In this document: piece after piece, positions 1 through 64,000 of the stretch
Position numbering within the stretch: position 1 is the stretch's first letter
Layout of the letters: every line of letters starts with the position of its first letter
Assembly: GCF_003334405.1 (NCBI RefSeq)
Contig: NZ_QOWM01000011.1
Reading direction: 5' to 3' (one strand)
DNA: 64,000 nucleotides
Source of the DNA: Escherichia coli
Lineage (GTDB): Bacteria > Pseudomonadota > Gammaproteobacteria > Enterobacterales > Enterobacteriaceae
Program-made: the position numbers and the translations under genes
The notes under the pieces: generated by a model
What the model was told of the DNA's origin: nothing
The model's input: only the letters and a program-made list of their open reading frames with translations
The model's database searches: none

Positions 1-45
1 TCTCTGAGTGCTTTTGACTACCTGATTCGCACCAAAACTGCATAA
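1..45 (+). CDS. ahpF: Alkyl hydroperoxide reductase subunit F, 3' end only (last 14 codons plus stop)
   Basis: In-frame translation SLSAFDYLIRTKTA* at window start, followed by an intrinsic terminator; matches the AhpF C-terminus from memory. Confidence 0.5.
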   Translation, partial: SLSAFDYLIRTKTA

Positions 46-75
46 GAAGAAGTAAGATTCACCTGCAATTGCTTA

Positions 76-106
76 GCCGCCGGGGTCAAACCTGGCGGCT
101 TTTTTA
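76..106 (+). terminator. Rho-independent terminator downstream of ahpF
   Basis: GC-rich hairpin (gccgccgg...ctggcggc) followed by a run of six T. Confidence 0.6.
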
Positions 107-113
107 TGGCATT

Positions 114-150
114 AAAAAGCCCCGCCGGGATGGCTCCGGGCAGGGCGGGA
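114..150 (-). terminator. Putative intrinsic terminator downstream of uspG
   Basis: Imperfect GC-rich hairpin (cccgcc...ggcggg) followed on the minus strand by a U-run; lies just past the uspG stop. Confidence 0.4.
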
Positions 151-165
151 TACTTATTCTGGCAA

Positions 166-594
166 TTAACGCACAACCAGCACCGGCAGATTGGCGTGGC
201 GGATCACGCTCGAGGCGTTAGAACCTAACAGATGGGTCGAAATCGATGGGTTGCGAGAACCAATAACTACAACATCAGCCCCCAGTTCTTCTGCCAACTC
301 ATTGACTTCATCCCGCACGCTACCAAAACGGACATGTTGTTTAATGCGGGAAGGATCGATGGTGAAGTGGCTGACCATCGTTTGCAGACGTTCTTGTGCT
401 TCATGTTGCAGATGCTCTTCAAAACGACGCACATCAGCGGCAAAACGGTGCAGGCTCAGGCTGGCTGACCCGGGTAGTACGTGAAGTAGATGAATAACTC
501 CGTCATCCTGGGCGAGGAATTCAGCGTGGCGAACAGCTTTGTCGCTCAATTCCATTTCAAATACATCAACTGGCATAATGATTGTCTTATACAT
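166..594 (-). CDS. uspG: Universal stress protein G (UspA family)
   Basis: 142-aa ORF recognised as UspA-family protein; position next to ahpF. Confidence 0.9.
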
Positions 595-814
595 AACCCT
601 TTCTCCCTGTTAATCATGAACAAATCATTCGCCATGATTATAATATTTATCCCTGATATTTGTCTGGTTCTTTTTCCTTACGAACTGTTTCTGTGATGAA
701 TATATTCTCACTGAACACCAGGAATTCTCCCAAAACCTGTGGTACCGCCCGTTTTCCCGCTGTGATAGCTACCCTTAAAGACTGACTCTTTTTTGAACTG
801 TCTCTGGAGGTTGC

Positions 815-2053
815 ATGAAAGCATTGACTTATCACGGCCCACATCACGTTCAGGTAGAAAATGTTCCCGATCCGGGCGTTGAACAGGCAGATGATATTAT
901 TCTGCGTATTACGGCAACGGCGATCTGTGGCTCTGACCTCCATCTTTATCGAGGCAAAATACCTCAGGTTAAACATGGCGATATTTTTGGTCATGAATTT
1001 ATGGGGGAAGTAGTTGAAACCGGAAAGGACGTAAAAAATTTGCAAAAAGGCGACCGAGTGGTAATTCCGTTCGTCATTGCTTGTGGCGACTGTTTTTTCT
1101 GTCGATTGCAACAATATGCCGCCTGCGAAAATACCAATGCGGGTAAAGGCGCTGCGCTCAATAAAAAACAGATACCAGCTCCAGCGGCATTGTTTGGTTA
1201 TAGTCACCTGTATGGCGGCGTTCCTGGTGGGCAGGCGGAATATGTCCGCGTCCCTAAAGGGAATGTGGGGCCGTTTAAAGTACCGCCTTTGCTTTCAGAT
1301 GATAAAGCGCTTTTCCTTTCTGATATTCTGCCAACGGCATGGCAGGCAGCAAAAAATGCGCAGATCCAACAAGGTTCAAGCGTTGCAGTCTATGGTGCTG
1401 GTCCTGTGGGATTGTTGACAATCGCCTGTGCACGGTTGCTCGGTGCGGAACAGATTTTTGTTGTTGATCATCATCCCTACCGCTTGCATTTCGCCGCCGA
1501 CCGCTACGGCGCGATCCCGATTAATTTTGATGAAGACAGCGATCCGGCACAGTCAATTATTGAACAAACGGCAGGTCACCGGGGCGTGGATGCAGTAATA
1601 GACGCCGTCGGTTTTGAAGCGAAAGGCAGCACCACGGAAACGGTGCTGACTAACCTGAAACTGGAGGGCAGCAGCGGTAAAGCGTTGCGTCAGTGTATTG
1701 CGGCGGTCAGGCGTGGCGGCATTGTTAGCGTACCGGGCGTCTACGCTGGATTTATTCACGGTTTCCTGTTTGGCGACGCCTTTGATAAAGGGTTGTCGTT
1801 TAAAATGGGACAGACCCACGTTCACGCATGGCTGGGAGAATTATTACCGTTAATTGAGAAAGGATTACTGAAACCAGAAGAAATTGTTACCCACTATATG
1901 CCGTTTGAAGAGGCCGCCCGGGGATATGAGATTTTCGAAAAACGTGAAGAGGAGTGCCGTAAGGTGATTCTGGTACCCGGTGCACAAAGCGCAGAGGCGG
2001 CGCAGAAGGCGGTTTCAGGTCTGGTGAATGCGATGCCGGGGGGAACAATATGA
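815..2053 (+). CDS. ybdR: Zn-dependent alcohol dehydrogenase-like oxidoreductase
   Basis: 412-aa ORF with GHE.MGEVVE and CGSDLH zinc-ADH motifs and a GxGxxG Rossmann motif; GGAGG Shine-Dalgarno upstream. Confidence 0.9.
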
Positions 2054-2283
2054 TCGTCAGGAGTGGTTTTCGAGGTAAAGGACAGCCATGACGATAATCG
2101 CCGCCATAATCAGAAATCCTATCAGGATGTAAAATGCTTCTGCCATGGTTATTCCCACAAACGAAACGGAATAATTTTGCAGCAAAAGTGAACAGTGAGA
2201 ACCAGGAAAAATTGCTGATTTTGCGTAAAGAGGATGCGAGTGCATCCTCTGGGCAAAGCGAGTTATCGCTTGTGCAGATGGGA

Positions 2284-2694
2284 TTAAAGCAGGTAGTCGC
2301 CAGCAGCTTCTGGCTGGTATTCGAGTTCCAGCACTTCAAGGTGGGTTGCAACGCCGCCCGGAAGTTCCCAGTGAATGGAATCGCCAACGCGCAGCCCCAG
2401 CAGTGCGGCACCTACCGGAGCCATAACGGAAAGCTGAGTATTGCTATCGGTCATTTTTGCCGGATACACCAGCGTGCGCACACGCACTTCGCCATCGCTA
2501 AGATTGCGGAATTTAACCCGGCTGTTCATTGTCACCACGTCGTGTGGCATCTCTTCTGGCGAACACATTTGGGCGCGATCCAACTCTGCGTTTAACGCGT
2601 CGGCGATTGGCAAACCAGCATAGGCGGGTTGCTCCAGCAGAATATCGATGCGTTCGGCATCCAGGTCGTTAATGATGATAGTTGGTCTGGACAT
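2284..2694 (-). CDS. rnk: Regulator of nucleoside diphosphate kinase (GreA/GreB-like)
   Basis: 136-aa ORF recognised as Rnk. Confidence 0.9.
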
Positions 2695-2923
2695 TTTTAC
2701 TCCATGTCGTCGGTGCTGCGAGTGTCGCAGATAAACATACCCAAAAGAAAACCCTCACCGTCAGGCGGCGAGGGTTTAACTCACATGATGATACTGACTG
2801 TTGCTCACTCTTTGAAGTGATTTGCGTCACATTCAGGGAATTCCTCAATGCAGCGCATTATGTATAAATCTTAATCGCCTTGGTTTATGGAAGACGAATT
2901 AGCGTGTTTTGTAAATCAGATGA

Positions 2924-3730
2924 TTAATAACCCGCTTTATCAATCACAAAGGTTTTGCCACAGTTACCTGGGTGAGGTTGTGGCAAGAATGAGTTTGCAG
3001 AAAGCGGAGCGTTGATGGCGTCAGCTTTGATCGAGATCTGAATTTCAGTCAAATACGCAGGGTTACCCTGGCACGTTAGCTTAACTGCTTTCACGTTCTC
3101 TTTTCCCCAGCTTTTGGCAAAGGCGGCGTCAAAGTCACGGCGGCTCACTGTTTTACCGTAATTATCCGCAAGGAATTTTCCGGCTTCGCTCTCTTTAATT
3201 TCTTGATTCAGGCGTACCATCGTACCGAAGTATGCGTCCGGATCAAAACCAAAGCAGGCACCGTGTTTGGCATATTCGTAGCGTTCCAGGCAGGAACGTC
3301 CGCCAGCTCCTGGCATGACTTCACTTAGTTTAGCGGCCGTTTCCAGTGATAATCCGGTTTCCGGCGATGAACACATTCGGCTGGCGCGCGCTTCTGGTAG
3401 ATTCGGGATTGGGCGAGTAGCGCAACCGAAGCGCATCCAGCGGCGTTCATCAACACCACGGGCAGCAACCGATTTAGGCAATCCTGGCCACAGACCATGT
3501 ACGGTCAGAAAATCAGCTTTGTTGGTCGTTTCGGTTTGCAGGCGACATTCATCTCGTTCGTTACGATTTCGATCGTGTTGACTCTGGCAAAATCCGGTTT
3601 GCCAGGAGAGGGCCAGGACATAGCGATCAAAATCGCCATACTGTTTTGCCTGCAACGCTAAGGCGTTGGCAGAAGAGAAGGGAAGCAGAGAAACCGCGAG
3701 CAACGCGGCGTTACGCCAGAATGCTTTCAT
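2924..3730 (-). CDS. rna: Ribonuclease I (RNase T2 family), periplasmic
   Basis: ORF 2924..3748; the start at the second in-frame Met gives the signal peptide MKAFWRNAALLAVSLL... and the remembered 268-aa length. Confidence 0.85.
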   Translation of the reverse strand: MKAFWRNAALLAVSLLPFSSANALALQAKQYGDFDRYVLALSWQTGFCQSQHDRNRNERDECRLQTETTNKADFLTVHGLWPGLPKSVAARGVDERRWMRFGCATRPIPNLPEARASRMCSSPETGLSLETAAKLSEVMPGAGGRSCLERYEYAKHGACFGFDPDAYFGTMVRLNQEIKESEAGKFLADNYGKTVSRRDFDAAFAKSWGKENVKAVKLTCQGNPAYLTEIQISIKADAINAPLSANSFLPQPHPGNCGKTFVIDKAGY

Positions 3731-3778
3731 AATGGGTGTGGAACTCATACATACACTGAATACTATCTATTAAATCAT

Positions 3779-3811
3779 AAAAAAGCCCGCCAGGTGGGCT
3801 TACCTGGCGGG
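3779..3811 (-). terminator. Rho-independent terminator downstream of citT
   Basis: Perfect 11-bp stem (gcccgccaggt/acctggcgggc) followed on the minus strand by a six-U run. Confidence 0.7.
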
Positions 3812-3843
3812 CGTGATGATTTATTCAGCGTTTGGCGAACGTA

Positions 3844-5307
3844 TTAGTTCCACATGGCGAGAATCGGCCAGCCAACCAACAGCAACATAGAGATGTAAAT
3901 CACCCCGAAGATTGCGCCAAGACGCCAGTAATCTTTTGATTTCACATAGCCACAGCCGTAAATAATCACCCCAGGACCGGTTGCATACGGCGTCAGACAG
4001 CCCATGATACCGATAGACAGCACCAGCAGGATACACAGTTGTTCCATTGGTACGCCCGGAATACCTTTACCGACGGCCAGAATAACCGGCAGCATGGTTG
4101 CGGTGTGCGCAGACAGGCTGGCAAACAGGTAGTGTGCAAAGTAGAACACCAGAACCAGTACAATCACCGTTGCGTTTGGTGAGAATCCTTCCAGGTGCGT
4201 ACTCATGGTACCGGCGAACCAGTCAATAAAACCAGAACGAGTCAGGCCGTTAGCCATCACAACCAGAGTTGCCAGGTTGACCAGTGTGTTCCATGCGCTG
4301 TTATAGCGGGTAATGTCTTTCCAAGGCACAACGTGCAGGGCCAGCATTAGCGAAACTGCCAGCAGACCAACCGCAGTAGCATTAATGACTTCACTGCCAA
4401 ATACCCACAAACCTAAGCTGAGCAATACAAGGCCAATCAGTGTCCACTCTCTGCGTGTCAGCGCACCCATGGTTTTCAGTTCATCACCCGCCCAGGTTGC
4501 CACTTCTTCACTGTGTGTGATTTCCGGTTTGTACAGCACGTAGGAAAGCCACGGCGCAATGATAAGCAAGATAACCCCAACCGGCAGGAAGCAGAGGAAC
4601 CACTGCAACCAGCTAATCTGGATACCGGCAATTTTGCTGACGAACTCCAGACCCAGCACGTTTGGTGCCGCACCGGTGACAAACATGGACGAACTCAGAC
4701 TGGTACTAATGACCATCATCCACATCAAATAGCCGCCAATACGACGCGCGGACGGATCGTTCGGGAATGATTTAAACAACGGCGGCAGGTTTTTAATGAC
4801 CGGAAAAACCGTACCCCCGGTACGCGCGGTGTTGGAAGGTGTAAACGGTGCCAGCAGAATGTCGATAATGACAATCGCATAACCCAACGTCAGCGTGCGT
4901 TTGCCCATGAATTTCACCAGGAAAAGGGCAATGCGACGACCTAACCCGGAAACTTCATACCCTAATGCAAAAATAAATGCGCCAAATACCAGCCATACCG
5001 TGGTGCTGGAAAAACCAGCCAGGCCCCATTTCAGCGCCTGTTTTTGCGCATTAAACGCTGGGTCAGCTAATTCTTTGGCATCAAAGAGCAGGTAATTACT
5101 GCCAATAACGCAAATAGTAACCGCAATAAAACTGATCGCTGTTGCCGGAATTGGCTCGAGGATCATGCCGACAATCATTGCCACAAACACAGCGAAGTAA
5201 TGCCATGCCTGCGGCGGCATACCGTCGGGGACAGGGATAAGAAACATGACACCCATCACCACCAGTGGGGCCAATAGTTTCCATATATTATCTTTTGCTA
5301 AAGACAT
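3844..5307 (-). CDS. citT: Citrate:succinate antiporter
   Basis: 487-aa polytopic membrane ORF recognised as CitT; adjacent to the citrate lyase genes. Confidence 0.9.
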   Translation of the reverse strand: MSLAKDNIWKLLAPLVVMGVMFLIPVPDGMPPQAWHYFAVFVAMIVGMILEPIPATAISFIAVTICVIGSNYLLFDAKELADPAFNAQKQALKWGLAGFSSTTVWLVFGAFIFALGYEVSGLGRRIALFLVKFMGKRTLTLGYAIVIIDILLAPFTPSNTARTGGTVFPVIKNLPPLFKSFPNDPSARRIGGYLMWMMVISTSLSSSMFVTGAAPNVLGLEFVSKIAGIQISWLQWFLCFLPVGVILLIIAPWLSYVLYKPEITHSEEVATWAGDELKTMGALTRREWTLIGLVLLSLGLWVFGSEVINATAVGLLAVSLMLALHVVPWKDITRYNSAWNTLVNLATLVVMANGLTRSGFIDWFAGTMSTHLEGFSPNATVIVLVLVFYFAHYLFASLSAHTATMLPVILAVGKGIPGVPMEQLCILLVLSIGIMGCLTPYATGPGVIIYGCGYVKSKDYWRLGAIFGVIYISMLLLVGWPILAMWN

Positions 5308-5357
5308 ACGGGTTCTCCGAAAATTAATATTTCCAAATTTATCAAGTGCTTAAATAA

Positions 5358-6762
<1,405 letters not shown>

Positions 6763-6765
6763 GGC

Positions 6766-8298
6766 TTATTCCTTCACCTGATGCACAACATCGATCACCG
6801 AGCCATCGCGGTAACGCACAACGGCAACGACGCGGTCTGTGAATTCAATCGGCTGTGGTTCACCGGTCAGCAGACGCGCACGTTCGCGCAGCCACTCAAT
6901 GGAAACCACTTTAATGCCCGCTTCCTGCAGACGTTCTGCCAGTTCCGGACGTGCCGGGTTAACTGCGATACCGTGGTCTGTGACCAGAATATCGACACTG
7001 GAGCCTGGGGTGATGCAGGTCAGTACGTTATCCACCAGAGTCGGAATACGACCGCGTACCAGCGGCGCGACGATGATGGAAAGCGCAGAGGCAATCGCGG
7101 TATCGCAGTGACCACCGGAAGCACCACGCAGTACGCCGTCAGAGCCGGTCAGCACGTTAACGTTGAACTGGGTGTCAATTTCCAGCGCGCTCAGTACCAC
7201 CACGTCGAGACGATCAACCGATGCGCCTTTCGAACCCCAGTTAGCGTACTGGTTGGCGCTGATTTCGATGTGATTGGGGTTACGGGCCAGCGATTGCGCA
7301 GCATGGCTGTCAAAGCTCTGCACATCCAGCAGTTTGCGGATCAGACCTTTTTCGTGCAGGTCAACCATCGTCGCGGTAATACCGCCAAGGGCGAAGTCGG
7401 CGCGAATATCGCGGCTACGCATTTTGTCTTCCAGGAAACGGGTTACCGCCAGCGATGCGCCGCCGGTGCCGGTTTGCATGGAGAAACCTTCTTTGAAGTA
7501 GCCAGAGTTGACAATCACATCCGCAGCGCTACGGGCAATAAGCAGTTCGCGCGGGTTAGTGGTCATACGGGTCGCGCCAGCGCCGATTTTTGCAGCATCG
7601 CCAACGCGGTCAACTTTGACGATCAAATCAACCTGATCTTGCTCAATGCTTGCCGGATTATGCGGATAAGGCAGCAGTTCTTCGGTAAGCATCACGACCT
7701 GTTTTGCGTTGTCGGCATCAACCATTGCATAGCCGAGGGAGCCGCAGCAGGCTTTACCGGTGTAGCCGTTGGCATTACCGAATTCATCACAGGACGGGAC
7801 GCCGAGGAAAGCCACGTCGATATTCAGTTCGCCGCTCTGTACCAGATGCACACGACCGCCGTGAGAGTGGATCTGCACCGGTTCTGCCAGCAGACCACGG
7901 GAGATCTCTTCCGCCAGTGGACCACGCAGGCCGGAGGTATAAATGCGGGTAACCACGCCCTGGCGAATGTGTTCTACCAGCGGCGCATGGCAATCACTCA
8001 GGGAGCTGGACGCCAGGGTCAGGTTTTTAAAGCCCATCTTCGCGATGACGTCCATCACCATATTGACGGTCAGGTCACCGCCACGGAAAGCGTGATGGAA
8101 GGAAACCGTCATGCCGTCCTGTAAACCAGAGCGACGAATCGCTTCTTCCAGGTTGGCGCACAGTTTGCGATCGCGCGCTTTTTCAGCCTGGTAGGTTTGC
8201 TTTGGCGAGTTCTGGAAAGCGGCAAGATCGCATTCAGCGCGACGATTCCAGGCCGCTACCCGTTCTTGTCGTTGAGATTGTTCAATTTTCTGCGTCAT
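6766..8298 (-). CDS. citF: Citrate lyase alpha subunit (citrate CoA-transferase)
   Basis: ORF 6766..8340; the internal start MTQKIEQSQ... gives the remembered 510-aa product. Confidence 0.9.
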   Translation of the reverse strand: MTQKIEQSQRQERVAAWNRRAECDLAAFQNSPKQTYQAEKARDRKLCANLEEAIRRSGLQDGMTVSFHHAFRGGDLTVNMVMDVIAKMGFKNLTLASSSLSDCHAPLVEHIRQGVVTRIYTSGLRGPLAEEISRGLLAEPVQIHSHGGRVHLVQSGELNIDVAFLGVPSCDEFGNANGYTGKACCGSLGYAMVDADNAKQVVMLTEELLPYPHNPASIEQDQVDLIVKVDRVGDAAKIGAGATRMTTNPRELLIARSAADVIVNSGYFKEGFSMQTGTGGASLAVTRFLEDKMRSRDIRADFALGGITATMVDLHEKGLIRKLLDVQSFDSHAAQSLARNPNHIEISANQYANWGSKGASVDRLDVVVLSALEIDTQFNVNVLTGSDGVLRGASGGHCDTAIASALSIIVAPLVRGRIPTLVDNVLTCITPGSSVDILVTDHGIAVNPARPELAERLQEAGIKVVSIEWLRERARLLTGEPQPIEFTDRVVAVVRYRDGSVIDVVHQVKE

Positions 8299-8308
8299 TT
8301 TGATTGCC

Positions 8309-9217
8309 TTATTCTTCGCGGATGCCGGAAAGTTCTGCACGGGAGAGCACCAGACGGGCGCGATCGATAACCGGACCGTCCACCATCTTGCCGTTCAGGG
8401 AAACCACGCCGAGGCCTTCGCGAGCGGCGGCTTCAGCGGCTTCTACGACGCGGCGGGCGTGATCCACTTCTTTCTGGGTCGGTGCGTAGAGGTTGTGCAG
8501 CAGATCAATCTGACGCGGGTTGATCAGCGATTTGCCGTCAAAGCCCAGCTGTTTGATGTGGGCGGCTTCTTGCAGAAATCCGGCTTCGTTGTTAGCGTCG
8601 GAATAGACGGTATCGAACGCCTGAATACCCGCAGAGCGCGCGGCCTGCAAAATGGAACAGCGTGCGAACAGCAGTTCAGTTCCTTCCGGGGAGCGTTCTG
8701 TACGCAGGTTGCGCACATAGTCTTCTGCACCGAGGGCGATACCGATCAAACGCTCGGAAGCGTGAGCGATTTCCACTGCGCGGGTAATCCCCAGCGGAGA
8801 TTCAATCGCCGCCAGCAGGCCGGTGCTGCCGGGTTCACGACCACAGGCTTTTTCGATACGCAGGATCTCTTTTTCAATATCCAGAACATCCTGAGCGGTA
8901 TCGGTTTTCGGCAGACGCACAACGTCCGCACCACCGCGAACGACGGCTTCCAGGTCGTTAACACCCCATTCGGAATCCAGCGCGTTGACACGCACAATGG
9001 TTTCAATATCGCGATACAGCGGATGTTGCAGCGCGTGGTAAACCATGCGGCGGGCGGTGTCTTTTTCACGCAATGCTACGGAGTCTTCGAGGTCAAACAT
9101 CAGGGCATCAGCCGGGTAGATGAAGGAGTTGCTGACCATCGCGGCATTGGCACCAGGCACAAACAACATGCTGCGGCGGGTGCGAGTTTTACGTTGTTGC
9201 AGCGAAGCGGAAATCAT
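8309..9217 (-). CDS. citE: Citrate lyase beta subunit (citryl-CoA lyase)
   Basis: ORF 8309..9232; the start at [10 protein letters not shown]... (302 aa) overlaps the citD stop in an ATGA arrangement. Confidence 0.9.
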
Positions 9218-9510
9218 TGGCAATCCTCCCATGGCAGAGCCGGGATACCGCTGGCGCGTGCCAGCAGGGCTTCCAGTCGTGCACGTAAAATGCAGTCCAG
9301 TGCGCCTTTGTCATCGACATTCAGCTGTACGCCGCGCACGTTGTAGCGGGCGAGAACGTCCAGAATGGTGGTGCGAATTGCATCGCCAAACTGTTTCTCA
9401 ACGCTGCTATTGATTTGCAGGTCGATATCCTGCGTATCGAGTGGGGCGATGCGTATCATCACATCCCCAGACTCAAGGGTGCCTGCAACGGCGGGCTGGT
9501 TTATTTTCAT
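9214..9510 (-). CDS. citD: Citrate lyase gamma subunit (acyl carrier protein)
   Basis: 98-aa ORF recognised as CitD. Confidence 0.9.
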
Positions 9511-9524
9511 TTTTCACCTGTTTC

Positions 9525-10583
9525 TCATGCGGGGGTCTTTTGACGAGCTGCCGCGTCCTGGCGGGAGTGCTCAAGCAGGTTCTGCAAATAATGCAGCGTG
9601 ACTGCAGGGACCAGCGGCGCGATAGCCGTGAGATCGTTTTTCGCCAGCAGTTGACGTACCCGGGAAGCGGATATCGGCATCTCCTGGTAACGCAGCCGCT
9701 CAATTTCAACCAGTTCGATGGGCGGTGCGGAGATAGTCGGCGTTTCCAGCCAGTAGCGCATATCCTGGTTGTACTGGGCGGTAACGCGACAAAAGGGTTC
9801 AGTACCGACAAAGCGGTGAGTTACACCCAGCGCGGGAGCGAGGTACTGACGGAAAATCTTCAGATCAATTTCGGTGTAACAATGGTTAATGACGCTCTGT
9901 TCTTTAATGAAGTAGCAAGGGAACGTAGCGCGGGAGATGATGTATTCGGAGCCACGATGCACAGTCAGGCGTGGAATATCGGCGGTGCCTTTTAACACCA
10001 AATCCAGCCGGTCTTCATAGGGGAAGCGTGAAGAATCTTCTTTGACTAAAAACAGATGCAACCAGTCGCACTGTGCCGCAGCCTGTTGAATCAGATAACG
10101 GTGACCATTCGTAAAGGGATTGGCGTTCATCACAATGCAGCCAATCTTGTTCCCTGGATGACGAAATTTTTTCAGCGATTCGGCATAGCGTTTCAGTCGC
10201 GTGGCGCTGTTTTCCATCAGCACCATCACGCCGGGTACGCTGGTCAGCGTGGAAAAACCGCACTGGCGGAACAGCGCCTCGTATTCGGTTTTGGTATAAA
10301 TAAACAGATGCGTGCTGTGCCGCTCATAGGCGAGGTTTATCAATTCAGTGGCTAATGTCAGCGCCAGTCCTTCACCGCGGACGGATTCACTGATAGCAAC
10401 GCATTTAATAATATTTCCGGCAATTCCACCGCACGCGATAAGCTTTTCATCGCGGGTTACGGTAATAAATACTTCGACTGTGGTGTCAACGCTCAAATCA
10501 TTTTCATGCAGGAATTGGGCGATTTCCGCCATTTTTTTATTTTCTGAACGTTTTACGCGGGTGAAAATATCATTGCCGAACAT
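9525..10583 (-). CDS. citC: [Citrate (pro-3S)-lyase] ligase
   Basis: ORF 9525..10670; the internal start MFGNDIFTRV... gives about 352 aa, the length I remember; exact start uncertain. Confidence 0.8.
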   Translation of the reverse strand: MFGNDIFTRVKRSENKKMAEIAQFLHENDLSVDTTVEVFITVTRDEKLIACGGIAGNIIKCVAISESVRGEGLALTLATELINLAYERHSTHLFIYTKTEYEALFRQCGFSTLTSVPGVMVLMENSATRLKRYAESLKKFRHPGNKIGCIVMNANPFTNGHRYLIQQAAAQCDWLHLFLVKEDSSRFPYEDRLDLVLKGTADIPRLTVHRGSEYIISRATFPCYFIKEQSVINHCYTEIDLKIFRQYLAPALGVTHRFVGTEPFCRVTAQYNQDMRYWLETPTISAPPIELVEIERLRYQEMPISASRVRQLLAKNDLTAIAPLVPAVTLHYLQNLLEHSRQDAAARQKTPA

Positions 10584-10961
10584 AATAAATAGTATCCTGA
10601 AGGTGCATGTTGTTATCGATTTGCAACGAATGTTGTTCAATGTTGCAAACTGATAACCTTTTATTTTCACTTGGGAGAAAGGGGGTGATCGAGGTATATC
10701 TTTTTCTCCTTTCGCTATACATCCTAAGGAGTATTTCGGCGTGAAATTTTGATTTATTTCACATAGAGTTAGTGGTTTTTTATTTATTTAATGATTTTAA
10801 GTTTTTTAATTAATGTAATTACGAAATGACTCGCAGGTTTAAGTGATTTAATTGATTTAATGAATAAAATTTGCCACGATCATAATTAATATCTATGTAT
10901 TTTGATTCAACATTTTAATTACATCCGTCAAAGAGGCTCGGGACAACCCGCAAGGAAAACA

Positions 10962-12620
10962 ATGTTGCAGCTTAACGAGAATAAACAGTTTGCATTTTTC
11001 CAAAGACTGGCATTTCCGCTGCGTATCTTTTTGCTGATTCTGGTGTTCTCAATATTTGTCATTGCAGCCCTGGCGCAATATTTTACGGCCAGTTTTGAGG
11101 ACTATTTAACGCTTCATGTACGCGACATGGCAATGAATCAGGCGAAAATTATTGCCTCCAATGACAGTGTCATCTCTGCGGTGAAAACGCGTGACTACAA
11201 ACGGCTGGCGACCATCGCTAACAAATTACAAAGAGATACCGATTTTGATTATGTGGTGATTGGGGACCGGCACTCGATCCGCCTTTACCATCCTAATCCG
11301 GAGAAAATTGGTTATCCTATGCAGTTCACCAAACAGGGCGCGCTGGAGAAAGGGGAGAGCTACTTCATTACCGGGAAAGGGTCAATGGGGATGGCGATGC
11401 GCGCCAAAACGCCAATCTTTGATGACGATGGAAAAGTCATCGGCGTGGTGTCGATTGGCTACCTGGTGAGTAAAATCGATAGCTGGCGGGCTGAGTTTTT
11501 ATTACCGATGGCAGGTGTGTTTGTCGTGCTGTTAGGGATTCTGATGTTGCTGTCGTGGTTCCTGGCCGCGCATATCCGTCGGCAGATGATGGGCATGGAG
11601 CCAAAGCAAATCGCACGCGTGGTCCGTCAGCAAGAGGCGCTGTTTAGTTCGGTTTATGAAGGGCTGATTGCGGTGGATCCGCATGGTTACATTACCGCCA
11701 TCAATCGTAACGCAAGAAAGATGCTGGGGCTGAGTTCCCCCGGACGGCAATGGTTGGGTAAACCCATTGTTGAAGTGGTCAGGCCCGCCGATTTCTTTAC
11801 CGAACAGATTGATGAAAAACGTCAGGATGTGGTGGCGAACTTTAACGGTCTGAGCGTTATTGCCAACCGGGAAGCTATTCGTTCAGGTGATGATTTGCTG
11901 GGGGCCATTATCAGCTTTCGTAGTAAAGACGAAATTTCCACCCTCAATGCGCAACTGACGCAAATAAAACAATACGTTGAGAGCCTTCGTACATTGCGAC
12001 ACGAGCATCTCAATTGGATGTCGACGCTCAATGGTCTGTTGCAGATGAAAGAGTATGATCGCGTGCTGGCGATGGTGCAGGGGGAGTCTCAGGCCCAGCA
12101 ACAGCTTATTGACAGCCTGCGCGAGGCGTTTGCCGATCGCCAGGTGGCGGGGCTGCTTTTTGGTAAAGTGCAGCGCGCCCGGGAACTGGGGCTAAAAATG
12201 ATCATTGTCCCCGGTAGCCAGCTTTCGCAACTGCCGCCAGGACTGGATAGCACCGAGTTTGCAGCCATTGTGGGCAATTTACTTGATAACGCCTTCGAAG
12301 CCAGCCTGCGTAGCGATGAAGGAAACAAGATCGTTGAATTATTCCTCAGCGATGAAGGCGATGATGTGGTGATTGAAGTCGCCGATCAGGGCTGCGGCGT
12401 TCCAGAGTCTCTACGAGACAAAATATTTGAGCAGGGGGTCAGTACGCGTGCTGACGAGCCCGGTGAACATGGCATTGGGTTGTACTTGATTGCCAGCTAC
12501 GTAACGCGCTGCGGTGGTGTTATCACTCTCGAAGATAATGATCCCTGCGGTACCTTATTTTCAATCTATATTCCGAAAGTGAAACCTAATGACAGCTCCA
12601 TTAACCCTATTGATCGTTGA
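10962..12620 (+). CDS. dpiB: Sensor histidine kinase of the citrate-responsive two-component system
   Basis: ORF 10902..12620; start at MLQLNENKQF... (552 aa); two transmembrane segments flanking a periplasmic domain; HATPase motifs DQGCGVP and GIGLYL. Confidence 0.9.
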   Translation: MLQLNENKQFAFFQRLAFPLRIFLLILVFSIFVIAALAQYFTASFEDYLTLHVRDMAMNQAKIIASNDSVISAVKTRDYKRLATIANKLQRDTDFDYVVIGDRHSIRLYHPNPEKIGYPMQFTKQGALEKGESYFITGKGSMGMAMRAKTPIFDDDGKVIGVVSIGYLVSKIDSWRAEFLLPMAGVFVVLLGILMLLSWFLAAHIRRQMMGMEPKQIARVVRQQEALFSSVYEGLIAVDPHGYITAINRNARKMLGLSSPGRQWLGKPIVEVVRPADFFTEQIDEKRQDVVANFNGLSVIANREAIRSGDDLLGAIISFRSKDEISTLNAQLTQIKQYVESLRTLRHEHLNWMSTLNGLLQMKEYDRVLAMVQGESQAQQQLIDSLREAFADRQVAGLLFGKVQRARELGLKMIIVPGSQLSQLPPGLDSTEFAAIVGNLLDNAFEASLRSDEGNKIVELFLSDEGDDVVIEVADQGCGVPESLRDKIFEQGVSTRADEPGEHGIGLYLIASYVTRCGGVITLEDNDPCGTLFSIYIPKVKPNDSSINPIDR

Positions 12621-13269
12621 GGACGAAACGCCGCTGGCAGAGATGCATGCGGAATATATTCGTCACATTCCCGGATTCAGTCAGATATTACTGGCGGGAA
12701 ATCTGGCGCAGGCCCGAATGATGATCGAGCGTTTTAAGCCGGGGCTAATCTTGCTCGATAACTATCTTCCTGACGGTAGAGGGATTAATTTACTGCATGA
12801 ACTGGTGCAGGCGCATTATCCCGGCGACGTGGTGTTTACCACTGCAGCCAGCGATATGGAAACGGTGTCTGAAGCCGTACGTTGTGGTGTATTTGATTAT
12901 CTCATTAAGCCCATTGCCTATGAACGGCTGGGGCAAACGCTAACCCGTTTCCGCCAGCGTAAACATATGCTGGAAAGTATTGATAGCGCCAGCCAGAAGC
13001 AAATTGATGAGATGTTTAATGCTTATGCTCGCGGTGAACCTAAGGACGAGCTACCGACCGGCATTGACCCCTTGACGCTAAACGCGGTGCGAAAACTGTT
13101 TAAAGAGCCTGGTGTGCAACATACGGCAGAAACGGTGGCGCAGGCACTGACCATCAGCCGCACCACTGCCAGGCGTTATCTTGAATATTGCGCCAGCCGC
13201 CATCTGATTATTGCTGAAATTGTTCACGGCAAAGTTGGCAGACCACAACGCATATACCACAGTGGGTGA
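12589..13269 (+). CDS. dpiA: Response regulator (CitB family)
   Basis: 226-aa ORF with a receiver domain and C-terminal HTH; start overlaps the dpiB 3' end. Confidence 0.9.
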   Translation: MTAPLTLLIVEDETPLAEMHAEYIRHIPGFSQILLAGNLAQARMMIERFKPGLILLDNYLPDGRGINLLHELVQAHYPGDVVFTTAASDMETVSEAVRCGVFDYLIKPIAYERLGQTLTRFRQRKHMLESIDSASQKQIDEMFNAYARGEPKDELPTGIDPLTLNAVRKLFKEPGVQHTAETVAQALTISRTTARRYLEYCASRHLIIAEIVHGKVGRPQRIYHSG

Positions 13270-13270
13270 C

Positions 13271-13310
13271 ATGATAAAGCCGGAGGAAACTTGCCTCCGG
13301 CATTACTATT
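13271..13310. terminator. Bidirectional hairpin between convergent dpiA and dcuC
   Basis: 8-bp GC stem (gccggagg/cctccggc) with U-rich flanks on both strands. Confidence 0.5.
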
Positions 13311-14695
13311 TACTTGCCTGTGACCGCTGCTGCCGTTCCTGGCACCATCAGCTCTGTAGCAACGATAACAATCACCAAACCAACAAGCACCGGTACCGAG
13401 GTGCGTTTTACGACTTCAAACGGCGAGATCTTCGCCATCCCGGCAACCGCAACGACTACGCCAGAAACGGGCGAAAGGGTACGGCCAAGGTTTGACGCCT
13501 GCAGCATCGGGATAGTCAAATACGCCGGGTTAATGCCGGAAGAGTGCGCCAGTTTCGGGATCATCTCAACAAACGCATAAAACGGCGCATTGCCTGAACC
13601 GGTCGTGACTGCCGCCAGCATTGTCAGAATCACCAATACCAGCATCAGGATGATACTCGCCGAACCAAACGAGGTAGCGATAGAAATCAGACTTTGAATA
13701 AAGCCGATGGTGCTAAGCCCCTGAGCGAATACCCCAGCGGCAACCAGCAGCATCACCACGTTAGCAAACGCATCTGCCATCCCGCGATAAGCCACTTCCA
13801 GACCAGAGAAAACTTTCTGGGTATTAAAGCTGCGGAGGAACTCCAGAATGGAGGCAATCAGCATACAAATCACCAGAATAGTGATGATGTGTAATTGCGG
13901 ACCCCATTTACCGTCAAAAATCAGTACACCGATGATCGGCGTGAACGGCAAAATGGCATAAAACGCAGGAGCAGTGGTGGTGATTTCACTGACATCTAAC
14001 ATTTCATGAGAGATGTGCTCTTTTTTATCCAGATAACGTTGCCAGAAGAAGTGGGCGATCGCCATGCCGATAATTGCAGCAATTGAGATAGGCAGCGTCG
14101 TTTTGAAGGCGAAGTCAATCAGCGACATTTCGGAAGCTTGCGCCGCCAGCACCACATCCCCTGAAGTCGGTGCGAGAATAATCGCCGCCGGGGAGGCACA
14201 AATGGCAGCAGCTGCGCCACGACTGATACCAACGTTTACCATCACCGGAAATAGGGTTGCCATCAGCAAAACACCCAGACCGGTTGCGGAAGAGACGGCC
14301 AGAGACATCAGACAGGCGACAAAATAGGCGGCAATCATCAGCAGGTAAGGGGAGTTAATATACTGCAATGGTTTTGACGCCAGCTTGACCACCATATCAT
14401 TCGCGCCGATATGGGTCATGTAAGCGGCAAATCCACACAGCATCATAATCATCATGCCGAGGTCGCCGCCGCGGCTCATTAGTAATATTTTAACGTATTC
14501 AACGATATCCGTGGCGCTGTAGCCTGTTGAAGCCTGGCTGGACGGTAACACTTTGTGCCCCATAATGGCACTGATAATCAGCAATAACAGGCCACCGACA
14601 AATAACACACCAGTGGCGGAATACCCTTTAATGATGTAGCGAGCTACACCCACAATAACCACAACCCCAATAAGGAGCTCAATGAATGTCAGCAT
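13310..14695 (-). CDS. dcuC: Anaerobic C4-dicarboxylate transporter
   Basis: 461-aa polytopic membrane ORF recognised as DcuC. Confidence 0.9.
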   Translation of the reverse strand: MLTFIELLIGVVVIVGVARYIIKGYSATGVLFVGGLLLLIISAIMGHKVLPSSQASTGYSATDIVEYVKILLMSRGGDLGMMIMMLCGFAAYMTHIGANDMVVKLASKPLQYINSPYLLMIAAYFVACLMSLAVSSATGLGVLLMATLFPVMVNVGISRGAAAAICASPAAIILAPTSGDVVLAAQASEMSLIDFAFKTTLPISIAAIIGMAIAHFFWQRYLDKKEHISHEMLDVSEITTTAPAFYAILPFTPIIGVLIFDGKWGPQLHIITILVICMLIASILEFLRSFNTQKVFSGLEVAYRGMADAFANVVMLLVAAGVFAQGLSTIGFIQSLISIATSFGSASIILMLVLVILTMLAAVTTGSGNAPFYAFVEMIPKLAHSSGINPAYLTIPMLQASNLGRTLSPVSGVVVAVAGMAKISPFEVVKRTSVPVLVGLVIVIVATELMVPGTAAAVTGK

Positions 14696-14784
14696 AATTT
14701 TTCCTGTCTCCAGGCCCCAAAGTAAATAATAAAAAATTCCTAAAGCTTAAGGAAAAAATATGCCCAATAAATTGGCGATGAATG

Positions 14785-14798
14785 CTGATTAAAATCAA
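14785..14798. promoter_or_regulatory. Putative FNR binding site upstream of dcuC
   Basis: cTGATtaaaATCAA matches the FNR consensus TTGAT-N4-ATCAA at 9 of 10 positions, about 90-105 nt upstream of the dcuC start codon. Confidence 0.4.
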
Positions 14799-15283
14799 TA
14801 AAAACTGCCATTAAGACATTGAAGTTGCTGTTTTTATACATAGATAACAAAACGCATATTTAGCGGTTGGCAATTATCACATAATAATGTGTGCAAATTG
14901 ATGGTGGATTGATGCAAATTTGTTAATTGCAATGGTGTTAGCTGCGGCTGTGCGCTCAAAAAATAATCTAATATGAGCATAGGTTGACGATATATATTAT
15001 ATACTTCGTTAAGATGATTGTTGTATCTCGTTAAAAAATAAAATAATTTTTCCTTGATTGCATTTTGTCATCAAAAAAGACTTGGTTTTTCTTTTTTGAC
15101 TATTCCCATCGCAGAAAACGACGCATCATCTTTAATCGATGCGCGGAAATATTTAACTTGAACAAGCGGAAATAAATAGAGCAGCTATTCAGATTATTCT
15201 TTATGTTGGGTCTATTAAGGTTATGTTAATTGTAGCTTTGCTATGCTAGTAGTAGATTTTTGATAAATGTTTTATGGTCACAA

Positions 15284-15844
15284 ATGAACGTGAGTAAATA
15301 TGTCGCTATCTTTTCCTTTGTTTTTATTCAGTTAATCAGCGTTGGTAAAGTTTTTGCTAACGCAGATGAGTGGATGACAACGTTTAGAGAAAATATTGCA
15401 CAAACCTGGCAACAGCCTGAACATTATGATTTATATATTCCTGCCATCACCTGGCATGCACGTTTCGCTTACGACAAAGAAAAAACCGATCGCTATAACG
15501 AGCGACCGTGGGGTGGCGGTTTTGGCCTGTCGCGTTGGGATGAAAAAGGAAACTGGCATGGCCTGTATGCCATGGCATTTAAGGACTCGTGGAACAAATG
15601 GGAACCGATTGCCGGATACGGATGGGAAAGTACCTGGCGACCGCTGGCGGATGAAAATTTTCATTTAGGTCTGGGATTCACCGCTGGCGTAACGGCACGC
15701 GATAACTGGAATTACATCCCTCTCCCGGTTCTACTGCCATTGGCCTCCGTGGGTTATGGCCCAGTGACTTTTCAGATGACCTACATTCCGGGTACCTACA
15801 ACAATGGCAATGTGTACTTTGCCTGGATGCGCTTTCAGTTTTGA
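15284..15844 (+). CDS. pagP: Lipid A palmitoyltransferase (outer-membrane beta-barrel)
   Basis: ORF 15260..15844; start at [10 protein letters not shown]... gives the 186-aa precursor with a signal peptide. Confidence 0.9.
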
Positions 15845-16018
15845 GACAAATGAAGTTTTAGTAACTTCTTTAAAATCAATAGCTAAAATAAGTAACATCA
15901 AAAATAACGCGACTTTTATCACTTTTTAGTAAAGTTACACTGGACAAAGCGTACCACAATTGGTGTACTGGTAACCGACACAGCATTTGTGTCTATTTTT
16001 CATGTAAAGGTAATTTTG

Positions 16019-16228
16019 ATGTCTAAGATTAAAGGTAACGTTAAGTGGTTTAATGAGTCCAAAGGATTCGGTTTCATTACTCCGGAAGACGGCAGCAAAG
16101 ACGTGTTCGTACACTTCTCTGCAATCCAGACTAATGGTTTTAAAACTCTTGCTGAAGGTCAGCGCGTAGAGTTCGAAATCACTAACGGTGCCAAAGGCCC
16201 TTCTGCTGCAAACGTAATCGCTCTGTAA
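16019..16228 (+). CDS. cspE: Cold-shock-domain protein E
   Basis: ORF 15989..16228; start at [20 protein letters not shown] (69 aa) with the RNP1 motif KGFGFI. Confidence 0.95.
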
Positions 16229-16244
16229 GATACGTCAGCAAGAA

Positions 16245-16277
16245 TTCAAAACCCGCTTAATCAGCGGGTTTTTTTTG
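16245..16277. terminator. Bidirectional rho-independent terminator between cspE and crcB
   Basis: aaaacccgcttaatcagcgggttttttt: 7-bp stem flanked by an A-run and a T-run. Confidence 0.8.
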
Positions 16278-16281
16278 GTCT

Positions 16282-16665
16282 TTAGTGTGCGGTTGAGGCC
16301 GAAAACAGCCAGAATGCCAGTGCGGTCATGGCAAAAGACCCCAGAAGGTTGACGAAAACGTTCAGTAATGCCCAGCCAAAGCGGCCCTCTTGTAACAAAA
16401 ACACCACTTCTGCCGAAAATGTTGAGAAGGTTGTTAGACCGCCACAAAATCCGGTGGTGATTAATACTTTCCACACTGGATCAATGTTCGTCATCCTGCT
16501 GAACCATGCGAATCCTATTCCTATGATGAATGCCCCAATCAGGTTTGCTGTCAGCGTCCCCAACGGAATCGCCTGATGCAGTGGGTTAAATCGCATACTT
16601 AACAGCCATCTCGCCACGCTTCCCGTACCACCGCCAATAAAAACTGCTAAAAGAAGTTGTAACAC
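16282..16665 (-). CDS. crcB: Fluoride ion channel (CrcB/Fluc)
   Basis: 127-aa small membrane ORF recognised as CrcB. Confidence 0.9.
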
Positions 16666-16751
16666 TGCAAAATCCTGCTATTTGATTTGTATGAGTGATA
16701 AGTGTAACGCCGAATAATCGTCGTTGGCGAATTTTACGACTCTGACAGGAG

Positions 16752-17545
16752 GTGGCAATGCTGGTTGCCGCAGGACAGTTTGCTGTTACATCTGTGTGGG
16801 AAAAGAACGCTGAGATTTGTGCCTCGTTGATGGCGCAGGCGGCGGAAAACGACGTATCGCTGTTTGTCCTGCCGGAAGCATTGCTGGCGCGCGATGATCA
16901 TGATGCAGATCTATCGGTTAAATCAGCACAGCTGCTGGAAGGCGAATTCCTCGGACTTTACGGCGAGAAAGTAAACGTAACATGATGACGACAATTCTGA
17001 CGATTCATGTTCCTTCAACGCCGGGGCGCGCATGGAATATGCTGGTGGCACTTCAGGCAGGAAACATCGTCGCCCGTTATGCCAAACTGCATCTCTATGA
17101 TGCATTTGCCATTCAGGAATCACGCCGTGTTGATGCTGGTAATGAAATCGCTCCGTTACTGGAGGTGGAAGGGATGAAGGTCGGTCTGATGACCTGTTAT
17201 GACTTACGCTTTCCAGAGCTGGCGCTGGCACAGGCATTACAGGGAGCTGAAATCCTGGTACTTCCTGCCGCCTGGGTTCGCGGGCCGCTCAAAGAGCATC
17301 ACTGGTCAACGCTGCTTGCCGCTCGTGCGCTGGATACCACCTGTTATATGGTGGCGGCGGGGGAGTGCGGGAACAAAAATATCGGTCAAAGCCGGATTAT
17401 AGATCCCTTTGGCGTCACCATTGCGGCAGCGTCAGAAATGCCTGCACTCATTATGGCGGAAGTGACGCCCGAACGTGTGCGTCAGGTGCGCGCGCAACTG
17501 CCCGTCTTAAACAACCGTCGCTTTGCGCCGCCGCAATTATTATGA
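16752..17545 (+). pseudogene. ybeM: Carbon-nitrogen hydrolase family gene disrupted by a frameshift
   Basis: Two consecutive ORFs in different frames (16752..16985 and 16982..17545) together resemble one CN-hydrolase protein; the frame break is near 16980. Confidence 0.6.
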
Positions 17546-17673
17546 TGTTTTTTTACTCGGCGCTTGATTCACCTTGTTACAGATTGCTATTGTGTGCGCG
17601 CGTCGAATGACCGTTAATATTCTCTGGTTTTTAAGGCGCGTTCTGTTGCCGGTTATATGTCAAGAAGGTATCT

Positions 17674-17877
17674 ATGGGTGAGATTAGTATTACCAAACTG
17701 CTGGTAGTTGCGGCGCTGGTCGTTCTGCTGTTTGGGACTAAGAAGTTACGTACGCTGGGCGGAGACCTTGGAGCGGCCATTAAAGGGTTCAAGAAGGCGA
17801 TGAATGATGACGATGCTGCGGCGAAAAAAGGCGCAGACGTTGATCTTCAGGCTGAAAAGCTCTCTCATAAAGAGTGA
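17674..17877 (+). CDS. tatE: Twin-arginine translocase subunit TatE
   Basis: 67-aa ORF with an N-terminal transmembrane helix typical of TatA/E. Confidence 0.9.
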
Positions 17878-17916
17878 CGTGGCGAGCAGGACGCTCCCTC
17901 AATATCTTGTTCGATA

Positions 17917-17948
17917 CAAAAAACCCGCTTCAAAAAGCGGGTTTTTTA
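17917..17948. terminator. Bidirectional rho-independent terminator between tatE and lipA
   Basis: aaaaacccgcttcaaaaagcgggtttttt: 8-bp stem flanked by an A-run and a T-run. Confidence 0.8.
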
Positions 17949-17977
17949 TCAGACAGATGTAAGTAATTATTACAGGA

Positions 17978-18943
17978 TTACTTAACTTCCATCCCTTTCG
18001 CCTGCAAATCGGCGTGGTAAGAAGAGCGGACAAACGGACCGCATGCAGCATGGGTAAAGCCCATCGCCAGCGCTTCGGCTTTCATTTCGTCGAACTCATC
18101 CGGGCTAACGTAACGTTGAACCGGCAGGTGATGGCGGCTTGGCTGCAAATATTGCCCCAGCGTTAACATCGTCACACCATGACGGCGCAGGTCGCGCATT
18201 ACCTCAATAATTTCTTCATTGGTTTCACCCAGTCCCACCATCAGACCAGACTTGGTCGGGATTTCCGGATGCGCTTCTTTAAAGCGTTCCAGCAGCTTCA
18301 GCGACCAGTTGTAATCTGCACCAGGCCGTACCTGACGGTAAATACGCGGTACGTTTTCCAGGTTATGGTTGAACACATCTGGTGGCGTTGCAGTCAGAAT
18401 ATCCAGAGCACGATCCATACGACCGCGGAAATCCGGCACCAGAGTTTCAATTTTGATTTGCGGGCTTTTTTCCCGAATGGCAGTAATGCAATCCGCAAAG
18501 TGCTGGGCACCGCCATCGCGCAGGTCATCACGGTCAACGGAGGTGATAACCACATAACGCAGCGCCATATCGGCAATGGTCTGAGCCAGTTTCACTGGTT
18601 CATTGGCATCAGGAGCTACCGGGCGACCGTGGGCAACATCACAGAACGGACAACGGCGGGTACAAATAGCGCCGAGGATCATAAACGTTGCTGTGCCGTG
18701 GTTGAAGCATTCCGCCAGGTTAGGGCAGGAGGCTTCCTCGCAGACAGAATGCAGGCCATTTTTGCGCATTGCGGCTTTGATGCCCTGGATACGTGTAGAG
18801 TCCGCTGGAAGCTTGATTTTCATCCATTCCGGCTTGCGCAGCAGGGCTTCGCGCTCTGTTGCCACGTTTTTAACCGGGATAAGGGCCATCTTATCGGCAT
18901 CGCGGTATTTAACACCGCGTTCCATCACAATGGGTTTACTCAT
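17978..18943 (-). CDS. lipA: Lipoyl synthase (radical SAM)
   Basis: 321-aa ORF with the radical-SAM cysteine motif CTRRCPFC. Confidence 0.95.
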
Positions 18944-19151
18944 AGCGTGCGTGTTCCAGTTGCGAATTACGAAGGAAAGCGTTTCAATTCAATAGATTGT
19001 TGTAATTATCAACTATTTTTGAATTAACGACTGGCAGTATATCATTGAAACGGACCTGAAAGCAGCCAAAGCGGTCGCGAAAATGTAAAATTGTTGTTGG
19101 ATTGTGCCATTTTATCGTTCTGCGCTGTGATCTGGCTGTAACAATACTTTT

Positions 19152-20105
19152 TCAAAATGCATTACGGATAACATCTATTACTCCGTGCAGGATGGGATCA
19201 CGCAGGCTGAATTTGTTGTAGTGGATAGAGAAATCTATTTGCTCCTCATTTAAGGACGGAAAAGGCAGTTTTTCCAGCGGCCAGCAGCGGCTAAACAGGT
19301 TATAAAAACGGCTGGGAATAATCGCTAACATGTCACTGTTGGCAACCAGTGCAGCGATTGTCAAAATGTTGTAGCTGGTGAAATTGATTTGCCGGTCCGG
19401 AAACATTTCTTGAACTCTCTGCCGCAGACCGCTGAAATTTTGCTCTTCCGGTAACAGAAGTACATGCGCAGCGTTGTCGATAGTCTCTCTGTCATCTTCT
19501 AAAGAGAGTAGTGGATTTCCCTCGCGGCAAATTAACACCATATTGTCGGTGAACAGAACATGATGTTGCACCGTACGATTGGTGCAAAACATGTTATCGA
19601 TGATGAGATCGGTTTGAAACTGACTGAGTTGGTTTTCCGCGTCGCTGATGGGCGGGTTGCGCAGTAAAAGCTGCGGATAGTGAGTTTTAATCGCCCGATA
19701 GATGACAGGAAGGACCAGTGCTCCGACCGAGGGAGTGGTCGCAATAGTTATCGTTCGTTGCTTATCATAGCTTCCTTCGATATCCAGCGCGCCAAGAATG
19801 GACTCAAGGCCCTGACTGATATACTCATGTAGATGCATCGCAAATGCGGTAGGAGTGACACCCTGGCCTTTGCGAATAAACAATGGGTCAGGGAATATAA
19901 CGCGCAGTTTCTGAATAGACTGACTGATTGCCGAGGGGGTCAGATTAAGCACTTTCGCTGCATTAACGATCCCTTTATGTACATATACAGCTTCAAAAAT
20001 AGTCAGAAGGTTAAGATCAATATTTCGTAAGGTTGTAAATATTTGTGGTTTACCTTCTGACGACTTTCTGCTTAAACAGGGTTCAATTTGATTATTACTA
20101 TCCAC
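19152..20105 (-). CDS. ybeF: LysR-family transcriptional regulator
   Basis: 317-aa ORF with an N-terminal HTH and LysR substrate-binding domain. Confidence 0.85.
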   Translation of the reverse strand: MDSNNQIEPCLSRKSSEGKPQIFTTLRNIDLNLLTIFEAVYVHKGIVNAAKVLNLTPSAISQSIQKLRVIFPDPLFIRKGQGVTPTAFAMHLHEYISQGLESILGALDIEGSYDKQRTITIATTPSVGALVLPVIYRAIKTHYPQLLLRNPPISDAENQLSQFQTDLIIDNMFCTNRTVQHHVLFTDNMVLICREGNPLLSLEDDRETIDNAAHVLLLPEEQNFSGLRQRVQEMFPDRQINFTSYNILTIAALVANSDMLAIIPSRFYNLFSRCWPLEKLPFPSLNEEQIDFSIHYNKFSLRDPILHGVIDVIRNAF

Positions 20106-20363
20106 GCACTTACTCCAATTTTATTCATGGAAAAATAATATTTAAAAAATTACAATAATCTTATGTCTAATTGGAACGGAACGCTTTTGCTCACCATAAT
20201 CAACTATTTCAATAGGTTAATCAATGGGGTGAGTTACGGAGCAAGGCGTGGCACCGCATTTCTGCAAGTGATAAAGAAAATATACAAACGCGAAGGAGAT
20301 GTAAAGCATTAGCAGATATTATGAGTAATGACCCAGTGTAAATTGGGCCATTGATGTATGGAA

Positions 20364-21005
20364 TTAAGCGGTAATATATTCGAAGTCCGGATTGTTTAGT
20401 AGCGCTAAAATATTTTCCAGTAAACGTGGAGCAATATTATTAGTCGTCGCTTCGGGTTTCCATTGTGATATTTTAGCCATTTCCATTCCGGCATACCCAC
20501 AAGGATTAATACGTAAAAATGGTGAAAGATCCATATTGACGTTTAATGCCAGACCGTGGAATGAACAACCGCGTCGAATACGTAAACCCAGTGAGCAAAT
20601 TTTCTTTTCCCCAACATAGACACCTGGCGCGTCAGCCCGAGGATGCGCTTCTATACCCAGTTCAGCCAGGGTATTCACCACTGTTTGCTCAAGCAAGGTC
20701 ACCAGTTCACGCACACCGAGTTTACGGCGTTTCAGGTTAAGCAACACATACATCACCTGTTGCCCCGGCCCGTGATAAGTCACCTGCCCACCGCGATCGC
20801 TCTGGATCACCGGAATATCACCCGGCATTAAAATGTGCTCCGCTTTTCCTGCCTGACCTTGGGTGAATACCGGATAGTGCTCGACCAGCCAGATTTCATC
20901 AAGGGTACTATCATCGCGGGTATCGGTGAATTCATGCATAGCCTGGGAGATTGGCTCGTAAGGCTGAAGACCGAGCTGGCGGACAAGAATTTTATCCTGA
21001 TACAA
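20364..21005 (-). CDS. lipB: Octanoyltransferase (lipoate-protein ligase B)
   Basis: 213-aa ORF recognised as LipB. Confidence 0.9.
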
Positions 21006-21105
21006 AACGGCATCTCCGTGGAGAATGAGTAAAAGTGGGGGAAAAGTATATCACAGCGAGGAGAGGGGAGTTACCCGACCAGGAGCCGGGTAACGGAGAA
21101 GCGAG

Positions 21106-21369
21106 TTACAGAACCATGCGGACAATATCGATTTTGCCCAGTTCTTCATACAGTGTTTCAACCTGCTCGATATGAGTGGCGTTGATAGTGATAGATACCG
21201 AGTGGTAGTTGCCTTTGCTGCTTGGTTTTACCGTTGGGGTGTAGTCACCTGGCGCATGGCGCTGTACCACTTCAACCACCTGATCAACCAGCTCAGGTAA
21301 CGCCTGCCCCATAACTTTGTAAGTAAAAGGAGTAGGGAATTCAAGCAGTTCGTTAAGTTTGGTTTTCAT
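21106..21369 (-). CDS. ybeD: UPF0250 protein YbeD
   Basis: 87-aa ORF recognised as YbeD; lies between lipB and dacA. Confidence 0.9.
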
Positions 21370-21478
21370 GTCAGCTCCGGCGTAACGTAATTAAATAGCA
21401 ACTCCCGCCAGAAGGCGGGAGTTTTTTACTGATGCTTAGTATATGGGGACGGAAATTACACTTTCAAGTGTTTAATTT

Positions 21479-22690
21479 TTAACCAAACCAGTGATGGAAC
21501 ATTAATTTAATGTAATCAATGATTTTGCCGAAGAAGTTACCTTCCGGGATTTCTTGCAACACAACCAGCGGGCGTTGCTCGATCGTTTTGCCATCAAGCT
21601 GGAAGTTGATAGTTCCGACGACCTGATTCTTTTGCAGCGGCGCATGCAATTCACTGCTGTTCAGCACATAGCTGGCTTTCAGATCTTTCATGCGACCACG
21701 CGGAATGGTCAGGTACACGTCTTTATCAACCCCTAACGAAGCGCGATCAGAATCACCAAACCAAACCGGTTCAGAGGCGAACTCTTTACCTACTTTCAGT
21801 GGGTTAACGGTTTCAAAGAAACGGAAGCCCCAGGTTAGCAGTTTTTTACTTTCGGCTTCACGGCCTTTAAAAGTACGTCCGCCCATTACCGCAGAAATCA
21901 AGCGCATCTGGCCTTCAGTCGCAGAAGCAACAAGGTTGTAACCTGCTTTGTCAGTGTGTCCGGTTTTGATGCCGTCGACATTCAGGCTGTTATCCCATAA
22001 CAGGCCGTTACGGTTCAGCTGGCGAATACCGTTAAACGTAAATTCTTTTTCTTTATAGATCGAGTATTCATTCGGTACGTCACGGATCAATGCCTGGCCG
22101 ATCAGCGCCATATCTCGCGCGGAGCTGTACTGACCATCAGCATCCAGACCATGTACCGTCTGGAAGTGGGTATTTTTCAGGCCCAGTGCGTTAACGTAGC
22201 TGTTCATCAAGCCAACAAAAGCGTCCTGGCTACCAGCGGCAAAATCGGCCATGGCGACACAAGCATCGTTACCCGATTGCAGGTTAATACCGCGGATCAG
22301 CTGAGAAACCGGAACCTGCATGCCCGGTTTGAGGAACATCAGCGAAGAACCTTTAAACACCGGGTTACCGGTGGCCCATGCGTCGTTGCCGATAGTGACT
22401 AAATCAGTTTCTTTAAATTTACCGGCTTTCATTGCCTGGCCGATAACGTAACTGGTCATCATTTTGGTCAGGCTGGCAGGATCGCGGCGGACATCTGCGT
22501 TCTGTTCGGCGAGCACTTTGCCGGAGTTATAGTCAATCAGGATGTAGGACTCCGCATCGATCTGCGGTACACCCGGGATCATAGTTTTGATATTCAGGTC
22601 ATCGGCATGTGCAGCAGAGATAAAGGCTGTGCAAAGAGCCGTGGTGAGCGCCAGGCGCTTCATGATACGAGCGGAAAAAATGGTATTCAT
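21479..22690 (-). CDS. dacA: D-alanyl-D-alanine carboxypeptidase PBP5
   Basis: ORF 21479..22762; start at [17 protein letters not shown]... (403 aa); SxxK active-site motif SLTK. Confidence 0.9.
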
Positions 22691-22828
22691 GGTCTGAACT
22701 ACGACATCCGTGATGGAATTAAAAAAGTGCCCTACTATAGCAAATGCACTACCGGCAGGCATCTGACTTTCCGCGTGACTTTGTTAACGTCATTTACAGA
22801 AATTGACACATCAGATGCCTGCTTTACG

Positions 22829-23917
22829 CTACTGCGCGGTAGTAATAAATGACTGTAATTGGGCTTCGGTTTGCAAACGTTGCTGCAAGGTACTGGCTTC
22901 GGCTTTGCTGGCGAATGGGCCAAGCTGGATCCGCCAGACCGCGCCATTTTGAGTTACGCGACCGGGGACGCCGAACTTCTGTCCCAGTTGCTGTTGGTAC
23001 TGTTGCGCACGAGCCTGATCGCTTACGGCCCCGACTTGCACCATAAAGTTGCCGCTGGCGCTTTGCGAGACGGCTTGCGGTGTCACCATTGCAGGCGAGG
23101 TTGCAGGCGTTGTCGACGGAGCTGTAACAACGGGCTGTGGCGCAGGCGTCGGTTCGCTGCCTTCCAGTACACCAGGCGCTAAGGTCGTTGGTGCGCCGAG
23201 GAAACCGCTACTGGTTACCGGCGCGCCGGTCGGATCTTCGCTTTTTAGCGTCGAATTACTGACCGGAAGAATGTCACCCTGCGGGCCAGACACTGAACTT
23301 GTTCCCGCGCCACCGCTTAAATCGGGAGGTGCAGGCAGGGCGTAAGTCTGTTTGGCGACTGTGGTACAAGCCATACCAGGACCAGAAAGCGAACCATCCT
23401 GGGCAACAATAATCGGATCGATACGAACTTTGGTGTTGTTTGACGTGTTAAGACGGTCAGCTGCCGCGCGAGAAAGTGAAATAACGCGGTCGTTGCCGTA
23501 AGGGCCGCGATCATTAATGCGCACCACGATCATTCGCCCGTTAGCCAGGTTAGTGATTCTGGCGTAGCTGGGGATCGGAAGCGTTGGATGGGCTGCCGTC
23601 AGCTGTGTCGGATCGAATGCTTCGCCAGAGGCCGTCAGGTTACTGCCGGGTTCGGCATCATAGATTGCCGCCAGTCCCGCCTGGCTAAATCGAGACGGAT
23701 CCTGCACGATTTTGTAGCTTTTACCGTCGCGCTGGTAATCCTGATTTGCCGTCGCGTTCAGTGGTTCGAAACGCGGGTCCGCCCCGCTAATTTCAACTAT
23801 AGGGCCGTTACATACCGCAGGCTGCGGTACACTTACCGTCTGTTGCTGACCATCATCGCTTGTACATGCCGCGAGCATTCCTGCCGCGATGCAGATCCCG
23901 AGCCACTGCTTACGCAT
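22829..23917 (-). CDS. rlpA: Septal lytic transglycosylase / rare lipoprotein A (DPBB and SPOR domains)
   Basis: 362-aa ORF with a lipoprotein signal peptide (LAACTS), a Pro/Thr/Ser-rich linker and a C-terminal SPOR-like domain. Confidence 0.9.
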   Translation of the reverse strand: MRKQWLGICIAAGMLAACTSDDGQQQTVSVPQPAVCNGPIVEISGADPRFEPLNATANQDYQRDGKSYKIVQDPSRFSQAGLAAIYDAEPGSNLTASGEAFDPTQLTAAHPTLPIPSYARITNLANGRMIVVRINDRGPYGNDRVISLSRAAADRLNTSNNTKVRIDPIIVAQDGSLSGPGMACTTVAKQTYALPAPPDLSGGAGTSSVSGPQGDILPVSNSTLKSEDPTGAPVTSSGFLGAPTTLAPGVLEGSEPTPAPQPVVTAPSTTPATSPAMVTPQAVSQSASGNFMVQVGAVSDQARAQQYQQQLGQKFGVPGRVTQNGAVWRIQLGPFASKAEASTLQQRLQTEAQLQSFITTAQ

Positions 23918-23927
23918 TGCGCACCTC

Positions 23928-25040
23928 TTACACGCTTTTCGACAACATTTTCCTGTGGGTGTGGATTGACATTACAATCCCGAACCCAGCCATCAGCACA
24001 ATTAGCGCCGATCCTCCATAACTGACCAGTGGGAGCGGAACCCCTACAACCGGCAGAATACCGCTTACCATACCAATATTTACGAAGACATAAACGAATA
24101 ATATCAGCATTAAGCCGCCAGCCATGACGCGACCAAAGGTGGTTTGCGCTCTGGCGGCTATCCACAGCCCGCGCATGATCAGCAGAATGTAGAGAGCGAG
24201 CAGAATCAGAATGCCCACTAATCCCAGCTCTTCCGCCAGTACCGCGAAGATAAAGTCAGTATGGCGTTCGGGGAGAAATTCAAGCTGTGACTGAGTGCCG
24301 TGCAGCCAGCCTTTGCCGCGTAATCCGCCGGAGCCAATAGCAATTTTAGACTGAATAATGTGATAGCCCGCGCCGAGTGGGTCTGATTCCGGGTCCAGGA
24401 GCATCATTACGCGCTGGCGCTGGTAATCATGCATCAGGAAGAACCACAGAATCGGAATGAACGCCGCTACCAGCACTACTGCGACGCCAATCAGACGCCA
24501 GCTAAGGCCAGAGAGGAACAGTACAAACAGACCGGAAAGCGCAACGAGGATTGATGTTCCCAGGTCAGGCTGTGCAGCCACCAGCAGCGTGGGCATAAAT
24601 ATCAGCACCAGCGCGATGCCAGTGTTCTTCAACGATGGCGGGCAAACGTCGCGGTTGATAAAGCGCGCAACCATCAGTGGTACGGCTATTTTGGCAATTT
24701 CCGACGGCTGAAAACGAACAATACCGAGGTCCAGCCAGCGTTGAGCACCTTTAGAGATGGCACCGAAAGCATCTACCGCCACCAGCAAAATAATACAGAT
24801 GATATAGAGATAGGGGGCCCAGCCTTCATAAACGCGTGGAGGAATTTGCGCCATCACCACCATGATGACCAGACCCATCGCGATTTGGCCGATTTTACGC
24901 TCCATCATGCCAATATCCTGACCGCTGGCGCTCCAGATAACCAGGGCGCTGTAAACCAGCAATGCCAGTAAGATCAGCAGCATTGTGGGATCGAGATGGA
25001 CTTTATCCCAGAATGTTTTTTTATTCGGATTATCCGTCAT
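23928..25040 (-). CDS. mrdB: Peptidoglycan glycosyltransferase RodA (SEDS family)
   Basis: 370-aa polytopic membrane ORF recognised as RodA. Confidence 0.95.
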
Positions 25041-25042
25041 GA

Positions 25043-26944
25043 TTAATGGTCCTCCGCTGCGGCAACCGCTGGATTTTCCGCAGGCAGATCGGTGTTGTTA
25101 TCACCCAGCATAATGTGGTCGAGGATCTGGCGCATCAGTGTACCAACCGCCGGACCCGCACCACCGTTCTCCAGAATCATGGCGACAGCCACTTGCGGAT
25201 TGTTGTATGGCGCAAAGGCGGTCATCAGTTTGTGGTCACGTAAACGCTCGGCAATTTTGTGCGCATTATAGGTTTCGTTCGCTTTCAGACCGAAGACCTG
25301 AGCGGTACCGGATTTCGCCGCAATTTTGTACGGTGCGCTAGCAAAGTATTTATGCGCCGTACCGTTAGGGCGGTTAGCAACACCGTACATACCGTCTTTC
25401 GCCAGCTCCCAGTAACCGGAATGAATATCGCCGACGGGCGGTTCATGCGGCTGTACCCATGGCACCTGTTTGCCGTCTTCGGCGGTGCTCATCAGCAAAT
25501 GAGGAACCTTCACGATACCGTCATTAATCAGGATCATCAGTGCCTTACTCATCTGGATTGGGGTCGCTGTCCAGTAACCCTGACCGATACCAACCGGAAT
25601 GGTGTCACCCTGATACCACGGTTTTTTAAAGCGTTTCTGTTTCCATTCGCGGGTAGGCATGTTGCCGGAACGTTCTTCCGCCAGGTCGATACCGGTGTAA
25701 TGACCATAACCGAATTTACCCATCCATTCGGAGAGGCGATCGATCCCCATATCGTAGGCCACCTGATAGAAGAAGGTATCCGCAGATTCTTCCAGCGATC
25801 TTGTGACATTCAGACGCCCGTGGCCCCATTTTTTCCAGTCACGATAACGTTTTTCCGAACCTGGCAGTTGCCACCAGCCTGGGTCAAACAGCGTCGTATT
25901 GCGCGTGATCACCCCGGCGCTCAATGCCGAAACCGCCACATAGGGTTTAACTGTAGACGCGGGAGGATAAACCCCCTGTGTGGCGCGGTTCACCAGCGGT
26001 GTATTCGGATCGTTCAACAAGGCGGAATAATCTTTGCTGGAGATACCGTCAACAAACAAGTTTGGGTCATAACTAGGCGTGGAAACCAGCGCCAGCACCC
26101 CACCTGTACGCGGATCGGTGACTACCACAGCTGCGCGGCTACCCGCCAGCAGCGTTTCAATATATTGCTGGAGTTTGAGATCCAGCGTCAGGTAAATATC
26201 GTGTCCGGCTTGCGGTGGTACTTCTTTTAACTGGCGAATAACACGCCCACGGTTGTTAACTTCAACCTCTTCATAACCGGTCTGACCGTGCAGCACATCT
26301 TCATAGTAACGCTCAATGCCCAGCTTACCGATATCATGCGTTGCCGCATAGTTGGCCAGTTTGCCGTCATTATTCAGGCGTTCGACGTCTTTATCGTTGA
26401 TTTTCGACACATAGCCGATGACGTGGGTCAACGCCGAACCGTAAGGATAGTAACGACGTTTATAGCCTTTAACTTCGACACCCGGAAAACGGTACTGATT
26501 GACGGCAAAGCGAGCTACTTGTACTTCGGTCAGGTTAGTTTTCACCGGAATAGAGGTGAAACGGTGTGAACGTGCGCGCTCTTTTCGGAATGCAGCAATA
26601 TCGTCATCGGTCAGATCTACCACGCTGCGCAAAGCGTCCAGCGTTTGCTGCACGTTATCGACTTTCTCCGGCATCATTTCTATCTGGTAGATAGTGCGGT
26701 TGAGGGCCAGAGGGATACCGTTACGATCGTAGATAATGCCGCGGCTGGGCGCGATAGGCACCAGCTTAATGCGGTTTTCATTAGAGCGGGTCTGGTAGTC
26801 GGTAAAGCGAACAATTTGCAGATTATACAGGTTGGCGATAAGCACGCCGGTCAGCAGCAAAATCCCCAAAAAGGCGACCAGCGCCCGGCGCACAAACAGC
26901 GCGGACTCTGCCGTATAGTCGCGAAAAGAGTTCTGTAGTTTCAT
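25043..26944 (-). CDS. mrdA: Penicillin-binding protein 2 (elongasome transpeptidase)
   Basis: 633-aa ORF with the SxxK motif STVKP. Confidence 0.95.
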
Positions 26945-26974
26945 CCGCTGCGTTTTCTACTCAAAGCTCCCTTA

Positions 26975-27442
26975 TCACTCACGGTGATAAGGATGGTTGG
27001 TGGTGATGCTCCACGCCCGGTACAGACTCTCTGCGACCAGCACGCGAACCAGCGGATGGGGGAGGGTAAGCGCCGACAGCGACCAGCTCTGCTCAGCCGC
27101 CGCTTTACAGGCAGGCGACAACCCTTCAGGCCCGCCAATCAGTAGACTGACGTCGCGACCATCCAGCTTCCAGCGTTCCAGCTCAGCGGCTAACTGCGGC
27201 GTATCCCAGGGCTTGCCTGGAATATCGAGGGTGACAATGCGGTTTTTGCCTGCGGCCGCCAACATCTGCTCACCCTCTTTGTCGAGTATGCGCTTGATGT
27301 CCGCATTCTTGCCGCGTTTTCCGGCCGGAATTTCAATCAGCTCGAAGGGCATATCTTTCGGAAAACGACGCAGGTACTCGGTAAAACCGGTTTGTACCCA
27401 GTCCGGCATTTTCGTTCCCACGGCGACAAGTTGCAGCTTCAC
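26975..27442 (-). CDS. rlmH: 23S rRNA (pseudouridine1915-N3)-methyltransferase (SPOUT)
   Basis: 155-aa ORF recognised as RlmH. Confidence 0.9.
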
Positions 27443-27445
27443 GCA

Positions 27446-27781
<336 letters not shown>

Positions 27782-28022
27782 TCAAATAGATAAAAATGGT
27801 CTGTCAGTATACCTGAACCAGAGGCGATTTCGGGACAATTGTCGCCGAATCGGCTTTCGAAAGTGGGCTATCATCCCACCCCGCGCCGCAGATTGCATCG
27901 CCATTTTTGTAAAACAATTTCTACAAAGTCGTGTCTGGCGGAAAAAGTCTGGCTGCGGAGAATATCAGCCTGCCCGGGTCTGTCAATGGTCGTTGCGGCT
28001 TACCCGTAAAAAAACAGAAAAG

Positions 28023-28637
28023 TCATGCATTCTCGACCCCGATGGCACGGCTATTGAGGACGCGTAGCGTCGCGAATTTTTGGTTGATATCAATGGCGCT
28101 CCAACACCCCTGGTCAACGCGAAAATGCCACATAGCCTCGGCAGGCATGCCAATTAAACGGGCGATTAACAGACTCAGTACACCCTGATGGCTGACGACT
28201 AAAATATTCTGATAGTGCTGAAATTCACTAAGCCTTGCGATAAAGCGTTCCACACGTTGCGAAAATGCCTGAAATCCTTCACCGTTCGTGGGGATTGCAT
28301 GCTGCCAGTCATTGCACCACGCGCTATAGTTTTCGGCATCTTCTTGCATGAGGTCGCGATGATGTCGCATCTCCCAGTCGCCAAAAAACATTTCGTTGAG
28401 TTCAGGTATGATTTGCACGGGGAGCTGGCGGTCACTGAGAACCAGTCGCGCGGTATGCTGTGCCCGTTCCAGTTCACTGCATAAAACCAGATCAAAGGAA
28501 ACACCATGTAGCAGCGTATGCAGATTTTGCGCTTGCTCAATACCGCGCGCGGTCAGGGGGGTGGGCGCATGACCGCTGTAAAGACCATCGATATTCGCTT
28601 GCGTTTCACCATGACGAATTAACCACAGTCGCATCAT
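28023..28637 (-). CDS. cobC: Histidine-phosphatase superfamily protein (adenosylcobalamin/alpha-ribazole phosphatase)
   Basis: ORF with the RHGET phosphohistidine motif; the true start may be the second Met (28634). Confidence 0.85.
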   Translation of the reverse strand: MMRLWLIRHGETQANIDGLYSGHAPTPLTARGIEQAQNLHTLLHGVSFDLVLCSELERAQHTARLVLSDRQLPVQIIPELNEMFFGDWEMRHHRDLMQEDAENYSAWCNDWQHAIPTNGEGFQAFSQRVERFIARLSEFQHYQNILVVSHQGVLSLLIARLIGMPAEAMWHFRVDQGCWSAIDINQKFATLRVLNSRAIGVENA

Positions 28638-28657
28638 GCCCTCCGTAACGACAGGTA

Positions 28658-29299
28658 TCAGCGATACAAGCCTTGTTGGTTAATGTAAGTCAGTACCGGT
28701 TCCGGCAATAAATCCTCACATGATTCACCGTTTTGCAAACGTTCGCGGATGATGGTCGCCGAGATGTTAAACCACGGCGTTTCAGCCAGATAAATTTTAC
28801 CGGCAGGCTGAAGGTGAAGATCTTCCGGGTTATGTGTCAAATGATCTTCCAGCCATTGCTGGTATTGCGGTTGCGCCATTTCAAGTGGGTAACCTGGACG
28901 CCGACAGACGATCAAATGTGCATTGTCGAGTATCGTTTCGTATTCGTACCAGGTCGGAAAGGTCAGCAGTGAATCCTGACCAATAATAAACGCCAGCGGC
29001 ACGTCCGGTCCTTGTTCCTGCCGCCACTCTTTCAGTGTTTGCGCAGTGTAAGAGGGGGCATTGCGCTTTAGCTCGCGTTCATCAAGAGTAAATAATGGCT
29101 TGTCGGCAATCGCCAGTTCAAGCATGTGTTTACGCTGCACGCTGTTCGCTTCCGGCTGGGGACGATGCGGAGGAACATTATTAGGGATGATTGTGACCCG
29201 CGTCAGACCAATCAAATTCGCCAGCGTTTCCACGGGTTTTAGATGACCATAGTGCACCGGATCAAAGGTGCCGCCAAACAGAGCCTGTAAAGATTTCAT
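28658..29299 (-). CDS. nadD: Nicotinate-mononucleotide adenylyltransferase
   Basis: 213-aa ORF with the nucleotidyltransferase motif [11 protein letters not shown]. Confidence 0.95.
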
Positions 29300-29300
29300 A

Positions 29301-30332
29301 TCAACCGTCGATAAATACGTCCGCCAGGGGTTTATGGCACAACAGAAGAGATAACCCTTCCAGCTCTGCCCACACTGACTGACCGTAATCTTGTTTGAGG
29401 GTGAGTTCCGTTCGTGTCAGGAGTTGCACGGCCTGACGTAACTGCGTCTGACTTAAGCGATTTAACGCCTCGCCCATCATGCCCCGGCGGTTCTGCCATA
29501 CCCGATGCTTATCAAACAACGCACGCAGTGGCGTATGGGCAGACTGGCGTTTCAGGTTAACCAGTAACAACAGTTCACGTTGTAATGTGCGCAACAAAAT
29601 AACCGGTTCGCTGCCTTCCAGACGCAGTTGCTGAAGAATATGCAATGCGCGCTTACTTTTTCCCATCAACAAAGCATCAACCCAATGAAAAGGGGTGAAA
29701 TGCGCGGCATCATTCACCGCCTGTTCAACGCGCGGTAATGTCAATTTGCCGTCTGGCCAGAGCAGCGATAAACGCTCCAGTGCCTGAGCCAGCGCCAGCA
29801 GGTTACCTTCATAACAGTAGCAGAGCACCTGATTTGCCGCGTCATCCAGTTCTAAGTTGAGCTGTTTTGCGCGCGCAGCAACCCAGCGGGGAAGCTGAGC
29901 CTGCTCCGGTGTCTGACAGGTCACCTGCACGCTGCGATTCGCAAGCGCAGTAAACCAGGCGGCATTTTCTTGCGCTTTGCTTAATTTATTACCGCGGACG
30001 ATCAACAGCAGGTCGTCATGCAGAAGTCCGGTGAGTGTGAGAAGTTGCTCATTGATCGCCGCATTCGGTCCGTTTTCTGGTAACAACAGCAATAGCGTTT
30101 GTCGACTGGCAAACAGACTCATAGCCTGGCATAACGAAAAGATCGCATTCCAGTCAGTGTTGGGATCAATGGAAAAAGTGTGGTGTTCTTCGAATCCTTG
30201 TGCCGCAGCTACCTGACGAACAGCGTCCTGGCTTTCCTGCAATAACAGAGGATCGTTACCAAGTAAAAGATACGCCGCGCGCAGCCCTTCATTGAGCTGC
30301 GCGCGGAGTTGTTCCGGGTACAACCGAATCAT
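29301..30332 (-). CDS. holA: DNA polymerase III delta subunit
   Basis: 343-aa ORF recognised as HolA; conserved lptE-holA-nadD context. Confidence 0.9.
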
Positions 30333-30913
30333 CAGTTACCCAGCGTGGTGGAGACGCGTGCAGGCGTTGCCGGAGTATCCGTTGTGGTCGACGTCTGTTC
30401 TTCGTCGGAACGAATATCCGCAGCACGGATGCTTGGCAGCTTACGAATCAGCTGTTCGGCAGCACGGTCGTACATCTCTTTTACGATCATGTCTTGTTCG
30501 TTATCTTTCGCTAACGCCATTTGCGGGTTATCGAAGAACGAACGGAAGACTTTGGCGCTAATCGGGTAGATATCACGGCCGGGGATCAACACGGTCGCAT
30601 TAACCGTCATGATCATCTGATACTCTGCTGTTTGACCGTTACGGAATACCGATGCGGTATCTTTCGCGATGCTCACTTTACCCAAACGCAAGGATGGAAC
30701 GTCCTTACGCGTGGTTTCTTTATCAAGCAACTCGACACCATTCAGACGTAACTGGTTACGCACCGCACGGCTTAATGGCCCGTTCGGATCGCCTGAGTCC
30801 AGGATCATGACCTTCATAGTGGAAGGAACCTGCGTGGTATCACGCAGATGCCAGCCACACCCGGCGGTGATTAACACCGCCAGAGATAACAACAATGTTG
30901 CCAGATATCGCAC
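30332..30913 (-). CDS. lptE: LPS-assembly lipoprotein LptE
   Basis: 193-aa ORF with lipobox LITAGC; 1-nt overlap with holA. Confidence 0.9.
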
Positions 30914-30927
30914 GCTTCCTCCCGCGC

Positions 30928-33510
30928 TTAGCCAACGACCAGATTGAGGAGTTTACCTGGTACGTAAATCACTTTACGTACAGTAACGCCATCAAGATAT
31001 TTTGCTACCAGATGTTCCTGGCCAGCACGTTCGCGAACCTGTTCTTCCGTTGCGTCCACCGGAACGGTGATTTTGGCACGGACTTTACCGTTAACCTGCA
31101 CCACGACCAGCGTGGAGTCTTCCACCATCGCTTTTTCGTCAGCAACCGGCCACGGCGCGTTGTCGATATCGCCTTCGCCTTTCAGTTCCTGCCACAGCGT
31201 GAAGCAGATGTGCGGGGTGAACGGGTTAAGCATACGGACAACGGCCAGCAGTGCTTCCTGCATCAGAGCGCGATCCTGCTCGCCATCGGTTGGTGCTTTC
31301 GCCAGTTTGTTCATCAGCTCCATAATCGCCGCAATTGCGGTGTTGAAGGTCTGACGACGGCCGATATCATCGGTCACTTTAGCGATCGTTTTATGCACAT
31401 CGCGACGCAGCGCTTTCTGATTTTCAGTCAGCGCATCAACGTTCAGTGCCGCAACATCACCTTTTGCTGTGTGCTCGTAAACCAGTTTCCAGACACGTTT
31501 CAGGAAGCGGTTAGCCCCTTCCACACCGGATTCCTGCCATTCGAGAGTCATATCAGCCGGAGAAGCAAACATCATAAACAGACGAACGGTGTCCGCGCCG
31601 TAACGTTCAACCATCACCTGCGGGTCGATACCGTTGTTCTTCGACTTGGACATTTTGCTCATGCCGGTATAAACCAGTTCATGGCCTGCCGCATCTTTCG
31701 CTTTCACGATACGGCCTTTCTCGTCACGTTCAACGATAGCATCAACCGGGGAAACCCAGTTACGTTCGCCGTTTTCGCCAACATAGTAGAAGGCATCTGC
31801 CAGCACCATACCCTGACACAGCAACTGTTTCGCTGGTTCGTCAGAGTTCACCATGCCTGCATCACGCATCAGTTTGTGGAAGAAGCGGAAGTAGAGCAGG
31901 TGCATAATGGCGTGTTCAATACCACCAATGTAGATATCCACCGGCAGCCAGTAGTTAGCCGCTTCGGAATCCAGCATACCTTCTTTGTACTGCGGGCAAG
32001 TGTAGCGCGCATAGTACCAGGAGGACTCCATAAAGGTGTCGAAAGTGTCGGTTTCACGCAGTGCTGGCATACCGTTAACGGTAGTTTTCGCCCACTCCGG
32101 ATCTGCTTTAATCGGGCTGGTAATGCCGTCCATTACCACATCTTCCGGCAGGATCACCGGCAGCTGGTCGTCCGGGGTCGGCATTACGGTACCGTCTTCC
32201 AGCGTCACCATCGGAATCGGCGCGCCCCAGTAACGCTGACGGGAAACACCCCAGTCGCGCAGGCGGTAGTTCACTTTACGCTCGCCAACGCCCATCGCAG
32301 TCAGTTTATCGGCGATGGCGTTGAAGGCCGCTTCATGGTCAAGACCGTTGAACTCGCCAGAGTTGAACAGCACGCCTTTTTCAGTCAGGGCTTGCTGAGA
32401 AAGATCTGGCTCAGAGCCGTCAGCTGCCAGGATAACCGGTTTGATGTTCAGGCCGTATTTAGAGGCAAACTCGTAGTCGCGCTGGTCGTGCCCCGGTACC
32501 GCCATAACTGCGCCCGTGCCGTACTCCATCAATACGAAGTTTGCTGCCCAAACGGGAATTTCTTCGCCCGTTAATGGGTGAACCGCTTTAAAGCCAGTAT
32601 CGACGCCTTTTTTCTCCATCGTCGCCATTTCAGCTTCGGCAACTTTGGTGTTACGGCATTCGTCAATAAAGGCCGCCAGTTCAGGATTATTTTCCGCCGC
32701 TTTCTGCGCCAGCGGATGACCCGCAGCTACCGCCAGGTAGGTACAACCCATAAAGGTGTCCGGGCGGGTAGTGTAAACGGTCAGCGTGTTGTCATAGTCG
32801 TTAACGTTGAAGGTGATCTCCACGCCTTCGGAACGACCGATCCAGTTACGCTGCATGGTTTTAACGGTGTCTGGCCAGTGATCCAGTTTATCCAGATCGT
32901 TGAGCAGCTCGTCAGCGTAAGCAGTGATTTTGATAAACCACTGCGGGATCTCTTTACGTTCAACTTTAGTATCGCAGCGCCAGCAGCAGCCGTCGATAAC
33001 TTGTTCGTTCGCCAGTACGGTCTGGTCGTTCGGGCACCAGTTGACCGCAGAAGTCTTCTTATATACCAGGCCTTTTTTATACAGCTCGGTGAAGAATTTC
33101 TGTTCCCAACGGTAGTATTCCGGCGTACAGGTTGCCAGCTCGCGGCTCCAGTCATAACCAAAGCCCAGCATTTTGAGCTGGTTTTTCATATACGCGATGT
33201 TGTCGTACGTCCACGGTGCCGGAGCGGTGTTGTTTTTCACCGCCGCGCCTTCCGCAGGCAGACCAAACGCGTCCCAGCCGATCGGCTGCAGGACGTTTTT
33301 GCCCAGCATACGCTGGTAGCGGGCGATCACGTCACCGATGGTGTAGTTACGTACGTGGCCCATGTGTAGTCGACCAGAAGGATAGGGAAGCATAGACAGG
33401 CAGTAATACTTCTCTTTGCTCTCGTCTTCGGTTACTTCAAATGTGCGCTTCTCATCCCAATGAAGCTGTACTTTGGATTCTATCTCTTCCGGGCGGTATT
33501 GCTCTTGCAT
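30928..33510 (-). CDS. leuS: Leucyl-tRNA synthetase
   Basis: ORF 30928..33651; start at [11 protein letters not shown]... (860 aa); class I HMGH and KMSKS motifs. Confidence 0.95.
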
Positions 33511-33744
33511 GGCAGCCAGTGGTCCTGTTTTCAATACGGCTACAAATGTAGCGTTGAGGTGGTTTTTCAGATCCGCATAGCATAGCCCAAACGTCCGCGT
33601 CAAAACAGCCTTTCGCGCACTCGACGTTGAAATGATGCCCGGATTATTCATACATTAATTTACAGAGTTTGTGGGCGTATTAGCAAAGCAAGGAACAAAG
33701 AACGTCTATTATTATAGTCAGTTAACGACCCGGGAGATGAAACG

Positions 33745-34227
33745 ATGAACAAGGTTGCTCAATATTACCGTGAACTGGTTGCGTCACTGAGCGAACGCCT
33801 GCGCAATGGCGAACGTGATATCGACGCACTGGTGGAACAGGCGCGCGAGCGCGTAATAAAAACAGGGGAGTTAACGCGAACCGAGGTCGATGAGCTGACG
33901 CGAGCTGTCAGACGTGACCTGGAAGAGTTCGCCATGAGCTATGAAGAGAGCCTGAAAGAAGAATCTGACAGCGTCTTTATGCGGGTGATTAAAGAAAGCT
34001 TGTGGCAGGAGCTGGCAGACATCACCGATAAAACGCAGCTTGAATGGCGCGAAGTTTTCCAGGACCTCAATCATCATGGGGTTTATCACAGCGGAGAAGT
34101 GGTCGGGCTGGGAAATCTGGTCTGCGAGAAATGTCACTTCCATCTCCCGATCTACACACCGGAAGTGCTGACGCTATGCCCGAAATGTGGTCATGACCAG
34201 TTCCAGAGACGCCCGTTTGAGCCGTAA
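33745..34227 (+). CDS. ybeL: DUF1451-family protein with a C-terminal zinc-ribbon (CxxC...CxxC)
   Basis: 160-aa ORF with CEKCHFH...CPKCGH. Confidence 0.85.
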   Translation: MNKVAQYYRELVASLSERLRNGERDIDALVEQARERVIKTGELTRTEVDELTRAVRRDLEEFAMSYEESLKEESDSVFMRVIKESLWQELADITDKTQLEWREVFQDLNHHGVYHSGEVVGLGNLVCEKCHFHLPIYTPEVLTLCPKCGHDQFQRRPFEP

Positions 34228-34260
34228 TAGTCTGATTTCGCACAGCAATAAAGAGAATAT

Positions 34261-34293
34261 GGGCCGAATGAAATTCCCCGGCCCTTGTTTTTA
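34261..34293 (+). terminator. Putative intrinsic terminator after ybeL (between convergent ybeL and ybeQ)
   Basis: Stem gggccg/cggccc followed by ttgttttta. Confidence 0.5.
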
Positions 34294-34296
34294 TCT

Positions 34297-35280
34297 CTAC
34301 AGTAAATCTTCAGTCTCACGAATTTCCTGACTGACATCTCTGGTTCCGGATGACTGAACTTTACGATACAGGTCGAGAGCCTGTCGGAGATCGACAGGTC
34401 TTCCTTCTCCGTAGTGATACATAATGGCCAGGTTATACCAGGCAGTGGCGTCATTGCATTCAGCGGCTTTCGTAAACCATTCAAAGGCAGCCTGATAATC
34501 TTTCTCAACGCCTTGTCCGTGTTTATACATATAACCGATGTTGACGTAAGCGCCGACGCTCCCCTGAGCGGCAGCCTTCAGATACCAGTACATCGCTTGC
34601 TTATAGTCCTGGTCCACCCCTTCGCCAGCGTTATAATCCCATGCAATTTGAAACTGGGCGTGCCGATTACCCTGCTGTGCGCTTTTCAAATACCAGAATG
34701 CGGCGAGTGTCTTGTTTTGAGCAACGCCTTTTCCGTCTTCATAAAGATCGGCCAGATTGTTTTGCGCGTCACTATGGCCTTGTAATGCAGCTTGTTTGTA
34801 CCAGAAAAATGCCAGCGCATAGTCTTTTGCGACTCCGTTGCCATTTCTGTACATCCACCCAAGATTATTTTGCGCATAAGACATTCCGCTCTCCGCGGCT
34901 ATCTGATACCAGACAACCGCTTCTTTATAATTGGGGGCTTCTCCACGATCCAGTGTCCAGCCAAGGGCGTTGGAAGCGAAAGTATGGCCTTGTAGGGCAG
35001 CTTTTTTCAGCCAGAAGATGGCTTGCTCATTATCTTTATGACGGCTTTTATCCTCGGTATACTTTTGCCCTAAGGAATACTGTGCTTCACAATGACCTTG
35101 CTCAGCGGCCAGCTTCAGCCAGTAAAAGGCTTTTTCGTCGTCCGGAGAATCAATTGCGCTATCGCGATTATAATAAAACCCAACAATATATTGAGCCTCG
35201 CAATCGCCTTTTTCAGCACGTTCGATAATCTCATCTATTGATAAATTATCGCAGCAACTTGACGTGAAAATCATTATCAT
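34297..35280 (-). CDS. ybeQ: Sel1-like repeat (TPR-like) protein, no signal peptide
   Basis: 327-aa ORF with about eight repeats of the pattern A..W(Y)..AA.QG...AQ..LG..Y..G.GV..D. Confidence 0.85.
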   Translation of the reverse strand: MIMIFTSSCCDNLSIDEIIERAEKGDCEAQYIVGFYYNRDSAIDSPDDEKAFYWLKLAAEQGHCEAQYSLGQKYTEDKSRHKDNEQAIFWLKKAALQGHTFASNALGWTLDRGEAPNYKEAVVWYQIAAESGMSYAQNNLGWMYRNGNGVAKDYALAFFWYKQAALQGHSDAQNNLADLYEDGKGVAQNKTLAAFWYLKSAQQGNRHAQFQIAWDYNAGEGVDQDYKQAMYWYLKAAAQGSVGAYVNIGYMYKHGQGVEKDYQAAFEWFTKAAECNDATAWYNLAIMYHYGEGRPVDLRQALDLYRKVQSSGTRDVSQEIRETEDLL

Positions 35281-35437
35281 TTCCTTATGGTTGCAGATAA
35301 AACATATTATATTTTTATGTGTTCCATTTTTGCGTAAGCCTTATTTTATGCGTATTATGTCGCGTCAGAAAAGTATAAATAAACGAGCCTCGCAATGCGG
35401 CTAATATTCATTTAATGAATATTTAAGGATAAATTAT

Positions 35438-36145
35438 ATGGACATGGAGTCGCAAAAAATATTGTTTGCACTTTCCACTCCGATGGAAATACGCAATGAA
35501 TGCTGTTTACCTTCGCATTCATCACCCAAAATGTATTTAGGTACATGCTTTTTTGACCTTTCTTCCTCATGGGGAATTGATGACCGTGATGACCTGCTGC
35601 GCACAATTCACCGAATGATCGATAACGGTCATGCCGCTCGGTTGGCAGGGTTTTATCACCGCTGGTTTCGTTATTCGCCATGTGAATGGCGTGACTATCT
35701 TGCTGAACTAAATGAGCAAGGTCAGGCTTATGCGCAATTTGTCGCCAGCACCGCCGAATGCTGTGGCGAAGGGGGAATCAAAGCCTGGGATTATGTCCGG
35801 ATGGGTTTTTTAAGCCGAATGGGCGTACTTAATAACTGGTTGAGCGAAGAAGAAAGTCTATGGATCCAGTCGCGCATTCATCTACGGGCTCTACGTTATT
35901 ATAGTAACTGGCGGCAATACTTTGCCGGTTATACCTTTGGTCGGCAATATTGGCAGTCTCCCGAAGATGATCATCTGCCTTTATTACGCGAATTCTTAGC
36001 GCGTAAAGAATACGACGATTCCGGCAATGATATGTTTTATCAATTATTTGCCAGTGATGATGCGTATTACCCTACCTTGTCCTGGCAACCATTGGCTTAC
36101 TATTCTGCATGCCCGGAAACGCTTAAGGATATGAGCGACCTATGA
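35438..36145 (+). CDS. ybeR: DUF1266-family protein (paralog of ybeU)
   Basis: 235-aa ORF about 60% identical to the ybeU product by eye; stop overlaps the djlB start (ATGA). Confidence 0.85.
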
Positions 36146-37569
36146 AAAATTGCTGGAAGATCCTCGATATAGAGGAAACGACTGACGTCGATATTATCCG
36201 CCGCGCTTATCTGGCGCTGTTACCGTCCTTTCATCCAGAAACCGATCCGCAGGGTTTTAAACAACTTCGTCAGGCGTATGAGGAGGCGCTACGGATTGCG
36301 CAGTCGCCTGCTAAATCTGTTTGGCAACCAGAAGAATATGAGGTAGCAGAACATGAAATTCTGCTCGCCTTTCGTGCGTTACTTGCCTCTGATAGTGAAC
36401 GTTTTCTGCCCTCCGCCTGGCAGCGATTCATTCAGCAATTAAATTATTGCTCGATGGAGGAGATTGATGAATTACGCTGGTCGCTGTGCACAATCGCCAT
36501 GAACACTGCCCATTTATCCTTCGAGTGCGTGGTGTTATTAGCAGAAAGATTGCGGTGGTTACAGGAGGAAAATACCGGGGAAATAGACGAAGAAGAACTG
36601 GAATCCTTTTTATATGCCATTGCGAAGGGGAATGTTTTTAACTTCCAGACCATTCTGCATCTGCCCGTTGCCGTGCAAAATGACACCATCGATTTTTACC
36701 AAATGTTCGCTCGGATTTGGTCATCGCATCCACAATGGCTGACATTGTATTTAGCGCAACATCGCGCAGTGATTATCCCCGATGATGCAAAACTGCACAG
36801 AAATTTACTCCGCTGGTATAGCGCAGGTCGCCTGGATATCCCCGAACTTCTGGATTACGCCCAGTCATGGCGGGAAACTGAACCTGATAATGAAGATGCG
36901 CCTTATTATGAATACGCGCAACGCGTCTATTGTGGAGAAGGCGAAAGCCTGTTGGCAGAACTTTGTGACTACTGGCGCGAGTATCCCTCCACCCAGGCGG
37001 ATGCTTTAATGTTGCAATGGTGCCGTCAGCATCGGGTCGATTATTACCCATTACTGGTGATGATGATTGAAGCGCGTGATCTGGTTAACGATCAGGGAAA
37101 ACCGCTACTTTATGTCCCCGGCGACAGCGCCCGTACGCGTTTTCATTTATACGAAATACTCAGCGATGAAAAACTCTCTGCGCTGGGGCGTTCACTGGTC
37201 GAGATGGTTTTGCACAAAGGACGTAAGCCGCGGATCTCACTCACGCGTGATACAGAACATACCTTATGGCCATTATATCTAGTTGCCAAACAATTAGTGC
37301 AGGCCTGCCAACCTACAGAAGAATCATTAATGCCGATTGTGAGCCGCCTTGATGCAGAAAATCGTTGTCCACTGGAAGCATTAATTATTCGTCGATTATT
37401 AATTCAGGCGGCGAATTTTACCGAGAAGCAAACTGTTGAACCGGAGCCGCAACCGCAGCCAATGCCCGTTGACGATGGTGGGCCAGGCTGTCTGGGCATC
37501 ATTAAAATTATTTTCTATATTTTTATCTTTGCTGGTTTGATAGGGAAAATACTCCATCTGTTCGGGTGA
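36142..37569 (+). CDS. djlB: J-domain-like protein with a C-terminal transmembrane tail anchor (putative HscC co-chaperone)
   Basis: 475-aa ORF; N-terminal J-like helix pattern with HPE in place of HPD; C-terminal hydrophobic segment [20 protein letters not shown]. Confidence 0.85.
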
Positions 37570-37578
37570 CAGTCGACG

Positions 37579-38133
37579 TTAATGTGCGGGAAGCCCGGCA
37601 AGTAATCTTTCCGCATTTTTGTAATGTTGTTTGGCGGCCAGTTTTAACCATTTTTGAGATTCATAATGGTTAACATTAATACCTGAGCCATTTCTGTAGA
37701 TCAAACCTAAAGTATATTGAGCATGAGCATACCCTTGTTCAGCTGCTTCCTTATACCAGAGAATTGCTTTACGGGTGTCGGGTTTGACCCCCAGACCTTT
37801 GAGGTAGATCCACCCCAGTTTACTTTGCGCGCGTGGATTTTCCTGTTCCGCTGATTGCTCATACCAGTATCTCGCCTGTGTATAATCCAGTGGTTTACCG
37901 TCGCTACCATGAAGATAAAATTCTCCAAGGCGATATTGCGACGTTGAGTGACCATGAATCGCGGAAAGCTCCGTGGCTGCCGTGGTGAATGGAAGACTGC
38001 CCGGTGAGCTTAAATAATCAAAGGCATAATTCACCATGGCTTTATCACGCAACGTCGTTTTCTTGGGTTGGCTAATACAGGTAATTGCTGCAACTATAAA
38101 AATTGCGAATATATACATTAATTTTTTATTCAT
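37579..38133 (-). CDS. ybeT: Sel1-like repeat protein with an N-terminal signal peptide or anchor
   Basis: 184-aa ORF; N-terminal [19 protein letters not shown] followed by three Sel1-type repeats. Confidence 0.85.
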
Positions 38134-38234
38134 GTGTGAATGCTTCGATTTTCTTTTTATTTTGAAAGCGTCAAGTTTATACTCATCAATAATAAAAAAG
38201 TAGTCAGTTAATGCACTTAAGGGATTATTAACAA

Positions 38235-38942
38235 ATGAATAAGGAAGAACAATATCTTCTTTTTGCGCTTTCTGCGCCCATGGAAATACTTAATCAGGGT
38301 TGCAAACCCGCGCATGACTCGCCAAAAATGTATACTGGGATAAAAGAATTCGAGCTCTCATCATCCTGGGGAATAAATAATCGTGATGATTTAATTCAGA
38401 CTATTTATCAGATGACTGATGATGGTCATGCCAATGATTTAGCTGGCTTATATCTGACATGGCATCGCTCTTCCCCTGAAGAGTGGAAAGCATTAATTGC
38501 TGGTGGCTCGGAGAGAGGGTTGATTTATACCCAATTCGTTGCCCAAACCGCTATGTGCTGTGGGGAAGGGGGAATCAAAGCCTGGGATTATGTTCGAATG
38601 GGGTTTCTGTCACGGGTCGGTGTGCTCAACAAGTGGCTGACGGAAGAAGAGAGTTTATGGCTGCAATCGCGCGTCTATGTACGAGCTCACCATTACTATC
38701 ACAGCTGGATGCACTATTTTTCCGCCTATTCGTTAGGACGTCTCTACTGGCAATCTTCTCAGTGCGAAGACAACACTTCGCTACGCGAGGCGCTAACCCT
38801 GTACAAATACGATAGCGCCGGGAGTCGTATGTTCGAAGAGCTGGCAGCGGGAAGCGATCGTTTCTATGCCACGCTTCCCTGGCAGCCATTAACTGTCCAG
38901 TCTGAATGCCCGGTAACGCTTAAGGATGTGAGCGACCTATGA
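38235..38942 (+). CDS. ybeU: DUF1266-family protein (paralog of ybeR)
   Basis: 235-aa ORF; stop overlaps the djlC start (ATGA). Confidence 0.85.
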
Positions 38943-40390
38943 AAACATGTTGGCAAATCCTCGAAATTGAAAGCACGACGCAAATAGACATTATCCGCCA
39001 GGCTTATCTTGCTCGCTTACCGTTGTGTCATCCCGAAACCGATCCGCAAGGGTTTAAAGCATTACGCCAGGCCTATGAAGAGGCCCTGCGACTGGCGGTA
39101 AATCCTGTCGAGGAAGCAGATGATGAAGAAAAAGATGCTGCCGCTGAACATGAAATACTACGTGCATTCAGGACATTACTGGATTCAGAAAGTGATCGTT
39201 TTCAGCCTTCCGCCTGGCAGAAATTTATTCAGCAATTAAATACCTGGAACATGGAGGATGTCGATCAATTACGCTGGCCGCTGTGTGCAATCGCCATAGA
39301 AGCGCGATATCTTTCATTAAATTGTGCTTCTTTGCTGGCAGAGCGTTTGAACTGGCATTCATTTAATGACAGCGAAGGAATGGATGAGGAAGAAAGGGAG
39401 GCTTTTCTTGAGGCCATTCAGGCTGGTGATTGTTTCGATTTCCTTAGCCTTCTGGAATATCCCATTGCGTTGCAGAACCAGACTGTTGAGTATTACTTCG
39501 CGCTGGAACGTTGCTGCCGTTACCATCCTGACTATGTCACTGCGTTTTTGGCGATGGAAGGTCCGTGGTTAATTCCTGATGATGCAAAGTTACATCGCAA
39601 ACTGTTGCGCTGGTACAGCTCGGTGCAAACAGGTATGGCGGAACTCATTCCTGTCGCTCAACAGTGGCAAACGGAAGAACCAGAAAGCGAAGATGCCCGG
39701 TATTACTTGTGTGCACAACGTTTGTACTGCGGCGAGGGGGAAAGCCTGCTTGCCGATCTCTGCGCGTACTGGGAAAGTTACCCATCTACACAAGCTGATA
39801 ATTTGTTGTTGCAGTGGAGCAAGCGTCATTGCCCGGATTATTTCGCGTTATTAGTGATGGTTATCGAAGCGCGGAGCATGGTAGATGCGCAAGGTCAACC
39901 GCTGAAATATGTTCCTGGTGAGAGCGCCCGGACGCGGCTGTTATGGGCGGAGATTTTACATAGCGGAAAATTATCGCCGTTAGGTCAATCGTTTATTGAG
40001 TCGTTATTCTTCAAGCGCAAAGCATGGGCGTGGTGGAAATCGAGAGTCGGTAGCGAGACAGAGCAAGATTCACCGTTCCTGGATTTGTATCGGGTAGCGG
40101 AACAGGTAGTACTTGAAGCGTTTCCGAAACAAGAGATGCTGGCCCGTCTTAATACAAGGCTGGAAGGCGGAGATGCTCATCCATTAGAGGCCATTGTCAC
40201 CCGGATGCTTTTGACGAAAGTGAAACTCGAGCCGGAGGATGAAGATGTCGATGAGCCAACACCTGAAAATCATGAAGAAAAAAATGATGAGGGTGAAAAA
40301 CCACAGAGCATTACCAGCATTATCAAAATCAGTTTAACGGTGCTGGTGATAGGTTATGCTCTCGGCAAAATCGCGATGTTGTTTAGCTGA
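38939..40390 (+). CDS. djlC: J-domain-like protein with a C-terminal transmembrane tail anchor (putative HscC co-chaperone)
   Basis: 483-aa ORF paralogous to djlB; HPE motif; C-terminal hydrophobic segment [21 protein letters not shown]. Confidence 0.85.
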
Positions 40391-40410
40391 CGATGTGTTT
40401 TTTGCGCCGA

Positions 40411-40442
40411 TGCCGGATGCAGCGTTTACGCCGCATCCGGCA
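40411..40442. repeat. REP-like palindrome between convergent djlC and hscC
   Basis: tgccggatgcagcgtttacgccgcatccggca resembles the REP consensus (GCCGGATGCGGCG...). Confidence 0.45.
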
Positions 40443-40449
40443 GCCGTGT

Positions 40450-42120
40450 TTATGGGATCTCAATGGCTAAATAATCGCTCGCCCGCCGCCGAACTTCATC
40501 CACGCGGGCCATATCGTTTGACTGCAACGCCGCATCAAAATCGGTGATCACCCGGCCGATCTCTTCTCGCTCGTCACCCAGCGCCCGCGCCCACAACTCT
40601 TCCAGTTTGGCTTTAAAGGTGCGATTGATGAGCATATCGCGCGGATAAATTTTCAATGCGGATAACCGCGTCCGACTCTCTTCAATCTGCTGCGCGCTCA
40701 ATGTTACCGGGCTGTGGTTAATCACTCTGGACTTAACGCTGCCGTCTTCCAGAAGCACGTCAACTTCAAGCAACCCGTTGATATCATAACTAAAGCGAAT
40801 ATCAATCGACTGATAAGCCCCGGTTTTCTTCAACGGCACATCGAAGGATTCCACCAGAATGTTGTTTTTAACTTTGTGGTTTTCTCCCTGATAGACGTTA
40901 ACCGTAATTGAATCCTGTTCCGGGTGCATGGTTGAATAAGTTTCTACACGCGACACGGGCACAGTGGTGTTTCGTTCAATAATCGGCGAGAAAATGCCGG
41001 AAACGCCCTGGCGGTTAACTTCAACGCCCAACGAGTAAGGGCAAATATCAGTGAGGATTACCTCTTCAATATCTTCACTGCGTAAGCGGCAGGCGGCCTG
41101 GATTGCTGCGCCCAGCGCGACAATGGTGCTCGGATCGTAACTTTGATACGGTAATTTGCCAAACAGACGCACGGCGATTCGCTGCACCAGCGGCATTTGT
41201 GACGCGCCGCCAACCAGCACCAGACTGTCGATTTGACTCGGCTTCAGACGCGCATCGCGCAACGCCTGTTCAATCGGCACTCGCAAGCGATTGAGCAGCG
41301 GCAACCACAAATCTTCCAGTTCGTTCTCGTAAAATTCGCATTCCCGCGTTTCTTCCTGATACTGCCAGCGAATGTGCAATGGCGATTGATTGCTACATTT
41401 TGCCGCTTCCACACAGGCGTACAAGGCTGCCAGTTCACTCTCGTTAAGCGTGGTCCTGGCGACATCCGCGCGTTTTAAAACCTCATCGACCAGCATATGG
41501 GTAAAATCTTCGCCACCAAGAAAGTTGTCGCCAGCGGAGGCGTGAACTTCAATCACCGGCGTGGCGTACTCAAGCACCGTAACGTCAAACGTGCCGCCAC
41601 CGAGATCAAACACCAGCGAACGGGTATTTTGTTGGGTATGCAGGCCATACGCCATCGCAGCTGCTGTGGGTTCATTAATTAAGCGTACCGCATTTAACCC
41701 GGCTAACTCCGCTGCTAAACGGGTATGCTTGCGTTGTTCATCGCTGAAATAAGCCGGAACGGAGATCACCACATCTTTAATCGGACGTTGCAGAAATTCT
41801 TCGGCATCTTCTTTTAATGAGCGTAATACCAAAGAGGACAGTTCTGGCGCGTTAAATGTGTCGCTGCCTAACCGCCAGTTGGTATTACTGCCCATTGCAC
41901 GTTTAAATAACGCTGCCGTTTTATCCGGATGCGAAGTACGCCGTGATACAGCCGGTTTTCCGACTAAAATATGATTATTTTCATCCATGCTAATTATGGA
42001 TGGTGTTAAATATTCACCGAACTTATTTGGAATTAATTGCGCGGCACCGTCTTTCCAGACGGCAATTAAACTATTGGTAGTACCGAGATCGATACCAATG
42101 GCGAGTTCTGCATTATCCAT
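40450..42120 (-). CDS. hscC: Hsp70-family chaperone HscC (Hsc62)
   Basis: 556-aa ORF with Hsp70 signatures IDLGTTNS and DLGGGTFD; shorter than DnaK. Confidence 0.9.
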   Translation of the reverse strand: MDNAELAIGIDLGTTNSLIAVWKDGAAQLIPNKFGEYLTPSIISMDENNHILVGKPAVSRRTSHPDKTAALFKRAMGSNTNWRLGSDTFNAPELSSLVLRSLKEDAEEFLQRPIKDVVISVPAYFSDEQRKHTRLAAELAGLNAVRLINEPTAAAMAYGLHTQQNTRSLVFDLGGGTFDVTVLEYATPVIEVHASAGDNFLGGEDFTHMLVDEVLKRADVARTTLNESELAALYACVEAAKCSNQSPLHIRWQYQEETRECEFYENELEDLWLPLLNRLRVPIEQALRDARLKPSQIDSLVLVGGASQMPLVQRIAVRLFGKLPYQSYDPSTIVALGAAIQAACRLRSEDIEEVILTDICPYSLGVEVNRQGVSGIFSPIIERNTTVPVSRVETYSTMHPEQDSITVNVYQGENHKVKNNILVESFDVPLKKTGAYQSIDIRFSYDINGLLEVDVLLEDGSVKSRVINHSPVTLSAQQIEESRTRLSALKIYPRDMLINRTFKAKLEELWARALGDEREEIGRVITDFDAALQSNDMARVDEVRRRASDYLAIEIP

Positions 42121-42203
42121 TGCATTTATATCTTGAAAGAAAAAGAGATAAACAGATTAAGACCACCCAGGTAACGCGTGGTGATCTTAATCAATGACGT
42201 GTG

Positions 42204-43139
42204 TTAAGCGTAAAATTTCAGACGATCAGCCAGTAAATCAACAAAGCCCTGACGATCAACATCGACCATTACGGTGGCATTCGGTTTATTGCCTGTCAGA
42301 TAATAATAATCAACAACCGTCATACCCTGGGTATATTTCCCCTGTGTTTCCACGCCAACCCAGCGCTCAACAGAGGTAAATAACTCCGGTTTCAACAGCC
42401 AGGCGATGGTGCATGGGTCATGCAGTGGTGCGCCGACAAAGCCCCATTTTTCGTCTTTATGATATTCGAGGAAGAAATCCAGCAGTTCGGCAACAATGGT
42501 TGAAACAGGGTTACCAATCGCGCGGAAACGCTCGGTGTCTTCAACGTGGATTTGTGCTTTATGAGTAACATCCAGACCGGCCATCACCACCGGGATCCCT
42601 GACTGGAAGACAATTTCTGCCGCTTCCGGGTCAACGTAAATATTAAATTCAGCCGCAGGCGTCCAGTTACCCAGCCCCATAGCGCCACCCATAATCACGA
42701 TACGGGCAATTTTGCTATGCAGTTCCGGATGGCTATTGAGCAGCAAGGCAACGTTAGTTTGCGGTCCGGTAGACACAATGGTGACAGGTTCCGCACTTTC
42801 ACGCAGCGTTTTCGCCATCAGCTCTACCGCCGTACAGTTTTGCGGTGCGAATGTCGGTTCCGGTAATGCCGGGCCGTCGAGACCGCTTTCGCCGTGCACA
42901 TTGTCCGCGATAATCAACTCACGCATTAACGGTTTTACCGCGCCGCCTGCTACCGGAATATCGGTGCGATTAAGCAAGGTCAGCATACGCAGAACATTGC
43001 GTAAGGTTTTTTCTGGTGTCTGGTTTCCGGCGGAAGACGTAATTGCTTTGACATCAAGCTCTGGTGAGGCGAGGGCGAGAACTATTGCGATAGCGTCGTC
43101 ATGACCTGGGTCGCAATCTAACAGAATTGGCAGTGCCAT
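42204..43139 (-). CDS. rihA: Pyrimidine-specific ribonucleoside hydrolase
   Basis: ORF 42204..43172; start at [16 protein letters not shown] (311 aa) with the nucleoside-hydrolase DxDxxxDD motif. Confidence 0.9.
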
Positions 43140-43256
43140 TGTTGCTCCTTGTTGTGTGCTTCTTTGCGACAAGGGTAACGCCAGGATGTAACAGATACGA
43201 GGGGCGAAACGATAAAGCGTGAGATGGCGCGCAATTGGGTATGCGCGCCAGAGTGA

Positions 43257-43982
43257 TTAATGCAGGATTTTCGCGAGGAAGTCTTTTGCGCGGTCCGATT
43301 TCGGATCATCGAAGAAAGCGTCTTTCGGCGAGTCTTCGACAATTTTACCCTCGTCCATAAAGATCACCCGATTCGCCACTTTACGGGCAAAGCCCATTTC
43401 GTGGGTCACCACCATCATGGTCATTCCTTCGTTCGCCAGTTCCACCATCACGTCCAGTACTTCGTTGATCATCTCCGGATCCAGCGCCGATGTCGGTTCG
43501 TCAAACAGCATCGCAATAGGATCCATACACAACGCGCGAGCGATTGCCACACGCTGCTGCTGACCGCCGGAAAGCTGCGCCGGAAACTTATTGGCGTGAG
43601 CAGAAAGCCCGACACGCTCCAGCAGTTTCAGGGCTTTTTCACGAGCCGGCGCTTTATCGCGTTTAAGCACTTTCACCTGCGCCAGGGTCAGGTTTTCGAT
43701 AATCGACAGATGAGGGAACAGCTCGAAATGCTGGAATACCATCCCGACGCGGGAACGCAGCTTTGCCAGATCGGTTTTCTTGTCGTTAACCACGATACCA
43801 TCGACGGTGATTTCACCTTGCTGCACCGGTTCGAGGCCGTTGACGGTTTTAATCAGCGTTGATTTGCCGGAACCAGACGGGCCGCAAACCACCACCACTT
43901 CGCCTTTTTTCACTTCGGTTGAGCAGTCGGTCAGCACCTGAAAGTGACCATACCATTTTGAAACATTTTTCAGGGTAATCAT
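43257..43982 (-). CDS. gltL: Glutamate/aspartate ABC transporter ATP-binding protein
   Basis: 241-aa ORF with Walker [10 protein letters not shown] and ABC signature LSGGQQQR. Confidence 0.95.
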
Positions 43983-44656
43983 TATGCTGTCCTTCTTTTC
44001 AAGTAGCTGACCAACAACGACGCGCTAAGACTAATAACGAAATAAACAAATCCGGCAAACAGGATCATCTCAACCTGCGTACCATCACGCTCACCAATGG
44101 TTGAGGCGGTACGGAAGAAATCGGCCAGGGATAACACATACACCAGTGAGGTATCCTGGAACAGTACGATGCCCTGAGTGAGCAGCAGCGGCACCATCGC
44201 GCGGAACGCCTGCGGCAGAATAATCAGTTTCATCGACTGCCAGTGAGTCATTCCCAACGCCAGCGCGGCGCTCGATTGACCACGAGAAATACTTTGAATA
44301 CCAGCACGGATAATCTCTGAATAGTAGGCCGCTTCAAACATCGAAAACGCCACCATCGCCGAAATTAAACGGATATCATTTTTTGGCGATAATCCCAGCA
44401 CGTTTTGCAGAAAACCCGGCACGATCAGGTAAAACCACAGCAAAACCATAACTAAAGGAATCGAGCGGAATACGTTAACGTAGGCTTTGGCAAACCACGC
44501 CACGGGCGCAAAGCTGGATAAACGCATCACCGCCAGCATCGTGCCCCACAAAATACCAATCACTACCGCCGTGACGGTGATTTTCAGGGTGATCACCAGC
44601 CCGTCGAGCAGATATGGCAGGGAAGGGACAATGGAACTCCAGTCAAACTCGTACAT
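43982..44656 (-). CDS. gltK: Glutamate/aspartate ABC transporter permease
   Basis: 224-aa membrane ORF; 1-nt overlap with gltL. Confidence 0.9.
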
Positions 44657-45396
44657 TATTTGCCCCCCATGTTGCCAGGCAGGCGAACTTTACGTTCAAC
44701 CAGCGTCATCACCAGCATGATAAAAGCGTTAATCAACACATACGCCAGCGTAATGGCGGTAAACGACTCCCAGGCATGGGCTGAGTAATCGAGCAATTTA
44801 CCCGCCTGCGCCGCCATATCCACCAGACCGATAGTCGAGGCGATGGCGGAGTTTTTCACCAGGTTCATCATCTCTGAGGTCATCGGCGGGACGATAACGC
44901 GATAAGCATTAGGCAGCAGTACGTATCGATAAGCCTGCGGTAGCGTCAGGCCCATCGCCAGCGCGGCATTTTTTTGCCCTCGCGGCAGCGACTGAATCGC
45001 GGCGCGTACCTGTTCGCAAACACGGGCGGCGGTAAACAGCCCCAGGCAGAGCATGGATGAAAGGAAAAACTGAATATTGGGATCCAGCTCGGCCTTAAAC
45101 CACATGCCGATTTTCTCCGGCAGCAGCTCCGGGATCACCAGATACCAGGTAAAGAATTGCACAATCAACGGCACGTTGCGGAACAGTTCGACATACAACG
45201 TACCCAGACCAGAGAGAAAACGGTTTGGAACGGTACGTAAAATGCCGAAAAATGAACCGACGAGGAAAGCGATAATCCAGGCGCAGATCGACAAAGCGAT
45301 CGTCACCTGAAAACCACTCCAGATCCAACCAAGATAGGTGGTGTTGCCGAACGGGGCTTGTTGTAAAAAAATACCCCAGTTCCAGTCTATAGACAT
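44656..45396 (-). CDS. gltJ: Glutamate/aspartate ABC transporter permease
   Basis: 246-aa membrane ORF; 1-nt overlap with gltK. Confidence 0.9.
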
Positions 45397-45407
45397 AAAT
45401 CTACTCC

Positions 45408-45443
45408 AGAAAAAAGAGGGTAGCAGCGTTAACTGCTACCCTC
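45408..45443 (-). terminator. Intrinsic terminator in the gltI-gltJ intergenic region (likely SroC 3' end)
   Basis: Perfect 11-bp stem gagggtagcag/ctgctaccctc followed on the minus strand by six U; ends about 2 nt before the gltJ Shine-Dalgarno. Confidence 0.7.
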
Positions 45444-45570
45444 GAAGATTGTTACCCAGCGTATTGCGGTTTTCAGGCCCGATGGGGAACGACCATCAGG
45501 CGTATAGTCTGTCCGTGCTACGTAACAATCGAGAGGGCTGGAATTTCCGCCCCTGGTTCTTGTAATTAGT
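45410..45570 (-). ncRNA. sroC: SroC small RNA region (3'-derived from the gltI transcript)
   Basis: Position in the gltI-gltJ intergenic region ending at the intrinsic terminator; assignment from remembered K-12 annotation; 5' end not determinable from sequence. Confidence 0.45.
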
Positions 45571-46474
45571 TCAGTGCCTTGTCATTCGGTTCTTTGAACA
45601 GTGCTTTCATTTCGTCTGACAGTTCGAAATTCATGTTCAGGTTTTTCGGCGGAATTGGATTTTTGAACCACTTATCAAACCATTTTTCCGCTTCACCGGA
45701 GGTCTGCACCTGAGCGATGGTGTCATCCATCAGCTTTTTGAACTGCGGATCATCTTTACGCAACATACAACCGTAGGCCTCCTGAGACTGCGGCTTGCCG
45801 ACGATTTCCCAGTTGTCTGGTTTCTTCGCTTTCGCACGTTCACCGGCCAGCAGAGCGTCATCCATCATAAAGGCAACGGCACGACCGCTTTCCAGGGTGC
45901 GGAAAGAGTCACCGTGATCTTTGGCGCTGATGATGCGCATATTCATTTTTTGCTCTTCATTCAGTTTGTTGAGCAAAACTTCAGAGGTAGTGCCGGAAGT
46001 GACGACTACGGCTTTGTCTTTCAGGTTGGCAAAATCTTTGATATCGCCACCCTTTTTGGTCAACAGGCGCGTACCGACCACGAAAATAGTGTCAGAGAAA
46101 GCCGCCTGTTTTTGGCGTTCGACGTTGTTGGTGGTAGAACCACATTCAAAATCGAAAGTGCCGTTTTGCAGCAGTGGAATACGGTTTTGTGAGGTAATCG
46201 GAATCAGTTTTACCTGCAAGTCCGGTTTGTTGAGTTTCTTTTTCACTGCTTCAACAATGGCGTTGGAGTAATCCTGCGAGTAACCCACCACTTTTTGCTG
46301 ATTGTCGTAATAAGAGAAAGGCACTGAAGATTCACGGTGACCGACGACAATCACACCGTTTTTGGCGATTTTGTCCAGAGTACTGCCCGCTGCCGGGGCG
46401 GCGTCATCTGCCTGTGCCAGTCCTGCGGAAAGCGCCAGGGCGAGGATTGCTGTGGCAGGTTTACGTAATTGCAT
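45566..46474 (-). CDS. gltI: Glutamate/aspartate periplasmic binding protein
   Basis: ORF 45566..46549 (TTG-initiated in the track); probable true start MQLRKPATAILALALSAGLAQA signal peptide (302 aa). Confidence 0.9.
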   Translation of the reverse strand: MQLRKPATAILALALSAGLAQADDAAPAAGSTLDKIAKNGVIVVGHRESSVPFSYYDNQQKVVGYSQDYSNAIVEAVKKKLNKPDLQVKLIPITSQNRIPLLQNGTFDFECGSTTNNVERQKQAAFSDTIFVVGTRLLTKKGGDIKDFANLKDKAVVVTSGTTSEVLLNKLNEEQKMNMRIISAKDHGDSFRTLESGRAVAFMMDDALLAGERAKAKKPDNWEIVGKPQSQEAYGCMLRKDDPQFKKLMDDTIAQVQTSGEAEKWFDKWFKNPIPPKNLNMNFELSDEMKALFKEPNDKALN

Positions 46475-46870
46475 ATCCAACTCCTTTATCTTCTGCGTTA
46501 AGAACGCATGGATACCCGTTGTGAGTGTTTGTGTTGTTATCGTCTGCAACTTTATTGTGCAGTGTTGTGCCTGTTAGGTAACATTTAGTTTGGCTAAATG
46601 TAAAGATATTGCTGTTTTATTGTTTGTTTTTGCGAGATGCGCCGCACCATTCCGAAGCAAAATTCTTAAAATGCACTCTTTTAGTGCTACCGCTGGATTA
46701 CTGTGGTGCAACTAGGTTGTACTGATGCTGATTCAGGGTTTGCCTTGTATAACAAAGCAATAGATGTGCCAAAGTTGGATAGGAGAATATTGTTATCCGG
46801 ATAATGCACTGATGCCGCATCCGGTGAGCGTGCCGAAATATGGGATGTATTCCGGCACGATAAGAAGGGA

Positions 46871-48409
46871 TTATTTACGTCGCTGACGCAGACTCATCAA
46901 CACAGCAGCAAAACCAAACAATGCCGTCAGCACCCACAGCGGCCAGTTGCCGGTACGTGCGTATGGTGTGAGTCCGGTGGTCGGCGTCACGTTAGTGGTT
47001 AACACCTCGCGGGTGAACTGCGGGATCATCGCCTGAATCTCACCCTGCGGGCCAATCACCGCCGTAATGCCGTTGTTGGTGCTGCGCAACAGTGGGCGCG
47101 CCAGCTCCAGCGCACGCATTCGCGCCATCTGGAAGTGTTGCCATGGACCAATAGATTTACCAAACCACGCATCGTTGGAGATAGTCAGCAGATAGTCGGT
47201 ATCCGGGCGGAAGTTATCGCGCACTTGCTCGCCGAGAATGATCTCGTAGCAAATAGCCGCAGTAAGCTCAATACCATTTGCCGACAGCGGCGGCTGGATA
47301 TATGGCCCACGGCTGAACGACGACATCGGCAGATCAAAGAACGGTGCTAACGGACGCAGAATCGACTCCAGCGGGACAAACTCGCCAAACGGCACCAGAT
47401 GGTTTTTGTTATAGCGATCGGCTGATTCGTAGCTGTACGGCGCACCTTTACCCAGCGTGATGATGGTGTTGTAGGTATCGTAGCGGTTCTGCTTATTGAG
47501 ACGCGCGTCGACAATCCCGGTTACCAGCGAGCTACCTTTATCACGCAACTCACCGTCCAGTGCTTTGAGGAACGGTTGCTGATTAATTTCCAGATCGGTT
47601 ATCGCCGACTCCGGCCAGATAATCAACGATGATTTGCCCATCAGCGGTGCCGTTGCGTTGTAGTAAATCTTCAGCGTATTAAGAAGCTGGCCTTCGTCCC
47701 ATTTCAGCGATTGCGGAATATCGCCCTGAACCATCGAAACCTGAATGGTTTTCTCCGGTTGTGGGGTAAACCACTGGATGTAACGCAGCGGGAAGGGAAG
47801 GGCAAACAGCACGACGGCCACCACCAGCGGACGCCAGTTGCGTTTGACCAACGCCAGTGCCAGCAGGCCACTAACCATCATCAGCAGGAAGTTAATGGCT
47901 TCCACGCCCATTATCGGTGCCAGCCCTTTTAACGGGCCATCAATCTGGCTATAGCCGAACTGTAACCACGGGAAGCCGGTCAGTACCCAACCGCGCAGAA
48001 ACTCGGTCACTTGCCAGAGGGCAGGGGCGGCAATCGCTACGCGCAGCCAGGTGGTTTTCGGCCACAGACGCGACAGCACGCCAGCAAACAGTCCGGTATA
48101 CAGCGACAAATACGCCGCCAGCAGCACCACCAGGAAGATGTTAACCGGGCCAGGCATTCCGCCAAAGGTCGCGATGCTGACATAGACCCAGTTAATACCG
48201 CTGCCAAAGAGGCCAAATCCCCAGCAAAAGCCAATAGCGGCAGACTGGAGTGGACGGCGGTTAAAGGTCAACGCCTGAAGCCCCATCAGCGAAATAATCG
48301 CCGCAGGCCAGACGTCGTAAGGAGAGAAGGCCAGCGTTCCGCAGGCACCGAATAATAACGCCAGCAGCAGGCGAATGCGCTGGCGTTCAATTAATGAGGC
48401 AAAAGCCAT
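46871..48409 (-). CDS. lnt: Apolipoprotein N-acyltransferase
   Basis: 512-aa ORF with N-terminal transmembrane helices and a CN-hydrolase domain. Confidence 0.95.
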
Positions 48410-48433
48410 GTAGTTATCTATCCAGTTTCGGTT

Positions 48434-49312
48434 TTATTCATCCAGCTTCGGCTGGGGTGAGTCATCCGGGATTTTGACATGAACCTGAATAATACGCCGA
48501 CTGTCGGCCATCGCCACTTTGAACTGGTAACCGTCGATGTCGATAGTTTCGCCACGCGCCGGAAGATGCCCAAATGCCTGCATCACCAGACCACCGATAG
48601 TGTCGACTTCTTCATCGCTAAAGTGGGTGCCGAACGCTTCGTTGAAGTCTTCAATGGAAGCCAGTGCGCGTACGGTCCAGGTATGACGACTCAGCTGACG
48701 GAAGTCGATATCATCTTCTTCGTCATACTCGTCTTCAATCTCACCAACAATCAGTTCCAGGATGTCTTCAATGGTCACCAGACCGGAAACCCCACCGAAT
48801 TCGTCAATAACGATCGCCATGTGGTAACGCTGAGAGCGAAACTCTTTCAGCATCCGGTCTACGCGCTTACTTTCAGGAACGACAACCGCCTGACGTAACA
48901 CTTTGTCCATGCTGAAGGCTTCAGCATCGCTGCGCATAAACGGCAGCAAGTCTTTCGCCATCAGAATCCCTTCAATGTGATCTTTGTCTTCGCTAATCAC
49001 CGGGAAACGTGAGTGGGCGGACTCGATGATGACATCAAGACATTCGTCCAGCGTCTGGTTGCGTTTCAGGGTAATCATCTGGGAGCGGGGGATCATGATG
49101 TCGCGAACGCGTTGGTCTGCGATGTCCATCACCCCTTCGAGCATATCGCGCGTATCTTCGTCGATAAGGTCGTTCTGCCCGGAATCACGGATCAGCGCCA
49201 GCAGTTCGTCACGGTTTTTCGGTTCACCGTGGAAAAGTTGGCTGAGTAACAGGGAGAAAAATCCCTTCTTGTTGCTTATCGTGTCACTACTGTGTGAATT
49301 GTCGTCGCTCAT
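48434..49312 (-). CDS. corC: CorC/YbeX-family protein (CBS pair and transporter-associated domain)
   Basis: 292-aa ORF recognised as CorC; ybeZ-ybeY-corC-lnt context. Confidence 0.9.
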
Positions 49313-49401
49313 GGCGTCGTATGGGTTCTCATGTTAGTTAATCAAAACGCCGTCGTTAATCACCAACGGCGGGGACGTCTGCCAGTCAAATGCCTGGCAA
49401 A

Positions 49402-49869
49402 TTATTCTTTCTCGGCAATGTACGGATCCTCATAGCCCAGAGCAAGCATAATCTCTGTTTCGAGGGCTTCCATTTCTTCTGCTTCGTCATCTTCGATGTG
49501 ATCGTAACCTAACAAATGCAGACTGCCGTGCACCACCATATGCGCCCAGTGCGCCTCCAGTGGTTTGCCTTGCTCCTGAGCTTCCTTCTCAACCACCTGA
49601 CGGCAGATAACCAGATCGCCCAGTAGCGACATTTCCATGCCAGGCGGCACTTCAAACGGGAAGGAGAGCACGTTGGTCGGCTTATCCTTACCGCGATAGG
49701 TCAGATTCAGACTGTGGCTTTCGGCGGTATCGACCACGCGAATCGTCACTTCCGATTCTTCCTGAAACTGCGGGATCACCGCATTCAGCCATGTCTGAAA
49801 CTGGCTCTCTTCCGGTAACCCGGAATTATCTTCACATGCCAGTTGTAAATCGAGGATCACCTGACTCAT
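49402..49869 (-). CDS. ybeY: Endoribonuclease YbeY (rRNA maturation factor)
   Basis: 155-aa ORF with the zinc motif [11 protein letters not shown]. Confidence 0.95.
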
Positions 49870-50906
49870 TTTTGTTCCTGTTCTTCGCGCTTGCGTTCTG
49901 CTGCCAGCGCCGCTTTTCGTTTTTGTTCGGCTTCTTCCCAGGCTTCATAGGCGTTAACGATACGCGCCACCACAGGGTGACGAACCACGTCTTCGCTGTG
50001 GAAGAAGTTAAAGCTGATCTCTTCGACATCGGCCAGCACTTCGATGGCGTGACGTAAGCCTGATTTAGTATTACGCGGCAGGTCGATCTGTGTGACGTCG
50101 CCGGTGATAACCGCTTTTGAGTTAAAACCGATACGGGTCAGGAACATCTTCATCTGTTCGATGGTGGTGTTCTGGCTCTCATCGAGAATGATAAACGCGT
50201 CGTTCAGCGTACGACCACGCATATAGGCCAGCGGTGCGACTTCAATAACGTTGCGCTCAATCAGTTTCTCGACTTTCTCAAAGCCCAGCATTTCAAACAG
50301 CGCGTCGTACAGCGGGCGCAGATACGGGTCTACTTTCTGGCTTAAATCGCCAGGCAGGAAGCCCAGTTTCTCACCGGCTTCTACTGCCGGACGAGTCAGC
50401 AGAATACGGCGAATTTCCTGACGCTCCAGGGCATCAACTGCCGCAGCCACTGCCAGGTAGGTTTTACCCGTACCCGCCGGGCCAACGCCGAAGGTAATGT
50501 CATGGTCGAGAATATTGGCGATGTACTGCGCTTGGTTTGGCGTGCGCGGCTTAATTACGCCGCGTTTGGTTTTGATATTGACCGCTTTGCCGTACTCCGG
50601 CACGCTCTCCGCGCTTTGCTCCAGTACCCGCGCTTCTTTAATCGCAAGGTGGATCTGTTCCGGTTCGATATCCTGAATCTGACCGCGCATCGGGGCAGTA
50701 TCGACATACAGGCTACGCAGAATGTCTGCCGCAGCGGTGACGCAAATCGGACGGCCGGTCAGTTTAAAGTGGTTATCGCGGCGATTGATCTCGATGCCGA
50801 GACGGCGTTCGAGCTGCTTGATGTTGTCATCAAACGGGCCGCACAGGCTCAACAGACGCGCATTGTCTGCTGGCTCCAGGGTGATTTCGCGAGTGTCTAT
50901 GTTCAA
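49866..50906 (-). CDS. ybeZ: PhoH-like ATPase
   Basis: Walker [12 protein letters not shown] track starts at ATG 50945, but a TTG at 50906 is preceded by AAGAGGA at about 7 nt and gives 346 aa. Confidence 0.8.
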
Positions 50907-51058
50907 ACCGTTCCTCTTATCTGTATGCCGCCGGAAGCTGAACATTCACCGGCCTATAAGGAAATTATTCACGCCACAGGAAAAAGGCGCAAGCATTGCA
51001 ATAAAGATGGGGATAAAGAGAGAAAAAACAAGGCCCACCGGAACGGCAGGCCTGAGAA

Positions 51059-52483
51059 TTACGGCTGATAATAACCCACGCCAAGGTCGTTTTCTTTGCG
51101 GGTACGGGCAATCACTGATTCCGGTGTTTCTGCCACGCGCAGACCCATTTCATCTTCAGTACGCACCACTTTACCGCGCAGAGAGTTCGGGTAGACGTCG
51201 GTAATTTCTACATCGACGAATTTACCGATCATATCCGGCGTGCCTTCGAAGTTGACCACGCGGTTATTTTCCGTACGCCCGGAAAGCTCCATGATGCTCT
51301 TACGCGATGTACCTTCTACCAGAATACGCTGGGTGGTGCCGAGCATCCGGCGGCTCCACGCCATCGCTTGCTGATTAATGCGCTCTTGCAGAATATACAG
51401 ACGCTGCTTCTTCTCTTCTTCCGGAACATCATCAACCATATCGGCGGCTGGTGTACCCGGACGTGCAGAGAAGATAAAGCTGTAGCTCATGTCGAAATTG
51501 ACGTCGGCAATCAGCTTCATCGTTTTCTCGAAGTCTTCGGTGGTTTCGCCAGGGAAGCCAACGATGAAATCAGAACTGATCTGAATATCTGGACGCGCCG
51601 CACGCAGTTTACGGATGATCGCTTTGTACTCCAGCGCCGTATGGGTACGGCCCATCAGGTTCAGAATGCGATCGGAACCGCTCTGTACCGGCAGATGCAG
51701 GAAGCTCACCAGCTCCGGCGTGTCGCGATACACTTCGATGATATCGTCGGTGAATTCGATCGGATGGCTGGTGGTAAAGCGAATACGATCGATCCCGTCG
51801 ATCGCAGCAACCAGACGCAGCAGATCGGCAAACGATCCGGTGGTGCCGTCGTAGTTTTCACCACGCCAGGCGTTCACGTTCTGACCGAGCAGGTTGACTT
51901 CACGCACGCCCTGAGCCGCAAGCTGGGCAATCTCAAACAGAATATCGTCGGACGGACGGCTTACCTCTTCACCACGGGTGTAAGGCACCACGCAGTAGGT
52001 GCAATATTTATTGCAGCCTTCCATGATGGAGACAAACGCGGTCGGCCCTTCGGCGCGCGGTTCCGGTAGACGGTCAAACTTCTCGATTTCCGGGAAGCTG
52101 ATATCTACAACCGGGCTGCGGTCGCCACGCACGGAGTTGATCATCTCCGGCAGACGGTGCAGCGTTTGCGGCCCAAAAATAATATCGACATAGTGGGCGC
52201 GCTGGCGAATGTGCTCGCCTTCTTGCGATGCCACGCAGCCACCGACGCCGATAATCAGGTCTGGATTCTTCTCTTTTAACAGTTTCCAGCGACCCAACTG
52301 ATGGAAGACTTTTTCCTGAGCCTTCTCGCGGATTGAGCAGGTGTTCAGCAGCAGCACATCCGCTTCTTCCGCCACGTCGGTCAGTTGATAGCCGTGGGTG
52401 GCATCCAGCAGATCGGCCATCTTCGATGAATCGTACTCGTTCATCTGACAGCCCCAGGTTTTAATATGGAGTTTTTTGGTCAT
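51059..52483 (-). CDS. miaB: tRNA-i6A37 methylthiotransferase (radical SAM)
   Basis: 474-aa ORF with the radical-SAM motif CNKYCTYC and a C-terminal TRAM domain. Confidence 0.95.
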
Positions 52484-52628
52484 CGACTTGCTCTTGCGAA
52501 ATAGTAGCCAGGAATGCAGGGCGCATAGTGTAATGCTTTGCTGCCGTTGTGACCAGTATGAGCGTTATCAGCCCTTAGGGGTAAAAATCCTGTAAACTTA
52601 AAGCATATTGCTAACAGGATGATTGACC

Positions 52629-53804
52629 ATGACAAATCAACCAACGGAAATTGCCATTGTCGGCGGAGGAATGGTCGGCGGCGCACTGGCGCTGGGGCTG
52701 GCACAGCACGGATTTGCGGTAACGGTGATCGAGCACGCAGAACCAGCGCCGTTTGTCGCTGATAGCCAACCGGACGTGCGGATCTCGGCGATCAGCGCGG
52801 CTTCGGTATCATTGCTTAAAGGGTTAGGGGTCTGGGATGCAGTACAGGCTATGCGTTGCCATCCTTACCGCAGACTGGAAACGTGGGAGTGGGAAACGGC
52901 GCATGTGGTGTTTGACGCCGCTGAACTTAAGCTACCGCTGCTTGGCTATATGGTGGAAAACACTGTCCTGCAACAGGCGTTGTGGCAGGCGCTGGAAGCG
53001 CATCCGAAAGTAACGTTACGTGTGCCAGGCTCGCTGATTGCGCTGCATCGCCATGATGATCTTCAGGAGCTGGAGCTGAAAGGCGGTGAAGTGATTCGCG
53101 CGAAGCTGGTGATTGGTGCCGACGGCGCAAATTCGCAGGTGCGGCAGATGGCGGGAATTGGCGTTCATGCATGGCAGTATGCGCAGTCGTGCATGTTGAT
53201 TAGCGTCCAGTGCGAGAACGATCCCGGCGACAGCACCTGGCAGCAATTTACTCCGGACGGACCGCGTGCGTTTCTGCCGTTGTTTGATAACTGGGCATCG
53301 CTGGTGTGGTATGACTCTCCGGCGCGTATTCGCCAGTTGCAGAATATGAATATGGCACAGCTCCAGGCGGAAATCGCGAAGCATTTCCCGTCGCGTCTGG
53401 GTTACGTTACACCGCTTGCCGCTGGTGCGTTTCCGCTGACGCGTCGCCATGCGTTGCAGTACGTGCAGCCAGGGCTTGCGCTGGTGGGCGATGCCGCGCA
53501 TACCATCCATCCGCTGGCGGGGCAGGGAGTGAATCTTGGTTATCGTGATGTCGATGCCCTGATTGATGTTCTGGTCAACGCCCGCAGCTACGGCGAAGCG
53601 TGGGCCAGTTATCCTGTCCTCAAGCGTTACCAGATGCGGCGCATGGCGGATAACTTCATTATGCAAAGCGGTATGGATCTGTTTTATGCCGGATTCAGCA
53701 ATAATCTGCCACCACTGCGTTTTATGCGTAATCTCGGGTTAATGGCGGCGGAGCGTGCTGGCGTGTTGAAACGTCAGGCGCTGAAATATGCGTTAGGGTT
53801 GTAG
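52629..53804 (+). CDS. ubiF: FAD-dependent ubiquinone-biosynthesis hydroxylase
   Basis: ORF 52623..53804 (TTG in the track); ATG at 52629 gives MTNQPTEIAIVGGGMVGG with an FAD-binding GxGxxG (391 aa). Confidence 0.9.
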   Translation: MTNQPTEIAIVGGGMVGGALALGLAQHGFAVTVIEHAEPAPFVADSQPDVRISAISAASVSLLKGLGVWDAVQAMRCHPYRRLETWEWETAHVVFDAAELKLPLLGYMVENTVLQQALWQALEAHPKVTLRVPGSLIALHRHDDLQELELKGGEVIRAKLVIGADGANSQVRQMAGIGVHAWQYAQSCMLISVQCENDPGDSTWQQFTPDGPRAFLPLFDNWASLVWYDSPARIRQLQNMNMAQLQAEIAKHFPSRLGYVTPLAAGAFPLTRRHALQYVQPGLALVGDAAHTIHPLAGQGVNLGYRDVDALIDVLVNARSYGEAWASYPVLKRYQMRRMADNFIMQSGMDLFYAGFSNNLPPLRFMRNLGLMAAERAGVLKRQALKYALGL

Positions 53805-53814
53805 CCTTACAACA

Positions 53815-53900
53815 TTGCCGGATGCGTGCCAACCGTAGGTCGGATAAGACGCGGCAGCGTCGCATCCGACATTGAAGGATAAGACGTGTCAACATCGCAT
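53815..53900. repeat. REP/BIME palindromic elements downstream of ubiF
   Basis: tgccggatgcg...taggtcggataagacgcg...cgtcgcatccgacatt match REP-type palindromes. Confidence 0.6.
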
Positions 53901-53925
53901 TCGACATTGAATGAACGCAGAAAAG

Positions 53926-53953
53926 CAAAAAGCTCGCCGAAGCGAGCTTTTTT
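53926..53953. terminator. Bidirectional rho-independent terminator between ubiF and the tRNA operon
   Basis: aaaaagctcgccgaagcgagctttttt: 7-bp stem, GNRA-like loop, flanking A- and T-runs. Confidence 0.8.
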
Positions 53954-53957
53954 AATG

Positions 53958-54032
53958 TGGCTGGGGTACGAGGATTCGAACCTCGGAATGCCGGAATCAG
54001 AATCCGGTGCCTTACCGCTTGGCGATACCCCA
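53958..54032 (-). tRNA. glnV: tRNA-Gln (anticodon CUG)
   Basis: 75-nt reverse complement matches the tRNA-Gln cloverleaf with anticodon loop TTCTGAT and 3' CCA; could equally be called glnX. Confidence 0.9.
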
Positions 54033-54079
54033 ACAAATTGGTTTTGAATTTGCCGAACATATTCGACACATTCAGAATT

Positions 54080-54156
54080 TGGTGGCTACGACGGGATTCG
54101 AACCTGTGACCCCATCATTATGAGTGATGTGCTCTAACCAACTGAGCTACGTAGCC
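54080..54156 (-). tRNA. metU: tRNA-Met elongator (anticodon CAU)
   Basis: 77-nt reverse complement GGCTACGTAGCTCAGTTGG...CCA with anticodon loop CTCATAA. Confidence 0.9.
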
Positions 54157-54171
54157 AGATTGTTTCTTCGA

Positions 54172-54246
54172 TGGCTGGGGTACCTGGATTCGAACCAGGG
54201 AATGCCGGTATCAAAAACCGGTGCCTTACCGCTTGGCGATACCCCA
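54172..54246 (-). tRNA. glnW: tRNA-Gln (anticodon UUG)
   Basis: 75-nt tRNA-Gln with anticodon loop TTTTGAT; could equally be called glnU. Confidence 0.9.
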
Positions 54247-54269
54247 TCCGTACAACGCTTTCTGGTGAA

Positions 54270-54354
54270 TGGTGCGGGAGGCGAGACTTGAACTCGCACA
54301 CCTTGCGGCGCCAGAACCTAAATCTGGTGCGTCTACCAATTTCGCCACTCCCGC
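54270..54354 (-). tRNA. leuW: tRNA-Leu (anticodon UAG)
   Basis: 85-nt reverse complement GCGGGAGTGGCGAAATTGG...CCA with a long variable arm and anticodon TAG. Confidence 0.9.
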
Positions 54355-54363
54355 AAAAAAAGA

Positions 54364-54440
54364 TGGTGGCTACGACGGGATTCGAACCTGTGACCCCATC
54401 ATTATGAGTGATGTGCTCTAACCAACTGAGCTACGTAGCC
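54364..54440 (-). tRNA. metT: tRNA-Met elongator (anticodon CAU)
   Basis: 77-nt copy of the same tRNA-Met as 54080..54156. Confidence 0.9.
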
Positions 54441-54480
54441 ATCTTTTTTTTCGCGATACCTTATCGGCGTTGCGGGGCGC

Positions 54481-54509
54481 ATTATGCGTATAGAGCCTTG
54501 CAGCGTCAA
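54481..54509 (-). promoter_or_regulatory. Putative sigma70 stable-RNA promoter of the tRNA operon
   Basis: On the minus strand: TTGACG, 17-nt spacer, CATAAT, then the GC-rich discriminator GCGCCCCGC, about 40 nt upstream of the first tRNA. Confidence 0.55.
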
Positions 54510-54819
54510 CCTCTTTTTCAAGGAAAATTGCTCGAAAGTGACTGTTTGGTTAGGTTGCGAACAGCGTGGCGCTATATTCGTCAATTATTGTTTACTTTGT
54601 GTTTTTTCCCACCCTACAGCCATTCTTTTGTCATACAGGATGAAATTCGGAATTTAACAATAGTGGTGGGAAATTAATCTATGAAATACTGGCCTACAGT
54701 GATGAGTTGTCAAACAGTGATGTGGCAAACCCGGAACATTTCCTTACTGCATATCAGAATCAACAAGCACCTCAATAACTGAAACAGCCCCGGATTTCAC
54801 CGGGGCTGTTTCGCATTTC

Positions 54820-56484
54820 TTACTTATACGCCGACTGGTGAACACCAACCGCGCGACCAGACGGATCGTCCATTTTCTTGAACGCTTCATCCCATTCGAT
54901 CGCTTTAGCGGAAGAACAAGCGACGGAAGGACCGCCCGGCACGCACTCAGCGGCGCTCGGAAGCGGGAATAGTTCTTCAAAGATCTCCCGATACAAGTAC
55001 GCTTCTTTAGAGGTTGGCGTGTTGTACGGGAAGCGGAAGCGGGCAGTTTCCAGTTGCTGATCAGAAACCTGCTGCGCAGCCACTTCTTTCAGGGTGTCGA
55101 TCCAACTGTAACCGACGCCATCGGAGAACTGCTCTTTCTGCCGCCAGGCCACGCTTGCAGGCAGATACGCTTCAAAACATTCACGCAGGATGTGTTTTTC
55201 CATTTTGCCGTTACCGCACATTTTATCCTGTGGGTTAATACGCATCGCCACATCAAGGAATTTTTTGTCGAGGAACGGAACGCGTGCTTCCACGCCCCAG
55301 GCTGACATCGCTTTGTTGGCACGCGCGCAGTCATACATATGCAGGGCCAGCAGTTTACGCACCGTCTCTTCATGCAGTTCTTTGGCATTCGGTGCTTTGT
55401 GGAAGTAAAGATAACCGCCGAACACTTCATCAGAACCTTCACCGGACAGCACCATTTTAATGCCCATCGCCTTGATCTTACGCGACATTAAATACATCGG
55501 TGTTGAAGCGCGAATAGTGGTCACATCATAAGTTTCGATGTGGTAAATCACGTCGCGGATGGCATCCAGACCTTCCTGTACAGTGAAGTGAATTTCGTGA
55601 TGCACCGTGCCCAGATGGTTTGCCACTTCCTGGGCTGCTTTCAGATCCGGTGAACCCGGCAGACCTACAGCAAAGGAGTGTAACTGCGGCCACCAGGCTT
55701 CAGAGCGTTCCTGATCTTCCACGCGACGGGCTGCGTATTTCTTGGTGATAGCGGAAATAATTGAGGAATCCAGACCACCAGAAAGCAGCACACCGTAAGG
55801 CACATCAGACATCAGATGGCTTTTAACTGAATCTTCCAGTGCCTGACGCAGCTCGTTTTTGTCGGTCACGTTATCTTTCACCGCATCGTAGTCGAACCAG
55901 TCGCGATGATAGTAAGAACGGATTTCGCCGTCCTGGCTCCACAAATAGCTCCCCGCCGGGAACTCTTTAATCGTGCGGCAAACTGGCACCAGCGCTTTCA
56001 TTTCTGAGGCCACATACAGCTGACCGTGTTCGTCATACCCCATATACAGTGGGATGATCCCCAGATGGTCGCGACCAATCAGGTAGGCATCTTTTTCGCT
56101 GTCGTACAGTGCAAAGGCAAACATGCCCTGCAAGTCGTCGAGAAATTCCGGCCCTTTTTCCTGATACAGCGCGAGGATCACTTCACAGTCAGACCCGGTC
56201 TGGAACTGGTAACGATCGCCATATTCGGCGCGCAATGCCTGGTGGTTGTAGATTTCACCGTTTACCGCCAGTACGTGGGTTTTTTGTTGGTTGTAGAGAG
56301 GTTGCGCCCCCGCGTTAACGTCAACAATTGACAGACGTTCGTGGGCGAGAATGGCGTTATCGCTGGCATAAATACCGGACCAGTCCGGGCCACGATGACG
56401 CATCAGGCGTGACAGCTCGAGGGCTTTCTTACGCAGCTCAACTGCGTCTGTTTTGATATCGAATACGCCAAAAATTGAACACAT
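54820..56484 (-). CDS. asnB: Asparagine synthetase B (glutamine-hydrolysing)
   Basis: ORF 54820..56565; start at MCSIFGVFDI (554 aa) with N-terminal Cys nucleophile and PP-loop SGGLDSS. Confidence 0.95.
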   Translation of the reverse strand: MCSIFGVFDIKTDAVELRKKALELSRLMRHRGPDWSGIYASDNAILAHERLSIVDVNAGAQPLYNQQKTHVLAVNGEIYNHQALRAEYGDRYQFQTGSDCEVILALYQEKGPEFLDDLQGMFAFALYDSEKDAYLIGRDHLGIIPLYMGYDEHGQLYVASEMKALVPVCRTIKEFPAGSYLWSQDGEIRSYYHRDWFDYDAVKDNVTDKNELRQALEDSVKSHLMSDVPYGVLLSGGLDSSIISAITKKYAARRVEDQERSEAWWPQLHSFAVGLPGSPDLKAAQEVANHLGTVHHEIHFTVQEGLDAIRDVIYHIETYDVTTIRASTPMYLMSRKIKAMGIKMVLSGEGSDEVFGGYLYFHKAPNAKELHEETVRKLLALHMYDCARANKAMSAWGVEARVPFLDKKFLDVAMRINPQDKMCGNGKMEKHILRECFEAYLPASVAWRQKEQFSDGVGYSWIDTLKEVAAQQVSDQQLETARFRFPYNTPTSKEAYLYREIFEELFPLPSAAECVPGGPSVACSSAKAIEWDEAFKKMDDPSGRAVGVHQSAYK

Positions 56485-56730
56485 AACCTTCTCCGTTAAC
56501 CTGGTATTTGTTGCTTGTTGTGTTTGCTTGTTTAAAAAAATGCCGCAAAGCAGCACTGTGCGCAAGCGATTTGGCGGTGAAAAAATAAAAAACGTAATGG
56601 TGATTGTCGATTGGTGAAAAAAGGTCTGGTGTGAGGATATATTTATTGATGAATCGATAATTTTTAGCGGGTTTTATTGAATGTTTATATTTTACGGGGG
56701 CCAAATTGCTGACAAAGTGCGATTTGTTCA

Positions 56731-56830
56731 TGCCGGATGCGGCGTGAACGCCTTATCCGGCCTACAAAAGCATGAAAATTCAATATATTGCAGGAGCTGC
56801 GTAGGCCTGATAAGCGTAGCGCATCAGGCA
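56731..56830. repeat. REP/BIME cluster between asnB and umpH
   Basis: tgccggatgcggcgtgaacgccttatccggcctac and gtaggcctgataagcgtagcgcatcaggc match REP consensus palindromes. Confidence 0.65.
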
Positions 56831-56880
56831 GTTTGGCGTTTGTCATCAGAGCCAACCACGTCCGCAGACGTGGTTGCTAT

Positions 56881-57633
56881 TCAGATAACGTCGATTTCAG
56901 CGACTGACGGGTAAATCCAGCTGGGGCGGAAAGGCATACTGTCGATATCGTCGAGCGACGAAACACCAGAAAGCACCAGAATCGTCTCCAGACCTGCCTG
57001 GAAGCCGGCCAGAATATCGGTACGCAGGTTATCGCCGACAATCACCGTTTCTTCCGAATGCGCCTGCATTTTGTTTAATGCTGCGCGGATGATCCACGGG
57101 CTGGGCTTACCAACATAGAACGGTTTGCGCCCGGAGATTTTCTCAATCCCTGCACACAACGCGCCACAAGCGGGATAAAAACCGCGCCCGTGGGTGTCCG
57201 GATTGGTGGCGATAAAACGTGCACCGTTAGCGACGAAATAGGCTGCTTTATGCATCATGTCCCAGTTGTAGGAACGCGTTTCGCCAACAATCACGAAATC
57301 AGGGTTCACATCGGTAATAGTGAAACCGGCTTTGTACAGTTCATGAATCAGTGCGCCTTCGCCCACCACATACGCTTTCTTGCCTTCCTGGCGACGCAGG
57401 AAATCGGCAGTCGCCATCGCAGAGGTATAAAACACGCTGTCAGGTACATCGACACCTGCGGTGGCAAAGCGGTTCGCCAGATCTTGCCCAGTCTGCGAAG
57501 GATAGTTGGTCAGCAACACCAGCGGCAGGCCTTTATCCATAATCCCGTGCAAAAATTCCGCTGCACCCGGTACGGCGACGTTATCGTGCATCAGCACGCC
57601 GTCGATATCGCAAATTACATTTTTAATGGTCAT
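56881..57633 (-). CDS. umpH: HAD-superfamily UMP phosphatase
   Basis: 250-aa ORF with the HAD motif I DIDGVL. Confidence 0.9.
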   Translation of the reverse strand: MTIKNVICDIDGVLMHDNVAVPGAAEFLHGIMDKGLPLVLLTNYPSQTGQDLANRFATAGVDVPDSVFYTSAMATADFLRRQEGKKAYVVGEGALIHELYKAGFTITDVNPDFVIVGETRSYNWDMMHKAAYFVANGARFIATNPDTHGRGFYPACGALCAGIEKISGRKPFYVGKPSPWIIRAALNKMQAHSEETVIVGDNLRTDILAGFQAGLETILVLSGVSSLDDIDSMPFRPSWIYPSVAEIDVI

Positions 57634-57680
57634 GGACTACCCAGAATATTGACAACAATAAGCGCCACTATAAAAGCACA

Positions 57681-58901
57681 TTAATTTTCCAGCAAATGCT
57701 GGAGCAAAATACCGTTGAGCATGGCGCGTTTTACCAGCGCAAAAGCGCCGATTGCCGAGCGGTGATCCAGCTCAGAACGTACCACCGGCAGATTAGTGCG
57801 AAACGCCTTCAGCGCCTGGGTATTAATGCAGCTTTCAATAGCAGGGAGCAGCACTTTATCGGCTTCGGTGATTTCACCGGCAATAACAATTTTTTGCGGA
57901 TTAAATAAGTTGATAGCAATGGCGATGGTTTTACCCAGATGACGACCGACATACTCAATTACTTCCGACGCCAGACTATCGCCTTTGTTCGCGGCTTTGC
58001 AGATAGTTTTGATGGTGCAGTCGTCCAGCGGCACGCGGCTCTGGTAGCCCTGCTTTAACAGATTCAACACCCGTTGTTCAATGGCAGCGTTGGCAGCGAT
58101 AGTTTCCAGGCAGCCAAAGTTGCCGCAGTGGCAGCGTTCACCCAGCGGTTCGACCTGAATATGGCCAATTTCACCGACGTTGCCGTTGCGGCCAATAAAA
58201 ATGCGCCCGTTAGAGATAATCCCGGCCCCGGTTCCGCGATGGACACGCACCAGAATGGAGTCTTCGCAATCCTGACTTGCACCGAAGTAGTGCTCCGCCA
58301 GCGCCAGACTACGGATATCGTGACCAACGAAACAGGTCACTTTAAAACGTTCTTCCAGAGCTTCTACCAGCCCCCAGTTTTCTACCTGAATATGCGGCAT
58401 GTAATGAATTTTGCCGCTGTCCGGGTCAACAAGCCCTGGCAGGATCACCGAAATCGCGATCAGCTCGCGCAGTTTGCGCTGGTAGCTATCAATAAACTGA
58501 GCAATGGCATTCAACAGGGCATGTTCCAGCGTTTGCTGGGTACGTTCCGGCAGCGGGTAATGTTCTTCTGCCAGCACTTTGCTGCTGAGATCAAACAGAG
58601 TGATGGTGGCGTCATGACGACCAAGCCGTACGCCGATTGCGTGGAAATTGCGGGTTTCGGTGACGATGGAGATAGCGCGGCGGCCCCCGGTGGAGGCCTG
58701 CTGATCAACTTCTTTGATCAGCCCGCGTTCGATAAGCTGACGCGTAATTTTGGTTACGCTGGCGGGGGCAAGCTGGCTTTGCTCGGCAATCTGAATCCGC
58801 GAGATTGGCCCGTACTGGTCAATCAGGCGATAAACCGCCGCGCTGTTAAGCTGTTTTACGAGATCAACATTACCTATCTGAGCTTGTCCGCCTGGTGTCA
58901 T
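57681..58901 (-). CDS. nagC: N-acetylglucosamine repressor (ROK family)
   Basis: 406-aa ORF with an N-terminal HTH and ROK sugar-kinase-like fold. Confidence 0.95.
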   Translation of the reverse strand: MTPGGQAQIGNVDLVKQLNSAAVYRLIDQYGPISRIQIAEQSQLAPASVTKITRQLIERGLIKEVDQQASTGGRRAISIVTETRNFHAIGVRLGRHDATITLFDLSSKVLAEEHYPLPERTQQTLEHALLNAIAQFIDSYQRKLRELIAISVILPGLVDPDSGKIHYMPHIQVENWGLVEALEERFKVTCFVGHDIRSLALAEHYFGASQDCEDSILVRVHRGTGAGIISNGRIFIGRNGNVGEIGHIQVEPLGERCHCGNFGCLETIAANAAIEQRVLNLLKQGYQSRVPLDDCTIKTICKAANKGDSLASEVIEYVGRHLGKTIAIAINLFNPQKIVIAGEITEADKVLLPAIESCINTQALKAFRTNLPVVRSELDHRSAIGAFALVKRAMLNGILLQHLLEN

Positions 58902-58909
58902 ACTTTCTC

Positions 58910-60918
<2,009 letters not shown>

Positions 60919-61010
60919 TATTCACCTCAATAAGTAAAATGTAAGCCGTTGGCGGATTAGGCATCTTTAAGCGTAACCTGGATTTGCGCAGACAGGCGTC
61001 AATCCGACCT

Positions 61011-61033
61011 GATTTTTTGAATGATAAAATAAG
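61011..61033. promoter_or_regulatory. Putative NagC operator, nagB-proximal
   Basis: AT-rich pseudo-palindrome gattttttgaatgataaaataag, about 95 bp from the second box. Confidence 0.35.
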
Positions 61034-61077
61034 TTTTCTGGTTTAGCCAGTAAAAGGGAGTGATGATAACGATATTT

Positions 61078-61093
61078 GGTGACAAAACTCACA
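61078..61093. promoter_or_regulatory. Putative CRP binding site in the nagE-nagB divergent region
   Basis: GGTGA-caaaac-TCACA matches TGTGA-N6-TCACA at 9 of 10 positions. Confidence 0.45.
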
Positions 61094-61106
61094 AAAGACA
61101 CGCGTT

Positions 61107-61128
61107 TAATTTGCGATACGAATTAAAT
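61107..61128. promoter_or_regulatory. Putative NagC operator, nagE-proximal
   Basis: Pseudo-palindrome ttaatttgcgatacgaattaaa resembling NagC/Mlc-type operators. Confidence 0.4.
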
Positions 61129-61250
61129 TTTCACACACTCTGTAGCAGATGATCTAACAATCTGATTACAGAACATCGGCAGTACAATTTGCAGCAAAAT
61201 AAAAATACGGCTTGAAACGAGCCAAATAGGGTTCTCGTAGGGGGAATAAG

Positions 61251-63197
61251 ATGAATATTTTAGGTTTTTTCCAGCGACTCGGTAGGGCGTTACAGCTCCC
61301 TATCGCGGTGCTGCCGGTGGCGGCACTGTTGCTGCGATTCGGTCAGCCAGATTTACTTAACGTTGCGTTTATTGCCCAGGCGGGCGGTGCGATTTTTGAT
61401 AACCTCGCATTAATCTTCGCCATCGGTGTGGCATCCAGCTGGTCGAAAGACAGCGCTGGTGCGGCGGCGCTGGCGGGTGCGGTAGGTTACTTTGTGTTAA
61501 CCAAAGCGATGGTGACCATCAACCCAGAAATTAACATGGGTGTACTGGCGGGTATCATTACCGGTCTGGTTGGTGGCGCAGCCTATAACCGTTGGTCCGA
61601 TATTAAACTGCCGGACTTCCTGAGCTTCTTCGGCGGCAAACGCTTTGTGCCGATTGCCACCGGATTCTTCTGCCTGGTGCTGGCGGCCATTTTTGGTTAC
61701 GTCTGGCCGCCGGTACAGCACGCTATCCATGCAGGCGGCGAGTGGATCGTTTCTGCGGGCGCGCTGGGTTCCGGTATCTTTGGTTTCATCAACCGTCTGC
61801 TGATCCCAACCGGTCTGCATCAGGTACTGAACACCATCGCCTGGTTCCAGATTGGTGAATTCACCAACGCGGCGGGTACGGTTTTCCACGGTGACATTAA
61901 CCGCTTCTATGCCGGTGACGGCACCGCGGGGATGTTCATGTCCGGCTTCTTCCCGATCATGATGTTCGGTCTGCCGGGTGCGGCGCTGGCGATGTACTTC
62001 GCAGCACCGAAAGAGCGTCGTCCGATGGTTGGCGGTATGCTGCTTTCTGTTGCTGTTACTGCGTTCCTGACCGGTGTGACTGAGCCGCTGGAATTCCTGT
62101 TCATGTTCCTTGCTCCGCTGCTGTACCTCCTGCACGCACTGCTGACCGGTATCAGCCTGTTTGTGGCAACGCTGCTGGGTATCCACGCGGGCTTCTCTTT
62201 CTCTGCGGGGGCTATCGACTACGCGTTGATGTATAACCTGCCGGCCGCCAGCCAGAACGTCTGGATGCTGCTGGTGATGGGCGTTATCTTCTTCGCTATC
62301 TACTTCGTGGTGTTCAGTTTGGTTATCCGCATGTTCAACCTGAAAACGCCGGGTCGTGAAGATAAAGAAGACGAGATCGTTACTGAAGAAGCCAACAGCA
62401 ACACTGAAGAAGGTCTGACTCAACTGGCAACCAACTATATTGCTGCGGTTGGCGGCACTGACAACCTGAAAGCGATTGACGCCTGTATCACCCGTCTGCG
62501 CCTTACAGTGGCTGACTCTGCCCGCGTTAACGATACGATGTGTAAACGTCTGGGTGCTTCTGGGGTAGTGAAACTGAACAAACAGACTATTCAGGTGATT
62601 GTTGGCGCGAAAGCAGAATCCATCGGCGATGCGATGAAGAAAGTCGTTGCCCGTGGTCCGGTAGCCGCTGCGTCAGCTGAAGCAACTCCGGCAACTGCCG
62701 CGCCTGTAGCAAAACCGCAGGCTGTACCAAACGCGGTATCTATCGCGGAGCTGGTATCGCCGATTACCGGTGATGTCGTGGCACTGGATCAGGTTCCTGA
62801 CGAAGCATTCGCCAGCAAAGCGGTGGGTGACGGTGTGGCGGTGAAACCGACAGATAAAATCGTCGTATCACCAGCCGCAGGGACAATCGTGAAAATCTTC
62901 AACACCAACCACGCGTTCTGCCTGGAAACCGAAAAAGGCGCGGAGATCGTCGTCCATATGGGTATCGACACCGTAGCGCTGGAAGGTAAAGGCTTTAAAC
63001 GTCTGGTGGAAGAGGGTGCGCAGGTAAGCGCAGGGCAACCGATTCTGGAAATGGATCTGGATTACCTGAACGCTAACGCCCGCTCGATGATTAGCCCGGT
63101 GGTTTGCAGCAATATCGACGATTTCAGTGGCTTGATCATTAAAGCTCAGGGCCATGTTGTGGCGGGTCAAACACCGCTGTATGAAATCAAAAAGTAA
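61251..63197 (+). CDS. nagE: PTS N-acetylglucosamine-specific EIICBA component
   Basis: 648-aa ORF with N-terminal EIIC membrane domain, EIIB cysteine region (CITRLR) and C-terminal EIIA. Confidence 0.95.
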   Translation: MNILGFFQRLGRALQLPIAVLPVAALLLRFGQPDLLNVAFIAQAGGAIFDNLALIFAIGVASSWSKDSAGAAALAGAVGYFVLTKAMVTINPEINMGVLAGIITGLVGGAAYNRWSDIKLPDFLSFFGGKRFVPIATGFFCLVLAAIFGYVWPPVQHAIHAGGEWIVSAGALGSGIFGFINRLLIPTGLHQVLNTIAWFQIGEFTNAAGTVFHGDINRFYAGDGTAGMFMSGFFPIMMFGLPGAALAMYFAAPKERRPMVGGMLLSVAVTAFLTGVTEPLEFLFMFLAPLLYLLHALLTGISLFVATLLGIHAGFSFSAGAIDYALMYNLPAASQNVWMLLVMGVIFFAIYFVVFSLVIRMFNLKTPGREDKEDEIVTEEANSNTEEGLTQLATNYIAAVGGTDNLKAIDACITRLRLTVADSARVNDTMCKRLGASGVVKLNKQTIQVIVGAKAESIGDAMKKVVARGPVAAASAEATPATAAPVAKPQAVPNAVSIAELVSPITGDVVALDQVPDEAFASKAVGDGVAVKPTDKIVVSPAAGTIVKIFNTNHAFCLETEKGAEIVVHMGIDTVALEGKGFKRLVEEGAQVSAGQPILEMDLDYLNANARSMISPVVCSNIDDFSGLIIKAQGHVVAGQTPLYEIKK

Positions 63198-63399
63198 TCT
63201 GCTTTATGCCTGATGCGACGCTTGAGCGTCGCATCCAACAATGACAAGCGGTGGAGATCTTCTCTGCCGCTTTTTTTTTCATCAATCATCCCCATAATCC
63301 TTGTTAGATTATCAATTTTAAAAAACTAACAGTTGTCAGCCTGTCCCGCTTATAAGATCATACGCCGTTATACGTTGTTTACGCTTTGAGGAATCCACG

Positions 63400-64000
63400 A
63401 TGAGTGAGGCAGAAGCCCGCCCGACTAACTTTATCCGTCAGATCATCGATGAAGATCTGGCCAGTGGTAAGCACACCACAGTACACACCCGTTTCCCGCC
63501 GGAGCCGAATGGCTATCTGCATATTGGCCATGCGAAATCTATCTGCCTGAACTTCGGGATCGCCCAGGACTATAAAGGCCAGTGCAACCTGCGTTTCGAC
63601 GACACTAACCCGGTAAAAGAAGATATCGAGTATGTTGAGTCGATCAAAAACGACGTAGAGTGGTTAGGTTTTCACTGGTCTGGTAACGTCCGTTACTCCT
63701 CCGATTATTTTGATCAGCTCCACGCCTATGCGATCGAACTGATCAATAAAGGCCTGGCGTACGTTGATGAACTGACGCCGGAACAGATCCGCGAATACCG
63801 CGGCACCCTGACGCAACCGGGTAAAAACAGCCCGTACCGCGACCGCAGCGTTGAAGAGAACCTGGCGCTGTTCGAAAAAATGCGTGCCGGTGGTTTTGAA
63901 GAAGGTAAAGCCTGCCTGCGTGCGAAAATCGACATGGCTTCACCGTTTATCGTGATGCGCGATCCGGTGCTGTACCGTATTAAATTTGCTGAACACCACC
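63400..64000 (+). CDS. glnS: Glutaminyl-tRNA synthetase, 5' part (runs off the window)
   Basis: Open frame from ATG 63400 (GAGGAA Shine-Dalgarno upstream) translating [20 protein letters not shown]... with class I HIGH motif (LHIGHAKS); no stop before the window end. Confidence 0.9.

What the first reader, a model, noticed from the sequence alone, without database searches (positions are those of the whole stretch)
23050..23395. Low-complexity Pro/Thr/Ser/Ala-rich linker inside rlpA
The middle of RlpA (about residues 175-290) is a compositionally biased stretch (...PAPQPVVTAPSTTPATSPAMVTPQ...) between the N-terminal lytic-transglycosylase fold and the C-terminal SPOR domain. Such linkers are length-variable between strains and may be O-glycosylation-like or flexible spacers.
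Basis: seen in the sequence. Interest (0 to 1): 0.15.

Follow-up and report, generated by a model that had tools for sequence, protein, structure and literature searches.

The report
Disordered Pro/Thr/Ser linker inside RlpA
The stretch is a real but ordinary flexible tether of about 87 residues joining the two folded domains of the E. coli cell-wall lipoprotein RlpA; its length is almost fixed within E. coli, varies widely between genera, and shows no sign of glycosylation.

Summary
Window 23050-23395 (- strand) encodes residues 175-290 of RlpA. The gene is 100% identical to E. coli K-12 and lies between rodA/mrdB and dacA. This is the most Pro/Thr/Ser-biased stretch in the 64-kb window (z about 6.9).

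The boundaries need trimming. Residues 175-196 are conserved, are predicted ordered, and carry Cys184, which co-occurs perfectly with Cys36. They belong to the N-terminal fold. The disordered linker is about residues 201-287: two AlphaFold2 runs give low pLDDT and no secondary structure there.

"Length-variable between strains" is not supported within E. coli.
- No complete genome of 5,425 can carry an indel longer than about 17 nt.
- 98 of 100 sampled rows have the canonical length. The two odd rows are one frameshifted pseudogene.
- The one natural in-frame variant (a 4-codon slippage deletion) occurs in 3 genomes.

Between genera the spacer runs from 6 to 213 residues. Amino-acid constraint is relaxed about sevenfold (pN/pS 0.24 against 0.035).

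The linker is not uniform. Two islands, [IV]SNSTL and GFLGAPxxLxxGVLExSEP, are conserved across Enterobacteriaceae-like sequences and Tatumella, which hints at a docking motif. I found no evidence for O-glycosylation. Overall this is a known kind of feature of low interest.

The parts
22829..23917 (-). rlpA coding sequence (362 aa + stop). It encodes an outer-membrane lipoprotein with lipobox L15-A16-A17-C18.
   Evidence: The ORF is listed. It is 100% identical to E. coli K-12 strains and annotated rlpA in 5,425 of 5,426 complete genomes. NCBIfam equivalog NF007953 scores 616 bits against a cutoff of 201.
23420..23683 (-). [quoted passage not shown]
   Evidence: Pfam PF03330, E = 1.2e-20. PDB sequence match to 4avr. 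Foldseek match to 4avr with TMt 0.88.
23330..23395 (-). Residues 175-196: a conserved, ordered C-terminal extension of the N-terminal fold. It lies inside the reported interval but is not linker. It contains Cys184 (window 23366-23368).
   Evidence: 70% identity to 13 enterobacterial homologues over residues 173-200, against 24-26% in the variable linker. pLDDT is 93/83/73 with strand 185-187. pN = 0 over 173-200 among 7 E. coli alleles. Cys36 and Cys184 are both present in 8 sequences and both absent in 67 of 75 homologues.
23057..23317 (-). Residues 201-287: the actual intrinsically disordered, Pro/Thr/Ser/Ala/Gly-rich linker.
   Evidence: AF2 run 1 gives pLDDT 50-62. AF2 run 2 gives pLDDT below 50 for residues 202-287. 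Neither run shows DSSP elements there. P+T+S z = 6.9. pN/pS is 0.24 against 0.035 in the domains. Foldseek finds matches only for the DPBB and SPOR parts.
23273..23317 (-). Residues 201-215: first hypervariable stretch of the linker (SGGAGTSSVSGPQGD).
   Evidence: 26% identity across homologues, with indels in most genera. It holds 4 of the 13 polymorphic amino-acid sites among 7 E. coli alleles: 206, 207, 210, 211.
23246..23272 (-). Residues 216-224 (ILPVSNSTL): conserved island 1, motif [IV]SNSTL.
   Evidence: 51% identity across homologues. The motif is found in 46 of 180 non-E. coli RlpA sequences or fragments scanned.
23132..23227 (-). Residues 231-262 (GAPVTSSGFLGAPTTLAPGVLEGSEPTPAPQP): conserved island 2, motif GFLGAPxxLxxGVLExSEP.
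   Evidence: 53% identity over residues 236-262, close to the 60% of the SPOR domain. GFLGAP-like motifs occur in 46 of 180 sequences, 37 of them followed by GVLE. The start-to-start offset from island 1 is 19 residues in 13 of 17 clusters at 50% identity. It is present in Tatumella (P0271) and absent in Xenorhabdus (P0135). It still has low pLDDT and no PDB sequence match.
23060..23131 (-).
   Evidence: 24% identity across homologues and many indels. It has the lowest sequence entropy in the protein (2.69-2.85 bits in 25-residue windows).
23089..23109 (-). 9-nt direct repeat CGCCTGCAA (coding strand) present twice 12 nt apart, at codons 270-277. This is the slippage site that produces the 358-aa allele lacking PATS.
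   Evidence: The repeat was found and is visible in the sequence. The allele is P0079. Exactly 3 of 5,425 complete genomes carry it: A30, ET565 and NCTC9064.
22841..23059 (-). SPOR domain, residues 287-359 (binds denuded glycan strands).
   Evidence: Pfam PF05036, E = 6.6e-17. pLDDT is about 97. Foldseek matches CwlC 1x60 and the P. aeruginosa RlpA SPOR domain 6i09/6i05. The glycan-binding function is taken from PMC6895207.

Best explanation
Residues about 201-287 of E. coli RlpA form an intrinsically disordered, uncharged, Pro/Thr/Ser/Ala/Gly-rich tether. It joins the outer-membrane-anchored DPBB catalytic-type module (residues about 36-196) to the C-terminal SPOR domain (287-362), which binds denuded septal glycan strands.

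Inferred mechanism: the SPOR domain docks on peptidoglycan, and the tether lets the DPBB module search a radius of several nanometres around that anchor. Polymer scaling for 88 residues gives an rms end-to-end distance of about 7 nm and a contour length of about 32 nm. The tether also bridges the outer-membrane lipid anchor and the wall.

Because it only has to stay unfolded and soluble, most positions are free to change and indels accumulate over long evolutionary times. Within E. coli, however, one length (362 aa) is essentially fixed.

Two short conserved islands (ISNSTL and GFLGAP..L..GVLE.SEP) probably add a docking or regulatory contact on top of the spacer role.

Shown here: the location, the composition, the predicted disorder, the relaxed constraint and the length statistics.
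Inferred: the tether mechanics and any binding role of the islands.
For: - Identity and architecture.
- Composition bias: z = 6.9, the most biased stretch in the window.
- Predicted disorder: two independent AF2 runs with different alignments give low pLDDT and no secondary structure for about residues 201-289, while both flanking modules score above 90.
- Fold search: hits only to DPBB and SPOR structures.
- Relaxed purifying selection: pN/pS 0.24 against 0.035, with equal pS of 0.063 and 0.055.
- Spacer length: 6-213 aa, median 64, with P/T/S/A fractions mostly 0.4-0.7 in 77 family representatives.
- Rare in-frame deletions of 4-51 aa inside the linker occur in singleton database entries.
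- No DNA tandem repeats and no Rfam match.
- The literature describes SPOR domains as typically coupled to other parts through disordered low-complexity regions (PMC6895207) and DedD as a disordered region plus SPOR domain by NMR (PMC7642682).
Against: - Disorder is only predicted. Low pLDDT is a proxy, and no experimental data for this segment were found.
- The two conserved islands are almost as conserved as the SPOR domain. The near-absolute length invariance in 5,425 E. coli genomes also shows that the segment is not a freely drifting spacer on short time-scales.
- For P. aeruginosa RlpA, one paper labels the equivalent inter-domain segment an 'expansin-type domain' (PMC9712689).
- The tether radius and its functional relevance are calculated, not measured.
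Confidence: 0.85

Rival explanations
1. The linker is not a passive spacer. Its conserved islands ([IV]SNSTL at 219-224 and GFLGAPxxLxxGVLExSEP at 238-256) would be short linear motifs that fold on binding a periplasmic partner or RlpA's own domain. The partner could be a divisome or elongasome protein, a peptidoglycan synthase or hydrolase, or a protease adaptor. This would regulate RlpA's activity or placement. It extends the tether model rather than excluding it.
For: - The islands are 51-53% identical across 13 enterobacterial homologues, against 24-26% for the flanking linker and 60% for SPOR.
- The motifs recur in 46 of 180 non-E. coli sequences. The start-to-start offset between them is 19 residues in 13 of 17 clusters at 50% identity.
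- P0130 carries extra GGFLN copies.
- Among 7 E. coli alleles, only 2 of the 9 polymorphic linker sites fall in the 41 residues 216-256.
Against: - No partner is known.
- AF2 gives no intramolecular docking, and pLDDT stays at 30-55 in both runs.
- No PDB sequence resembles the module.
- The motifs are absent in Xenorhabdus-like and more distant RlpAs, so they cannot be essential to the family's core function.
- The conservation could partly reflect the shallow divergence of the sampled clade.
Confidence: 0.3
2. The Ser/Thr/Pro/Ala-rich stretch is an acceptor region for O-linked glycosylation, a bacterial 'mucin-like' linker.
For: Only the composition. The region has 29 Ser+Thr in 86 residues within Ala/Pro-rich low-complexity sequence. 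From general knowledge, this resembles the acceptor regions of PglL-type general O-glycosylation systems in Neisseria, Burkholderia and Acinetobacter (reviews listed).
Against: - None of the O-glycoproteome papers listed as top hits mentions RlpA (zero occurrences in those listed). A second search found nothing relevant.
- From general knowledge, not tested here, E. coli K-12 encodes no PglL/PilO-type protein O-oligosaccharyltransferase.
- Ser/Thr positions in the tail are not conserved between genera.
Confidence: 0.03
3. The inter-domain segment is a folded 'expansin-type' (domain-2-like) module, as drawn for residues 196-246 of P. aeruginosa RlpA, rather than a disordered linker.
For: - PMC9712689 annotates such a domain in P. 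aeruginosa RlpA and proposes that the N-terminal 27-81 segment is part of it.
- In E. coli, residues 41-78 and 173-196 are indeed confidently ordered around the DPBB core, and Cys36/Cys184 co-vary.
Against: - The ordered extension ends near residue 196.
- Residues 201-287 have no predicted secondary structure in two AF2 runs.
- Pfam finds no domain there.
- Foldseek matches only DPBB-type and SPOR structures.
- The segment has only one aromatic residue and is riddled with indels between genera.
- The same paper treats the segment as flexible.
Confidence: 0.04
4. The stretch is a strain-variable (contingency-like) repeat region, or it hides an overlapping element on the opposite strand. Mechanical antisense ORFs exist at 23049..23345 and 22859..23182.
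For: - Antisense ORFs of 98 and 107 aa exist mechanically.
- A 9-nt direct repeat 12 nt apart allows slippage.
Against: - TRF finds no tandem array.
- The slippage allele is in only 3 of 5,425 genomes.
- Length is otherwise invariant.
- Synonymous diversity in the linker (pS 0.063) equals that of the rest of the gene (0.055), so no second layer of constraint is visible.
- No Rfam family matches.
- Stop-poor antisense frames are expected opposite GC-rich Ala/Pro/Thr/Gly codons. The linker GC content is 0.61 against 0.51 for the window.
Confidence: 0.02

Closest known systems
RlpA (rare lipoprotein A / 'endolytic peptidoglycan transglycosylase RlpA') of E. coli K-12 and its P. aeruginosa orthologue
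   Same: The sequence is identical to K-12 rlpA. It has the same lipobox, DPBB and SPOR architecture. P. aeruginosa RlpA has the same order of modules, with a shorter inter-domain segment of about 74 residues between LT 102-189 and SPOR 264-342 (PMC9712689).
   Different: Nothing differs from E. coli RlpA, because this is that gene. Compared with P. aeruginosa, the spacer is longer, at about 114 residues between equivalent boundaries. It also carries the enterobacterial ISNSTL and GFLGAP islands and the Cys36/Cys184 pair, which most homologues lack.
Disordered low-complexity linkers of the other E. coli SPOR proteins (FtsN, DamX, DedD)
   Same: In each, a SPOR domain is joined to the rest of the protein by a disordered, low-complexity periplasmic segment (PMC6895207). 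DedD's segment was shown to be disordered by NMR (PMC7642682). FtsN's linker contains a short functional motif (PMC9712689 discussion), which parallels the conserved islands seen here.
   Different: Those proteins are inner-membrane bitopic proteins, and their linkers tie SPOR to a transmembrane helix. RlpA's linker ties SPOR to an outer-membrane-anchored enzyme-like domain. FtsN's linker is Gln-rich rather than Pro/Thr/Ser-rich. The only sequence homology detected to FtsN is in the SPOR domain (TIGR02223 hit covering residues 262-351).
Disordered N-terminal linkers of outer-membrane lipoproteins (El Rayes et al., bioRxiv 10.1101/2021.01.05.425367)
   Same: RlpA is listed there among outer-membrane lipoproteins with a disordered segment. 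The composition and low AF2 confidence are of the same general kind: residues 19-35 of RlpA also have low pLDDT.
   Different: That work concerns the segment directly after the lipidated Cys and its role in Lol sorting. The finding here is an internal inter-domain linker about 180 residues downstream of the lipidated Cys, and nothing suggests a sorting role for it.
Pro/Thr-rich linkers of multi-domain glycoside hydrolases and PglL-type O-glycosylated low-complexity regions
   Same: The Pro/Thr/Ser/Ala-rich composition, the position between a catalytic-type and a carbohydrate-binding domain, and the length variability between species.
   Different: Glycosylation of such linkers needs a dedicated transferase. 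None is known in E. coli K-12 (general knowledge), and no RlpA glycosylation report was found.

Membership tests
RlpA family (NCBIfam NF007953 equivalog; TIGR00413 subfamily) | Full-length match above the curated cutoff | tested here: met
   NF007953 scores 615.9 bits against a cutoff of 201, covering 1-362 of 362. TIGR00413 scores 110.6 against 82.15.
RlpA family | DPBB_1 domain followed by a C-terminal SPOR domain | tested here: met
   PF03330 covers residues 79-166 and PF05036 covers 287-359. Both folds were recovered by Foldseek.
RlpA family | Lipoprotein signal peptide with a lipobox Cys | tested here: met
   The sequence reads MRKQWLGICIAAGMLAAC, with L-A-A-C at 15-18. Cys18 is invariant in 75 homologues. 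No dedicated signal-peptide predictor was run.
RlpA family | Conserved genomic context mrdB(rodA)-rlpA-dacA | tested here: met
   The RefSeq annotation of the homologous locus shows mrdB upstream and dacA downstream. Matching ORFs lie at window 23928..25040 and 21479..22762.
Intrinsically disordered inter-domain linker | Compositional bias: depleted in aromatic and charged residues, enriched in P/S/T/G/A | tested here: met
   (z = 6.9; 1 aromatic residue in 86).
Intrinsically disordered inter-domain linker | No predicted stable structure | tested here: met
   pLDDT is 50-62 and below 50 for residues 202-287, with no DSSP elements. Experimental disorder is not testable here.
Intrinsically disordered inter-domain linker | Faster amino-acid evolution and indel tolerance relative to the flanking domains | tested here: met
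   pN/pS is 0.24 against 0.035. The spacer is 6-213 aa across 77 representatives. Identity is 24-26% in the variable stretches against 60-74% in the domains.
Strain-variable (length-polymorphic) linker within a species | Common length alleles among strains of one species | tested here: not met
   All 5,425 E. coli genomes are at least 94.8% identical over the full 346 nt. 98 of 100 sampled rows are canonical, and the other two are one frameshifted pseudogene. The PATS-deletion allele is in 3 of 5,425 genomes. No tandem repeat was found.
Substrate of a general bacterial O-glycosylation system | Presence of a protein O-oligosaccharyltransferase (PglL/PilO type) in the genome | not testable with these tools
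   Only a 64-kb window is available. General knowledge says K-12 has none.
Substrate of a general bacterial O-glycosylation system | Experimental or published evidence of glycan on the protein | tested here: not met
   Full-text searches found no paper linking RlpA with O-glycosylation. Absence from the held library is weak evidence.
Expansin-type domain between LT and SPOR (as proposed for P. aeruginosa RlpA) | An ordered beta-rich fold occupying the inter-domain segment | tested here: not met
   For residues 201-287 there is no secondary structure in two AF2 runs, no Pfam hit and no structural match. Residues 173-196 together with 41-78 are ordered and may correspond to part of what that paper drew.

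The most novel reading that the evidence does not exclude
The most novel reading not excluded is that the linker carries an undescribed short linear motif specific to Enterobacteriaceae and Erwiniaceae. It consists of two islands: [IV]SNSTL, then GFLGAPxxLxxGVLExSEP starting 19 residues after the start of the first motif in most lineages. On binding, it would recruit or regulate a periplasmic partner. This could help explain why E. coli RlpA behaves differently from P. aeruginosa RlpA in activity assays, and why the linker length is frozen within E. coli.
Probability: 0.25. Interest if true: 0.35.

Novelty: already known. Interest (0 to 1): 0.1.

Why it matters
It matters little. RlpA's lipobox, DPBB, unstructured spacer and SPOR architecture is textbook, and the window is plain E. 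coli K-12 sequence.

This check adds four points:
- Better boundaries: the disordered part is about residues 201-287, and 175-196 belong to the fold.
- A likely Cys36-Cys184 disulfide restricted to an enterobacterial subgroup.
- A quantitative finding that the linker is length-invariant in E. coli but ranges from 6 to 213 aa across the family.
- Two conserved islands inside the linker that nobody seems to have discussed. If they bind a partner, they would give a handle on the still unclear role of RlpA in E. coli.

Tried and rejected
- **Tandem-repeat origin of the bias:** TRF at minimum score 30 found nothing. Only one 9-nt direct repeat 12 nt apart exists.
- **RNA element or overlapping feature:** there is no Rfam match at E <= 1 in 22400-24200, and synonymous diversity is normal. 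The antisense ORFs were rejected as mechanical.
- **The single non-canonical length seen in the spread samples (strain 201609, 343 nt instead of 346; it is the last row of both samples):** it is three separate 1-nt deletions in an annotated frameshifted pseudogene, not an in-frame variant.
- **Rare database proteins of 311-391 aa:** five have in-frame deletions in the linker. Three others have a 29-aa duplication or deletion in the DPBB domain or a 16-aa deletion in SPOR. Nearly all are singletons on one contig. I therefore did not treat them as evidence for population-level linker variability.
- **A second AF2 run on an enterobacterial-only alignment,** to see whether the conserved islands dock onto a domain: confidence dropped further, to 30-42.
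- **PDB sequence search with the 48-residue island segment:** no hit at E <= 10.
- **Literature:** the primary E. coli and P. aeruginosa RlpA papers (PMC2798263, PMC4086221) are not held. The FtsK-RlpA cross-linking paper does not map the contact to any RlpA region.
- **Not run, because of cost:** the genome contigs or metagenome scans and a second large protein search. The top-120 listing would be swamped by E. coli RlpA, and the question is of low interest.
Full report
**What is at the coordinates.** The interval 23050-23395 lies inside a 362-codon ORF on the minus strand, window 22829..23917. The ORF is 100% identical to rlpA of E. coli K-12 strains such as MC4100, MG1655 and BW25113, and matches in 5,425 of 5,426 complete E. 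coli genomes. It matches the NCBIfam equivalog for 'endolytic peptidoglycan transglycosylase RlpA' end to end, at 616 bits against a cutoff of 201. Pfam finds DPBB_1 at residues 79-166 and SPOR at 287-359. The neighbours are rodA/mrdB upstream and dacA downstream. Position 23395 is the first base of codon 175 and 23050 lies in codon 290. The coordinates and the gene assignment are therefore correct.

**Is the bias real?** Yes. P+T+S+A is 55% in residues 175-290 against 32% in the rest of the mature protein. Aromatic residues are 1.7% against 6.1%, and charged residues 6.9% against 17.5%. I compared residues 201-286 with all 86-residue windows of 44 long non-overlapping ORFs in the same 64 kb. 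That segment has the highest P+T+S fraction of all: 0.465 against a mean of 0.153 with sd 0.045 (z = 6.9). The best window in any other ORF reaches 0.314. The bias does not come from DNA repeats: TRF finds none.

**Refined anatomy.** The reported interval is not homogeneous.
- *Residues 175-196* (GSLSGPGMACTTVAKQTYALPA) belong to the folded N-terminal module.
  - Residues 173-200 are 70% identical across 13 enterobacterial homologues, the same level as the DPBB core at 74%.
  - They show no non-synonymous difference among seven E. coli alleles.
  - They have pLDDT 93/83/73 with a beta-strand at 185-187.
  - Cys184 and Cys36 are both present in 8 sequences and both absent in 67 of 75 homologues. 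That pattern is expected for a disulfide tying the N-terminal extension (residues 36-78, also confidently modelled) to this C-terminal extension.
- *Residues 201-287* are the real linker.
  - AF2 with a broad 75-sequence alignment gives block means of 59, 55, 53, 51, 50, 54, 54, 54 and 62, against 92-98 for most of the flanking domains.
  - AF2 with a 43-sequence enterobacterial alignment gives pLDDT below 50 for residues 202-287.
  - Neither model has any secondary structure there.
  - Foldseek against the PDB matches only DPBB-type structures (4avr, kiwellin, loosenin) and SPOR structures (CwlC, P. aeruginosa RlpA SPOR, DedD).

**Length variation.**
- *Complete genomes.* All 5,425 genomes match the 346-nt stretch at full coverage with at least 94.8% identity. 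No genome can therefore carry an indel longer than about 17 nt.
- *Spread samples.* In evenly spread samples of the ranking, 39 of 40 whole-gene rows span exactly 1,089 nt and 59 of 60 linker rows span exactly 346 nt.
- *The one outlier.* Strain 201609 has three separate single-base deletions at CDS nt 540, 672 and 798. RefSeq annotates it as a frameshifted pseudogene. It is a defect or an assembly error, not a linker allele.
- *Rare database proteins.* The large protein database holds rare E. coli-like RlpAs of 311-391 aa. Five have in-frame linker deletions of 4, 20, 27, 32 and 51 aa. Three others have a 29-aa duplication or deletion in the DPBB domain or a 16-aa deletion in SPOR. Almost all are singletons, so they say little about natural variation.
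- *The one credible natural variant.* This is the 358-aa allele lacking PATS (271-274). It is explained by slippage between two copies of CGCCTGCAA lying 12 nt apart. A query built with that deletion finds it in exactly 3 of 5,425 genomes.

So within E. coli the linker length is essentially fixed, and 'length-variable between strains' is not supported.

Between genera the picture reverses. I projected domain boundaries onto 77 representatives at 50% identity that have both domains. The spacer equivalent to E. coli residues 173-286 (114 aa) ranges from 6 to 213 aa, with a median of 64. Nearly all are P/T/S/A-rich.

**Selection.** Among seven E. coli alleles chosen across the identity range, pS is similar everywhere: 0.063 in residues 201-286 and 0.055 in the domains. 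pN is 0.0153 against 0.0019, which gives pN/pS of 0.24 against 0.035. Nine of the 13 polymorphic amino-acid positions fall in residues 201-286, which make up 24% of the protein. The linker is therefore under relaxed, but not absent, purifying selection. The normal synonymous rate argues against any overlapping element. The antisense ORFs at 23049..23345 and 22859..23182 are what GC-rich Ala/Pro/Thr/Gly codons give by default, and Rfam finds nothing.

**Conserved islands.** This was the one unexpected detail. Identity to E. coli across 13 homologues is 26% for residues 201-214, 51% for 215-224, 35% for 225-235, 53% for 236-262 and 24% for 263-286. The SPOR domain scores 60%. The islands read [IV]SNSTL and GFLGAPxxLxxGVLExSEP.
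- Each motif occurs in 46 of 180 non-E. coli sequences or fragments scanned.
- The start-to-start offset between them is 19 residues in 13 of 17 clusters at 50% identity. It is 20 in Tatumella and longer in two lineages.
- One metagenomic protein (P0130) has extra GGFLN copies in its 213-aa spacer.
- Xenorhabdus (P0135) and more distant RlpAs lack the islands.
- AF2 does not order them, and no PDB sequence resembles them.

The most economical reading is a lineage-specific short linear motif embedded in the tether. I give this about 0.25-0.3. No partner is known, and the FtsK-RlpA cross-linking study does not map the contact.

**Mechanism.** The best-supported explanation is a flexible tether.
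- *Established knowledge.* RlpA is lipid-anchored in the outer membrane. Its SPOR domain binds denuded glycan strands enriched at the septum (PMC6895207). The DPBB module is the lytic-transglycosylase-type domain, active in P. aeruginosa and not shown to be active in E. coli according to PMC7642682.
- *Inference.* An unfolded, uncharged, Pro-rich segment of about 88 residues has an rms end-to-end distance of about 7 nm and a contour length of about 32 nm. This would let the DPBB module sample wall material around a SPOR anchor point, and would span the distance between the outer-membrane anchor and the wall.

The disorder itself is predicted, not measured.

**Rivals.**
- *O-glycosylation.* This rests on composition alone. 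I found no literature link, and K-12 is not known to have the transferase (general knowledge).
- *A folded 'expansin-type' domain.* This was proposed for P. aeruginosa RlpA residues 196-246 (PMC9712689). It is not supported for E. coli residues 201-287. The ordered extensions 41-78 and 173-196 may correspond to part of that drawing.
- *A contingency-type repeat or an antisense gene.* Both are rejected.

**Verdict.** The disordered spacer between DPBB and SPOR holds. Strain-level length variability does not, and O-glycosylation has no support. This is a known feature of a well-known gene. The boundary refinement, the Cys36/Cys184 covariation and the two conserved islands are modest additions. 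Interest is low.

Noticed in passing
window 23810-23812 (Cys36) and 23366-23368 (Cys184): Cys36 and Cys184 are the only cysteines of mature RlpA besides the lipidated Cys18. They co-occur perfectly across 75 homologues: both present in 8 and both absent in 67. This suggests a lineage-restricted disulfide clamping the N- and C-terminal extensions of the DPBB module.
   Followed up: partly
window 23089-23109: A 9-nt direct repeat (CGCCTGCAA on the coding strand) lies 12 nt apart. It explains a natural 4-codon deletion allele (lacking PATS, 358 aa) carried by only three complete genomes: strains A30, ET565 and NCTC9064.
   Followed up: yes
L001 (NZ_CP048107.1, strain 201609), rlpA at locus 79-1164: rlpA has three separate single-base deletions (CDS nt 540, 672, 798) and is annotated as frameshifted. 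This may be a long-read assembly error or a genuine pseudogene. It is the only non-canonical length seen in the spread samples.
   Followed up: partly
rlpA residues 49-67 (window about 23717-23773): Among 81 near-identical 362-aa E. coli RlpA entries in the protein database, sites with repeated minor alleles cluster at residues 49-67 (52, 55, 57, 62, 65-67). This is an ordered, high-pLDDT part of the protein. The seven RefSeq alleles show no variation there, so the cluster may come from low-quality assemblies.
   Followed up: no
E. coli genome search: One of 5,426 complete genomes has no rlpA match. Eight more matching places than matching records were reported (5,433 against 5,425), and two of the places are on plasmids.
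   Followed up: no
P0130 (JGI metagenome, 458 aa): This RlpA homologue has a 213-residue spacer rich in Ser/Asn and extra copies of the GGFLN motif. It is an example of lineage-specific expansion around conserved island 2.
   Followed up: partly
P0274 (MCF1958421.1, 335 aa): This protein is labelled 'RlpA [Escherichia coli]' at NCBI, but it sits in the same 90% cluster as P0140, which is only about 40% identical to K-12 RlpA. The likely cause is a contaminated or mislabelled assembly.
   Followed up: no
window 23049..23345 (+) and 22859..23182 (+): Antisense ORFs of 98 and 107 aa lie opposite the linker. They are expected by-products of GC-rich Ala/Pro/Thr/Gly codons. The normal synonymous diversity in rlpA argues against them being genes.
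   Followed up: partly

Follow-up and report, generated by a model that had tools for sequence, protein, structure and literature searches.

The His-Pro-Glu loop of the J-proteins DjlB and DjlC of Escherichia coli and its relatives in an HscC-linked J-domain family

In Escherichia coli, two J-proteins, DjlB and DjlC, are encoded beside the gene of the specialised Hsp70 HscC, within the ybeQ-ybeR-djlB-ybeT-ybeU-djlC / hscC locus. This locus lies in the window, that is, the whole stretch of 64,000 nucleotides that was analysed, and the region is 100% identical to several annotated complete E. coli genomes. The genes and features that are relevant to the discussion below are the following, in order of position:

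35438-36145, plus strand: ybeR (DUF1266), whose stop codon overlaps the start of djlB (ATGA, 36142-36145); open reading frame and annotation.
36142-37569, plus strand: djlB (ybeS), coding sequence of 475 amino acids; open reading frame, annotation in identical E. coli genomes, and homologues with Pfam PF27158 (DjlB_C_2nd).
36142-36306, plus strand: divergent J-domain of DjlB, approximately residues 1-55 (helix I, helix II, loop, helix III); Pfam DnaJ over residues 4-47 (E=0.0017) and family profile against J-domains of the PDB.
36232-36240, plus strand: His31-Pro32-Glu33 of DjlB (cat cca gaa), aligned to H33-P34-D35 of DnaJ; translation, alignment and profile.
37489-37557, plus strand: C-terminal hydrophobic stretch of DjlB, a putative tail anchor with approximate limits; read from the sequence.
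38235-38942, plus strand: ybeU (DUF1266), whose stop codon overlaps the start of djlC (ATGA, 38939-38942); open reading frame and annotation.
38939-40390, plus strand: djlC (ybeV), coding sequence of 483 amino acids; open reading frame, annotated as co-chaperone DjlC.
38939-39103, plus strand: divergent J-domain of DjlC, approximately residues 1-55; Pfam DnaJ over residues 4-47, AlphaFold2 model and Foldseek.
39029-39037, plus strand: His31-Pro32-Glu33 of DjlC; translation and alignment.
40313-40378, plus strand: C-terminal hydrophobic stretch of DjlC, a putative tail anchor with approximate limits; read from the sequence, with membrane insertion reported.
40450-42120, minus strand: hscC (ybeW), a specialised Hsp70 of 556 amino acids, convergent with djlC; open reading frame, annotation, and alignment to DnaK and HscA.
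41098-41100, minus strand: Gln341 of HscC, equivalent to DnaK Q378, the other residue with which DnaJ D35 makes contact; alignment, with the contact taken from the literature.
41683-41685, minus strand: Arg146 of HscC, equivalent to DnaK R167, the Hsp70 arginine touched by the J-domain Asp; alignment, with the role of R167 taken from the literature.

DjlB and DjlC share 50% identity over their full length, and the segment 34297-40390 consists of two tandem copies of one three-gene module: first ybeQ (minus strand)/ybeR/djlB, then ybeT (minus strand)/ybeU/djlC. YbeT gives weak matches to Sel1/TPR-like repeat models. The two ATGA overlaps between stop and start codons (36142-36145 and 38939-38942) suggest that each DUF1266 gene is translationally coupled to the J-protein gene that follows it. 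On the other side of djlC, hscC converges upon it across a gap of 60 bp; its product remains well under the NCBIfam cut-offs for both DnaK (385 against 648 bits) and HscA (379 against 709 bits), and a scan of NCBIfam revealed no dedicated model for HscC, DjlB, DjlC or YbeU. When 5426 complete E. coli genomes are compared with the segment that carries djlB, djlC and hscC (35400-42200), 4433 show a match; since at least 80% of it is covered in just 3664 of these, the locus varies, or has lost part of its length, in an appreciable minority of strains.

With respect to the architecture of the proteins themselves, the J-domain stands at the N-terminus and is followed by PF27158, as indicated by precomputed Pfam assignments on cluster representatives P0001 (96% identical to DjlC), P0008 (100% over residues 1-357) and P0045, the last of which carries a J-domain one residue different from that of DjlB. 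PF27158 also occurs in distant relatives. At the other end, a hydrophobic stretch is visible by eye in both sequences; DjlB and DjlC have been described as tail-anchored in a review, in which the membrane insertion of DjlC is attributed to Peschke 2018.

The initial annotation of this region had proposed that the N-termini of both paralogs resemble J-domains in which the His-Pro-Asp (HPD) tripeptide reads His-Pro-Glu (HPE). Both statements are borne out. The triads occupy exactly codons 36232-36240 and 39029-39037, within the translated segments SFHPETDP (36226-36249, DjlB) and LCHPETDP (39023-39046, DjlC), and profile comparison, Pfam, AlphaFold2 and Foldseek all point to a genuine though divergent J-domain. 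Full-length DjlB and DjlC match the Pfam DnaJ model (PF00226) weakly, with E values of 0.0017 and 0.036, respectively, over model positions 2-51 of 63; the isolated DjlC domain matches at E=6.6e-4, and isolated N-terminal domains of the family do so at E<=1e-3 in 54 of 54 cases, the best reaching 1.5e-10. A profile built from 54 diverse family N-termini recognizes solved J-domains, including DNAJA1 (E=2.3e-8) and the E. coli DnaJ chain 5NRO_B (E=2.2e-7), in an alignment that places the PE of the family on the PD of HPD. In the AlphaFold2 model of the DjlC J-domain (pLDDT 82), helices span residues 4-8, 16-26 and 36-54, the last two being joined by the loop that holds HPE, and helix IV has no confident presence. 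When this model was submitted to Foldseek, the best matches were all J-domains, with TM scores of 0.6-0.75 (5NRO chain B: TM 0.65, rmsd 2.0 A, 56 columns). The helix II-loop-helix III hairpin that characterizes J-domains is thus present in the DjlC model and in its structural matches, and the invariant His-Pro-Asp is His-Pro-Glu in both DjlB and DjlC. Because the profile, the isolated-domain Pfam matches, the AlphaFold2 model and Foldseek agree, it is confirmed that HPE takes the place of HPD in the loop of a true J-domain and is no chance match.

Two apparent HPD matches were encountered among protein fragments, and both could be traced to an unrelated internal tripeptide (RYHPDYV, DjlC residues 195-197, 39521-39529) that is not the J loop. 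This internal His-Pro-Asp sits in the middle domain of DjlC and is the source of spurious HPD in N-terminally truncated database fragments.

The presence of HPE in these proteins is itself established in the literature. Malinverni et al. 2023 (PNAS) reported 2,921 HPE J-domains, representing approximately 1% of all, and named DjlB and DjlC as examples; the parts of that article covered here mention neither NPE, RPD and KPE relatives nor, in the passages searched, the adjacency of HscC. A 2026 review considers HPE to be the sole tolerated replacement of HPD and ties it to HscC, while a 2021 review presents HscC as having co-evolved with specialised J-proteins and describes a loop deletion close to the J-domain site. 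DjlC stimulates HscC, which DnaJ, CbpA and HscB fail to do (Kluck 2002, via reviews), and in another paper the J-domain of DjlC was unable to substitute for that of DnaJ. Mutation of HPD from H to Q or from D to N led to loss of function in all systems tested. The HPE of DjlB and DjlC is consequently correct, both it and its HscC-linked reading are already published, and HPE as such is a textbook-level point about HscC in E. coli. Neither a frequent replacement of the His nor a family-wide absence of HPD was found described in the literature searched, and these two features, as they appear from the sequences, would be the only elements of specialist interest.

How far does the Glu extend beyond E. 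coli? An alignment of DjlB and DjlC orthologs, suggested in the initial annotation as a check on the conservation of the residue, shows HPE to be fixed, with no alternation between HPD and HPE: the triad is found at residues 31-33 in 111 of the 111 homologues with an intact N-terminus among the best 120 database clusters, which cover Escherichia, Salmonella, Citrobacter and Enterobacter. A full HMMER search, run against 1.8 billion representatives, added more distant relatives of 450-1200 amino acids. Among the 158 distinct J-domains compared, 146 carry HPE, seven NPE, three RPD, and one each KPE and PPE, Glu being the third residue in 155; HPD occurs in none.

Species-representative genomes were also scanned with a degenerate DNA pattern for P-x-x-[DN]-P-x-G-[FY]-x-x-L-R-x-A-[YF]-E, in which triad positions 1 and 3 were left free. 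This design was directed against ascertainment bias, and the counts that it yielded describe a sample, the matches listed, and not a total. All 122 matches listed lie in the same J-like context, and their triads are NPE (69), HPE (28), RPD (12), KPE (4), SPE (2), KPD (2) and five singletons, one of which, APD (L034), is a frameshifted RPD gene; among these 122, canonical HPD is absent. Many of the matches come from metagenome-assembled genomes, and isolates are included as well (Blautia parvula, Acetatifactor muris, Pseudomonas species, Aeromonas salmonicida and Paenibacillus). The gene of Blautia parvula NBRC 113351 (L059) is of the NPE type. Glu is present in 105 of the 122, encoded by GAG in 67 cases and by GAA in 38, and the use of both codons argues for selection on the amino acid. 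In most of the relatives among these matches the histidine is replaced by Asn, Arg, Lys or Ser: Asn occupies position 1 in the majority of Clostridia and in part of the Alphaproteobacteria, and a further subgroup is defined by Arg or Lys, in which case Asp usually stands at position 3. The family as a whole spans Proteobacteria, Bacillota, Myxococcota and Verrucomicrobia.

The first and third residues of the triad appear to be coupled in these sequences. His or Asn at the first position is accompanied by Glu at the third in 97 of 97 matches listed, and Asp, which the family does employ in RPD and KPD, follows Arg or Lys in 14 of 18 matches listed versus 2 of 104 otherwise (Fisher p=4e-13, with kinship ignored). 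In a neighbour-joining tree of the partner Hsp70s, which is crude, the triad states are interleaved, and this suggests that several independent switches may have taken place. The best-conserved segments of the whole protein include the loop and the helix III motif, and as read from the alignments the extended signature of the family is x-P-E-x-D-P-x-G-F-x-x-L-R-x-A-Y-E. By the same comparisons, Glu is a fixed trait of the family and no recent peculiarity of E. coli.

At three distant loci obtained from protein matches, of the HPE, NPE and RPD types, the J-protein adjoins an Hsp70 of 563-566 amino acids. Among the matches listed from the scan, all HPE and NPE genes flanked by 1.2 kb or more on both sides have an Hsp70 within approximately 0-200 bp, and 66 of 70 judgeable loci show adjacency to an HscC-type Hsp70 of about 550-580 amino acids. 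These neighbours match HscC far better than DnaK or HscA, with examples of 440-620 bits versus approximately 300-340. Some RPD and KPD family members also adjoin HscC-type Hsp70s; in Pseudomonas abietaniphila (L025), an RPD gene has the Hsp70 gene directly upstream. The only informative loci without a neighbouring Hsp70, among the matches listed, are four Pseudomonas RPD genes. These genes, at L019 (Pseudomonas sputi), L021 (Pseudomonas cedrina), L087 (Pseudomonas sp. Fl4BN1) and L095, comprise about 540-650 codons and have no Hsp70 within 4-7 kb; they may be orphan paralogues working in trans. Pseudomonas sputi possesses, separately, an HPE gene with an adjacent hscC (L020). The possibility that the same operons encode a second, canonical J-protein was considered and rejected, as phmmer searches with the DnaJ J-domain against open reading frames of at least 60 amino acids in approximately 120 loci recovered family members alone, with no HPD.

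The organization of these loci varies around the theme seen in E. coli. The arrangement of a DUF1266 gene, a J-protein gene joined to it by a stop/start overlap, and a convergent hscC recurs in a metagenome-assembled genome (L003), and DUF1266 genes lie ahead of the HPE-type genes of Pseudomonas and further Proteobacteria and also accompany the RPD gene of L007. In Clostridia, the operon consists of the J-protein gene followed by hscC on the same strand, without DUF1266. Distant relatives, such as those of L003, L004, L007 and many scan loci, reach 900-1200 amino acids and carry TPR repeats or DUF805 after the PF27158 region. Two loci, L022 (Corallococcus terminator, KPE/KPE) and L086 (a MAG of an unclassified bacterium, KPD/KPD), each contain two tandem J-like genes of the family, echoing the duplication of djlB and djlC in E. 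coli. Lastly, one minus-strand reading frame of about 1000 codons in L123 (1451-4385) apparently encodes both an HscC-type Hsp70 and a J-like domain with RPD, in what would be a natural Hsp70-J fusion.

The contacts made by the J-domain loop are known for the DnaJ-DnaK complex, in which DnaJ D35 bonds to R167 and Q378 and H33 to the L391 backbone, with P34 packed against P419; it has been proposed that D35 draws R167 away from its intramolecular contacts with D393 and D481. Alignment identifies R146, Q341, L356, D358 and P388 of HscC as the equivalents of DnaK R167, Q378, L391, D393 and P419. In 60 partner Hsp70s taken from the matches listed, R167 is kept in 59, and Q378, P419 and D393 in all 60, with the L391-type residue also kept, while the catalytic residues D8, K70, E171, D194, T199 and D201 are retained in 61 of 61 sequences (the partners listed and E. 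coli HscC). The exchange of DnaK D481 for Asn (N448 in HscC, and Asn in 60 of 60 partners) was considered as a compensation for the Glu and rejected, Asn being the majority state in ordinary Hsp70s that partner with HPD (Tomiczek 2020). Similarly, among the matches listed N170 is changed to Ser in 32 of 35 partners of NPE proteins and is Asn in 12 of 14 partners of HPE proteins; this covariation was rejected as a phylogenetic effect, the NPE/S170 sequences forming approximately one clade and counter-examples existing in both directions (S170 with HPE or RPD in L076, L104 and L007; N170 with NPE in L009, L016 and L038). No change that tracks the Glu of the J-domain was found in the 60 partner Hsp70s from the matches listed.

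These comparisons bear upon two further suggestions of the initial annotation. Co-evolution with HscC holds at the level of the family, where the co-evolution of the J-domain with HscC-type Hsp70s is well supported by genomic linkage across phyla, but nothing in these comparisons shows the Asp-to-Glu change itself to be the co-evolved feature. The notion that this change insulates DjlB and DjlC from DnaK finds no support, R167 and Q378, with which D35 makes contact, being unchanged in HscC (R146 and Q341). Other parts of the interface do differ. The net charge of residues 16-30, counted by hand, is approximately +1 in DjlB and DjlC versus +4 in the equivalent stretch of DnaJ, with K26 and R27 of DnaJ replaced in DjlB and DjlC by Leu and by Ala/Leu/Arg, respectively, and the mean net charge of helix II over HPE-type family members is +2.5. 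On the Hsp70 side, the acidic loop 208-211 of DnaK, which includes the DnaJ-contacting D211, is absent from HscC and from all partner Hsp70s in the matches listed. Likelier determinants of specificity than the Glu would be a helix II of much lower basicity and the missing 208-211 loop. In the two-step model of Tomiczek 2020, variable charged residues serve for recognition and the conserved acid for mechanics; if this model is considered together with the divergent recognition surface, insulation is more simply explained by the latter.

A comparison with well-described chaperone pairs helps to situate DjlC and HscC. As in the E. coli DnaJ-DnaK complex (5NRO), DjlC displays the helix II-loop-helix III hairpin with HP(D/E) in register, and Y25, F47 and K48 of DnaJ are kept as Y23, F39 and K40; HscC, like DnaK, keeps the equivalents of R167, Q378, L391 and P419. 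Unlike DnaJ, however, DjlB and DjlC carry Glu in place of Asp35, are approximately seven residues shorter between the loop and helix III, and display neither a confident helix IV nor a G/F region. HscC in turn differs from DnaK in lacking the 208-211 loop (D211) and in having S444 in place of D477, and published work indicates no cross-reaction between the two systems. The HscB-HscA pair provides another parallel, in that both cases involve a specialised Hsp70 with an exclusive class C J-protein encoded in its neighbourhood, and HscA also lacks the 208-211 loop; unlike DjlB and DjlC, HscB retains canonical HPD (in the literature, the Asp of HPD being D50 in the yeast homologue Hsc20).

Deviation from HPD within a J-fold is also seen in type IV J-like proteins such as DNAJB13 (HPL) and Pam16 (DKE or DKS), which are presumed to be non-stimulating, and a degenerate domain of this kind could bind or scaffold HscC without loop-driven ATP hydrolysis. 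The weak Pfam matches of the E. coli proteins are in line with this reading, as is the replacement, in most relatives, of the canonically essential His by Asn, Arg, Lys or Ser. Nevertheless, DjlC has been reported, in a review, to stimulate the ATPase of HscC, the loop and helix III motif belong to the most conserved parts of the protein and have not decayed, and the partner Hsp70s retain all of their catalytic residues, so that a scaffolding role of this sort is very improbable; on current evidence, DjlB and DjlC are not members of type IV. A different possibility is that specificity is switched by the Asp-to-Glu exchange itself, with a Glu side chain whose greater length suits the interdomain cleft of HscC and not that of DnaK. 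This would agree with the functional exclusivity of the DjlC-HscC pair in the literature, with the fixation of Glu beside His or Asn in all 97 matches listed and beside His in all 111 close homologues, and with the use of both Glu codons in the absence of HPD among the matches listed. It sits poorly with the identity of the direct Asp35 contacts, R167 and Q378, in HscC and its relatives, with the occurrence of D481N as the majority state in Hsp70s that use ordinary HPD, with the many other differences at the interface (the charge of helix II, the 208-211 deletion), and with the RPD and KPD members that likewise adjoin HscC-type Hsp70s; the switch is unlikely as an explanation. If HPE were instead a neutral, conservative substitution, fixed once in the ancestor of the family and inherited without adaptive meaning, changes from GAR to GAY should have generated HPD or NPD across divergent lineages, and neither is seen in the 97 matches listed with His or Asn at position 1; the near confinement of Asp to triads that begin with Arg or Lys (14 of 18 against 2 of 104 of the matches listed, p=4e-13 with kinship ignored) is equally difficult to reconcile with neutrality. 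The chemical likeness of Asp and Glu, the unchanged contact residues of the Hsp70 and the treatment of HPE as a tolerated replacement in the 2026 review lend this reading some weight, and it is best regarded as rather doubtful.

The most satisfactory account, and one that is probably right, is that DjlB and DjlC belong to an old family of membrane-anchored J-proteins dedicated to HscC, in which Glu does the job of Asp35 and exclusivity arises mainly through the recognition surface. It brings together sequence, conservation, fold and genomic linkage, all observed here, with ATPase stimulation and exclusivity as known from the literature. Against it stands the consideration that, were Asp and Glu equivalent, HPD should turn up now and then, as it lies one nucleotide away from HPE; among the matches listed, however, Asp never accompanies His or Asn at position 1, so that Glu is under selection of its own. 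The weak Pfam matches of the full-length E. coli proteins and the low confidence of helix IV also count against this account. Most likely, its carboxylate would take the role of DnaJ Asp35 by engaging R146 (equivalent to DnaK R167) and Gln341 of HscC, the contact between Glu33 of DjlC and Arg146 being deduced from the alignment with the DnaK complex. Such an engagement would disturb the contacts between nucleotide-binding domain, linker and substrate-binding domain, and thereby lead to ATP hydrolysis; the stimulation of HscC by DjlC is reportedly about 8-fold. Exclusivity towards HscC, or insulation from DnaK, would be derived mainly from the weakly basic helix II, the shortened segment formed by the loop and helix III, and an HscC devoid of 208-211, and probably not from the additional methylene of Glu alone.

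A broader proposition can be put forward tentatively: J-domains that serve HscC may depart from the HPD rule family-wide, with Glu as the standard residue, a dispensable His, and operon linkage to catalytically intact HscC-type Hsp70s. HPD has been regarded as the single invariant and mechanistically essential element of all J-domains, and an HPD-free family pattern would matter to the chaperone field, pending biochemical confirmation. If the NPE and RPD domains are active, HPE would no longer be the sole tolerated replacement, and HscC-type Hsp70s would be triggered by loop chemistry that DnaK-type proteins reject. A widespread family without HPD, and often without the His, that remains locked to an intact Hsp70 would represent a natural experiment on the requirements of the J-domain loop, and could offer a route to engineered orthogonal Hsp70/J-protein pairs.

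What the first reader, a model, noticed from the sequence alone, without database searches (positions are those of the whole stretch)
37483..37566. DjlB and DjlC are C-terminally tail-anchored
Each protein ends in a roughly 20-residue hydrophobic helix followed by only a few residues (DjlB ...[27 protein letters not shown]; DjlC ...[24 protein letters not shown] at about 40307..40387). This predicts a cytoplasmic J-like domain tethered to the inner membrane, which would localise HscC activity to the membrane, a topology unlike the N-terminally anchored DjlA.
Basis: seen in the sequence. Interest (0 to 1): 0.4.

Follow-up and report, generated by a model that had tools for sequence, protein, structure and literature searches.

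The report
DjlB/DjlC tail anchors: real, already known
The two E. coli HscC co-chaperones DjlB and DjlC do end in a single membrane-spanning helix, but this has already been published (shown by experiment for DjlC, stated for DjlB), so the finding is correct and ordinary.

Summary
The window is the E. coli leuS–ybeL–ybeQ–ybeR–djlB–ybeT–ybeU–djlC–hscC–rihA region. DjlB (36142..37569, 475 aa) and DjlC (38939..40390, 483 aa) each have one strongly hydrophobic stretch, and it lies at the extreme C-terminus. An acidic or proline-rich linker precedes it, and AlphaFold2 models that linker as disordered in DjlB. The tail is conserved in 86 of 91 full-length homologues from Escherichia, Salmonella, Citrobacter and Enterobacter. 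It has high hydrophobicity and a low hydrophobic moment, so it looks transmembrane rather than amphipathic.

Peschke et al. 2018 established DjlC as a bona fide tail-anchored inner-membrane protein. [quoted passage not shown]

Small additions from this work:
- The tails share a conserved pattern of basic residue, 13 uncharged residues, basic residue.
- Every Djl gene examined except one Salmonella paralogue is translationally coupled to an upstream DUF1266 gene.
- Distant HPE-type relatives often carry other C-terminal membrane anchors, such as DUF805.

Verdict: already known, low interest.

The parts
36142..37569 (+). djlB (ybeS) coding sequence, 475 aa
   Evidence: ORF; RefSeq annotation 'djlB: J domain-containing protein'; 50% identical to DjlC over the full length
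36142..36306 (+). DjlB N-terminal J domain (residues ~1-55) with an HPE triad at residues 31-33
   Evidence: Pfam DnaJ at residues 4-47, E=0.0017; family profile hits only J-domain structures in the PDB, best E=3.6e-4; AlphaFold2 helices 4-8, 16-29 and 36-54; H31, P32 and E33 invariant in the 34-sequence alignment
36349..37434 (+). DjlB all-alpha middle domain (residues ~70-431; Pfam PF27158 DjlB_C_2nd)
   Evidence: AlphaFold2 model, pLDDT mostly 86-96; precomputed PF27158 hits on homologues; no significant structural match in the PDB
37435..37488 (+). DjlB flexible linker (residues 432-449: [22 protein letters not shown] region)
   Evidence: pLDDT below 50 for residues 432-452; the 30 residues before the tail (residues 419-448) have net charge -4
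37489..37566 (+). DjlB C-terminal transmembrane tail anchor (residues 450-475: [26 protein letters not shown])
   Evidence: KD19 maximum 2.39; Eisenberg mean hydrophobicity 0.7-0.9 with moment 0.16-0.34; AlphaFold2 helix 450-474; conserved in homologues; called tail-anchored in PMC8215388
38939..40390 (+). djlC (ybeV) coding sequence, 483 aa
   Evidence: ORF; RefSeq annotation 'co-chaperone DjlC'
38939..39103 (+). DjlC N-terminal J domain (residues ~1-55) with an HPE triad
   Evidence: Pfam DnaJ at residues 4-47, E=0.036; aligned with DjlB; literature: DjlC stimulates the HscC ATPase (PMC8215388)
40217..40306 (+). DjlC acidic linker (residues 427-456, net charge -9)
40307..40387 (+). DjlC C-terminal transmembrane tail anchor (residues 457-483: [27 protein letters not shown])
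   Evidence: KD19 maximum 1.99; low hydrophobic moment; experimentally established tail anchor according to PMC6794478 and PMC8215388, both citing Peschke et al. 2018
35438..36145 (+). ybeR, DUF1266 protein (235 aa); its stop overlaps the djlB start by 4 bp (ATGA)
   Evidence: 59% identical to YbeU
38235..38942 (+). ybeU, DUF1266 protein (235 aa); its stop overlaps the djlC start by 4 bp (ATGA)
   Evidence: the same DUF1266-Djl overlap occurs in Citrobacter, Enterobacter and distant relatives
40450..42120 (-). hscC, the Hsp70 partner (556 aa, no hydrophobic segment), convergent with djlC
   Evidence: maximum KD19 of 1.19

Best explanation
DjlB and DjlC are paralogous class C J-domain co-chaperones of the specialised Hsp70 HscC. 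Each is built in four parts: an N-terminal HPE-type J domain, an all-alpha middle domain, a flexible acidic or proline-rich linker, and one C-terminal transmembrane helix that runs to the last residue. This is a classical tail-anchored architecture.

The anchor leaves the ribosome only at termination, so insertion is post-translational. For DjlC, published work shows that SRP/FtsY, DnaK and YidC help insertion and that insertion is largely independent of SecYEG. The J domain and middle domain stay in the cytoplasm, tethered to the inner membrane. There they recruit soluble HscC and stimulate its ATPase, which confines HscC action to the membrane surface.

Shown here: the sequence architecture, its conservation, the transmembrane-like physico-chemistry of the tail, and the absence of any other targeting signal.
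Shown in the literature: membrane insertion of DjlC, stimulation of the HscC ATPase by DjlC, and cadmium sensitivity of hscC and djlB djlC mutants.
Inferred: membrane insertion of DjlB, N-in/C-out topology for both, and the identity of the clients.
For: - Unique terminal hydrophobic segment in each protein. Positional chance is 14 and 34 in 20000 shuffles.
- High mean hydrophobicity with low helical moment, which is not amphipathic.
- AlphaFold2 (run on DjlB only) gives a 25-residue terminal helix, 450-474, separated from the folded body by a linker with pLDDT below 50.
- The tail is present in 86 of 91 full-length homologues even though tail sequences diverge between subfamilies.
- The J domain is supported by the profile search against the PDB and by Pfam.
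- HscC has no hydrophobic segment.
- Literature: DjlC is a bona fide tail-anchored protein whose transmembrane domain is necessary and sufficient for insertion, with SRP, FtsY, DnaK and YidC involved (PMC6794478; PMC8082313). Both DjlB and DjlC are called tail-anchored, implying HscC function at the plasma membrane (PMC8215388). HPE is tolerated in DjlB and DjlC (PMC13254874).
Against: - No experiment on DjlB localisation was found. DjlA, DjlB and DjlC are below proteomic detection in exponential phase (PMC8215388).
- The uncharged core between the two conserved basic residues is only 13 residues. A full span therefore has to bury or snorkel at least one Lys or Arg, and a positive charge near the C-terminus must approach the periplasmic side against the membrane potential.
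- A simple sum on the Hessa scale (values recalled from memory) is marginal for DjlC, +1.4 kcal/mol over 19 residues.
- I could not read Peschke et al. 2018 itself, so the N-in/C-out evidence for DjlC is second-hand.
- No dedicated topology predictor was available.
Confidence: 0.88

Rival explanations
1. The tail is a peripheral, in-plane or monotopic membrane-binding helix that dips into the cytoplasmic leaflet without spanning the bilayer. MinD and FtsA have C-terminal membrane-targeting helices of this kind. The two basic residues would stay on the cytoplasmic side.
For: The uncharged core is only 13 residues, flanked by conserved basic residues in 41 of 51 distinct tails. DjlC has moderate hydrophobicity and a marginal Hessa-scale sum. 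Residues i and i+14 lie about 40 degrees apart on a helix, so both charges could face the same way.
Against: The hydrophobic moment is low (0.16-0.34) while mean hydrophobicity is high (0.5-0.9), which is the signature of a transmembrane rather than a surface-seeking helix. The literature reports insertion of the DjlC transmembrane domain, its dependence on YidC and cross-linking to YidC (PMC6794478).
Confidence: 0.07
2. The hydrophobic C-terminus is not a membrane element. It would instead be a soluble-protein feature: an oligomerisation or packing helix, an intramolecular client-mimic for HscC, or a degradation signal.
For: pLDDT of the terminal helix is only 57-66. No direct data on DjlB localisation were found.
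Against: The helix is separated from the fold by a disordered linker. It contains no acidic residue in about 30 positions across the family. Its hydrophobicity is conserved while its sequence is not. The DjlC transmembrane domain alone targets mNeonGreen to the membrane (PMC6794478). HscC binds positively charged peptides and is not enriched for leucine (PMC8215388).
Confidence: 0.04
3. The hydrophobic ending is a chance or compositional feature, or an annotation artefact such as a wrong stop codon or frame.
For: A whole-protein shuffle gives a window of this hydrophobicity somewhere in the protein in 2.5-6% of trials.
Against: At the C-terminus specifically the frequency is 0.07-0.17%. The feature is present in both paralogues and in 86 of 91 homologues. 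The ORF boundaries are identical to RefSeq.
Confidence: 0.01

Closest known systems
E. coli DjlC (YbeV) as characterised by Peschke et al. 2018 (J Mol Biol 430:389) and Kluck et al. 2002 (J Biol Chem 277:41060)
   Same: It is the same protein. The window's ORF is annotated 'co-chaperone DjlC' in genomes that match the 6.8-kb query at 100% identity.
   Different: Nothing differs. The finding restates a published result.
E. coli DjlB (YbeS), paralogue of DjlC
   Same: 50% identical to DjlC over the full length with the same four-part architecture. Called tail-anchored in PMC8215388.
   Different: Membrane insertion and HscC stimulation were not found to have been shown directly for DjlB. Its tail is more hydrophobic than DjlC's (KD 2.39 against 1.99).
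Flk and SciP (TssL), the other studied E. coli tail-anchored proteins
   Same: A single C-terminal transmembrane domain and post-translational insertion involving SRP and YidC (PMC6794478; PMC8082313).
   Different: The cytoplasmic domains are unrelated. The Flk transmembrane domain is more hydrophobic and depends more on SRP than that of DjlC.
DjlA, the membrane-anchored J-domain co-chaperone of DnaK
   Same: It is also a J-domain protein tethered to the inner membrane with its J domain in the cytoplasm (established knowledge; listed as a class C J-domain protein in PMC8215388).
   Different: The order is reversed: DjlA has an N-terminal transmembrane segment and a C-terminal HPD J domain, and it works with DnaK. 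DjlB and DjlC have an N-terminal HPE J domain and a C-terminal transmembrane segment, and they work with HscC. J-domain identity to DjlA is only 23%.
Eukaryotic tail-anchored proteins (GET/TRC40, EMC and SND clients)
   Same: The topological principle is the same: a single transmembrane domain within about 30 residues of the C-terminus, a cytosolic N-terminal domain and post-translational insertion.
   Different: The insertion machinery differs. Bacteria use SRP/FtsY, DnaK and YidC.

Membership tests
Tail-anchored membrane protein | Exactly one hydrophobic transmembrane-length segment in the protein | tested here: met
   The only KD19 windows above 1.6 are at the C-terminus. The best window elsewhere scores 1.53 (DjlB) and 1.36 (DjlC), and in DjlB it lies inside the confidently folded middle domain; DjlC was not modelled.
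Tail-anchored membrane protein | The transmembrane segment lies at the extreme C-terminus, with at most ~30 residues after it, so that it emerges only at termination | tested here: met
   The hydrophobic run reaches the last residue. AlphaFold2 helix 450-474 of 475 in DjlB.
Tail-anchored membrane protein | No N-terminal signal peptide or signal anchor | tested here: met
   The N-termini [15 protein letters not shown] and [15 protein letters not shown] are polar and form helix I of the J domain.
Tail-anchored membrane protein | The helix has transmembrane rather than amphipathic character | tested here: met
   Eisenberg mean hydrophobicity 0.5-0.9 with moment 0.16-0.34. Caveat: the uncharged core is only 13 residues, between two basic residues.
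Tail-anchored membrane protein | Experimentally membrane-integrated with N-in/C-out topology | not testable with these tools
   Literature only. DjlC is reported as inserted, with its transmembrane domain necessary and sufficient (PMC6794478; PMC8215388). No such data were found for DjlB.
J-domain protein, class C | J-domain fold (helices I-III or IV) recognisable by profile | tested here: met
   The family profile hits 16 or more J-domain PDB chains, best E=3.6e-4. Pfam DnaJ E=0.0017 and 0.036. AlphaFold2 helices at 4-8, 16-29 and 36-54.
J-domain protein, class C | HPD tripeptide between helices II and III | tested here: not met
   The triad is HPE in both proteins and is invariant in the family. 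The literature regards HPE as the one tolerated substitution, citing DjlB and DjlC (PMC13254874; PMC10410713).
J-domain protein, class C | No G/F region, zinc finger or DnaJ C-terminal domains | tested here: met
   Pfam found nothing other than the DnaJ domain.
J-domain protein, class C | Stimulates the ATPase of a partner Hsp70 | not testable with these tools
   Reported for DjlC with HscC (Kluck 2002, via PMC8215388). Assumed for DjlB.
DjlA-type membrane J-domain protein | N-terminal transmembrane segment with a C-terminal J domain | tested here: not met
   The J domain is at residues 1-55 and the only hydrophobic segment is C-terminal.
Pfam PF27158 (DjlB_C_2nd) | Match to the family HMM | tested here: inconclusive
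   Precomputed PF27158 hits are listed for near-identical cluster representatives (P0001 at 96% identity, P0045) and for syntenic homologues. The Pfam-A copy behind profile_search does not include this family.

The most novel reading that the evidence does not exclude
The tail may be more than a generic anchor. Three observations point that way: (1) the conserved pattern of a basic residue, 13 uncharged residues, a basic residue and then a short aromatic/His end; (2) the marginal hydrophobicity of the DjlC tail; and (3) the near-universal translational coupling of each djl gene to an upstream DUF1266 gene. Together they could mean that insertion is regulated or partner-dependent, and that DUF1266-Djl-HscC is a dedicated three-part membrane-proximal chaperone module whose client or adaptor is the uncharacterised DUF1266 protein.
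Probability: 0.15. Interest if true: 0.4.

Novelty: already known. Interest (0 to 1): 0.08.

Why it matters
Tail anchoring of the J-domain partners is what places the poorly understood Hsp70 HscC at the inner membrane. It therefore shapes hypotheses about HscC clients, such as cytosolic domains of membrane proteins, Cd2+ export and efflux pumps. That reasoning is already in the literature (PMC8215388), so the finding adds no new knowledge.

What remains open:
- experimental proof for DjlB;
- the identity of the clients;
- the role of the co-encoded DUF1266 proteins.

Tried and rejected
- NCBIfam gave no family for DjlB, DjlC, YbeR or YbeU.
- PADLOC gave no defence-system match for any of the seven genes beyond negligible Sel1-repeat noise, so a phage-defence reading is rejected.
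- A Foldseek search of the DjlB model against the PDB gave no significant match (best E=0.15, TPR-like solenoids). The middle-domain fold therefore stays unassigned.
- Rfam found nothing in 33000-44000.
- The promoter and terminator scan gave fewer sites than shuffled sequence and was uninformative.
- Peschke et al. 2018 is not held in the library. The search for YbeV/YbeS returned mostly irrelevant papers.
- The whole-protein hydrophobicity shuffle was too weak a test on its own. I replaced it with a position-specific test.
- No dedicated topology predictor (TMHMM, DeepTMHMM, Phobius) was available. I used Kyte-Doolittle and Eisenberg scales, and Hessa scale values recalled from memory, so the Hessa sums are only indicative.

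Full report
**Locus identity.** The 6.8-kb stretch 35400-42200 is 100% identical to many complete E. coli chromosomes. RefSeq annotates it as ybeR (DUF1266), djlB, ybeT, ybeU (DUF1266), djlC and hscC, flanked by leuS, ybeL and ybeQ on one side and rihA and gltL on the other. The ORFs I list have the same boundaries: djlB at 36142..37569 (475 aa) and djlC at 38939..40390 (483 aa), both on the + strand.

**The observation.**
They translate to the last 28 residues of DjlB ([28 protein letters not shown]) and the last 27 of DjlC ([27 protein letters not shown]).
- In each protein, the only 19-residue Kyte-Doolittle windows above 1.6 are these terminal ones. The maxima are 2.39 and 1.99, against 1.53 and 1.36 for the next best window.
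- A window that hydrophobic somewhere in a shuffled protein is not rare, at 2.5-6% of trials. Within the last 30 residues it occurs in only 14 and 34 of 20000 shuffles.
- Conservation is the stronger argument. The two paralogues are 50% identical end to end and align through the tail. 86 of 91 homologues of at least 420 aa, from Escherichia, Salmonella, Citrobacter and Enterobacter, carry a terminal hydrophobic window. Three of the five exceptions shown are truncated or altered at the C-terminus and one (P0071) falls just below threshold.
- Tail sequences differ between subfamilies while hydrophobicity is retained. Examples are [47 protein letters not shown] and LWQVIKIIFFIGVIGHLLSRFMH.

**Anatomy.**
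- N-terminal J domain. Residues 4-47 give a weak Pfam DnaJ match (E=0.0017 for DjlB, 0.036 for DjlC). A profile of 34 family members hits only J-domain chains in the PDB, including DnaJ, DNAJA1 and CbpA, with best E=3.6e-4.
- HPE triad. The signature tripeptide is HPE, not HPD, and it is invariant in the family. This is a known peculiarity of DjlB and DjlC (PMC13254874; PMC10410713).
- AlphaFold2 model of DjlB (mean pLDDT 83, pTM 0.66). It shows the J-domain helices, an all-alpha body up to residue 431, a segment with pLDDT below 50 at 432-452, and one continuous helix at 450-474.
- Linkers. The DjlB linker is acidic and proline-rich, with net charge -4 over the 30 residues before the tail. 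The corresponding DjlC stretch has net charge -9.
- Tail character. Mean Eisenberg hydrophobicity is 0.7-0.9 in DjlB and 0.5-0.65 in DjlC, with a helical moment of only 0.16-0.34. This is a transmembrane profile, not an amphipathic one.
- HscC has no hydrophobic segment (maximum KD 1.19), so any membrane localisation of HscC must be indirect.

**A nuance in the tail.**
- The last ~30 residues contain no Asp or Glu in most family members (median 30 residues after the last acidic residue).
- 41 of 51 distinct tails contain two basic residues separated by exactly 13 uncharged residues, followed by 4-7 mostly aromatic or His residues. About 2 of 51 would show this after shuffling each tail, although the tails are phylogenetically related.
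- A full membrane span therefore has to include at least one snorkelling Lys or Arg.
- This fits the published description of the DjlC transmembrane domain as comparatively less hydrophobic (PMC6794478).
- It also keeps a small probability on a non-spanning, in-plane anchor.

**Literature.**
[quoted passage not shown] SRP, FtsY, YidC and DnaK are needed for optimal insertion, YidC cross-links to the transmembrane domain, and SecYEG has only minor effects.
[quoted passage not shown] It also reports that DjlC, but not DnaJ, CbpA or HscB, stimulates the HscC ATPase, and that hscC and djlB djlC mutants are Cd2+-sensitive.
Only the DjlB half rests on prediction.
- I could not obtain Peschke et al. 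2018 itself.

**Mechanism.**
- They insert post-translationally through SRP/FtsY, DnaK and YidC. Their J and middle domains stay in the cytoplasm on a flexible tether and recruit and activate HscC at the inner membrane.
- Shown here: the architecture, its conservation and the physico-chemistry of the tail.
- Shown by others: DjlC insertion and ATPase stimulation.
- Inferred: DjlB insertion, topology and clients.
- Rivals: a peripheral or in-plane helix (0.07), a soluble hydrophobic helix (0.04) and chance (0.01).

**Context seen along the way.**
- DUF1266 coupling in the window. Each djl gene overlaps the stop of an upstream DUF1266 gene by 4 bp (ATGA). YbeR and YbeU are 59% identical.
- The pairing elsewhere. 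It is kept in Citrobacter, with two pairs and no ybeT (L002), and in Enterobacter, with a single pair plus hscC at another chromosomal site (L003 and L004). It is also kept in distant relatives of 805-908 aa, one of which (L006, the 908-aa relative) has no hscC nearby; the contigs for the 805-aa relative (L007, L008) are too short to tell (L006 and L007).
- Literature on DUF1266 is essentially nil.
- The wider family. A profile search of 1.84 billion representatives gives 6665 relatives at E up to 1e-3. Of 65 long hits, 37 carry C-terminal hydrophobic segments and 28 have none. The ~900-aa group ends in a DUF805-like membrane domain (borderline Pfam E=9.3e-4).
- C-terminal membrane anchoring is thus recurrent but not universal in this HPE J-domain family.

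**Verdict.** Interest is low (0.08).

Noticed in passing
window 35438-36145 / 36142-37569 and 38235-38942 / 38939-40390; L002, L003, L004, L006, L007: Each djl gene examined, apart from one Salmonella paralogue, is preceded by a 235-aa DUF1266 gene (ybeR, ybeU) whose stop overlaps the djl start by 4 bp (ATGA). The pairing persists in Citrobacter, in Enterobacter (at a different chromosomal site) and in 805-908 aa distant relatives, one of which (L006) has no hscC nearby. DUF1266 has essentially no literature (one incidental paper). It may be a dedicated partner or client of the HPE J-domain proteins.
   Followed up: partly
window 37489-37566 and 40307-40387; homologues P0001-P0112: The tail anchors share a conserved pattern: basic residue, exactly 13 uncharged residues, basic residue, then 4-7 aromatic or His residues. 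It occurs in 41 of 51 distinct tails, against about 2 after shuffling. Most tails have no Asp or Glu in the last ~30 residues. The uncharged core alone is too short to span a bilayer.
   Followed up: partly
proteins P0130-P0265; L006: There is a large family of HPE-type J-domain proteins (6665 hits at E up to 1e-3). Among them are ~890-910 aa forms that end in a DUF805-like two- or three-segment membrane domain (N[RK][YF]GPP motif; Pfam DUF805 E=9.3e-4 for P0130) and long soluble forms with no hydrophobic segment.
   Followed up: partly
L005 (Salmonella contig) 6001-7377: This Salmonella contig carries a third Djl paralogue of 458 aa, also ending in a hydrophobic tail, directly after ybeL and with no DUF1266 gene upstream. 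It sits alongside two DUF1266-Djl pairs.
   Followed up: no
window 37579-38133 (-) ybeT and 34297-35280 (-) ybeQ: Two Sel1/TPR-repeat genes lie on the opposite strand within the island. YbeT has an N-terminal hydrophobic stretch ([21 protein letters not shown] 2.0), which suggests a signal peptide or membrane anchor. YbeQ has none. ybeT is absent between the two Djl pairs in Citrobacter (L002).
   Followed up: no
window 40411-40442: A 15-nt inverted repeat (TGCCGGATGCAGCGT / ACGCCGCATCCGGCA, 93% complementary, 2-nt loop) lies between the convergent stops of djlC and hscC. It looks like a REP element and may act as a bidirectional terminator or mRNA stabiliser.
   Followed up: partly
window 34297-40390: The ybeQ-djlC block has 43-48% G+C, against 50-53% for leuS, ybeL, hscC, rihA and gltL. 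Only 3664 of 5426 complete E. coli genomes hold at least 80% of the 6.8-kb region. This suggests a variable, possibly horizontally acquired island.
   Followed up: no

Follow-up and report, generated by a model that had tools for sequence, protein, structure and literature searches.

Junction and neighbourhood of djlB and ybeT

The Escherichia coli genes djlB and ybeT face each other in the middle of the ybeQ-ybeR-djlB / ybeT-ybeU-djlC-hscC region, with their stop codons separated by a spacer of a few nucleotides (Table 1). The window, by which we mean the whole 64,000-nucleotide stretch of DNA analysed, is E. coli chromosome with 99.9-100% identity to K-12-type strains, and its coordinates run one-to-one with NZ_CP012126.1 631533-681532. 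An earlier note on this DNA had placed the two stops only 9 nt apart, and we obtained the same ends and the same gap from the sequence itself, from the list of open reading frames and from RefSeq, including the RefSeq annotation of an identical K-12-type E. coli chromosome. The note had further described the spacer as carrying a GTCGAC palindrome and neither a hairpin nor a U-tract, and within the 9 nt this description is correct. On the djlB side, the start codon of djlB overlaps the stop codon of ybeR by 4 nt, and because of this overlap ybeR and djlB probably form a single operon. DjlB, like DjlC, is listed as a tail-anchored protein in a review (PMC8215388). The DNA beside the junction is T-rich on the plus strand and A-rich on the minus strand because it holds the codons of the hydrophobic tail anchor of DjlB.

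Table 1. Genes and sequence features at and around the djlB/ybeT junction (window positions)
Feature	Positions	Strand	Basis or remark
ybeQ	34297-35274	-	RefSeq
ybeR	35438-36145	+	RefSeq
djlB CDS	36142-37569	+	ORF list, RefSeq; J-domain, tail-anchored co-chaperone
DjlB hydrophobic C-terminal tail anchor codons (27 residues)	37486-37566	+	Translation; tail anchor per review
Untranslated RNA past ybeT stop, first ~100 nt, candidate Rho loading region	37475-37578	-	Composition, folds
djlB stop TGA	37567-37569	+	Sequence, ORF list, RefSeq
Spacer CAGTCGACG, 9 nt, with GTCGAC at 37572-37577	37570-37578		Sequence
ybeT stop TAA (TTA on plus strand)	37579-37581	-	Sequence, ORF list, RefSeq
ybeT CDS	37579-38133	-	Sel1/TPR repeat protein with N-terminal hydrophobic segment
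Candidate weak intrinsic terminator hairpin for ybeR-djlB	37584-37616	+	Folds, hairpin+T5 scan
T5 run (U-tract)	37616-37620	+	Abuts hairpin; followed by GTAATGTTGTTT / GUAAUGUUGUUU
ybeU	38235-38942	+	RefSeq
djlC	38939-40390	+	RefSeq
hscC	40450-42120	-	RefSeq

The tight arrangement is retained well beyond the strain at hand. A gap of 9 nt was found in six further E. coli strains, picked down the identity ranking, and also in Escherichia whittamii, Escherichia sp. E1V33 and Escherichia sp. MOD1-EC7003, and the order of all seven genes is intact in these same six strains and three other Escherichia species. The length of the spacer is constant and its letters differ in other Escherichia (GGTCGACTT and CGCCGACTG, read on the ybeT strand). 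Judged by these genomes, the 9-nt junction is evolutionarily stable across Escherichia.

The genes on the two sides of the junction resemble each other in pairs, with 59% identity between YbeR and YbeU, 50% between DjlB and DjlC and about 36% between YbeQ and YbeT. Each side pairs a Sel1 gene with two genes of the opposite strand, a DUF1266 gene and a J-domain gene, which overlap each other by 4 nt in both cases. From these protein comparisons, the junction is the seam of two old tandem paralogous modules. Against NCBIfam the proteins of the locus gave sub-threshold Sel1/TPR similarities only. The region was also considered as an anti-phage defence system and rejected, as PADLOC families were unmatched save for weak, repeat-level matches of the Sel1 proteins. 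Likewise, ybeT had come up as a candidate in a phage TraDIS study, and a knockout in the same study did not confirm it.

Natural deletions end close to the junction. Among 4298 matching E. coli genomes about 600 cover the query in part only, and all four genomes that we sampled at 63% coverage share a breakpoint at window position 37442. In the one deletion genome that was inspected, ybeR is missing altogether and ybeQ and djlB for the most part; what remains of djlB is its last 126 nt, followed by the 9-nt gap and an intact ybeT. Strain 2/0 (NZ_CP023853.1) is an example of a natural isolate with the deletion of ybeQ', ybeR and djlB. Since ybeT is intact in a genome that has lost the djlB side, we consider that ybeT does not depend on converging djlB transcription.

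The window contains 9 copies of GTCGAC where 13.1 would be expected, and the palindrome of the spacer reads GCCGAC in Escherichia sp. MOD1-EC7003. It is thus present at chance frequency and is unconserved, and we regard it as incidental. A REP or other palindromic spacer element was dismissed on the same grounds, as this 6-bp palindrome is all that the spacer carries, and no Rfam family matched at the junction. A REP-like hairpin does occur in the gap between djlC and hscC, and not at the djlB/ybeT junction.

Candidate termination signals on the two strands

A spacer of 9 nt is too short for transcription to end in it. Neither RNA polymerase can finish within the spacer, and transcription of both genes would therefore have to carry each transcript into the coding region of the other, which upholds what the earlier note had concluded from the geometry; a short 3' overlap of the two transcripts is likely. 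Its statement that the junction has no terminator stands for the 9 nt themselves but not for the DNA beyond them, where a 10-bp hairpin followed by TTTTT begins 15 nt past the djlB TGA, within the last 13 codons of ybeT. The arms of this hairpin (5' arm 37584-37593, 3' arm 37607-37616) enclose a 13-nt loop (37594-37606), and its stem of 10 pairs, of which two are G-U and three A-U, folds with an energy of -12.1 kcal/mol and stem pair probabilities of 0.79-1.0. The first T of the T5 run can pair with G37584. Read on the opposite strand the run is a Lys-Asn of YbeT, and it is invariant across all 10 aligned Escherichia sequences. The site thus has both the U run and the placement after the djlB stop by which an intrinsic terminator is recognised. 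As a side observation, its 13-nt loop is larger than the loops of typical E. coli terminators.

The terminator scan of the tool used here reported nothing at the junction; it was restricted to loops of 3-8 nt, and the hairpin was missed because of this limit. We therefore rely on a wider scan, applied to positions 1-50000 on both strands, for hairpins that have an energy of -10 kcal/mol or lower and a T5 run directly next to them. It returned 25 sites, 13 of them inside genes when the focal site is excluded, which amounts to an in-gene background of about one site per 7 kb of strand. At this density, a given stop codon would have an in-gene site starting within 60 nt of it with a chance of about 1%. 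In the sites that lie 20-65 nt past same-strand stops one recognises the terminators of ahpF, uspG, citT, cspE, tatE, lipA, rlpA and ybeL.

The most serious competitor to a working terminator is that the hairpin and U5 merely fall out of the coding of the YbeT C-terminus and that Rho alone ends both transcripts. Several measurements are in its favour. The hairpin does not stand out from shuffled sequence (z -1.42; 24 of 200 shuffles fold equally well), and 37-46% of synonymous recodings of the last 15 ybeT codons match or beat the hairpin with its U5, so that the codon choice of ybeT is not tuned for it. Nor are the stem sites more conserved than nearby ybeT codons among the 10 Escherichia sequences. 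The loop is large, and its bases can join the 5' arm in a rival early fold of -5 to -6.4 kcal/mol before the 3' arm has been made. Furthermore, no recognisable terminator in either direction was found in five of the six other tight convergent pairs sampled (see below), so that Rho-type or other termination must be frequent at such junctions. On the other hand, a start 15 nt past the stop agrees with the placement of the real terminators in the window and has the chance of about 1% given above, and the T5 run does not vary. The substitutions point the same way: the four that fall in the stem among the 10 sequences (37587 C>T, 37590 G>A, 37591 A>G and 37615 A>G) all keep the plus-strand pairing, while three of the four break that of the minus strand. 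Of the 20 transitions possible in the stem 12 are compatible with pairing, and by our own estimate four compatible changes out of four have p about 0.13, so that with only four substitutions covariation support for the hairpin is not significant. Weighing these points together, we consider a purely accidental hairpin rather unlikely, and take 37584-37616 with its U5 as a candidate terminator of ybeR-djlB that is plausible but weak.

The situation on the minus strand is different, as no intrinsic terminator, that is, a stem-loop with a U run, was found within about 150 nt past the ybeT stop by either the tool scan or the wider scan. The nearest weak minus-strand candidate of the tool scan lies at 37317-37298, 262 nt downstream of the ybeT stop, and on the minus strand 37440-37578 folds no better than shuffled sequence (z +0.45). 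The same hairpin that follows djlB precedes the stop when it is read in the direction of ybeT; there it folds with -7.6 kcal/mol (z -0.3), and the letters after it are AUUAACGUCGACUG / AUUAACGUCG, in which there is no U run. As the minus strand offers a weak fold and no U run, the site is not a bidirectional intrinsic terminator.

Rho loads on untranslated RNA that is G-poor and unstructured. The first hundred nucleotides or so of RNA past the ybeT stop (37475-37578) are A-rich, antisense to the djlB tail-anchor codons and devoid of any hairpin or U-tract, with 13-14% G, 19-23% C and a C/G ratio of 1.36-1.80. The highest of these ratios, 1.80, belongs to the 78-nt segment 37552-37475 and exceeds the 95th percentile of the window (1.67). 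Because this RNA is G-poor, unstructured and untranslated, its composition suggests that the ybeT transcript is likely ended by Rho.

Expression of the two genes and frequency of tight convergent pairs

The earlier note had proposed that converging transcription allows the two modules to be coupled through antisense RNA or transcriptional interference. Stated in full, there would be no effective terminator either way, and long read-through would couple the modules by antisense RNA or by collisions, in the manner of an excludon. The junction does offer some ground for this, as a terminator cannot fit into the 9-nt gap, ybeT lacks a recognisable intrinsic terminator and the djlB hairpin is weak. 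Published transcript data, however, show very little RNA from which such coupling could arise. Total RNA over ybeR, djlB, ybeT and ybeU amounts to at most about 7 RPM on either strand, as compared with 411 for leuS (PMC7373196, Table S1c). Double-stranded RNA captured with p19 gave 2-11 RPM over djlB and 2-9 RPM over ybeT (Table S1b of PMC7373196), against 28-80 RPM over ybeQ and up to 344 over thrA in the same study (PMC7373196). Sense and antisense reads over djlB and ybeT are similar, which would speak for coupling, though they are very low; moreover, the strand columns of Tables S1c and S1b of PMC7373196 conflict for these genes, and we made no use of the split into sense and antisense. 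At the protein level DjlB, DjlC and HscC lie under proteomic detection in exponential growth (PMC8215388).

Expression of the locus can rise. On over-production of SlyA, ybeT was the most raised transcript (4.1-fold) and ybeU-djlC rose 2.8-fold, and both ybeT and ybeU-djlC are in the listed H-NS regulon (PMC5797941). With 36-37% G+C, both divergent promoter regions are rich in A and T. Both genes of the junction are very weakly expressed and H-NS-associated, and the inducibility of ybeT counts on the side of coupling to the extent that convergent traffic could increase in some conditions. Maps of transcript ends were consulted as well: the searchable tables of PMC7815308, PMC12207403 and PMC6131387 hold no entries for djlB or ybeT 3' ends, and the bicyclomycin table of PMC7815308 lists no minus-strand site between mrdA and hscC, which is uninformative at such low expression.

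How unusual a gap of 9 nt is was judged from all convergent CDS pairs in four 50-kb segments of a single annotated E. coli chromosome. In these 200 kb, 8 of 32 convergent pairs are at most 9 nt apart or overlap, namely ydcY/ydcZ (gap 0), ydcD/yncO (-86), pptA/yddH (-4), yfeH/ypeB (-4), hemF/eutR (5), rtcR/glpR (-19), ybdR/yldA (3) and djlB/ybeT itself (9). Such tightness is found in about a quarter of the E. coli convergent pairs sampled, and the 9-nt gap is ordinary. Among the six other tight pairs looked at for terminators, it is yfeH whose terminator sits inside the partner gene, ypeB. As tight convergent pairs are common and most of those sampled are without recognisable terminators, the geometry alone implies no regulation.

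Taken together, the low RNA, the low yield of captured double-stranded RNA, the undetected DjlB and the commonness of tight pairs leave the proposed regulatory coupling unsupported. The intact ybeT of the inspected genome that lacks most of ybeQ, ybeR and djlB weighs against it too, and we regard coupling of the two modules by long read-through as improbable.

Interpretation and likeness to known systems

The reading that we favour, to which we give a probability of roughly 60%, is that djlB and ybeT form an ordinary tight convergent junction, at which the overlap of the transcripts is a by-product of compact gene packing and not a control device. On this reading ybeR-djlB transcripts would run past the TGA and a fraction of them would stop at the hairpin 37584-37616 with its U5, giving djlB 3' ends near 37620-37624, about 40-45 nt into ybeT. 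The RNA that reads through, untranslated and antisense to ybeT, would be ended by Rho. In the opposite direction, ybeT transcripts would enter the antisense strand of the djlB tail-anchor codons and would most probably be ended by Rho within roughly 100-300 nt, so that the djlB and ybeT transcripts would share a short complementary 3' segment. With promoters that are weak or H-NS-silenced in laboratory conditions, collisions of polymerases and RNA duplexes would both be rare; that weak promoters make simultaneous converging polymerases rare is argued from general transcription rates.

Two further proposals receive very little credence from us. One could imagine that the last 13 codons of ybeT double as the ybeR-djlB terminator and that, once SlyA, for instance, relieves H-NS silencing, transcription of ybeT proceeds antisense through the tail-anchor codons of djlB and lowers DjlB output, switching the cell from a first co-chaperone module, ybeR-djlB, to a second, ybeT and ybeU-djlC, in the service of HscC; we mention this as a speculation with hardly any chance of being right. 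Bidirectional termination driven by collision, in which converging polymerases would be halted where the nascent hairpin sets the position, agrees with the convergence of the genes and with a stem-loop at the junction, which the model requires to fix the collision point, but it is highly improbable here, as the model needs trailing polymerases and is more efficient for highly expressed pairs whereas expression of djlB and ybeT is very low, and the minus-strand hairpin is weak with no U-rich run after it.

What follows for the biology is modest. The junction matters little, and its main use is for calibration: facing genes in E. coli routinely end within a few bases of each other, and such closeness is no regulatory flag by itself. 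If the hairpin works, it would add one more coding sequence that bears a signal for the opposite strand, and it would show where the transcripts of ybeR-djlB, a little-studied operon of the HscC chaperone system, have their 3' end.

Among the systems with which the junction can be compared, the overlapping bidirectional terminators of convergent genes share with djlB/ybeT the convergence and the stem-loop at the junction. According to a later preprint, such terminators were proposed for many E. coli pairs, with the stem-loop fixing the collision point, and termination by collision has a higher efficiency in highly expressed pairs and needs trailing polymerases (Ju et al. 2019, as cited in bioRxiv 10.1101/2022.10.23.513370). 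As far as that account describes the type, djlB/ybeT differs from it in that the second strand has no U-rich run, the hairpin of the minus strand is weak and expression is low. The canonical intrinsic terminators of the window (cspE, tatE/lipA, ahpF, uspG) resemble the djlB site in having a stem-loop and then a U run, 15-65 nt past the stop. They are, however, intergenic, with loops of 3-6 nt and in several cases GC-rich stems that reach -21 to -24 kcal/mol, whereas the djlB site lies in coding DNA, its loop measures 13 nt, its stem includes two G-U and three A-U pairs, and a rival fold can form early. Excludons are defined by extended antisense overlap and by demonstrated reciprocal effects on expression. 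They have in common with djlB/ybeT that the transcripts of opposite-strand neighbours must overlap, but the overlap expected at djlB/ybeT is short, and both total RNA and captured double-stranded RNA are low over the two genes. Tight pairs of the yfeH/ypeB type are also comparable; the djlB hairpin, with its 13-nt loop, is weaker than that of yfeH (-12 as against -16 kcal/mol), and the partner of djlB, ybeT, has no recognisable terminator. Like djlB/ybeT, pairs of this type have stops that lie a few nucleotides apart or overlap, and carry a hairpin with a U-run inside the 3' coding end of the partner gene.

Tandem paralogous modules around djlB and ybeT

The segment from 34297 to 40390 of the window consists of two tandem paralogous modules, and in both of them a Sel1 gene lies on one strand while the DUF1266 and J-domain genes lie on the opposite strand. 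Identity between the module paralogues is 59% for YbeR/YbeU, 50% for DjlB/DjlC and about 36% for YbeQ/YbeT. When E. coli was compared with three other Escherichia species, the module proteins showed 82–97% identity and the flanking HscC, RihA and YbeL proteins 97–100% with the same three species.

Deletion and insertion in other genomes

Using the djlB/ybeT stretch (window 37000–38200) as query, we found matches in 4298 E. coli genomes, 3691 of them with coverage of at least 80%, and many E. coli genomes matched only partially. All four of the genomes sampled, each with 63% query coverage, shared a breakpoint at window position 37442. Gene content was read in one strain, 2/0 (NZ_CP023853.1), where the deletion takes most of ybeQ, the whole of ybeR and most of djlB; 126 nt remain at the 3' end of djlB, the 9-nt gap is retained and ybeT is intact.

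Separately, in E. coli ET650 (NZ_CP100936.1) an annotated IS1 family transposase separates the query match into two pieces; this is an IS1 insertion somewhere within the djlB/ybeT stretch of this strain. Residues 20–171 of E. coli YbeT also have a 99% identical match encoded on a 458-bp contig of a Staphylococcus cornubiensis assembly; this contig is most likely a contamination of that assembly.

Hairpins elsewhere in the window

The table lists hairpins at four other places in the window. The one between djlC and hscC had folding energies of −28.7 (z −3.6) and −31.4 kcal/mol (z −6.1) on the plus and minus strands, respectively, carried a U run on neither side and gave sub-threshold Rfam matches to naRNA4. 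For the ybeL/ybeQ hairpin, the plus-strand form is followed by T5 in the hairpin+T5 scan and the minus-strand form (34284–34261) came from the tool terminator scan.

Hairpins and segment affected by the deletion (L001, a matching locus)
Feature	Window position	Position in L001	Strand	Context	Basis
REP-like hairpin, very stable	40404–40449		both	59-nt djlC/hscC gap	folding
Single hairpin, terminator-like on both strands	34257–34288		+/−	69-nt ybeL/ybeQ gap	
Perfect bidirectional terminator-like hairpin	17923–17942		both	tatE/lipA gap; T5–6 run on each strand	
Perfect bidirectional terminator-like hairpin	53931–53948		both	T5–6 run on each strand	
Segment affected by the deletion	34297–37441	5663–6128			genome comparison

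Published data and regulation

In Table S1c of PMC7373196 the strand column for rows b0643–b0650 contradicts RefSeq as well as that paper's own Table S1b (djlB, for example, is entered as '−' and ybeT as '+'), and therefore the sense and antisense columns are unreliable for these genes. When survival of infection by phage Arnold was assayed by TraDIS, ybeT ranked among the top hits; the corresponding Keio knockout, however, behaved as wild type (bioRxiv 10.1101/2025.12.01.691526). ybeT is also included in the OmrA target list of PMC3318445. Furthermore, ybeT and ybeU-djlC are listed as H-NS regulon members and respond to SlyA (PMC5797941), and the fall in G+C to 36–37% at the divergent ybeQ/ybeR (35000–35499) and ybeT/ybeU (38000–38499) promoter regions fits with this listing and response.

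Follow-up and report, generated by a model that had tools for sequence, protein, structure and literature searches.

The Sel1-repeat protein YbeT of Escherichia coli carries what its sequence indicates to be a genuine and conserved membrane-targeting N-terminus, with a hydrophobicity of transmembrane grade, and the nearby Sel1 protein YbeQ is predicted to be of the cytosolic type. We favor a model in which the YbeT segment stays uncleaved as an inner-membrane anchor and places the Sel1 domain on the periplasmic face, a reading to which we would give slightly less than an even chance. The analysis covers a 64,000-nucleotide stretch of an E. coli contig (NZ_QOWM01000011.1; hereafter the window), which is the leuS-ybeL-ybeQ-ybeR-djlB-ybeT-ybeU-djlC-hscC region (Table 1), with djlB and ybeT convergent and only 9 nt between their stop codons.

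The difference in N-terminal targeting segment between the two proteins is real but already reflected in database annotation, as YbeT is listed as a “conserved outer membrane protein” in older K-12 annotation (PMC5797941; PMC2672614 supplement). Our finding thus restates a localization predicted for K-12 since at least 2009, and the prediction is less clear-cut than that label. The literature that we found on ybeT (b0647) consists of expression and TraDIS mentions. The broader interest lies in HscC-DjlB/DjlC. Of the three Hsp70 systems in E. coli, this is the one that is understood least; it has been placed at the inner membrane and its clients are unknown (review PMC8215388). Knowing the location of the accessory Sel1 proteins would narrow the search for these clients.

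Table 1. Features of the ybeQ–hscC region, with positions in the window.
Feature	Position	Strand	Basis and remarks
ybeT CDS	37579..38133	-	184 aa + stop; ORF list; RefSeq ybeT, “tetratricopeptide repeat protein”; Pfam Sel1 x3
ybeT basic n-region, codons 1–4 (MNKK; MKRK in distant orthologues)	38122..38133	-	2–3 Lys/Arg and 0 acidic residues in 7/7 orthologues
ybeT apolar core, codons 5–21, predicted signal-anchor or signal-peptide h-region	38071..38121	-	Hydropathy, AF2 helix, dN/dS
ybeT basic juxtamembrane linker, codons 22–31	38041..38070	-	4 Lys/Arg + 1 Asp; AF2 break at 21–26, pLDDT <50
ybeT two N-terminal capping helices (residues 28–42, 49–59), before the repeats	37957..38052	-	AF2, pLDDT 52–85
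ybeT three Sel1 repeats (residues 64–169)	37627..37944	-	Pfam PF08238; AF2 helix pairs, pLDDT >90
ybeT/ybeU divergent intergenic region, 101 bp, AT-rich (27.7% GC)	38134..38234	.	Composition
ybeQ CDS, 325 aa (RefSeq start), eight Sel1 repeats, no hydrophobic N-terminus	34297..35274	-	
ybeR (DUF1266), ybeU paralogue	35438..36145	+	59% identity over 235 aa
djlB, tail-anchored J-domain protein, djlC paralogue	36142..37569	+	50% identity to DjlC; C-terminal hydrophobic segment 449–475
ybeU (DUF1266), divergent from ybeT	38235..38942	+	ORF list, RefSeq, YbeR identity
djlC, tail-anchored HscC co-chaperone	38939..40390	+	RefSeq; DjlB identity
DjlC C-terminal tail anchor, about residues 456–483	40304..40387	+	KD19 1.99 at 464–482
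hscC (Hsp70 paralogue), convergent with djlC	40450..42120	-	ORF list, RefSeq

YbeT combines a strongly hydrophobic N-terminus with a Sel1 solenoid

An earlier note on this DNA had described a basic and hydrophobic N-terminus in YbeT, and this segment is real: the open reading frame begins exactly as quoted there, with MNKK and a 17-residue apolar core (residues 5–21), followed by a basic linker and three Sel1 repeats. The core has a mean Kyte-Doolittle (KD) hydropathy of 2.54, and the best averages over 19 and 10 residues are 2.00 and 3.32, respectively. The latter exceeds the corresponding values for cleavable signal peptides encoded in the window (GltI 2.39, RlpA 2.40, LptE 2.80) and falls within the range of the PBP2 (3.19) and RodA (3.52) membrane anchors from the same window. 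The uncharged stretch is slightly longer than the apolar one (19 residues, 5 to 23, vs. 17), and the Hessa sums of the core (+2.2) and the DjlC tail anchor (+1.4) lie close together. In the AF2 model of YbeT (mean pLDDT 83.7), residues 3–21 form a helix of low pLDDT that is detached from the domain, and a flexible break at 21–26 leads into a confidently predicted Sel1 solenoid.

The repeats themselves were identified with Pfam PF08238 at residues 64–98, 100–135 and 136–169 (i-E 1.2e-9, 1.3e-11 and 3.1e-5), and correspond in the AF2 model to three antiparallel helix pairs (63–75/84–95, 100–112/120–132 and 136–148/156–168, all with pLDDT >90). A sequence search of the PDB matched YbeT to Sel1 proteins with E-values down to 6e-69, and the same kind of search with YbeU/DUF1266 found no solved relatives. 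No specific family was assigned to the module proteins in an NCBIfam scan, and a PADLOC scan of the same proteins gave no defense match except a marginal and irrelevant one between YbeQ and PtuA (E 1.2e-4). When all representative proteins were searched with YbeT, the best 150 matches were all giant multi-repeat Sel1 proteins, from which the N-termini of close relatives could not be traced. The closest local relatives outside the orthologues were P0056 and P0057 (51–56% identity over the repeats), in which a zinc ribbon is followed by a transmembrane segment and then by Sel1, so that the Sel1 part would be outside, and P0051, which has a canonical signal peptide.

The N-terminal segment is conserved as protein

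Seven YbeT orthologues were compared, from E. coli, two cryptic Escherichia clades, E. whittamii, E. albertii, and two contigs (L010/L011) of another enterobacterial lineage. The hydrophobic segment is kept in all seven, with hydrophobic-for-hydrophobic exchanges only, and the mean KD of the 17-residue core stays between 2.5 and 2.8 throughout, so that the segment pointed out in the earlier note also holds up across orthologues. Evolutionarily, dN/dS over codons 1–32 is low (0.08–0.24, for dS of 0.9–1.3), in the same regime as the Sel1 domain, which indicates purifying selection, with the constraint on the protein rather than on the DNA.

This bears on whether the segment belongs to the functional protein at all, as translation might start at Met33 (giving a cytoplasmic protein of 152 aa), or the gene might be a decaying, unexpressed relic. 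Gene callers did choose Met33 in two cases (P0012 and P0015), and no Shine-Dalgarno sequence precedes any of the three candidate ybeT ATGs. Moreover, the gene appears silenced and SlyA-dependent, with no match in proteomic supplements (across the accessible parts of the supplements of membrane-proteome, STEPdb, thermal-profiling and envelope genetic-interaction studies, YbeT, YbeQ and DjlC were all without a match); the ybeT segment finds no match in about a fifth of complete E. coli genomes; and IS1 deletions and recombination between paralogues affect the locus. However, codons 1–32 are constrained like the Sel1 domain, an open frame from Met1 has been conserved throughout, including the cases in which the caller took Met33, and the ribosome-binding site of Met33 is no better than that of Met1. 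We regard both a start at Met33 and a relic gene as very unlikely.

A 168-aa form (P0004, “MTCISQ...”, 444 members) was considered as an anchor-less natural allele and rejected: in both places inspected its gene starts 11 nt from the end of the contig, and it looks like an assembly-edge artefact.

YbeQ is predicted to be cytosolic

The earlier note also held that YbeQ is devoid of such a segment, and we agree: its best 19-residue KD average is 1.09, and Sel1 repeats begin at residue 28. The listed YbeQ reading frame already extends to its maximum after the preceding stop codon, which excludes a hidden signal further upstream. The start should be moved from 35280, as given in that note, to the ATG at 35274, which is preceded by a strong Shine-Dalgarno sequence (dG -6.2 kcal/mol) and agrees with the 325-aa RefSeq start. 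In Salmonella and Citrobacter enshiensis, too, YbeQ orthologues have a polar N-terminus. A more distant candidate orthologue (P0249, “55% YbeQ-like”) was set aside, since its locus contains many short, broken ORFs and seems to stem from an assembly with numerous errors.

The two proteins further differ in bulk properties, the soluble part of YbeT having a pI of 9.1–9.4 and no Cys, and YbeQ a pI of 5.0 and 5 Cys. As far as can be judged from these features, YbeQ would be the larger, acidic, soluble cytoplasmic Sel1 protein of the pair.

Which side of the membrane, and cleaved or not?

In the model that we favor, YbeT would be a small (21 kDa), basic Sel1-repeat adaptor made with a conserved N-terminal signal-anchor. 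MNKK and the highly hydrophobic core would send the nascent chain to the inner membrane, most likely co-translationally, and the segment would probably be kept uncleaved as a single transmembrane helix with its N-terminus inside, such that the Sel1 solenoid (two capping helices, three repeats and a C-terminal cap) would sit on the periplasmic side, separated from the bilayer by 6–7 residues. The n-region is always +2 or +3 and never acidic, which favors the N-in orientation under the positive-inside rule (as summarized in PMC9360617).

The charges beyond the core argue against a periplasmic face. In E. coli, the 15 residues that follow the core hold 4 Lys/Arg and 1 Asp, vs. 2 Lys on the N-side (3–4 Lys/Arg in these 15 residues over the whole set), and this strongly basic flank would have to cross the membrane, which makes E. 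coli YbeT topologically “frustrated” in its charge balance. The Lys/Arg counts for the N- and C-flanks are 2 vs. 4 in E. coli, 2 vs. 3 in the L003 orthologue and 3 vs. 3 in L010/L011; the excess on the N-flank expected of an N-in/C-out protein was thus not found, and still the n-region is always basic.

These same charges make the opposite orientation a serious rival, which we nevertheless consider somewhat unlikely: the MNKK tail would lie outside, and the basic linker and the Sel1 domain in the cytoplasm. Every Escherichia orthologue has more positive charge in the C-flank than in the N-flank (4 vs. 2 Lys/Arg), and the charge of the C-flank is an outlier among the exported proteins of the window. 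A cytoplasmic domain would also share a compartment with YbeU, with the J-domain and middle region of DjlC, and with HscC, all of which lie in the cytoplasm or are turned toward it. HscC has been described as binding mostly peptides with a positive charge (review PMC8215388), and the soluble part of YbeT is basic, as noted above. In this orientation YbeT, tethered to the membrane beside DjlC, YbeU and HscC, would be the counterpart of soluble YbeQ, with both Sel1 proteins in one compartment, and a candidate adaptor or client of DjlC-HscC.

Known proteins illustrate both sides of this comparison. Four E. coli proteins with an N-out/C-in orientation and a Lys/Arg-rich C-flank, ZipA, DjlA, YhcB and YajC, resemble YbeT in having a short N-tail, one helix, a Lys/Arg-rich juxtamembrane stretch and a soluble domain, which we count for the cytoplasm-facing orientation. 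However, the N-tails of these and other known N-out anchors are neutral or acidic, whereas that of YbeT is +2 or +3, with 2–3 Lys/Arg and no acidic residue within four positions in every orthologue, and translocation of such a tail is disfavored. In addition, the 3 vs. 3 balance in L010/L011, combined with two (L010) and one (L011) acidic residues in the C-flank, favors N-in, and the Cys-free soluble part is a point, if a weak one, for an oxidizing compartment. For the N-in anchor, a counterpart in the window is the type II protein PBP2/MrdA (N-in/C-out), which like YbeT has a basic N-flank, one strongly hydrophobic helix and a soluble domain, but from which YbeT differs in its N-tail of only four residues, its shorter core (17 aa) and its much more basic C-flank.

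Even with the N-terminus inside, cleavage is possible given the length of the core, as 17 residues are fewer than a transmembrane helix usually has and more than is usual in the h-region of a signal peptide. Cleavage by signal peptidase I (SPase I) between Ser21 and Gln22 would yield an 18.5-kDa soluble periplasmic protein, comparable to Sel1 proteins that pathogens secrete, an outcome that we think rather improbable. All five Escherichia orthologues have the classical n-h-c layout and the candidate site (C-I-S|Q), in which the residues at -3 (Cys) and -1 (Ser) are small and +1 is not Pro. In L010/L011, however, it reads C-I-F|Q, and Phe at -1 breaks the -1 rule, which argues against conserved cleavage. 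The layout of a basic n-region and hydrophobic h-region is indeed present, but the h-region is longer and more hydrophobic than those of the cleaved signals in the window, and no helix breaker occurs in the c-region. The would-be mature protein would carry Lys at +3 and +4, and its net charge is +2 over the first 5 residues and +3 over the first 10, vs. -2 to +1 and -2 to 0, respectively, for the exported proteins DacA, RNase I, PagP, RlpA, LptE and GltI from the same window. The neutral or acidic early mature region expected after a cleavable Sec signal is thus absent from YbeT, and a basic one reportedly inhibits export.

Relatives of known structure bear on the same question. Exported Sel1 proteins such as EsiB/c5321 of ExPEC (4bwr), an H. 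pylori protein (1ouv), a Legionella protein (6deh) and the Sel1 repeat proteins 6ok3/6ork share with YbeT the alpha/alpha solenoid (E 1e-17 to 6e-69); the deposited name of 1ouv is “conserved hypothetical secreted protein”, and EsiB, as well as the sub-threshold NCBIfam relatives MotX, ExoR, AlgK and MerG, are what we take to be exported or envelope proteins. Those among them that are known to be exported have canonical signal peptides of the cleavable kind, and each repeat in the H. pylori family holds one disulfide. YbeT is unlike them in its transmembrane-grade core, basic early mature region, Cys-free domain and number of repeats (three), and is the orthologue of none.

A lipoprotein is the remaining reading, with processing by Lgt/LspA at Thr18|Cys19 and sorting of the acylated protein to the outer membrane (Ile at +2). 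It would explain the old “outer membrane” label, and Cys19, the only Cys of YbeT, located at the end of the hydrophobic core, is invariant in 7/7 orthologues; in a segment that is conserved as a whole, this is hardly informative. A lipobox consists of L-[A/S]-[G/A]-C at -3 to +1 (PMC9360617). Two pattern scans ([LVI][ASTVI][GAS]C and a PS51257-like pattern) over the seven orthologues found none, Cys19 being preceded by A-I-T (F-I-T in E. albertii) with the wrong residues at both -3 (Ala/Phe) and -1 (Thr). The lipoprotein signal, a check proposed in the earlier note, is therefore hardly credible. Likewise, a search of the n-regions for a Tat signal (S/T-R-R-x-F-L-K) found the RR motif in 0/7 orthologues.

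The contrast drawn earlier, of one protein in the periplasm or membrane and the other in the cytoplasm, accordingly stands for the membrane-targeting N-terminus of YbeT, the cytosolic type of YbeQ and the bulk properties, which differ as such a split would predict; the periplasmic part is not established, given the missing lipobox and Tat motifs, the poorly conserved SPase I site and the basic C-flank.

Duplication and distribution of the two modules

Sub-functionalization after duplication had also been proposed, and this part of the proposal is weak. The DUF1266 and J-protein genes are, from their sequences, clear tandem duplicates, with 59% (YbeR/YbeU) and 50% (DjlB/DjlC) identity over the full length. 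In contrast, YbeT and YbeQ are only ~36% identical, over the repeats only, and either one is 32–48% identical to unrelated Sel1 proteins, so that their paralogy would follow from gene position alone. They do share PF08238, a divergent position upstream of a DUF1266 gene and then a tail-anchored J-protein gene, and an AT-rich island of the H-NS type. YbeQ (b0644) differs in having eight repeats (vs. three in YbeT), no hydrophobic segment, an acidic composition and 5 Cys, and in being found in Salmonella and Citrobacter, where ybeT is absent.

This last difference extends to whole gene orders. Salmonella (L016), Citrobacter enshiensis (L017) and a third lineage (L019) have ybeQ-ybeR-djlB-ybeU-djlC-hscC and no ybeT, another lineage has ybeT-ybeU-djlC-hscC without ybeQ and ybeR, and Pseudomonas and Leminorella have DUF1266 and a long DjlC-like protein with no Sel1 gene nearby. 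The phyletic distributions of ybeT, ybeU and djlC, the genes of the second module, are thus not the same. The DjlB/DjlC alignment scan of genome contigs, with its narrow peptide patterns, gave only eight loci, and contexts from other genera were obtained through YbeU homologues. Overall, duplication is supported for the flanking genes and only weakly for YbeT/YbeQ, whose identity is low and whose repeat number and distribution differ.

A possible link between YbeT and DjlC-HscC

Both ybeT and ybeU-djlC are induced on SlyA overexpression and have entries in an H-NS-regulon column (PMC5797941). The shared 101-bp AT-rich control region and the common rise with SlyA suggest that ybeT is expressed together with DjlC and its Hsp70 partner HscC, and YbeT may also be functionally linked to DjlC/HscC. 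A Shine-Dalgarno sequence is absent before ybeT and good before ybeU, and a promoter and terminator scan of the ybeT region gave nothing over shuffled expectation. We also note that ybeT is a poorly expressed and frequently deleted gene.

If YbeT faces the periplasm, as we favor, its domain would be out of reach of the cytoplasmic parts of YbeU, DjlC and HscC, its only obvious genomic partners, which would imply either that YbeT is functionally unrelated to its neighbors or that there is trans-membrane coupling. One form of coupling, which we regard as a long shot, would have the YbeT helix pack on the DjlC tail anchor, such that a membrane-spanning pair couples the periplasmic Sel1 domain to the cytoplasmic J-domain/Hsp70 (HscC). 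Membrane insertion of DjlC, into the plasma membrane, is cited as shown, and the HscC ATPase is stimulated by DjlC only (review PMC8215388).

Such a pair, if true, would loosely recall, in a bacterium, adaptors of the SEL1L type. Eukaryotic SEL1L/Hrd3 (8kes, 8ket) is likewise a membrane-tethered Sel1 adaptor (repeat-level E about 1e-33), and works with a membrane complex and Hsp70-family chaperones. It differs from YbeT in its C-terminal anchor, its place in the ER lumen, its about 11 repeats and the lack of orthology, so the analogy is conceptual only.

The sole hint of a YbeT-DjlC pair is a co-variation between the type of DjlC tail and the presence of ybeT. The last 28 residues of DjlC are 50–86% identical to those of E. 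coli DjlC in lineages with ybeT and 25–29% in lineages without it, a contrast that shared ancestry may explain given only about two independent lineages per side. The rest of DjlC, YbeU and HscC diverge about equally in lineages with and without ybeT.

YbeT carries a conserved hydrophobic N-terminus that YbeQ lacks

The 8.5 kb around ybeT matches many E. coli chromosomes at 100% identity, and its RefSeq gene order is leuS, ybeL, ybeQ(-), ybeR(+), djlB(+), ybeT(-), ybeU(+), djlC(+), hscC(-), rihA. YbeT belongs to the Sel1-like repeat family, carrying both defining features tested, with three repeats at residues 64-169 (Pfam), and YbeQ has eight, the first at residue 28. The RefSeq start of ybeQ (325 aa) is backed by a Shine-Dalgarno sequence, whereas a start at 35280 is not.

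Coordinates of the features and loci compared
Feature	Sequence	Coordinates	Strand	Remark
ybeT	window	37579..38133	minus	184 aa; RefSeq annotation
ybeQ start	window	35274	minus	RefSeq
Region upstream of ybeQ	window	35275-35295		Shine-Dalgarno search
Region upstream of ybeT	window	38134-38160		Shine-Dalgarno search
DjlC tail anchor	window	40304-40387		
Instability region	window	35300-40500		compared with L014, L022, L023
djlC	L010	3324-4763		
djlC	L011	1545-2981		
djlC	L016	9842-11305		
djlC	L017	7696-9165		
djlC	L019	10705-12174		
djlC	L020	7705-9156		
DjlB/DjlC-like ORF fragments	L002	2944-4299		Escherichia sp. MOD1-EC7003
Third J-protein region	L011	5761-8081		
Third J-protein region	L010	7796-8743		
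Distant module	L018	7001-10431		Leminorella

As the earlier note described, the translated ybeT ORF opens with a basic start and an apolar core. This core covers 17 residues (5-21; mean Kyte-Doolittle hydropathy 2.54), with no charged residue at positions 5-23, and its best 10-residue value (3.32) exceeds those of the cleavable signal peptides in the window (GltI, 2.39; RlpA, 2.40; LptE, 2.80) and is comparable to those of membrane anchors (PBP2, 3.19; RodA, 3.52). A crude Hessa sum (+2.2 kcal/mol) lies near the value for the tail anchor of DjlC (+1.4), and insertion of DjlC into the plasma membrane was shown in work cited by a review (PMC8215388). No YbeQ window rises above 1.09, and the YbeQ ORF is already maximal, so that no upstream signal is hidden. 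Together, these values confirm the observed contrast between the two proteins.

Full-length YbeT orthologues occur in two cryptic Escherichia clades, E. whittamii, E. albertii and two contigs of one enterobacterial lineage (L010/L011, 71-72% identity). All keep the basic four-residue n-region (MNKK or MKRK) and the 17-residue core, where changes are only hydrophobic-for-hydrophobic, as well as an invariant I-T-C and a basic linker. Codons 1-32 have a dN/dS of 0.08-0.24, similar to the Sel1 domain, at a dS of 0.9-1.3, which corresponds to constraint on the protein rather than on overlapping regulatory DNA. In L011 the gene caller chose Met33, and from Met1 onwards the frame stays open and is conserved; that the segment is not used, as a start at Met33 would have it, is very improbable. 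Separately, an apparent anchor-less allele (P0004) was rejected: its start lies 11 nt from a contig end in both places inspected, and it thus looks like an assembly artefact.

An anchor-like segment of ambiguous orientation

Despite the invariant cysteine, a lipoprotein is the least probable of the readings weighed: Cys19 is preceded by A-I-T (in E. albertii by F-I-T), which fails the lipobox (as defined in PMC9360617) at -3 and -1, and reading YbeT as a lipoprotein or outer-membrane protein has no support. No twin arginine, as in a Tat signal, is present in the YbeT orthologues. A cleaved, soluble periplasmic protein would suit the five Escherichia orthologues, in which C-I-S/Q-P obeys the -3/-1 rule of SPase I, but the same site in L010/L011 (C-I-F/Q-S) breaks it. 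The would-be mature N-terminus is also basic (net +2 over the first five residues and +3 over the first ten), compared with -2 to +1 and -2 to 0, respectively, for DacA, RNase I, PagP, RlpA, LptE and GltI in the window. Basic residues just past a signal peptide reportedly inhibit Sec export, a finding attributed to Yamane and Mizushima in 1988, Andersson and von Heijne in 1991 and Kajava et al. in 2000. Cleavage to a soluble form is accordingly quite unlikely, and the high hydrophobicity, the non-conserved cleavage site and a c-region devoid of helix breakers point to a putative uncleaved anchor instead. Like exported bacterial Sel1 proteins (PDB matches), YbeT has an N-terminal targeting signal; unlike them, its core is anchor-like and its early mature region basic.

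For the orientation of such an anchor, the positive-inside rule (as summarised in PMC9360617) gives conflicting signals. The n-region, always +2 or +3 and never acidic in any orthologue, favours N-in, and the 15-residue C-flank favours C-in in Escherichia (4 Lys/Arg, 1 acidic; 3 and 2 in L003) and neither clearly in L010/L011 (3 Lys/Arg, 1-2 acidic). Across all orthologues N-in/C-out would be the least strained, because translocating MKRK should be harder than translocating a basic flank that precedes a long domain. An anchored YbeT facing the periplasm is thus our tentative preference; one facing the cytoplasm, as the Escherichia C-flank would have it, is less likely but a real contender, and judged from these charges the orientation appears genuinely ambiguous. 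Our literature search found no experimental localisation of YbeT. In the AlphaFold2 model (mean pLDDT 83.7) a detached helix (3-21) and a flexible break (21-26) come before two capping helices (28-42, 49-59); these lead into three confidently modelled Sel1 helix pairs, with a cap at the C-terminus. The folded domain is thus placed just 6-7 residues off the hydrophobic helix. The soluble part of YbeT is Cys-free with a pI of 9.1-9.4, against five Cys and a pI of 5.0 in YbeQ, a contrast that weakly fits different compartments.

Lineage distribution and the duplication question

YbeR/YbeU (59%) and DjlB/DjlC (50%) are clearly paralogous over their full length, and in E. coli a divergent Sel1 gene precedes each DUF1266/J-protein pair. 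YbeT and YbeQ align through the repeat motif only (32-36% in the main local alignments), and each matches unrelated bacterial and fungal Sel1 proteins at 32-48%. Salmonella (L016), C. enshiensis (L017) and a third lineage (L019) have ybeL-ybeQ-ybeR-djlB-ybeU-djlC-hscC without ybeT, djlB and ybeU being only 11-72 nt apart; the L010/L011 lineage has ybeT-ybeU-djlC-hscC without ybeQ or ybeR. This gene content places the duplication of the DUF1266/J-protein pair before the Escherichia-Salmonella split. Pseudomonas and Leminorella encode DUF1266 and a long DjlC-like protein (with HscC in Pseudomonas) and no nearby Sel1 gene, so the conserved core of the module seems to be DUF1266 together with the J-protein, and the Sel1 genes act like accessories that vary from lineage to lineage. 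YbeT may have derived from YbeQ, have been gained independently (GC 42.9%, compared with 46-48% in its neighbours) or have been lost from other lineages. The sub-functionalisation proposed earlier is a possibility rather than a result.

In the distant modules (Pseudomonas L005, L006, L007, L009; Leminorella L018) the DjlC-like protein has ~900 aa; the L007 copy, whose sequence was inspected, has a hydrophobic C-terminal region, and hscC is convergent in Pseudomonas. Extra DjlB/DjlC-like ORF fragments lie between ybeL and ybeQ in L002. In L011/L010 a third J-protein of DjlB type (447 aa, tail-anchored) adjoins ybeL; next to it comes a 319-aa protein for which no Pfam match is on record and whose signal peptide looks canonical (MKHFNLYFFFVLFFSFGAFA/KQD). 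Here, too, a membrane J-protein is paired with an apparently exported protein.

K-12 annotation lists YbeT as a "conserved outer membrane protein" and YbeQ as a "hypothetical protein" (PMC2672614 supplement; PMC5797941), so as a prediction the location contrast is not new. The earlier interpretation is partly supported. The additions made here are that the targeting segment is conserved and under selection, that its outer-membrane reading lacks support, that its orientation is equivocal, and that the case for paralogy is less strong than it first seems.

Over its last 28 residues, DjlC shares 50-86% identity with the E. coli protein in ybeT-bearing lineages ("..IIK.sL..L.iGY.lGKI.MLFS") and 25-29% in ybeT-less ones ("..MK.lKI.G.IALIV.ALNRFFHFF"). 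The rest of DjlC is at 58-64% (86% in E. albertii), and, with YbeU and HscC, is about equally divergent in both groups. This co-variation, the only observation hinting at a physical YbeT-DjlC relationship, could reflect TM-TM co-evolution or shared ancestry; with few independent lineages, it may be phylogeny.

Expression and instability of the locus

A common intergenic region (101 bp, 27.7% GC) separates ybeT from ybeU-djlC. SlyA overexpression raises ybeT 4.1-fold and ybeU-djlC 2.8-fold, and both have entries in the H-NS-regulon column of that study's table (PMC5797941). No Shine-Dalgarno sequence was found before ybeT Met1, Met6 or Met33 (anti-SD dG -0.2 to +0.4 kcal/mol); those of ybeU, ybeR, ybeL and ybeQ are good (-5.2 to -7.4 kcal/mol).

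Within E. coli the ybeR-djlC locus is unstable and highly plastic: among 5,426 complete genomes, the ybeT segment has no match in 1,134 and the ybeR-djlC block none in 1,001 (~18%). IS1 sits at the deletion junctions of ES9 (ybeR through hscC gone) and TB354 (djlB 3' end, ybeT and ybeU 5' end gone). The BL21-type Nico21(DE3) has a frameshifted djlB/djlC hybrid without ybeT or ybeU, and an internal stop in ybeQ; in some strains, such as SaT040, ybeT-ybeU-djlC is retained but most of ybeR-djlB is missing. PADLOC found no defence-system signature at the module. ybeT is among the top TraDIS hits for phage "Arnold", and the Keio knockout behaves as wild type (bioRxiv 10.1101/2025.12.01.691526). HscC binds mainly positively charged peptides, according to a review (PMC8215388), a preference beside which the basic soluble part of YbeT (pI 9.1-9.4) may be set.
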